Below are positions 1-64,000 of a DNA stretch of 64,000 nt, piece after piece. Position 1 is the first letter of the stretch, and the number at the start of each line of letters is the position of its first letter. Below the pieces are notes generated by a model. The model was not told where the DNA came from and searched no databases. It worked only from the letters and a program-made list of their open reading frames with translations. The stretch covers positions 4,224,001 to 4,288,000 of the forward strand of contig CM000154.2 in assembly GCA_000004695.1 (NCBI GenBank). The letters are read 5' to 3'. This DNA is from Dictyostelium discoideum. Its lineage: Eukaryota. A program made the position numbers and the translations under genes.

Positions 1-39500: not shown

Positions 39501-41238
39501 ATTGAAACAAGGTGCAATCGGTGAGATTCTCTCTGATGCCGCCATTGACCAAATTCGTAAGGTTATTTCAGATTTGGATGGCTATAGTTTGTTCGCTGCC
39601 GCTGGTCAATTAGAGAATGATCAATCATCTCAATCAACAATGAATGAAGTTACCAAACAACAACATTTGAAAAATCTTCAAAAAGATACAATCACTCAAG
39701 CTAAATTACTCATTGTTTCAAGTTCGCAATTGGTTGGTTCTTCAAGAGGTACTCAAGAACATTTGGGTTCTGCAACTACTAAAGTTGCCAATACCGTTTC
39801 ATCATTGGTTAAAACCGCAAAAGATATTGCATCAGTTTTAGCTGATACCACATCACAACAAGATATCCTCTCTGCAAGTAAAGCATTATCTATTTCATCT
39901 CAACAAATGGTTTTGGCCACTAAAGATGCTCAACGTTTCAAAAAGGATGCTACTGCATTCCGTTCACTTGGTAAATCTGCTGAAGCTGTCGCCGAAGCTG
40001 TTGGTCAATTCCTCACATCAGTTTATACCGCTATCTCTGATGCTGGTAAAGGTATTAAAGAATTGGAGAAATCAATTGTACAAGTTGCAAACTACCACGA
40101 AAAACCAGATACTGTACTTAGCAATAAAGATGCCACTGCTGAAATTTTCGCTCAATCCGCTAGAGATTTGGCTAAATCTTCAATTGAAATCGTTACATCC
40201 TACACTTCTTCTCAAGATGATCTCGTTAAATCATCACAAGCCGTTGTTTCCAACGTTCAATCATTCATTTCCAATAGTAAAGGTGTCATTGCTTTATTGG
40301 GTAACGGTAATGATGATTTGAAATCTAAAGTTTTGGAGAATGTTAAACAAACAACTGGTGATATGTTAGCCTTGTTACAATGTGTTAAAGATCAAGATAA
40401 GAATGGTTCAACAAGTATTGCTGATGCTACTCGTTCAATCTCTGATCGTGTTCATAGTGTTGTCACTTTATCAAAATCATTACCAGGTGGTCAAAACATT
40501 GTCGTAGAGGAAGATAACGTACTCGAAGATCTTGAAGCACTCGCTGAGGATGAATTATCTGCATGTGCTAGATCCATCGAAGAAGCTACCGCTAAATTAA
40601 TTGCTGCCAGACCACAATCTAAATCTAAAAATGGTAAATTGGATGCTGAAGGTGTTGCTGCAACAATCGTAGATGCTAGTAGTGCAATTGCTAAAGCTGT
40701 TGCCAAACTTGTCAATTCCGCTGCCGTCGCTCAATCAAAGAGAAGAGAAGATCAAATTGCAAGTGGTTCAGTTTATAAAGCTGATCCAACTTGGTCAAAT
40801 GGTTTAATTTCAGCCGCTAAAGGTGTAGGTGCTGCAACTCATCGTTTAGTTGAAGCTGCAATGAAATCTGCAACTGGTAAAGCTGAAGAAGAAGAACTCA
40901 TTGCAACTGCACGTTCTGTAGCCGCTGCAACTGCCTTATTAGTCTCTGCTTCTCGTGCTAAATCTGGTGATGACTATCAATCTCAAGCTGCCCATTCACA
41001 TCTTTCAACTGCAGCTAGACAAGTCGCTTCCGCTACATCTGATCTTGTAGCTGCTGCTAAAGCTGCAACAATCTTTGACGAACAACAACAAGAAGAAGAA
41101 CAAGAACAATTCAATTTCACTGGTTCAAAAGTAAAAGAATTAGAACAACAAATGAAGATTCTAAAATTAGAAAAAGAATTAGAAACTGCAAGAAGACAAA
41201 TGTTAAATTCAAGAAAACAAAATTATAATAAAAATTAA
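33563..41238 (+). CDS. talA: talin A (filopodin)-like; FERM head plus long helical rod plus C-terminal I/LWEQ actin-binding domain; reading frame contains one in-frame TAA at 37594..37596
   Basis: Exons are 33563..33953 (MSISLKINIVGANTVKTLRFAPD…, donor GTAAAT, phase 1), 34074..34347 (…KFFFNDANIDRNDPVQLHLLFVQCRDGIIEG…GFL, donor GTAAGT, phase 2) and 34422..41238 (…LKDYLPLQWLKSKGVEKDIF…RYVQLCRSLKTYGMTSFDVK…IKRWAATDKSFTLDFGDHETEY…; C-terminal I/LWEQ block …ATARSVAAATALLVSASRAKSGDDYQSQAAHSHLSTAARQVASATSDLVAAAKAA). No villin-headpiece tail is present, hence the talin A type. Frames 34507..37596 and 37651..41238 are the same frame, separated only by the TAA. Confidence 0.85.
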
Positions 41239-41294
41239 AAAATAAAATAAAATAAATTTTTAAAAAAACTAAAAAATAAATAATATTTATATAA

Positions 41295-42800
41295 TTAATT
41301 TTTTATTTTTGTAAATTTTGCAATAAAGAAACCAATTGTACCAATATTTGAATCTGATGGATCAAATCTTGAAACTAATTTACATTGTTGTTCAGTCAAA
41401 CCACAATTTGGTAGACCTGGTTGAGAGATATGAGGAATTTGTGGAATTAATTTCATTTCTGGATAATTATTTAAAAGATATGAAACATTTAATTCATTTT
41501 CTTCTGGATTAATTGAACATGTTGAATAAACTAAAATACCACCTGGTTTTAATAATGAAACTGCTTGGTCAATTAATTTCTTTTGAAATTCTGATGAATT
41601 TGTTAAATCAACTAAACTACTTGATTCAATTAAACGTGGACGTGATCCAAGTCCAGAACATGGTCCATCTAATAAAACTTTATCAAATGAATTACTTTGA
41701 AATCTAATTTTATCCAATGGATCTTGTTGATTTTCTTTTGTTAATTTTGATGAATCTTTTGCTAAACATGTTACATATTTATCTAATGATAATCTTTTAC
41801 ATAAATCAATAATCTTTTTAACTTTTCCTTTATTTTTATCTAATGCAAATATTTCAGTTTTAATTTCATTATTGTTTTGATATTTTTGATTATTTTGATT
41901 ATTATTAATTTCAAATTGTTGGATTAATGATGCAATTAATGTAGTTTTACCACCTGGAGCAGCACACATATCAATAATTTTATCACCTAATTTTGGTTCT
42001 AATTGATAAACTGTATAGATTGATGGTAAATGTTGTAAAAACATTTTATCCTCTAATACTGAATTTAAAGGTGGACAAACATATAATCTTTCAGTCATTT
42101 CAATTGCAACACCAACTCTAGTTTGATGATAATCATCTCTATCCAATAAACTTATACCATTACCAATGAATGCACATTTCTCTTTGAAACAATCTTCAAA
42201 TATTTCACCTTTCGAAACTCTGCTATCAATTGTTACAAATACTGATACCATATTACCTTTTTTAATATATTTATTTGAACCTAATACACCAATTGAAAAT
42301 ATATTACTACCCCTTAATACTGCTTCACCACAAATTAAATCAACAATAATTTGTGGATAAATTGGTTTTGGTATTAATGGTCCAATTGTTTTTATAAATA
42401 TTGTATCTTTTGAAATTTGATTTTTAATTTCATCATTATTATCATTATCATTATTATTATTTTCAATATTATTTAAAATATCATTAAATGATTTAAAATT
42501 TGTAAAAATTTCTTGATTTTCTATTGATTTTTCATTGGTTTTGAAATGATTTGAAAGGTCAATTAATAATTTATCTTTATTGGTATTCATTGTATTAACT
42601 CTGATTGTTGTATATAAAAAAGTTTGAGTCATTGATTTTTGAATTCTTTCCATATGTTCTTTTCCATAATATTTAATTAAATGATTAAGTACTTCAATAT
42701 CTTTAAATTCCATTAAACATTCATTTGTATATTCATCATCTCCAATTTTCTTAAAATTCATAATTTTCATTTCATTTAAAACATGATTTAAATCTTTCAT
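41295..42800 (-). CDS. NOL1/NOP2/Sun-family RNA (cytosine-C5)-methyltransferase with PUA domain (NSUN6-like), single exon, 501 aa
   Basis: PUA-like segment IIVDLICGEAVLRGSNIFSIGVLG. SAM-binding motif DMCAAPGGKTT, motif IV LDGPCSGLGSRP (catalytic Cys) and motif VI GGILVYSTCSINPEENE. Convergent with the talin 3' end, with a 56-bp gap. Confidence 0.85.
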   Translation of the reverse strand: MKDLNHVLNEMKIMNFKKIGDDEYTNECLMEFKDIEVLNHLIKYYGKEHMERIQKSMTQTFLYTTIRVNTMNTNKDKLLIDLSNHFKTNEKSIENQEIFTNFKSFNDILNNIENNNNDNDNNDEIKNQISKDTIFIKTIGPLIPKPIYPQIIVDLICGEAVLRGSNIFSIGVLGSNKYIKKGNMVSVFVTIDSRVSKGEIFEDCFKEKCAFIGNGISLLDRDDYHQTRVGVAIEMTERLYVCPPLNSVLEDKMFLQHLPSIYTVYQLEPKLGDKIIDMCAAPGGKTTLIASLIQQFEINNNQNNQKYQNNNEIKTEIFALDKNKGKVKKIIDLCKRLSLDKYVTCLAKDSSKLTKENQQDPLDKIRFQSNSFDKVLLDGPCSGLGSRPRLIESSSLVDLTNSSEFQKKLIDQAVSLLKPGGILVYSTCSINPEENELNVSYLLNNYPEMKLIPQIPHISQPGLPNCGLTEQQCKLVSRFDPSDSNIGTIGFFIAKFTKIKN

Positions 42801-43109
42801 TTTTATTTTTTATTTTTTATTTTTTATTTTTTATTTTATTTTTATTTTTATTTTTTATTTTTTTATTATTAATTTAAGGATTTAAAAAAAAAAAATTGTT
42901 TGTATCTTTAAATTTAATATTCATTAATTAAATTTAGATTATTTTTAGAAAAAAAAAAAAAAAAAAAATTAATTTCTTTTTTTTTATTTTTTTTATTTTT
43001 TTTATTTTTTTTCTCAAAACAAAAAACCGACAAAAAAAGCGAAAGACGATTTTTTTTTTTTTTTTTTTTTTTCAAAATAATTATAATTTTAGATAATAAT
43101 AAAAATAAA

Positions 43110-44820
43110 ATGGATGTACTTGTAGGTTGTTCAACTGGTATTAATAAAAGTAATGTAAACAAGATTTTTTTTTTTTTTTTTTAATTATATCTTAAGATTA
43201 TTAACTTTTTTTTTTTTTTTATAGTTTATAATATTCATAAAAAAACACCAACAGGTTTATATGGTGCATTAAATACAACATCAGAATTAAATGTAATGAC
43301 ATTTGGTTGGAATTCAGTTGAAAATAATGAAGATTATGTATTTTATGGATATTCAAATGGTATTTTAAAATATTGGAATCAAAAAGAGAAACAATTAATT
43401 GGTGAAATTGATTATGGTCAATCAATTAAAGCAATTCATCCATTGAATAATGATAAATTATTAGTAGCATTAGAGAATGGTTTAGTTGATGTTAAAACTT
43501 TAACAGCACCAATTACAACTCAATTAGCTCCAATGAATTTACCAACATTAAATAAAAAAAAGAGTCCAGCAGCAGCAGCCGCCGCCTCAACAGTAGGAAA
43601 GAATAATAAATCAAAACAAGTCATTGTTGAACCAGTTAATACTCAAAGTTTTTCATTAAATGTTGCAACTAATTTATCAGGTTTTGCAATGAATCCATCA
43701 AATGATAAATTTGCATTTGGTGGTAAAGATGTAAATTTAACCATTTGGGATCTTGAAAAACAAGTTAAAACCTATTCAGCCAAATTTAAACATGACTTTT
43801 TAAATCTTCAAGAACCAGTTTCAATCAATGTTGTAAAATACATGAATGATGATAAAATTTTAATTGGTAGTGATTTTAGAATAAAAGCTTATGATTTACG
43901 TTCAAAAACTAATAGATCTTCTTTCTTGGACGTTTCATTTTCAAAACATCCAATTCAATCAATTCAATATACAAATCAAAAAGAACAGTATGTTTTTAAA
44001 TTTAAAAAAGATATTATTAAAAAAAAAAAAAAAAAAAAAAAAGAATAATTATAATTATATAAAATATTAATATTTATTATTTTTTATTATTATTAGTTAT
44101 TTCTATGCATCAGATTCAATTGGTAAAGTATTTTGTTATGATGTTAGAACAAGTAGACAAGTTGGTAGTTTCAAAGATAGTGCTGGTAGTGTTAAAGATA
44201 TTGCAATTCATCCAACTTTACCATTATTAGCAACAGTTGGTTTAGATAGACATCTTAGAGTTTATAATTTAGATAATAGAAAAATGTTACATAAAATTTT
44301 CTTAAAACAAAGACTTTCTTGTGTATTATTCTCAAAAGAAGAACCAACAAATGAAATTGCTCAAGAAGAAGAAGAAATCTGGAAGAATTTGGAAGAAAAT
44401 AAAAATAGAATTAATAATGATGATAATGATGATAATAATGAAGGAAATGATAAAAAGAAATCAATTTCAATTAAAGTTACTGATAATATGGATTCTGATG
44501 ATGATATTGAAGATGGTGATGATAATGATGTTGAATTCCCAATGGAAGCAGATTCAGATGATTCAGATTTTGATTTAGGTAATTCTGATGATGATAATAT
44601 CTCTGTTAAAAAAGAAAATAAAGGTGATTCAGATGATTCAGATGATGACTCTGACGAAGATGAAAAACCAAAAAGAAAAACACCTGCAAAATCAAATCTC
44701 AGAAATAATAATAATAATAATAATAAAGGTAAAAATAATAAAGGTAAAAATAATAGTAGTACAAAGAAAACTAGTCAAGTTTTGAAAAAGAAATTTGCTG
44801 GTTTAAAAAAAAGAAAGTAA
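43110..44820 (+). CDS. WD40-repeat ribosome-biogenesis protein, NSA1/WDR74-like, three exons, about 508 aa
   Basis: Exons are 43110..43149 (MDVLVGCSTGINK, donor GTAATG, phase 1), 43225..43987 (IYNIHKKTPTGLYG…WNQKEKQLIGEIDYGQSIKAIHPLNN…, donor GTATGT, phase 2) and 44097..44820 (HYFYASDSIGKVFCYDVRTS…LDRHLRVYNLDNRKMLHKIFLKQRLSCVLF, then an acidic D/E/S-rich region and a basic K-rich tail). The N-terminus and the LDR..R.YN…KML.K block resemble yeast Nsa1. Confidence 0.7.
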
Positions 44821-45451
44821 ATTAAAGTTTATAATAAAAAAAAAAAAAAAATAAAAAAAAACAAAATAAAATAAAATAAAACAATTACAAAAAAAATAAA
44901 AGAAAATAATATTTAAAAAATAATTAAAATAATATTATTTTTAACAATAATTAAATAATCCTTGAAATAAACCACACTTTTTTTTTTTTTTCCATTTTTT
45001 TTTTTTTACTATCATTATTACTAAAAAAAAAAAGATTTTTAAACAAATAGTAGTAAAAACCACATGTGAACACACACATACTTCCCACAATAAAAATAAA
45101 AATAAAGTAATTATAAATTTTGACAAATAAATCCTAACAGAATTAATTTTAATTTAATCAATAAAATAGTACTATTTATTTTAATTAAAATTTCAAAACC
45201 ACATAAAATTATTATAAAAAAAAAAAAAAAAGGATTAATTGTTAACAAATTTTACTTTAAATAATTTATTTTAATAAGATAAGGGTTAATATAAATATTA
45301 AAGTTGAAATTTTTTTTTTTTTTTAATACTCCAAATTATTATATTTGTAAAAGTAATAAACAAATAAATAAATAAATAAATAAATAAATAAAGAAATAAA
45401 TAAATAAATAAATAAATAAAAAAATAAATATATAAAAAAAAAAAAAAAAAA

Positions 45452-47689
45452 ATGAGAGAATATTCAGATATTATTAATAGTGGTGTAAATAGAGGTGATA
45501 GATTACTTCATAATTTTTTCAACTCAATAAATTATCAATCAAATTATATGGTTGATAGAGTTGAAAGAGCTTTTGGTGGTAGTAAATTAGCTGGTGACGT
45601 TTTCAAGATTACTGCTGGTGTTGGTTTACCATTAGCTTTAGGTTATGGAATTCATCGTTACATTTCTCAAAGACCAAAATTAAAAGAAAAAATTCCATGG
45701 GGTCAATTAAGAAATGGTGGTAATGTTATCTCTCGTGTTTTAAATAATCATAATATTAAGTAAATATTTTATTTTATATTTTTTTTTATTATTTTTTTTT
45801 TCTATTTATTAATTTTTTTTTTTTTTCATCATTATTATTTATTTTTTTATAGGTTTGCATTTTCATTAAGTGAATTACAAGATATTAAAACAATTAATGA
45901 ATGCAGTTTAGAAAATAAAATGAAAGTTATTCAAATGAAAAATTATAATAATGCAATTGTTGCTGCTGGTGGTGTTTTTAGAATGACTGGTCAAATCGGT
46001 GTAGTTTTTGTAAATGGTGGTCCAGAAATTATTTCAATGATTAATGGTATAGTAAATGCAAAAGTTGATAACATTCCATTAGTTGTTATTGCAATTAATC
46101 CAATTATTGGTGAACAAGATTTTGTAAGTATTTAATTTAATTGTTTTCAAAAAAAAAAAAAAAAAAAAATTAACTAATTATTATATTTTATTTATTATTT
46201 TTAAAAGGATAAAAAATTATTAAATAATTATTTTAAATATATTACTGAAGTAACAAATATTAATGAAATTTCACAAGTATTAGAAGATTCATTTGCAAAA
46301 TCAGTAGAGAGTGAAAATTCAAGTTCAGTTTTAATTGAAATTTCACAATCATTATTATTACCAGAAGAGGAAACTAAAGAATATTTAGAGAATTTCCAAA
46401 AATCAAGATGGTATATTAATAAACTTTGGGATGAAATTAGTGGTAGAACATTTAAATATCCATCTGAAACCACTGAAATTAGTTTCCATTATCCAAGATT
46501 ACGTATGGTTGAAAGTCCAAAGAATAAACATGTTGAAAATGTTATGAATCATTTGGTAAATGCAAAATATCCAATTTTAGTAATTGGTGATCAATGTTTA
46601 GTATCAAACAATATTAATAATAAAGATTTAAATTTGGAAAGTTTGAAATTATCCATTCAATTATTAGGTGTGCCAACATTTTTAAACGGATTTTCAAAAT
46701 GTCTTGGAACAATGGGTATTAATAACATTGTTAATGATAGTATGGAATATGCATTGGGACGTTGTGATCTTTTAATTAGTATGGGTATTTCATCACCAAG
46801 TTTCATCAATGATTTAAATATCGATACATTGAAAACCAAGGTTTATTCTATTATGGAATTCTCACAACCAGCTAGTTTTTCAAATAAATTTGGTTTTGAT
46901 CTCGTTGAAAGACATGCTTGTGATCCAAGTGCATTCTTATTACATCTAGGTTTTATTTTCCCAAAATCTCATTCAAACAAATGGAATAAATGGTTATATG
47001 ATTTACAAGAGAAAGATTCAATTGGTTTATTAATAAATGAAAAGAAATCTGATATTAAAGTTGACAATGTTAATCCATTTATGTTGATTAGATCATTGAA
47101 AGATACATTCAAAAGATTGGAAAAACCACCAGTAATCGTTAGTGATAAAGGTGAATTTTGTGATGTTGCAAACACAACTTTGGGTGGAAGCGTACTTTCA
47201 TTAATTCAACCAAGTAAATTCTCCTCTCACAGTAGTTCAATTGGTTTGGCAATCGCTTCAAAGCTATGTTTCCCTGAAACTGATGTTTACATGTTAACTG
47301 ATAACATTTCAATTATTAACTGTGTTCAAGAATTTGGTACTCTATCATACTACCGTTTACCAATTAATATCATTGTTGCTAATAATGAAAAACATTCAAT
47401 CATTAATCCATTAGGTCGTGATATTGTAAACTTACAAAACCAACAACCAAAGAATTTAATGGATAATCAATCAAAGAATCATGAAGCTCCAAGAACTGCT
47501 TTCCATAAGATTATGAACGCCTATGGTGGTAATGGTTTTATTATTAATAAAGATCATGGTTCAAAAGATGATATTGAAAATATCATTTTAGATGGTCGTG
47601 AAAAATCAATTAATACTCATCGTCCAGTTTTGTTCAATATTTGGACTGATATTCCAAAACAAAGTGGTATTGGTGGTGGTGCAATGTAG
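45452..47689 (+). CDS. thiamine-pyrophosphate enzyme family protein, ILVBL/2-hydroxyacyl-CoA-lyase-like, three exons, about 686 aa
   Basis: Exons are 45452..45759 (MREYSDIINSGVNRGD…, donor GTAAAT, phase 2), 45853..46123 (…AIVAAGGVFRMTGQIGVVFVNGGPEIISMINGIVNAKVDNIPLVVIA…, the TPP N-terminal/pyrimidine domain, donor GTAAGT) and 46208..47689 (central domain and C-terminal TPP-binding domain …VIVSDKGEFCDVANTTLGG…MLTDNISIINCVQEFGTLSYYRLPINIIVANNEKH…). The canonical GDG of the GDG-X(24-27)-NN motif is replaced by TDN. Confidence 0.7.
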
Positions 47690-48353
47690 ATCCAATTTTT
47701 TTTAAAAAAATCAAATAATTTTTAAATAAAGTTTTTTATATATTTTTTTTTATTATCATTTTAATTTTTATTACGTTTTGTTCTTTTTTTTTTTTTTTTG
47801 TAAGATATAATAATATTAGTGGAGTAAAAAAAAACCTTGTGATATTGGTATATATCATTTAAAAAAAAAAAAGAATGACCATTTCATCTGGGTGTAGGTT
47901 ATTTCGAAACACAACTATCCCTAAACACCAATTTTATTTTTCACATAATACTCTTTTTTTTCAAAATTTAAAATATATAAAAGAAAATAAAAACAAAATT
48001 ATAAAAATCTTTAGGTTTAGGTTTTTTTTTTTTTTGGTAAAATGTTTTTTTTTTATTTAAAATCATTTAAACGATCAGAGGCCTCAGAAAAGGAAAGCGA
48101 AATCAAAGAAACCTAAATTTTTTTTTTTAAAAAAAAATATTAATACATTGAGTTGAAACAAATAAATTATTATTGTTTTTGTATGTTTTTAGGTTGGGTT
48201 GAATTAAATCATAAATGCGAATAAATAAATTTTTTTCGTCACTATAATTAAGAGAGATTCCCATAAGTTTTTTTAATCATCTAAAAGCAACCCCACCACA
48301 TAAATGAAAGTGTATTTAAAATTTATTACTTACTTTTTGGTTGGCTTTGGTTG

Positions 48354-48391
<38 letters not shown>

Positions 48392-48850
48392 GCGATCGAA
48401 AAAAAAAAAAAGAAAAAAAAATTGAAAAATTAAAAAAAAAAGTAAAAAAAAAAAACACAACGTTTTTTAATCTTCAAGAAACGTTTTAAAAATTAAAAAA
48501 ATTTTTTTTCAAAAAAACATTTTTTTTTTGCGCCAACTCTTTTTTAAAATTTTATTTATTTTTAATACAAATAAAACACCCAAAAGTACAAAATAATATA
48601 ATTCATTTTTTGAAATTGTTTTTTTATTTTAAAGAAAAATAAAGGTTTGAAAAAAAAAAAATAAAAAAAAAAATTGATTTGGTTTATTTTTTTATTTGAT
48701 ATTTTCTTTGCTGTGAATAAATAAAAAAAAAAGTTTCCAATATTTTGGTCAAATCCAGAACATTTTAAAACACTCGATTTTTATTTTTTATTTTATTTAT
48801 TTTCTGAATAATGCCATTTTTAATTTCTGATTGTTTTATTGATTAGAAAA

Positions 48851-48905
<55 letters not shown>

Positions 48906-48923
48906 AATCCAGTAATAAAATTT

Positions 48924-50935
48924 CTATATTTCTTTAATAATTTCTACAGATTCATCTAATTTACAAATATCTAATGATTGATTAAAATTATATTGTAAAA
49001 TAATTTTTGGTATATGTTTGGGTATTGATCCTTCAATTAGTGGTGTATTCATTTCTCCTAATGTTAATTGCTTTATTGAATTTGGAATGATTCCTGGTGT
49101 TAGTTGATGTTTGAATCCTCCATAAATACTGAGATATGTTACAGAATTTGGTATTGAATTTATTTCTAATGATTGTTTAGTACCATTTAAATATAAGAAT
49201 TTCGCTCCATCACTAATTATACCTGGTGTTATTAATTGATCGAAAACATCATTGAAATGTAAATTAGTGACTGATTTAGGAATTGATCCAACAACTAATG
49301 GTGATTTAATATTATAGAAGTATAAATATTTTACACTTTCTGGTATAATACCTGGTGAGAGTAATTGTTTAAAACCATCATTAAACGTAATTGATTCAAC
49401 TGAATTTGGAATTGAACCAATCTTTAATTCACTTTTAATATTATTTAAACTTAACTCTTGTATACCTTCAGGTATCAAAGAAATGGTACCGATTGATAAT
49501 GGTTGATTAAATCCATTTTGTAAACAAAGATAAGATACAGTTTTAGGAATTGATCCAATCTCTAATGAATGTTTGATATCTCTTAAATTCAAATATCTGA
49601 CGCTCGAGGGAATAATACCTGGTTCTAGTGATTGGGAAAATCCATCACAAACATGCAAATGATTTACAGAATTAGGAATTGAACCAATCTTTAATGGCTT
49701 TTTAATGTCGTGTAGATATAAATATTTAGCCCTCGAAGGAATAATACCAGCTTCAATTGATTGATTAAATCCATCATGAAATGATAACCACCCAACACGT
49801 GATGGTATTGATCCAATTACCAAGGGTGTTTTAATATCATATATATCTAAATATTCAATACCAAGTGGTAATACACCTGGTTCTAAACTTTCTTTAAATC
49901 CATCTAATAATATTACATGCCAAAAATTTTTATTTGATTTAAGTTTTAATAAACTACCGCACTCTTCTCCAAGTGCAATTTTAACATCATCTTTTGGTAA
50001 TTCACTGTTCTCTGAATATAAATAATACTTTTCACCACTACCAAATTCTATTTTTAAAATAAAATGTTAATATACTTTTATTATTTACATATATACTTGT
50101 AATTAAACATACTTTTTATAAATTTATAATTATTTTCATCAGTTTCAATCTTAAATTTTTCATTTAATTCATTATTATTTTTATTATAATTATTATTATA
50201 ATTATTATTATTATTATTATAATTATTATTAATAAGTTCATATATTGATTCTAAATTATTTTTAATTTCATCAATTATTTGATTATTGAATTTAATGATT
50301 TGATTATTATATTCTTTTAATTTATTTTGATTATTGATATTTATATTATTTTTTAATAACAATAATGATTGTTGATATTGTTTAATTAGTTCAATTGTAT
50401 CAGTACCTTTATGATAACCAATAATATCTTCATCACCATAATCATAATCATTATAATTTTGTTGAATATTTTTTATTGAATTGTTTAATTTATCAATCAT
50501 TGGGTTATTATTATATTTATTACTATTATTATCAATATTGATTGAGGAGGTAATAGTTGCATTTATTAATGTATTTTCTTGGAAAATTGTTTCTAATTGT
50601 TTTTCGATATCTAATTCAAGTATTGAGAGTATGTGATGAAGTTTTTTAAATTCATCTTTAAGTAATTTTTTATTTTCATCATTTTGTAATTGAATTTCAT
50701 TGAAAATTTCATTGGAATCTTTTAATGTTTGTTTATTATCTCCAATTCTTTCAAGTAATTTCGGGTAAACATCGTCTTTAAAATTATTCATCATTGAAAG
50801 AATGTTTGATATTGATATTGGTTCTAATCCATGACGATGATGAGAACCATTACTGGATGCACATAAAATACAACATGGTATTAATTTACAATCTAAACAT
50901 AAAAGTTCAACATTTTTACTTGGATGGATTGAACA

Positions 50936-50986
<51 letters not shown>

Positions 50987-51001
50987 TGTTAATGATATCA
51001 T
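48924..51001 (-). CDS. B-box zinc finger plus coiled-coil plus FNIP-repeat protein (intact unit 1 of a tandem array), two exons, about 670 aa
   Basis: Exon 1 is 51001..50113 (MISLTNNNN…[42 protein letters not shown]… is a B-box-type C/H cluster, followed by coiled-coil, ending …NNYKFIK, donor GTATGT, phase 1). The intron is 65 nt (50112..50048). Exon 2 is 50047..48924 ([22 protein letters not shown]… then FNIP repeats GSIPxSV..L.F.DGFNQ…). The only boundary pair that keeps the frame was chosen; a GTAAAT/49-nt alternative would create a stop. Confidence 0.7.
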
Positions 51002-51355
51002 AATATAAATTAAAAGGTCTGATAGTTTTTTTTATTGTTCAAATGAAGTTATTATTGATTTTTGATGGTGAAAAAAATGAAAAAAAAAAAAAAAAAATGA
51101 AAAAAAAAATTATTATCTTAAATATTTGGGTGTTTTATTTTAAATTTTCAATCTTCCCACATCCACAATTTATTTTTTTTTTAATTAAAAAAAAGTTAAA
51201 AACAATAATTTAAAAATAGAAAAAGATAAAAAAAAAAAAAAAAAATTAAAAAAAAATAAAAAATAAAAAACCTAATACAGTAAAATATTTTAATTCTATT
51301 TCTATTTCTAATTTTATTTAATAATTTCTACAGATTTATCTAATTTACAAATATC

Positions 51356-52934
51356 TTATGATTGATTAAAATTTTTTTGTAAAATAATTTTTGGTATATT
51401 TTTGGGTATTGATCCTTCTATTAGTTGTGTATTCATTATTCCTAGTGTAAATTGCTTTTTTGAATTTGGAATGATTCCTGGTGTTAGTTGATGTTTGAAT
51501 CCTTTATAAATACTGAGATTTGTTACAGAATTTGGTATTGAATTTATTTCTAATGATTGCATAGTATCATTTAAATATAAGAATTTCACTCCATCACTAA
51601 TTATACCTGGTGTTATTAATTGATCGAAACCATTTTCGAACCATAAATCAGTGACTGATTTAGGAATTGATCCAACGACAAATGGTATTTTAATATTATA
51701 GAACAATAATTTTTTTTCACTTTCTGGTATAATACCTGGTGGGAGTAATTGGTTAAAACCATTATTAAATGAAATGGATTCAACTGAATTAGGAATTGAC
51801 CCAATTTGTAAATTTAAATTAATTCCATTATAAAATTATAATAATATAACGCCATTTGGAATTGAACCAACCTTTAATTCACTTTTAATATATAAACTTA
51901 ATGTTGTATACCTCCAGGTATCAAAGAAATGGTTTCGATTGATAATGGTTGATTAAATCCATCTTCTAAGCAAAGATTATCAACAGTTTTTGGAATTGAT
52001 CCAATCTCTAATGAATGTTTGATATCTCTTAAATATAAATATTTGACACTTGAGGGAATAATACCTGGTTCTAATGATTGGGAAAATCCATCACAAAAAC
52101 CCAAACTATTTACAGTATTAGAAATTGAACCAATCTTTAATGGCTTTTTAATGTAGAATTAAAATTCCAACACTAGAAGGAATAATACCATCTCCAATTG
52201 ATTGATTAAATCCATCATGAAATGTAACCACCCAACACTTGATGGTATTGATCCTTTTACTAATGGTGTTTTAATATCACATATCACTAAATATTCAACA
52301 CCAAGTGGTAATACCCCTGGTTCTAAACTTTCTTTAAATCCATCTAATAATATTACATCCTTTATATTTTCATTTGATTTGAGTTTTAATAAACTACCAC
52401 AATCTTCTCCAAGTGCAATTTTAACATTATTTTTTGGTAATTCACTGTTCTCTGAATATAAATAATACTTTCCAATACCAATTTCTATTTTTAAAATAAA
52501 ATGTTAATATACTTTTATTATTTACATATATACTTGTAATTAAACATACTTTTTATAAATTTATAATTATTTTCATCAATTTCAATCTTAAATTTTTCAT
52601 TTAATTTACTATTATTATTATTTTTATAATTATTATTATTATTATTATTATTATTATTTAGTTCATAAATTAATTTTAAATTATTTTTAATATCATCAAT
52701 TATTTGATTATTGAATTTAATGATTTGATTATTATATTCTTTTAATTTATTTTGATTATTGATATTTATATTATTTTTTAATAATAATAATGATTGTTGA
52801 TATTGTTTAATAAGTTCAATTGTATCAGTACCTTTATAATAACCTATAATATCTTCATCACCATAATCATAATCATCATAATTTTGTTGAATACTATTAA
52901 TATTTTTTATTGAAATATTTAATTTATCAATCAT
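51356..52934 (-). pseudogene. decayed array unit 2: FNIP-repeat exon with frameshifts/indels plus C-terminal half of the B-box/coiled-coil exon; zinc-finger part deleted
   Basis: Nucleotide-level copy of unit 1, with the same flanks (ttatttaataatttctacagatttatctaatttacaaatatc…). The FNIP part is broken into ORFs of 116, 62 and 68 aa in different frames with scrambled blocks at 51800..52200. The B-box exon is retained only from …[13 protein letters not shown] (52518..52934). Its 5' side is replaced by an (ATT)n tract and unrelated sequence. Confidence 0.55.
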
Positions 52935-52937
52935 TGA

Positions 52938-52943
<6 letters not shown>

Positions 52944-53030
<87 letters not shown>
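52944..53030. repeat. (ATT)n microsatellite, about 29 units, at the truncation point of array unit 2
   Basis: Seen directly. The same (ATT/AAT)n runs (poly-N codons on the minus strand) occur at the 5' ends of the other units (50940..50995, 60150..60235, 62070..62135). This is a plausible substrate for slippage or unequal exchange. Confidence 0.85.
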
Positions 53031-53035
<5 letters not shown>

Positions 53036-53975
53036 TATTGTCACCAATTAAATCTGTAACATCTGCACCTTCAATTCACTATACACCAGTAAATGATAAT
53101 AATCAACAACCTCAACTACCATCACAACCCAATGAAGAATTTCAATTTACTGTACCAACTACTCCAAGTGATAAAAAGAAGAAAAGGGGTAGTTTTTCAA
53201 GTAAATTAAAAAGATTAAGTATAACATTTTCCAAAGATTAAAAATTTTTAAATTTTACTTTTTTTCTTTATAGAAAAATCTATCATTTAAATATCAAAAT
53301 AAAAAAAATCTATCACAATCTATAATCAAATCTTTTTTTTTTTTTTTTTTTTTTTTTTTTGATTTTTTGGTGTTTTGAAGATATTTTTTATTTAAAATTA
53401 ATAATTATTTTTTAAAAAAAGGTAGAAAGATAAAAAAACAAAAAGGTTTGGATAAATTATTTAGTGAGAGGCTTCAAATATAATAAATAAAAAATAAATA
53501 TAAAAAATTAATTTTTGGGTCTGAGGTTGAAGTCACACAATTTTTAATTTTTTTATTTTAATTATTTATTATTTTAAATCAATTTTCAAAAATACTGTTT
53601 TTAAGATTGGCATTTTTTAGTGTTTTGAAGATATCTTTTTTTCGATAATTAGTTTTTTAAATTTTTTTATTTTTTTTATTTTTTTTTTTTTTATTTTAAA
53701 GATTCGCACATTCACCAATTAAAAAACACAAACCCTAAAAAATGTAATGAGTGAAAGATAACACTCCATTTTGACACCTGCTTGTGTTGAATTGAACAAA
53801 GATCTAAATCATGGGTTAAAAAAAAAAATAAAAAAAAAATAATAATAATAGACTTAAAAAAAAAAAATATAAATACTTTAAAACTTTTTTTTTTTTTTTC
53901 ATTCCCAAAAATAAATTAAATAACTTTTAAAACAAATAATTTAAATAAAAAAATAAAAAAATAAAAAATAAAAAA

Positions 53976-56282
53976 ATGATTAATATTGAAGATATTTCAA
54001 AATCTTCAAACCAAAGTGAAGAAAAACAATTAAAAAGTACAAGTTCAAAACCAAAATACTCATTCGCAGCAAAAAGTTTATTCAAAGGTTCAAATAATAT
54101 TACACCATATTATTTATCAACCAGTAATACATTCCAATGTGTAGCATCTGAGTCAATTCAAACATGGCTTCTTTCGGATGATGGTCATATCTTTACATCC
54201 AGTGGTAATTTTGTTTTAGATGTTTCATCAGGTGGTTATTTTGTTGAATTAGTACAACTTAATTCAAATTCAAAAACTCAAATTTGGACAATTGATACAA
54301 CAAATAATAAAATTCAAAACCAAGGTAATGGTAATTACCTTGATATCGACTGTTTCAATATTTGTGTTGCACCTTTAAATGGAAACGCAACTCAACAATG
54401 GACAACTTTTAGAAGAGCACCAATTCCAACTGGTAATTGGGGCTACTTTCAAAGTGAACAATTGGGTTCAAATAATTATTGGGGTTTAAGTGTATTAAAT
54501 AATAGTACATCATATAATACTAGTGTAGTAATGAATAAAGTTCAAGCAAAATCAAAAGGTCAAATTTGGCAAATGACAAGCGATGGTCACATTTTATCAC
54601 GTTTGGATGGTAATTTAGTATTAGATATTGGTCCATCAATTAATGGTAGTACAACAAACTATTATTTAAATACCAATGTTTACAAAGCAAATGATCTAAT
54701 GCAACAATGGGGTATCAACGAAAATAATCAAATATTCAATCAATATTATCCAAATTTATGTATTGGATTCGTTGGTCAACTTGGAGTTGATTCAACTGTT
54801 AATTGTGTATTAGCTCAACCAAGTAGTGCTTGTGATACTTGTTTCCAATGGATTGCAAATCCAACCTATTCATTAAACCAAATTGTTAGTGAAGTACCAG
54901 AACCATTTCCAGCTTACACAAGTGGTGATTTATTAGCATCATATCAATACCTTAGTAATGATGCAACTTCTAATTTTACTGATGATATTAGATCACTTTA
55001 TACAGGAATCAATGTTAGTTTACAATCCTTTTTAAGTATTGTCACCAATGCAACTTGTCCATCATCAATTCATTCAACTGAAGATTTTTCAAATGTTCAA
55101 AATCAAATCAAAACTGAACTCATCTATGCAATCGATGTCCGTTTAGTATTTGAAAACTATTCTGGTTTTTATAGTAAATTATTTAGTCAAGGTAGTTCAA
55201 ATTTAACAAATTTAGCAAATTTAATTAATGTTGATATGTCATCTAATCAAATGGTTAATGCAAATTATACTGATGCAATTACTAGTATTTTTTATTCACT
55301 TATTTCAGAGATTCCAGTAGGTGGTTCAATAATTGCAAACATTGGTCAATCAGCAGTAGAATTTGGTGAATTAATGTCTCAAAGTAATTATCAAGGTGCA
55401 TCAACCTATCAAGTTGAATTAAGTCAACTCTACACTCATTTAAATACAAACTATGAAAATGAAATGGCAAATGCTCAAAGTATGAAGGATACCATTTTAC
55501 AAGATTGGGGTATGATGAGTAAAACTTATGCATTATGTTTCTTACCAACCAATGATCCTTCCTCTCTCAATATGAATGGGTTAGACTTTGAAAAAATTTC
55601 AGATGTTGCATCTGTAGCTTACGAAATTGCAATGATTCAAATGTTATTACCAACTACTTATCAAATTTACTTTACATCAGCTGGTTATTGGGTACCATAT
55701 TCAGATGGTGATTTCGCTTATAGTGATAACTCTGGAACCTATATTATGGCCACTATCAAGTATAGTAATTCTTATCCTCCAAAGGAATTGACTGATAAGT
55801 TATGGAATAATGGGGTTTCAAAACAAGAATTTTTCTTGTCAGCTTATGGTTGGAATTTAGCTACCTCGCTCACCTACTACAATACTACTAACCAGTATAG
55901 TAATATCTTTAAATTAGCCTTTCCAACAATTAAAAATTTTACAGGAGTACCAATGCAATTTGTAATGACCAATGATGGTGATAATCTTGGTAATTTCACA
56001 GTCAAAACTCATTTTGCAAAATTCTTTTCAACATATTACAGTGTTGGAGATCTTGGTCATCATTATTTCGACATTGCTGTAACTGATATTAACAAAAACA
56101 AGGTTGCAAATTTCACAGTTGACATTAAATTAAAAGCTCTCGAAGGTAGTTATGTTTCAATCAAAACTGGTTCATTAGTTGTTCAGCCAGGTTATGCTGT
56201 TGGTAATCCAATTTGTAATCAAGGTAGTTATTCTCTAATGTTTTCTGCTTCAATTTTAATTCCAATTTATAAATCAGAATAA
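53976..56282 (+). CDS. ricin-B-type (beta-trefoil, QxW) lectin domain protein with large C-terminal helical plus beta domain; possible toxin-like protein, 768 aa
   Basis: Single ORF. Residues about 40..330 contain repeated QxW lectin signatures (QIWTI, QQWTTF, QIWQM, QQWGI, FQWIANP) spaced as in tandem beta-trefoils. The C-terminal roughly 440 aa has a predicted helical region followed by a beta-rich tail (…[59 protein letters not shown]…). No obvious signal peptide. Confidence 0.65.
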
Positions 56283-56399
56283 AAAAATAAAATCATCAGA
56301 ATATAAAAACCAATTTATATTCTTATCAATTATTAAAAATTAAAAATAAAATAAAATAAAATAAAATAAAATCCTTAATCGACTATAAAAAAAAAATTG

Positions 56400-56780
56400 T
56401 TGGATGGTGAAAAGAAAATGATCCCCAATAATAAACTAGTAGTAAATAGTTGAGTTATTATTTATTATTTATTTTTTATATTTTTTTTAAAAATGATTTA
56501 ATTGAAAAGGAAATTCTATGGGTTTGTAAAGTTCCACTGCCATGATGAACATTGAAACCCACAACATTGCATTCTAATAATGAATCATGTTAGCACCAGT
56601 ATCAATATTATTGATTATTTGAAGTGAGTTGTTGAGTTTGGCCTAATCATAAACCAGGTACACATAGTTTATCAGTGAAGGAGGCGTTTGGATGATTGAT
56701 TGTGTTGTTGGTTGAGATGAATCGAAAAGATTACCTTAGTAGCTGATAGAGGTGTTGAACTATTACTACTATATATTATT

Positions 56781-56846
<66 letters not shown>

Positions 56847-57590
56847 GCATTATTTACCAAGTATAAATCCTTTTGAATTGAATTAATAGTCTCATTGCTC
56901 CACGATAATTGGCAGTAGAAGTGGCGATTGACTACTATAATCAGAATCCTAAATTTTTTGTCTTGAAATAGGTGGTGTTGTTGCTTGTGTTTCTGTTACA
57001 AATAAATTTGTAATAATTAGAACAAAGGAAATTACCACCAATATCAATAGCCTTGAGAAGGTGGATCACTAGTTCTACATAATTGATGAATGGAATAACA
57101 AGTATGAGTACGGGTATACCCAGAACGACTAACAGAATCAACGGCGGAACAAACTTTTTGTTTTAGTTTACATCGTGGACAACCATAGCATTACGAATGT
57201 AGAACTATGGTGGATTATTAAAGATATCAAACAATGGATGTCTTGCAGGGTATACGTTGATACAACTGAAGTGACTTGGATACGATCAGGTTTCTCCAAA
57301 CAAATCCAATGATAGATTGCGATGTTTTAAATTTATTCTTCATATAAACCATATGGTTGAAAAGATTGTTACAGATTTACCACCTGTGATAACAATGGGT
57401 TGCATCAATCAACTTCAGAGCGTAGATTTCATGAATTCTCTGGCTTGTTGAGATTTTGTCTCATTTTCTTTTTCAGAGTTACCATTTACTGGCTAGATTC
57501 GAAGAGTAAGAATTGATTCATGAGCTGCAATTGTTTCGATTGTGATGCTGGTGATTTGATATTGTTGTTGATGTTGTAGTTGATGTTGAA
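56400..57590. other. about 1.1-kb GC-richer (roughly 38-40% GC), homopolymer-free, ORF-less island; possible foreign/TE-derived fragment or non-coding transcript
   Basis: Composition shifts abruptly from >85% AT to mixed sequence with no poly(A/T). Stops occur in all six frames (longest ORFs 62 and 66 aa). Contains a (TTG)22 microsatellite. It abuts, at 57596, a copy of the array's promoter-proximal element exactly where a gene body would be expected. Confidence 0.4.
56782..56847. repeat. (TTG)n microsatellite, about 22 units
   Basis: Seen directly within the GC-richer island. Confidence 0.9.
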
Positions 57591-57595
57591 AAAAA

Positions 57596-57734
57596 TAATT
57601 TTTTCTATTGCTCAAATGAAGTTATTATTGGTTTTATGGTGGGAAAAAAAATAAAAAAAATGTTAAAAAAAAATTATTTTTTTCAAATTTAATTATTTTT
57701 ACAACTTAATTTTTTTAATAATTATAAAAAATAG

Positions 57735-57780
<46 letters not shown>

Positions 57781-58100
57781 AAATTAATTAGCAGCATCAA
57801 ACATTAATCGGTGCACAACAATTTTTATTTTTACACATCAAATCTCACCTATATTATTTCAATATCTCACATAAAAATTTATAATTTAAATTGATCTTAG
57901 ATTATATGATAAAAAAAATCATCAAATTTAATTTTTTTTTTTTTTTTTGATGAATTAAATTTCATTAATTTAGTAATAGTAGTTTTTGGTTCTTCATATC
58001 CAAATATAATTTTATTTTTATATTCTTAAATAATTTATTAGAATAAAAAAGATTTTTTTTATTTTTTATTTTTTATTTTTTTTTGAAAGATATTTATGGT
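57596..58100. repeat. about 500-bp dispersed repeat, copy A (array-unit 5'-flank element)
   Basis: Near-identical over about 480 bp to 62184..62670. It starts with the motif ttctattgctcaaatgaagttattattggttttatggtg, which also occurs immediately upstream of the ATG of unit 1 (51040..51080) and unit 3 (60270..60310). Internally it contains …catcaaatttaatt-T(17)-gatgaattaaatttcat…, a T-run flanked by short inverted arms. Confidence 0.7.
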
Positions 58101-58327
58101 TGTGTTCAATTTTAAATTTGTAATCTACAAATTAAAAATAGTAATCCAAAAAAGAAAAAGAAAAAAAAAAAAGAAGATATTTACTTTTTTGATCAAAAAA
58201 AAAAAAACTAATTTCTTTAATCAATAAAACATTAACAATTTTTTACTTATAAAAATTTCCTATTATATTTTTTTTTTTCTCCATAAAAAATTTACTGTTA
58301 TAAATAGTTTATCTGGATTATTAAAAT

Positions 58328-58384
<57 letters not shown>

Positions 58385-58559
58385 GTGATTAACAATTAAA
58401 TATTAAATTAAATTTCATCATCAGTTAGGAATAGTAGTTTTTGTTCTTCAAATTCAAAAATTTAATTTTATTCTTATTTTTTTATTTTTTTTTTTGAAAA
58501 TTTTATAACAAATAATGTCATTTTAATTTCTGGTTTCATTGATTGGAATATTTTGGGTA

Positions 58560-59702
58560 TTGATCCTTCAATTAGTGGTGTATTCATTTTCCTAATGTTA
58601 ATTGCTTTATTGACTTAGTACAGTAGTATAATTTTGTATTATTCTATATTTCAATTTTTTTTAATAATTTCTACAGATTTATCTAATTTACAAATATCTA
58701 ATGATTGATTGAAACTTCTTTGTAAAATAATTTTTGGTATATTTTTGGGTATTGATCCTTCTATTAGTTAGATCAAAGAAATGGTACCTGATATATCTCA
58801 ACTTTAAAACTCTGACACTTGAGGGAATAATACCTGGTTCTAATGATTGGGAAAATCCATCACAAACATAAAAAATATTTACAGAATTGGGGATTGAACC
58901 AATCTTTAATGGCTTTTTAATGTCGTGTAGAAATAAATATTGAACACTCGAAGGAATAATACCAGCTTCAATTAATTGACTAAATCCATCATAAAATGAT
59001 AACCACCAAACACTTGATGGTATTGATCCTTTTACTAATGGTGTTTTAATATCACATATCTCTAAATATTTAATACCAAGTGGTAATACACCTGGTTCTA
59101 AACTTTCTTTAAATCCATCTAATAATATTACATGCTTAATATTTTTATTTGATTTGAGTTTTAATAAACTACCACAATCTTCTCCAAGTGCAATTCTATA
59201 ATTATCTTTTGGTAATTCACTGTTCTCTGAATATATATAATACTTTTCTCCAGTACCAAATTCTATTTTAAATTAAAATGTTAAAATAATTTTTTTATTT
59301 AAATAAATACTTGTTATTAAACATACTCTTTATAAATTTATAATTATTTTCATCAATTTCAATCTTAAATTTTTTACTATTATTATTACTATTATTATTA
59401 ATAAGTTCATATATTAATTTTAAGTTATTTTTTATATCATTAATTTTTTGATTATTGAATTTAATGATTTGATTATTATAATTTTTTAATTTATTTTGAT
59501 TATTGATATTTATATTATTTTTTAATAACAATAATGATTGTTGATATTGTTTAATTAGTTCAATTGTATCAGTACCTTTATGATAACCAATTATATCTTC
59601 ATCACCATAATCGATATCATCATAATTTTGTTGAATATTATTAATATTTTTTATTGAAATATTGAGTTTATCGATCATTGAGATATTATTATTTTTACTA
59701 TG

Positions 59703-59737
<35 letters not shown>

Positions 59738-60176
59738 CATTATTGATTGAAGAGGTTATATTTGCATTTTTTGATGAGTTTTCTTGGAATCCTGTTTCTA
59801 ATTGTTTTTCGATATCTAATTCAAGTATTGAGAGTATGTGATGAAGTTTTTTAAATTCTTCTTTGAGTAATTTTTTATTTTCATCATTTTGTGATTGAAT
59901 TTCATTGAAAATTTCATTGGAATCTTTTAATGTTTGTTTATTATTTCCAATTCTTTCAAGTAATTTTGGATAAACATCATCTTTAAAATTATTCATCATT
60001 GAAAGAATGTTTGATGTTGATATTGGTTCTAATCCGTGACGATGATGAGAACCATTAATGGATGTACATAAAATACAACATGGTATTAATTTACAATCTA
60101 AACATAAAAGTTCCAAATTTTTACTTGGATGAATTGAACATTTTTTATTTTTATTATTATTATTATTATTATTATA

Positions 60177-60224
<48 letters not shown>

Positions 60225-60281
60225 TGCTAATGATATCATAATATAAATTAAAAAGGTGTGATAATTTTTTCTATTATTCAA
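58560..60281 (-). pseudogene. array unit 3: B-box/coiled-coil exon intact (59295..60281, 328 aa) but FNIP-repeat exon internally deleted/decayed
   Basis: B-box [24 protein letters not shown]…[42 protein letters not shown]… has the same GTATGT donor and AATAG acceptor as unit 1. The downstream exon keeps the first few FNIP repeats (59230..58800), then jumps to the terminal …[14 protein letters not shown] block with stops. It might still encode a truncated protein. Confidence 0.45.
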
Positions 60282-60324
60282 ATGAAGCTACTATTGGTTT
60301 TATGATGTTAAAAAAAACAAAAAA

Positions 60325-60356
<32 letters not shown>

Positions 60357-60700
60357 TAAAATTTCTTAAATCTTTTGAGTGTTTGTTTTTAAATTTGTAA
60401 TCTTCTCACACCCACACTCAGACATACCCACACCCTCAATTATTTTTTTATTAATAGAAATAATAAAAATTAATTAACAGTAACTTATTTAAATGTTAAA
60501 AAAAAAAGTTCCAAATACAATCAAATCCATAACATTTTGATACTCAATTTTTATTTATTTTATTTTATTTTATTTTTTTATTTTCCAAAAATATTTAATA
60601 TTTGGATAATAAAGTTCATTTAATTTCTAATGGTTTTGTTGATTAGAATAAAAAAAAAAAAACATAATATTGTAATATAATTTTTTATTATTCTATATTT

Positions 60701-62073
60701 CTAAATTAATTTAATAATTTTTACAGATTTATCTAATTTACAAATATCTAATGATTGATTAAAACTACTTTGTAAAATAACTTTTGGTATATTTTTGGGT
60801 ATTGATCCTTCAATTAGTGGTGTATCCATTATTCCTAATGTTAATTCCTTTATTGAATTTGGAATGATTCCTGGTGTTAGTTGATGTTTGAATCCTTCAT
60901 AAATACTGAGATAGGTTACAGAATTTGGTATTGAATTTACTTCTAATGATTGTTTAGTATCATATAAATATAAGAATTTCACTCCATCACTAATTATACC
61001 TGGTGTTATTAATTGATCAAAACCATTACAGAAATAAATTAGTGACTGATTTAGGAATTGATCCAGCAACTAATGGTACTTTAATATAAAAGAACCACAA
61101 ATATTTTACACTTTCTGGTATAATACCTGGTGAGAGTAATTGGCTAAAACCATTATTAAATGAAATGGATTCAACTGAATTAGGAATTGACCCAATTTGT
61201 AAATTTAAATTAATTTCATAACAAAAGTTTAATGATTTAACACCATTTGGAATAATACCTGGTTCTAGTGATTGAGAAAATCTATGAAGAAATATCAATG
61301 TTTTAACTGTTTTAGGAATTGAACCAATCTTTAATTCACTTTTAATATTATTTAAACTTAACTCTAGTATACATTCGGGTATCAAAGAAATGGTACCTAT
61401 TGATAATGGTTGATTAAATCTATTTTCTAAACAAAGATGAAAAACAGTATTTGGAATTGATCCAATCTCTAATGAATGTTTGATATCCCCTAAGTTTAAA
61501 GAACTGACTTTTGAGGGAATAATACCTGGTTCTAATGATTGGGAAAATCCATCACAAACATGCAAATGAGTTACAGAAATAGGAATTGAACCAATCTTTA
61601 ATGGCTTTTTAATGTCGTGTAGATACAAATATTTAACACTATAAGGAATAATACCAGCCTCAATTAATTGACTAAATCCATCATGAAATGATAACCAAAC
61701 AACACTTGATGGTATTGATCCTTTTACTAATGGTGTTTTAATATCACATATCTAAATATTCAATACCGAGTGGTAGTACACCTGGTTCTAAACTTTCTTT
61801 AAATCCATCTAATAATATTACATGCCTAATATTTTTATTTGATTTAAGTTTTAATAAACTACCACAATCTTCTCCAAGTGCAATTTTATCATTATCTTTT
61901 TGCAATTCACTGTTCTTTGAATATAATACTTTTCACCACTACTAATATCTATTTTTAAAATAAAATGTTAAAATACTTTTATTTTTTACATATATACTTG
62001 TAATTAAACATACTCTCTATAAATTTATAATTATTTTCATCAATTTCAATCTTAAATTTTTCATTTAATTTAC

Positions 62074-62128
<55 letters not shown>

Positions 62129-62197
62129 GTTGTTATTGTTTGTTAATGATATCATAATATAAATTAAAAAGGTGTGATAATTTTTTCTGTTGCTCAA
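60701..62197 (-). pseudogene. array unit 4: FNIP-repeat exon with a frameshift (ORFs 200 and 122 aa in different frames) and B-box exon reduced to 72 aa (zinc finger deleted)
   Basis: ORF 61979..62197 ([21 protein letters not shown]…N-run…[31 protein letters not shown]) lacks the whole Cys/His cluster and coiled-coil. The 61026..61628 and 60701..61069 ORFs overlap out of frame. A degenerate stretch lies at 61640..61960. Confidence 0.55.
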
Positions 62198-62670
62198 AGG
62201 AAGTTATGGTTTTATGATGTGAAAAAAAAAAAGAAAAAATGTTAAAAAAAAAAATAAAAAAAAAAAAAAATTATTTTTTTCAACCTTAAATTAAGTGTTT
62301 GCTTTTAAATTTGTAATCTACTCAGGCACCCATAATTTAATTATTTTTACAACTTAATTTTTTTTAATAATCATAAAAATAGAAAAAAAAAAAAAAAAAA
62401 AAAACAAATTAGCAACATCAAACATTAATCAATACACAACAATTTTTATTTTTACACATTAAATTTTACCTATATTATTTCTATATCTCAGATTATTTGA
62501 TTTTTATCATCAAATTTAATTTTTTTTTTTTTTTTTTTTTGATGAATTAAATTTCATTAATTTAGTCATATCCAAATATAATTTTATTTTTATATTCTTA
62601 AATAATTTATTAGAATAAAAAAAGATTTTTTCTTTTTTTTTTTTTGAAAGATATTTATGGTTATAATAAA
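62184..62670. repeat. about 500-bp dispersed repeat, copy B (5' flank of array unit 4)
   Basis: See copy A at 57596..58100. Co-linear and near-identical, including the T-run with flanking inverted arms. Confidence 0.7.
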
Positions 62671-62925
62671 ATAAAAAAAATGATAAATTAATTCGTCACC
62701 AAAAAAAAAAATGGTGTGTTCTTTTCGAATCGGGCTTTTTTTTATTTTTTTTTAATTTTTTTTTTTTTTTTTTATTATTTTTACTTTCCCACTTTTCATA
62801 TTTAAACTAAAAAAAATCAAAAAATGTAAAATTAAAGTATTTATCTTTTTAATATTAAAAACAATAACAATATATATAAATTAATAAATAAGTTACTCAA
62901 TATTAAATTATTATTATTATTATTA

Positions 62926-62969
<44 letters not shown>

Positions 62970-62972
62970 GGA

Positions 62973-63945
62973 ATGTCACAAAATGATAAGAAAGTTTTTT
63001 ATATTACTGGTGCAAGTAAAGGATTTGGTTTAGAATTAACCAATCAATTACTTGAGAGAGGATTTAATGTTGTGGCAACTTCAAGAAATAAACAACAATT
63101 ATCAAATAGTGTGAATAATAAATTTGTTACAAATGATAACTTTTTAGCATTACAAGTTGATCTCACATCCAATGAATCAGTAAAGAATTCAATTGATGAA
63201 ACAATCTCAAAATTCACTCGTATTGATGTTATCATTAATAATGCAGGTTATTCACAATGTGGTACAATTGAAGAATTAACAGATAAAGAAATTAGAGATA
63301 ACTTTGAATGTAATGTTTTCGGTGTTATCTCTGTAATTCGTAATGCACTTCCACATTTACGTATAAATAAGTTTTTTGCAAATGGGCCTAGAATAATTAA
63401 CATTTCATCAATTGCTGGATTTACAGGATCATTTCCAGGATTTAGTATTTATTCATCAACTAAATTCGCATTGGAAGGTTTAACAGAAGGTTTGAATGAA
63501 GATTTGAAAGAGTTTGGTATACATGCATCAACTGTATTACCAGGTTATTTTAGAACATCATTTTTAGAGAAAGGTTCAGTGGCAGTTCCATCACATCCAA
63601 TTAAAGAATATACAGCAGTTAGAAAAATTCAAGAAATTCATGAAAATCAAATTAATGGTAATCAACAAGGTGATCCTGTAAAAGGTTGTAAAGTTATCAT
63701 TGATCATGCATTATCTGAAAATCCAACAACTCATCTTTTCTTAGGTCCAGACTCAATGAAATATGCTCAATCCAAAATTGAAGCAATTCAAAATGATATC
63801 AAATCAAATTATGTATGTTTTTTTTTTTTTTTTTTATTTCATTAATAATTCTTTATTTAAATCATAATATTAATATTAAAATTTTTATCATTATTGTTGA
63901 ACATAAATTTAGGATGCAGCTTCTAAAACTGATTTCACAAATTAA
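62973..63945 (+). CDS. short-chain dehydrogenase/reductase (classical SDR), two exons, about 290 aa
   Basis: Exon 1 is 62973..63812 (MSQNDKKVFYITGASKGFGLELTNQLLERGFNVVATSR… is the TGxxxGxG Rossmann motif; also NNAGY, and catalytic S…YSSTKFALEGL giving YxxxK; donor GTATGT). Proposed short terminal exon is 63913..63945 (DAASKTDFTN*) after a TTTAG acceptor. The terminal exon is inferred from splice consensus only. Confidence 0.75.
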
Positions 63946-64000
63946 TTTAATAAATAAAAATAAAAAAAAAAGTACAATTTACTATTTAAAAAAAAAAAAA

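Follow-up and report, generated by a model that had tools for sequence, protein, structure and literature searches.

Intact and Damaged B-box/FNIP Gene Copies in a Strain-Variable Cluster on Chromosome 5 of Dictyostelium discoideum

How does a group of neighboring, closely related genes come to hold one intact member beside several damaged ones? The question is posed by a locus within a 64,000-nucleotide, AX4-like window (the whole stretch of DNA analyzed) of Dictyostelium discoideum chromosome 5, where self-BLAST reveals four minus-strand units, U1 to U4, sharing 85–90% nucleotide identity over 1–1.8 kb. The cluster extends past the window to further units, U5 and U6. The initial annotation saw here a tandem array caught at progressive stages of decay. 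A different reading is likely: the region is part of a lineage-variable chromosome 5 cluster of duplicate genes undergoing birth-and-death turnover, in which U1 is intact, U2 and U4 are unprocessed pseudogenes, and U3 is truncated with its ORF open.

The parallel diagonals predicted for a dot plot are present in the self-BLAST. U1 (48847-50539) aligns with U2 (51212-52973) at 85.8% over 1783 nt, U1 (49574-51167) with U3 (58789-60416) at 84.8% over 1674 nt, and U1 (49216-50230) with U4 (61120-62131) at 86.8% over 1019 nt; U2 and U4 match at 89–90% and U3 and U4 at 87%, all with E = 0. The units are duplicated copies of one gene with its intron retained, as had been proposed, and because introns and promoters are retained the duplication took place at the DNA level. 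The four units are indeed co-oriented but not contiguous: 5.6 kb containing cupH and other DNA separates U2 from U3, and the locus is therefore not a simple head-to-tail array.

U1 provides the reference for judging the other copies.

48924..51001, minus strand: U1, intact B-box/coiled-coil/FNIP gene, 670 aa (gene model, Pfam, homologue alignment)
50113-51001, minus strand: U1 exon 1 (gene model)
50048-50112, minus strand: U1 intron, 65 nt, GT..AG (gene model)
48924-50047, minus strand: U1 exon 2, FNIP (gene model)
51130..51153, minus strand: U1 upstream element GATTGAAAATTTAAAATAAAACAC, 24 nt (element search; unit alignments)

The claim that only U1 is intact holds within the window. The product of a full unit opens with a brief poly-Asn leader and a B-box zinc finger; a coiled coil spanning about 100 residues comes next, with a helical linker, and the C-terminus is formed by an FNIP domain, a solenoid of FGxxFN-type leucine-rich repeats. 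In U1, Pfam identifies FNIP at E = 6e-61, with nine stretches in exon 2, and zf-B_box at 23.6 bits, just below the curated cut-off. The FNIP exon matches Crov588 (PDB 6nyr) over residues 380-654 at E = 1e-63. Across 28 aligned homologues the zinc ligands C23, H26, C35, C38, C44, C47, H54 and H57 are the sole invariant columns. An AlphaFold2 model of exon 1 shows the B-box at pLDDT about 88–91 and a single long helix over residues 64-160 at about 90. Its best fold matches are a TRIM72-type B-box with coiled coil and the MuRF1 B2 box (rmsd 1.3 Å), at weak E-values (best 0.025, none ≤0.001). The protein of a full unit resembles a TRIM protein without its RING domain; the B-box and coiled coil would give self-assembly, and the fast-evolving FNIP domain would give variable partner recognition.

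The damage differs from copy to copy. U2 is interrupted by foreign DNA, beyond which relics of further unit sequence are found.

51314..53039, minus strand: U2, 5'-truncated pseudogene (unit alignments)
52550-52941, minus strand: U2 exon-1 remnant (unit alignments)
52485-52549, minus strand: U2 intron (unit alignments)
51314-52484, minus strand: U2 FNIP exon (unit alignments)
52942-53039, minus strand: (AAT)33 tract, the 5' border of U2, where homology to other units begins
53042..56515, plus strand: inserted cup-gene segment of about 3.5 kb (91% identical to L002 9067-12550)
53976-56282, plus strand: cupH CDS (protein an exact match to EAL62142/Q54FW5)
56516..57590, unstranded: 1.07 kb of relatively GC-rich DNA without an open frame (sequence comparison, ORF reading)
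56782-56847, unstranded: (CAA)22 within this GC-rich DNA (repeat reading)
57590..57740, minus strand: unit-promoter remnant (BLAST matches to the U1, U3 and U4 upstream regions)
57686..58101, unstranded: D', another, diverged copy of distal upstream/intergenic DNA (self-BLAST)
58102..58125, minus strand: orphan 24-nt promoter element with no unit downstream (element search)
58543..58616, minus strand: 76-nt 3' fragment of an FNIP exon, then unit-type 3' flank (95% identical to U1 49007-49082)

U2 is without promoter, start codon and B-box, confirming the reported loss of its zinc finger. Its FNIP exon, described as scrambled, is colinear with the other units and instead frameshifted: it has lost 1 nt at about 52225, 5 nt at about 52155 and 1 nt at about 51902, and it carries in-frame stops. 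The cup segment has its counterpart in L002 9067-12550, which covers the first gene in the main cup cluster and its flanking DNA. The copy extends 934 nt 5' of the cupH CDS, far enough to include the end of an unrelated gene of 1335 aa (3' tail, ORF 53038-53241), and about 230 nt 3' of it. Together with the 1.07-kb DNA, this copy took the place of the 5' half of U2. An origin of the U2 truncation in slippage was rejected: the break is the junction of the inserted 3.5-kb segment, which begins exactly where the (AAT)33 tract ends, and the repeat tracts there are inverted, not direct.

The promoter remnant at 57590-57740 stops about 25 nt short of the expected start codon and is without the 24-nt element; it is most simply read as the displaced promoter of U2. 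D' is 73% identical to 62334-62662, the other such copy lying between U4 and the SDR gene, and retains a 20-nt stretch missing from the AX4 copy. The fragment at 58543-58616 is a relic of one more unit.

U3 and U4 retain their upstream elements and carry lesions of other kinds.

58648..60239, minus strand: U3 (unit alignments)
59327-60239, minus strand: U3 exon 1, intact, with B-box (unit alignments)
59263-59326, minus strand: U3 intron, 64 nt (unit alignments)
60379..60402, minus strand: U3 upstream element (element search)
60701..62155, minus strand: U4, pseudogene (unit alignments)
62014-62155, minus strand: U4 exon-1 remnant, 47 codons (unit alignments)
61949-62013, minus strand: U4 intron (unit alignments)
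60701-61948, minus strand: U4 FNIP exon (unit alignments)
62295..62318, minus strand: U4 upstream element (element search)

U3 has kept its B-box exon and has an internally deleted FNIP exon, as originally described. Two deletions, with junctions at about 58770-58799, remove about 530 nt, leaving an ORF whose stop ends at 58688 and whose final 30 or so residues are out of frame. U3 is a truncated copy whose ORF, as read from the DNA, is still open. In U4, exon 1 joins the N-terminal (AAT)n straight to the C-terminal (AAT)n. The collapse of this exon had been recognized, but the remnant is 47 codons, the 72 aa first given having counted upstream non-coding sequence and intron read-through. The U4 FNIP exon is frameshifted, as stated, with 4 nt missing at about 61926, 2 nt at about 61752 and 2 nt at about 61036, and relative to most aligned units it has an extra 132 nt (61179-61310), about two FNIP motifs. 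The shared identity had been said to include the promoter element. This is true of U1, where a G-rich motif, TGTGGATGTGGG, precedes the element, and of U3 and U4, but not of U2; with the orphan copy the element has four hits against 0 expected.

Whether the damaged units still work can be approached through their substitution patterns. The FNIP exon has a mean dN/dS of 0.84, compared with 0.30 in the B-box/coiled-coil region and 0.18 in the 3' portion of exon 1. Terminal-branch omega, estimated from small counts, is about 1.1 for U2, which has three stop codons, 0.34 for U3 and 0.44 for U4. Only U2 appears to have a neutral pattern on its own branch, U3 and U4 behaving like intact copies; the broken units pooled against the rest give Fisher p = 0.37. 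The inactivation of U3 and U4 would be either recent or incomplete.

It is possible, though rather doubtful, that the truncated units are working derivatives, U3 as a B-box/coiled coil with a short FNIP domain and others as FNIP-only proteins, new members then arising repeatedly as the N-terminal module is shed, a change that is tolerated or even favored. U3 speaks for this, with its 495-aa ORF, a B-box at 25.1 bits (above the cut-off), FNIP matches and low terminal omega. Furthermore, damage is N-terminal only in four of the five lesioned units beyond U1–U4 (U5, RB, WB and WC), their FNIP exons are open for 327–374 aa, and WB is a clean in-frame ORF of 430 aa. In U5 a nonsense codon in exon 1 leaves a two-exon ORF of 511 aa that holds FNIP repeats alone. 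This agrees with what has been published on the cheater gene chtB (DDB_G0290617), a developmentally induced chromosome 5 gene with a knock-out phenotype that encodes FNIP repeats only in two exons with one short intron (PMC3559258). Accession-number arithmetic in RefSeq and UniProt places chtB beside the SDR gene that bounds the array. U5 is probably chtB, a candidate identity that depends on this arithmetic together with the description, and chtB would then lie just outside the window and not among U1–U4. Within the window, however, U4 reads from its start codon for 79 aa to a stop and has no domain. For U2, Pfam finds nothing in the longest spliced ORF, no 24-nt element lies within 4.6 kb, and the terminal omega and stop codons also speak against function. 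On these grounds U2 and U4 are probably dead, while U3 may be dead or alive.

The history of the cluster is illuminated by other strains. Between the TPP-enzyme gene and the SDR gene lie 15.3 kb and four units in the window; two further D. discoideum strains (GCA_054859385.1 and GCA_054859355.1) have 3.9–4.2 kb there, each with a single intact unit. D. cf. discoideum has at least three units in the corresponding interval, with several on either side of the SDR gene. At least six units are counted in a sibling lineage, and none is present at the corresponding place in D. citrinum. The expectation that the array would be prone to copy-number variation was thus borne out. The single unit of the other strains (RA/WA) is the orthologue of U1, with an FNIP identity of 95.4% to U1 versus about 90% to all others. 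U2–U4 differ from U1 and from one another by about 9–11%, and FNIP dS among paralogues is about 0.09–0.12, roughly twice the between-strain dS of the SDR gene (0.046–0.058). The paralogues are about equally diverged and their lesions mutually independent, so the proposed stages of progressive decay are not upheld; the cluster reflects birth-and-death turnover, not a graded series, and its paralogues are older than the divergence of the sampled strains. Since that divergence whole units would have been lost or gained, and for this reason copy number would differ between strains. Loss in the other strains and gain in the window lineage are told apart here by dS and tree shape.

The intergenic DNA beside the SDR gene bears on this history.

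62480..62972, unstranded: region D, intergenic, adjoining the SDR gene (92–93% identity to strains R and W)

In the other strains region D comes directly after the promoter of their single unit. This fusion of a U1-type promoter to the SDR-side intergenic region, as in a pre-duplication state, would fit a history in which a single unit is ancestral and the extra ones were duplicated recently, in the laboratory strain (AX4/NC4 lineage) alone; so would the absence of the block from D. citrinum and from both of the other D. discoideum strains. Such an origin is nevertheless improbable: U2–U4 are too far apart (FNIP dS about 0.10–0.12) compared with U1 orthologues (4.6%) and the SDR gene (dS about 0.05), and because their divergence exceeds that of the U1 orthologues the topology is ((U1, RA/WA), other units). 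D' is, moreover, just 73% identical to D, and multiple units flank the SDR gene on both sides in D. cf. discoideum.

Finally, it is next to impossible that U2–U4 are really intact, their frameshifts and deletions being artifacts of sequencing or assembly. Errors are common in such sequence (77–82% A+T, with long homopolymers and microsatellites), but the frameshifting deletions all lie outside long homopolymers, and the large deletions cover hundreds of bases. An independent chromosome-level assembly, GCA_054883475.1, compared with the window over 20 kb, differs in the length of six intergenic homopolymers and by one substitution in a 3' UTR, and nowhere else, with 0 differences at the U2–U4 lesions. 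Because this assembly shows each lesion again, they are not sequencing errors, and intact frames are not recovered.

U1 and U2 share a 96-nt identical run across the intron, and mean intron identity is 95.5%; both may be hints of gene conversion between units. Such conversion would blur age estimates and orthology calls.

Within the birth-and-death cluster, damage would have arisen by four routes: deletion of U4 exon 1 between two (AAT)n codon tracts; deletions between FNIP repeats in U3; small slippage deletions of 1–5 nt in U2 and U4; and, in U2, an insertion of about 4.5 kb carrying the cup lectin gene copy cupH, which would have replaced the part of the unit between a point just 5' of the start codon and the middle (AAT)n tract. 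The initial annotation placed (AAT)n runs at the truncation points and made slippage or unequal exchange there the driver of both birth and death of copies. Such runs do lie at both ends of the U4 deletion and at the edge of U2 homology, but the U3 deletions sit in FNIP repeats. As a source of damage the mechanism fits U4 and WB, a unit of another strain with the same N- to C-terminal (AAT)n collapse of exon 1. Its orthologue RB has a full-length exon 1, and the collapse in WB arose independently of that in U4. The mechanism does not account for U2, broken by the cup insertion, or for U3. For birth there is no evidence of it, as unit junctions fall in intergenic A/T runs.

A comparison with known systems places these features in context. 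Like other FNIP proteins (Pfam PF05725), of which Crov588 is a solved example (PDB 6nyr/6nys; PMC9525666), U1 has equal motif spacing of the GFNQxL..G.IP..V..L type, but in the units the repeats follow a B-box and coiled coil at the N-terminus of the same protein. Repeat number varies among paralogues: U4 has gained 132 nt and U2 66 nt, while RC and WC are without the FNIP stretch aligned to 138 nt of U1.

As in TRIM/RBCC proteins (TRIM72, MuRF1, TRIM5), an eight-ligand B-box leads directly into a helix spanning about 100 residues, after which come a helical linker and a variable C-terminal domain, and the N-terminal module is conserved (dN/dS 0.18–0.30) while the C-terminal domain evolves fast. 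In TRIM5/6/22-type clusters, too, paralogue number varies between lineages. Unlike TRIM proteins, the units end in an LRR-type solenoid, not SPRY, NHL or similar, and show no sign of E3 ligase activity, since RING is absent and just 22 residues, mostly Asn, precede the B-box; the fold-search likeness is itself weak.

B-box and FNIP are combined in the same organism in AreA (DDB_G0279871), which binds Atg101 (PMC4554924). AreA is, however, a distant paralogue on another chromosome with an additional DUF4559 domain; relatives from its neighborhood, such as DDB_G0279877, match U1 at about 30% identity, and the comparison yields no link of the units to autophagy.

The locus is an ordinary, well-documented kind of gene family cluster. 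Like plant NLR and olfactory-receptor clusters, it contains co-oriented paralogues with introns and promoters, some of them disabled; its copies are present in some strains and absent from others, and it has a repeat domain of the recognition type that evolves near neutrality. It departs from them in two respects: intragenic coding (AAT)n tracts are recurrent deletion end points, and one copy is broken by a dispersed lectin-gene duplicate, not a transposon.

Self-comparison of the window, whose very AT-rich sequence varies between 14 and 36% G+C, gives the parallel diagonals that the initial annotation had predicted for four B-box/coiled-coil/FNIP gene units, U1 to U4, all on the minus strand. 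U1 aligns with U2 at 85.8% identity over 1783 nt (48847-50539 with 51212-52973), with U3 at 84.8% over 1674 nt (49574-51167 with 58789-60416) and with U4 at 86.8% over 1019 nt (49216-50230 with 61120-62131); a further U1/U4 match of 77% (50937-51248 with 62091-62411) spans the gene start and promoter. The remaining pairs are 89-90% (U2 and U4), 87.6% (U2 and U3) and 87% (U3 and U4) identical. Three of the four copies, U2, U3 and U4, are disabled or truncated as judged from their sequence. U1 is a clean two-exon gene by ORF reading:

50113-51001, minus strand: exon 1 of U1, with the start codon at 51001
50048-50112, minus strand: intron of U1, 65 nt, GTATGT...TAG
48924-50047, minus strand: exon 2 of U1, completing a product of 670 aa
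52485-52549, minus strand: intron of U2
59263-59326, minus strand: intron of U3
61949-62013, minus strand: intron of U4

The intron is kept in all four units at 64-65 nt. Its mean identity over 66 unit pairs from four assemblies is 95.5%, which equals the conservation of the B-box/coiled-coil coding sequence (94.9%) and exceeds that of the FNIP exon (90.5-91.4%); this could be due to gene conversion, or to a functional element within the intron. Public gene calls give U1 624 aa and U6, an intact unit past the window end, 672 aa, each 46 codons below the continuous two-exon ORF. The U1 FNIP exon contains an in-frame 138-nt GT..AG segment (49352-49489 or 49295-49432), a candidate intron only, at the position of a segment absent from units RC and WC of strains R and W. 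Homology searches with the U1 protein and with the FNIP exon returned as top matches paralogues that are 46-55% identical, and the units' own products were not among the matches. Exact look-ups of the U1, U3 and U5 protein models and of single-exon ORFs gave no match in the collection searched, and literature searches on neighbouring DDB_G identifiers found nothing. Gene calls for the units' own products exist in assembly GCA_054883475.1.

The units belong to the FNIP repeat family. The Pfam model PF05725, whose 44 positions cover about two motifs of about 22 aa, matches nine stretches of U1 with 202.7 bits against a cut-off of 21 (E = 6e-61), and the frame fragments of U4 score 131.9 and 80.5 bits. 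Residues 380-654 of U1 match Crov588 (6nyr_A; phmmer against the PDB, E = 1.3e-63), a solved FGxxFN leucine-rich-repeat protein (PMC9525666) to which the U1 FNIP exon is homologous.

The Pfam B-box model PF00643 reaches 23.6 bits in U1 against a cut-off of 24.1 (E = 5.7e-5), and most homologues carry a precomputed match to it. The sole invariant columns among U1 and 27 homologues are C23, H26, C35, C38, C44, C47, H54 and H57, which have B-box spacing. An AlphaFold2 model of U1 exon 1 alone (mean pLDDT 74.6) shows the B-box at pLDDT 88-91, followed immediately by a single helix from 64 to 160 at about 90 and then by shorter helices. The modelled B-box superimposes on the MuRF1 B2 box with an rmsd of 1.3 Å and a target-normalised TM of 0.79, and the best fold matches for exon 1 are the TRIM72-type structures 7xv2 and 7xt2, which align over 217-219 columns but whose E-values, 0.025-0.14, are weak. 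The conserved spacing of the eight putative zinc ligands and the predicted fold point to a genuine B-box, and the model places it directly before a long coiled coil in the manner of TRIM (RBCC) proteins. Unlike these, the units lack an N-terminal RING finger: Pfam finds no RING domain in U1, where only 22 residues, mostly Asn, precede the B-box. The family would thus work like the TRIM family without being a member of it, combining a B-box/coiled-coil assembly module with a variable repeat domain. Experimental data on relatives are confined to AreA, which binds Atg101 (PMC4554924), and to chtB.

Each disabled copy carries its own set of lesions. U2 has no promoter, start codon or B-box, its homology to the other units starting at an (AAT)33 tract (52942-53039), and its FNIP exon has lost 1, 5 and 1 nt near 52225, 52155 and 51902, respectively, and contains in-frame stop codons; this exon had been described as scrambled but is colinear with those of the other units. 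U3 retains a complete exon 1 and an intron of 64 nt, while two internal deletions with junctions near 58770-58799 have removed about 530 nt of its FNIP exon. Its frame is open for 495 aa, with the final ~30 residues out of frame, and the ORF still matches the Pfam B-box (25.1 bits, above the cut-off) and FNIP (69.4 bits) models. In U4, exon 1 is reduced to 47 codons, the N-terminal (AAT)n being joined directly to the C-terminal (AAT)n, and the FNIP exon lacks 4, 2 and 2 nt near 61926, 61752 and 61036, respectively; translation from the start codon yields 79 aa and then a stop.

These lesions are real. An independent chromosome-level assembly, GCA_054883475.1 (locus L001), reached through the cupH protein, differs from the window over 20 kb only in six intergenic homopolymer lengths and one 3' UTR substitution. 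All frameshifts, stop codons and deletions of the units are identical in it, so correcting for sequencing errors does not restore intact ORFs. The initial annotation was right to read the locus as duplicated genes undergoing pseudogenisation. With introns and flanks kept and true frame-disrupting lesions, U2 and U4 show the pattern of unprocessed, duplicated pseudogenes, U3 being a truncated copy whose frame is still open; processed pseudogenes are ruled out by the retained introns and promoters. Automated public calls for the three copies run to 461, 501 and 425 aa; judged by span and length, these calls would have to include additional introns or reach past the unit.

The array is not contiguous, as had been supposed, since DNA bearing cupH, a cup lectin gene, separates U2 from U3. 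The 768-aa ORF at 53976-56282 exactly matches the AX4 'putative calcium up-regulated protein H' (cupH; EAL62142.1, Q54FW5), which places the window on chromosome 5 of D. discoideum AX4 or of a strain nearly identical to it. Window 53042-56515 is 91% identical to 9067-12550 of L002, the main cup cluster locus, which comprises the first gene of that cluster with 934 nt of 5' flank and about 230 nt of 3' flank; the 5' flank holds the final 200 nt of a 1335-aa gene that is unrelated. The accessions of cupH and of the SDR gene that bounds the array are consecutive in GCA_054883475.1 (KAM9948245, KAM9948246), and AX4 numbering leaves room for two proteins between them. The DNA between U2 and U3 contains, besides cupH:

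53038-53241, plus strand: orphan 67-aa ORF, the C-terminal tail of the 1335-aa gene upstream of the main cup cluster, copied along with cupH
56516-57590: relatively GC-rich DNA, 1.07 kb, with stop codons in all six frames
57590-57740: unit-type promoter remnant, ending about 25 nt short of the expected start codon
57686-58101: D', a diverged second copy, 73% identical, of the distal upstream/intergenic region (D) normally found between U4 and the SDR gene
58543-58616: 76-nt relic of the FNIP-exon 3' region, followed by unit-type 3' flank

The most economical reading of this arrangement is a replacement. About 4.5 kb carrying cupH would have taken the place of the U2 sequence between a point shortly before the start codon and the middle (AAT)n tract, and the old U2 promoter would thereby have been stranded 4.6 kb away. 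The left end of the cup segment abuts the (AAT)33 tract of U2 exactly, and at the source locus an (AAT)5 run stops 12 nt short of the break. The involvement of a transposon or tRNA-targeted retroelement is not supported: no tRNA genes or Rfam matches occur in 46-64 kb, and 56516-57590 has no ORF in any frame. That stretch includes a perfect (CAA)22 run (56782-56847), an automated 155-aa gene call sits on it, and comparisons covering the window and the cup cluster found no match to it elsewhere in either. Homologous exchange between direct (AAT)n repeats does not explain the U2/cup junction, because the tracts of the two partners there are in inverted orientation; the initial annotation was wrong about the cause of the U2 truncation. 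U2 and U3 are not the halves of one unit split by the insertion, because they overlap: the intron, along with the 3' portion of exon 1 and the 5' portion of the FNIP exon, occurs in both.

The array varies widely among strains and species. The same locus was found elsewhere through orthologues of the SDR gene. In strains R (GCA_054859385.1) and W (GCA_054859355.1), both labelled D. discoideum, the interval from the TPP-enzyme gene, which bounds the array on its other side, to the SDR gene measures 3.9-4.2 kb, compared with 15.3 kb and four units in the window, and holds one intact unit each (RA, 663 aa; WA, 692 aa). The FNIP exons of RA and WA are 95.4% identical to that of U1 versus about 90% to that of every other unit, and the two units have indels and 3' flank in common with U1, of which they are by these sequence criteria the orthologues. 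They have a U1-type promoter (89% identical, versus 74% to the U4 promoter), which runs straight into the SDR-side intergenic region (92-93% identical). R and W therefore lack about 11.5 kb, corresponding to window positions of roughly 51270-62480 with U2, the cupH segment, U3 and U4. In D. cf. discoideum at least three units precede the SDR gene and at least three follow it:

L006 1921-9474 and 11660-20347: at least six B-box/FNIP units of D. cf. discoideum flanking the SDR orthologue

Exon 1 has collapsed in one of these and carries a large insertion in one (836-aa call); one has its break inside a poly-Asn tract. At identities of 82-90%, none can be paired clearly with any of U1-U4 as a one-to-one orthologue. 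The units are followed by a second copy of the SDR gene. With no unit at the orthologous position in D. citrinum, the counts between the TPP-enzyme gene and the SDR gene are four in the window, one each in R and W, at least three in D. cf. discoideum and none in D. citrinum, in keeping with the copy-number variability that had been expected.

The units behind these counts do not form a graded age series, whether loss or gain produced them, so the stages of "progressive" decay seen in the array by the initial annotation do not hold. Synonymous divergence of the SDR gene between the window and R is 0.058, and 0.046 between the window and W. FNIP dS amounts to 0.09-0.12 between paralogues and 0.07-0.09 between U1 and RA/WA, and the unit topology is ((U1, RA/WA), other units). 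The paralogues are therefore older than the split of the sampled strains, and by these sequence comparisons it is more probable that the single-unit state arose by loss than that four units were gained recently. The paralogue age estimate could be distorted by gene conversion, of which long identical runs are signs; U1 and U2 have an identical run of 96 nt across the intron.

Selection on the units is asymmetric. Mean dN/dS between paralogues is 0.30 in the B-box and first coiled coil, 0.18 in the 3' part of exon 1 and 0.84 in the FNIP exon. For the FNIP exon it is 1.06 (U1 and U6) and 0.90 (RC and WC) between intact copies, and 1.25 between the open FNIP exons of RB and WB, the units directly after the SDR gene in R and W; orthologous values are 0.35-0.48. 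The locus thus exemplifies a TRIM-like family in which the repeat domain is near-neutral and the B-box and coiled coil are conserved. On terminal branches omega is about 1.1 in U2 (three stop codons), 0.34 in U3 and 0.44 in U4, compared with 0.07-0.55 in six of the nine other units, those without a high ratio. Only U2 looks neutral on its terminal branch, and U3 and U4 appear to resemble intact units. A pooled Fisher test on the terminal branches gives p = 0.37, from small counts and with low power because FNIP omega between intact paralogues is itself already about 0.9-1.06.

The (AAT)n tracts recur as end points of these losses. Dictyostelium is very rich in coding poly-Asn (AAT)n tracts, and exon 1 of the units has three. 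The U4 deletion spans the first to the third tract, and U2 homology stops in the second. WB shows the same first-to-third collapse as U4. Its orthologue RB shares the position after the SDR gene, a shifted start codon, a 3-nt deletion and a FNIP exon of 93.6% identity, and keeps a full-length exon 1; the WB collapse is therefore independent of that in U4. The break in WC lies just 5' of the middle tract, and a unit of D. cf. discoideum is broken inside that tract. The proposal that slippage or exchange at (AAT)n runs drives both the birth and the death of copies is supported by these lesions in so far as the tracts appear fragile and exon-1 sequence is lost there. The lesions do not show that the tracts give rise to new copies. 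Where one unit meets the next, the junction lies in an intergenic A/T run (51212-51270 is an example), and it is the FNIP periodicity that holds the U3 deletions as well as the differences in repeat number seen in U4, U2, RC and WC. The locus is a compact example of coding poly-Asn tracts as recurrent intragenic deletion end points.

The cluster does not end at four units. Two more, U5 and the intact U6, lie past the SDR gene (62973-63945) in the AX4-like assembly. U5 is 91% identical to U1 and has an intact FNIP exon:

L005 11412-13538, just past the window end: U5, with a GAA codon of the coiled-coil region changed to TAA

This nonsense codon divides the unit into calls of 138 and 511 aa, the longer being a two-exon ORF with FNIP repeats only (194.5 bits by Pfam). 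Its structure fits the published description of chtB (DDB_G0290617), a chromosome 5 gene with FNIP repeats only, two exons and one short intron, which is developmentally induced and whose knock-out is a social cheater (PMC3559258). RefSeq and UniProt numbers run in step along the region (cupH, XP_635652/Q54FW5; SDR gene, XP_635655/Q54FW2; DDB_G0290679, XP_635687/Q54FT0), and accession arithmetic puts DDB_G0290617 on the first protein after the SDR gene. Together, the ORF structure and this arithmetic make U5 probably chtB. The REMI insertion site of chtB is chr5:4377789, and literature searches on chtB and cupH yielded no coordinates tying chtB to any unit. If the two are the same, the published cheater gene is a naturally truncated allele of a B-box/FNIP gene in a polymorphic cluster, and the reading of the knock-out phenotype and of paralogue redundancy would be affected. 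In the other strains, the corresponding units have an 11-nt deletion in the B-box (RB) and a collapsed exon 1 (WB), so the N-terminal lesion of the SDR-adjoining unit differs among all three strains. Despite these lesions, the FNIP exon is open in U5, RB and WB.

Upstream of the units lies a 24-nt element, GATTNNAAATTTAAAANNNAACAC, with four matches in the 64-kb window, all on the minus strand, where none is expected. Three are upstream of U1, U3 and U4 and one is an orphan at 58102-58125; the search of the window found none upstream of U2. A G-rich motif, TGTGGRTGTGGG, stands directly 5' of this element in most promoter-bearing units:

51154-51170: G-rich motif
60403-60418: G-rich motif
L003/L004: G-rich motif in RA, RB and WB

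The motif is similar to the G-boxes that GBF, a Dictyostelium factor, binds. A GBF-type G-box would fit the developmental induction reported for chtB.

The D. discoideum genome is known for its expanded FNIP families and poly-Asn tracts, and the locus is a well-resolved instance of a well-known kind. It exemplifies large copy-number differences among strains all labelled D. discoideum. A rather improbable reading, drawn by analogy with TRIM5 and NLR clusters, would make it a rapidly diversifying polymorphic recognition locus with a social/kin or defence role, in which the (AAT)n tracts would serve as recombination hot spots that time and again turn full-length genes into FNIP-only derivatives, these derivatives, chtB among them, would be expressed and show phenotypes, and "decayed" copies would form a functional reservoir. 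The importance of the locus is mainly in curation and evolutionary description, and its most useful leads are the possible chtB link and the asymmetric selection pattern.

The SDR gene itself (plus strand) has as its closest non-Dictyostelium relatives enzymes of Bacteroidota, 50-55% identical over the full length, a resemblance that may reflect an old horizontal transfer.

Follow-up and report, generated by a model that had tools for sequence, protein, structure and literature searches.

The interval between a TPP-enzyme gene and an SDR gene on chromosome 5 of Dictyostelium discoideum AX4 contains four B-box/FNIP units, the gene cupH and an ORF-less island. We analysed it within a window of 64,000 nt (the whole stretch of DNA under study), whose positions are used throughout. 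Four published REMI-seq sites of neighbouring genes fall on GATC/CATG at one unique offset, which fixes the window as chromosome 5 (DDB0232432) 4,224,004–4,288,003 and the island as approximately 4,280,403–4,281,703. Two ORFs coincide exactly with known genes: 26883–28034 is DDB_G0290549, and 53976–56282 is cupH (Q54FW5/XP_635652). The features of the locus are as follows.

51217–52973, minus strand: B-box/FNIP unit 2, 5'-truncated, half of a gene whose other half, the promoter, faces the orphan
52945–53035, no strand assigned: (ATT)n tract at the left insertion junction, equivalent of the poly-Asn tract in the middle of the unit 2 protein
53042–56282, plus strand: cupH cassette, with 934 bp of upstream sequence and the 768-codon cupH ORF, homologous to the first cup-cluster gene with its flanks
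56283–56663, plus strand: 3' flank duplicated along with cupH, 88% identical to the flank of the first cup-cluster gene up to about 56525
56461–56473, minus strand: two overlapping AATAAA signals within the cup-derived flank
56664–57594, minus strand: body of the orphan sequence, 931 bp, 33.7% GC, all six frames interrupted by stops, no DNA or protein relative found
56782–56847, no strand assigned: perfect (TTG)22, which reads (CAA)22 on the minus strand
57047–57220, minus strand: segment with exon-like codon-position GC, a candidate fossil coding fragment
57595–57690, minus strand: 5' leader and proximal promoter common to B-box/FNIP units, containing the element at 57603–57641
57691–58140, minus strand: upstream promoter region, a copy of the region 5' of unit 4 (62250–62700) and of that of the single unit in other strains
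57726–57778, no strand assigned: A53 homopolymer within the promoter copy, read as T on the minus strand

Mosaic in structure, the island combines three pieces, namely a copy of a promoter and leader, an orphan sequence, and a cup-derived 3' flank. The original prediction had described one ORF-less block of about 1.1 kb. Its length and its lack of an ORF held up; its unity did not, the part up to 56663 being flank that was duplicated with a cup gene. The island does occupy the gene-body slot of an array unit, downstream of a real promoter-proximal element, as proposed. This 39-nt element occurs a single time, at 57603–57641, 2 nt from the position first given for it. The approximately 45 nt that surround it are repeated 20–65 nt 5' of the ATG in three B-box/FNIP units, in agreement with the claim that array units share the element near their start codons. 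By blastn, the leader region is 87% identical to both 62177–62252 and 60261–60338 and 79% identical to 51022–51127. The sequence that follows the element is, as had been stated, no B-box exon: its minus strand has no blastn or tblastx similarity to any unit.

The promoter piece comprises approximately 545 bp of promoter and the first 45 nt or so of the leader, in the orientation and register of the array. The whole of 57595–58140 aligns with the region 5' of unit 4, and part of it finds its best match (88–89%) in the upstream region of the single unit carried by other strains. The similarity to the units breaks off at 57595, with approximately 21 nt still to go to where their ATG would lie. 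One proximal element of approximately 50 nt, GTGGGTG..GATTACAAATTTAAAA.CAAACAC, is missing from the copy; units 1, 3 and 4 keep it, and it is the sole G/C-containing block in their proximal promoters. A displaced copy of this element lies at 58110–58125. Compared with the array units, then, the island has their promoter and 5' leader in the same orientation and register and lacks their ATG, B-box exon and FNIP exon; the coding parts lie 4.6 kb off, as unit 2.

Unit 2 and the promoter at 57595–58140 are one gene, split by a 4.6-kb insertion that consists of the cupH cassette and the orphan. Unit 2 is normal to the left of the poly-Asn/(ATT)n tract, and it is at this tract (52945–53035) that its homology to unit 1 resumes. 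Cup-derived DNA begins right beside the tract, at 53042. Since unit 2 lacks the piece from the leader to the poly-Asn tract and the promoter copy lacks everything after the leader, the two are halves of a single gene. Their break points are complementary, and together the halves miss approximately 480 bp of an intact unit. It had been suggested that imported DNA replaced a gene copy, and a replacement did take place: the 4.6-kb insertion, with its cupH cassette and 0.93-kb orphan, stands in place of approximately 480 bp of 5' coding region of one B-box/FNIP unit. What was replaced is part of a copy, not all of it.

The cassette derives from a second locus, the cup cluster. Across 53042–56663, the inserted DNA is 85–88% identical to the first gene of that cluster together with 934 bp upstream and 380 bp downstream. 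In the cluster, the 934-bp upstream part reaches into the 3' end of the preceding gene, which identifies the first cup gene of the cluster as the donor. The duplicated downstream flank includes a conserved 53-nt element at 56611–56663 (81%). It also carries the AATAAA signals at 56461–56473, where a transcript begun at the severed promoter would probably have its 3' end. As a source of the orphan, the cup cluster was rejected: homology ends at 56663, and beyond that point nhmmer finds the TTG repeat alone.

The island is richer in GC than spacer DNA and falls within the range of this genome's exons. We measured 33.9% GC over 56501–57590, with 100-nt bins from 0.29 to 0.40, in place of the 38–40% first estimated. 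The island had also been called compositionally foreign, a description that the surrounding genes do not bear out: 34% GC is exon-like for this genome, with cupH at 30% and other genic kilobases of the window at up to 36–39%. In published medians, ORFs have 25% GC, lncRNAs 17% and intergenic DNA 13% (PMC5295588). The island lies well over all three, at the high end of the genome's exons. A GC content of 34% with no ORF is unusual in a genome whose neutral DNA has about 13% GC, and could reflect constraint or simply youth. The noted poverty in homopolymers was borne out as well: A/T runs of at least 6 nt number approximately 2 per kb here and 15 per kb in the adjacent intergenic DNA.

Reading frames in the island are no more open than those of random sequence. 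Stops had been reported in every frame, and we counted 22–32 of them per 413 codons in each of the six. The longest stop-free run measures 107 codons with the repeat included (shuffled sequences, 72 +/- 15), and both stop density and the longest open stretches are at the random-sequence level. On its minus strand, the orphan has no ATG ORF longer than one of 126 nt (57352–57227). The (TTG)22 tract that had been pointed out is present and perfect.

No relative of the orphan emerged from nucleotide or protein searches. Blastn, tblastx and nhmmer returned none in the 64-kb window and nine related loci, which made up the range of the search for a second copy. All six frames of the island were free of Pfam matches. 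A word-indexed search of 5.8 billion proteins with both strands gave no credible homologue, its single match (P0006) being rejected as low-complexity. Exhaustive HMMER searching with a 73-aa stop-free stretch, not the most coding-like frame by codon-position GC, had as its best match P0127. We discarded this as an artefact, one 24-aa match with 9/24 identities summed over tandem LRR repeats. The orphan had no match in PDB, plasmids or phages, nor any in metagenomes or prokaryotic genomes by exact-word scans. Homology to a functional parent gene was thus undetectable in the sequences and proteins searched.

The orphan could in principle be junction filler of repeated or foreign origin: a fragment of a transposable element, a nuclear plasmid, rDNA spacer, mitochondrial DNA or bacterial DNA. 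In favour of this, it occupies the very junction of a rearrangement, nothing nearby is related to it, and its composition is unlike that of the surrounding AT-rich spacer. The hallmarks of a mobile element are nevertheless missing. Terminal inverted or direct repeats were not found; apart from A/T runs, the sequence has no more than internal inverted repeats that are short and imperfect. No frame encodes a transposase, reverse-transcriptase, integrase or tyrosine recombinase domain (Pfam). The 64 kb contain no tRNA gene, the known target of TRE elements. Set beside the transposable elements of Dictyostelium (DIRS-1, Skipper, DGLT-A, TRE5/TRE3, DDT, Tdd and thug), the island is without LTR, ITR, TIR or element-encoded protein domains. 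Against the other sources stand the lack of any rRNA or other Rfam match, of any plasmid, phage, prokaryote or metagenome match, and of similarity to the rest of the window or the nine related loci. (CAA)n tracts such as the orphan's, moreover, are typical of Dictyostelium's own coding DNA. The transposon fragment that had been envisaged, for which terminal repeats, a transposon domain, a nearby tRNA gene and a second copy in the 64-kb window or nine loci are all wanting, therefore finds no backing here, and we consider a repeat or foreign origin of any kind improbable.

Several features of the orphan hint at a coding past. These are its exon-like GC, its CAA microsatellites and one segment whose GC pattern by codon position is significant. 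At its local maximum, the period-3 GC contrast of the orphan is 0.45, compared with 0.29 +/- 0.05 in dinucleotide-type shuffles (p = 0.004), and equals the maximum of cupH (0.43). This signal comes from 57220–57047, where a 48-codon stop-free stretch (57190–57047) has GC1/2/3 of 0.44/0.58/0.15 and would encode a Cys-rich peptide (CYGCPRCKLKQKVCSAVDSV...). We found no B-box relation of that peptide. Along the island the phase of lowest GC switches, as frameshifts would produce. Codon usage is marginally gene-like at most: scored with a table trained on genes of the window, the best 40 codons of the orphan reach 7 bits against a null of -1.6 +/- 4.2 (p = 0.03), and the cupH median is about 20. 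Because no parent gene was found, it is weak statistical signals of this kind that argue for coding ancestry. On these hints we take the orphan to be, most plausibly, a decayed fragment of a former coding sequence.

The insertion is confined to part of the species. In two other D. discoideum assemblies, GCA_054859385.1 and GCA_054859355.1, the same interval between the TPP-enzyme and SDR genes holds one B-box/FNIP gene and no cupH. The orphan has no match in that interval of either assembly, where promoter-type sequence alone matches, and the syntenic loci of D. citrinum, D. dimigraforme, D. firmibasis and D. cf. discoideum lack it as well. As the insertion is missing here in two other strains and three sister species, the arrangement is a derived one that belongs specifically to the laboratory lineage or to some of the isolates.

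We favour, with moderate confidence, the view that the island is the scar of a rearrangement, where a promoter cut off from its gene is directed at decayed filler, probably of coding origin, with cup-type flank beyond it. On this account, 4.6 kb of DNA would have inserted, in the NC4/AX4 lineage, into unit 2 of the tandem B-box/FNIP array. The insertion site would have lain between the 5' leader and the internal poly-Asn tract, with the loss of approximately 480 bp that included the start codon and the B-box. The inserted DNA would have combined a dispersed duplicate of the first cup gene and its flanks (now cupH, 53042–56663) with the 931-bp orphan (56664–57594). The outcome would be a severed promoter and about 45 nt of leader aimed at the orphan, and behind the orphan a cup-derived 3' flank with AATAAA on the same strand. 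Were this promoter to fire, its product would be an unspliced non-coding RNA of approximately 1.2 kb with tiny upstream ORFs alone. We think that the island has no function of its own and is either silent or the source of low-level, functionless transcripts.

This anatomy is familiar from gene-disruption scars and from unitary pseudogene relics at the junctions of segmental duplications. There, too, a duplicated cassette, here cupH with its flanks, sits inside another gene, break points fall in simple repeats, the target gene persists as two complementary halves, and unalignable filler occupies one junction. The island departs from the pattern in its filler. Filler of this sort is usually short or traceable, whereas the orphan is 931 bp long, exon-like and without an identifiable parent.

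The published AX4 lncRNA catalogue contains no RNA from the island. Of the 621 lncRNAs and 162 antisense RNAs listed by Rosengarten et al., none lies at chr5:4,280,403–4,281,703 (PMC5295588). The list has nothing on chromosome 5 between 4,140,709 and 4,336,180, and no entry in the supplementary files searched starts or ends inside the island. One catalogued lncRNA, CUFF_4792_1 (chr5:4,401,751–4,403,131), had been a candidate for the island's transcript and was dismissed when the coordinate offset had been determined exactly. The catalogue was compiled by rRNA-depleted, strand-specific RNA-seq from cells in axenic growth and in standard development, and transcripts that run on from an adjacent gene were removed from it. 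Expression confined to particular conditions, or read-through from unit 3, would therefore be missed. An exact look-up found no RNA-seq contigs on record with the 41-, 66- or 62-aa ORFs. The check for RNA structure that had been called for was equally negative, with a chance-level match alone in Rfam (E = 0.52) and an unremarkable folding z-score of -1.1.

Gene models have been placed across the island all the same. Automatic annotation of an AX4-type assembly, GCA_054883475.1, gives a 155-aa spliced model at 56574–57352 and a 501-aa model that starts at the B-box exon of unit 3 and extends to 57415. Both models are without Pfam matches, and the 155-aa one could not be rebuilt with two introns. 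For the AX4 reference, accession numbering suggests that just two protein genes lie between cupH (XP_635652) and the SDR gene (XP_635655), and none in the island.

A different reading credits the severed promoter with activity: an active B-box/FNIP promoter would drive a polyadenylated non-coding RNA of approximately 1.2 kb across the orphan, and this RNA would have an acquired or nascent role specific to NC4/AX4. In its favour are some 545 bp of intact promoter and leader, AATAAA on the same strand at 56461–56473, exons assigned to the island by gene callers, few homopolymers, and a GC content of 34%, far over the medians of lncRNAs (17%) and intergenic DNA (13%). However, the promoter is without the proximal GC-containing element that units 1, 3 and 4 keep, the RNA is missing from the AX4 lncRNA and antisense catalogue at the mapped coordinates, and structural signal is lacking. 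Absent at this site from other strains and species, the island is not conserved either. The promoter-driven long non-coding transcript first proposed is so far unsupported, given its absence from the AX4 catalogue, the missing proximal element, the lack of an Rfam match and the folding z-score of -1.1, and we regard a captured promoter with a functional product as a rather unlikely explanation.

A narrower form of the idea places the island at the birth of a gene. The rearranged B-box/FNIP promoter, the 0.93-kb orphan and the polyadenylation signals of the cup flank might together make up a non-coding RNA or proto-gene specific to a strain lineage, present in NC4/AX4 and not in other isolates. 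We consider this improbable. The resemblance to lncRNAs that arise de novo by promoter capture is that a pre-existing promoter has been moved beside non-genic sequence in a single lineage. The island differs from them in that the conserved promoter element is missing and in that the lncRNA catalogue lists no transcript from it. Should the severed promoter prove active, the locus would offer a datable case of promoter capture making a new transcript.

The island also invites comparison with dutA, a 1.3-kb "development-specific but untranslatable" RNA. The comparison was prompted by a size of approximately 1.2–1.3 kb, the poverty in ORFs and the longest ATG ORF of 126 nt; the longest ORF of dutA is reportedly 126 nt as well. 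Like dutA, the island is ORF-poor, relatively GC-rich, approximately 1.2 kb long and located behind a pol II-type promoter, a resemblance and not an identity. dutA (DDB_G0294515) is on chromosome 4, where a REMI insertion marks it at DDB0232431 2,979,192, between DDB_G0285171 and DDB_G0285261 (PMC8386026). With the island on chromosome 5, location rules out that the two are the same gene, to which we attach practically no probability. In expression, too, they differ: dutA is abundant (PMC12750705), whereas the island is absent from the lncRNA catalogue.

We take the finding to be real but ordinary, and its chief value to be as an annotation warning and as the record of a laboratory-strain structural variant. 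In a genome this rich in AT, an island that resembles exons, has no ORF and follows a real promoter element can be taken for a hidden RNA gene. Here the apparent RNA gene is the junction of a gene-splitting insertion, and the annotation of an AX4-type assembly already puts spliced "genes" across it. At this site, the laboratory lineage has an expanded array together with cupH, a structural variant that other isolates lack there, and this variant is relevant for all who work with cupH or with these B-box/FNIP genes.

The interval bounded by the TPP-enzyme and SDR genes shows structural polymorphism. We compared window positions 47560–62950 with the related loci L008 (6000–10000) and L009 (5700–10000). 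The AX4 interval carries cupH and four B-box/FNIP units, two of which are truncated; two other D. discoideum assemblies carry one unit in the same interval, and D. firmibasis carries none. Unit 3 is a further copy with an internal deletion, retaining its B-box exon while its FNIP part is reduced to scraps at 58543–58616 and 58648–58768.

Features discussed here, in window coordinates unless a related locus (L001, L002 or L003) is named
51103–51153, 60352–60402 and 62268–62318: promoter element of about 50 nt
58110–58125: displaced copy of the promoter element
52945–53035: about (ATT)28, left insertion junction
57726–57778: A53, inside the promoter copy
58326–58384: T run of about 60
56611–56663; L003 12641–12686; L002 12587–12633: 53-nt cup downstream element
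L003 12888–12945: partial copy of the 53-nt element, inverted
56574–57352 (L001 12599–13377): 155-aa gene model
57415–60211 (L001 13440–16236): 501-aa gene model
58540–60416: unit 3, B-box exon at 59295–60281
62973–63845: SDR gene, Q54FW2

Two short elements stand out in the flanking DNA. Promoters of the B-box/FNIP units share an element, GTGGGTG..GATTACAAATTTAAAA.CAAACAC, that is conserved, spans about 50 nt and is the sole G/C-containing block in otherwise A/T sequence. It also lies upstream of related genes in the loci L007 and L009, and is a candidate transcription-factor site. The second, a relatively GC-rich element of 53 nt, sits about 330–380 bp 3' of cup genes and is conserved at 81% identity, unlike the diverged spacer that separates it from the cup gene.

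The AX4-type assembly GCA_054883475.1 (L001) matches the window over the stretch with the very long ATT, A and T tracts at 0 mismatches, differing by gaps alone (2–3 gap openings). Its gene table places a spliced 155-aa model within the ORF-less island and a 501-aa model that joins island sequence to the unit-3 B-box exon. Neither model has a Pfam match, and both are probably artefacts.

For the SDR gene at the edge of the interval, the top non-dictyostelid matches are Bacteroidota SDR oxidoreductases (51–55% identity), which suggests an old horizontal acquisition. There is a tandem duplication of the gene in the sister species.

The neighbour table of the published AX4 lncRNA catalogue (PMC5295588, File S6) contains an oddity in the region chr5 4.32–4.54 Mb. 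All lncRNAs at chr5 4,336,574–4,403,131 are assigned an identical pair of 'nearest genes', DDB_G0290669 and DDB_G0290749, which lie 220 kb apart; the gene set behind the table looks to have a gap.
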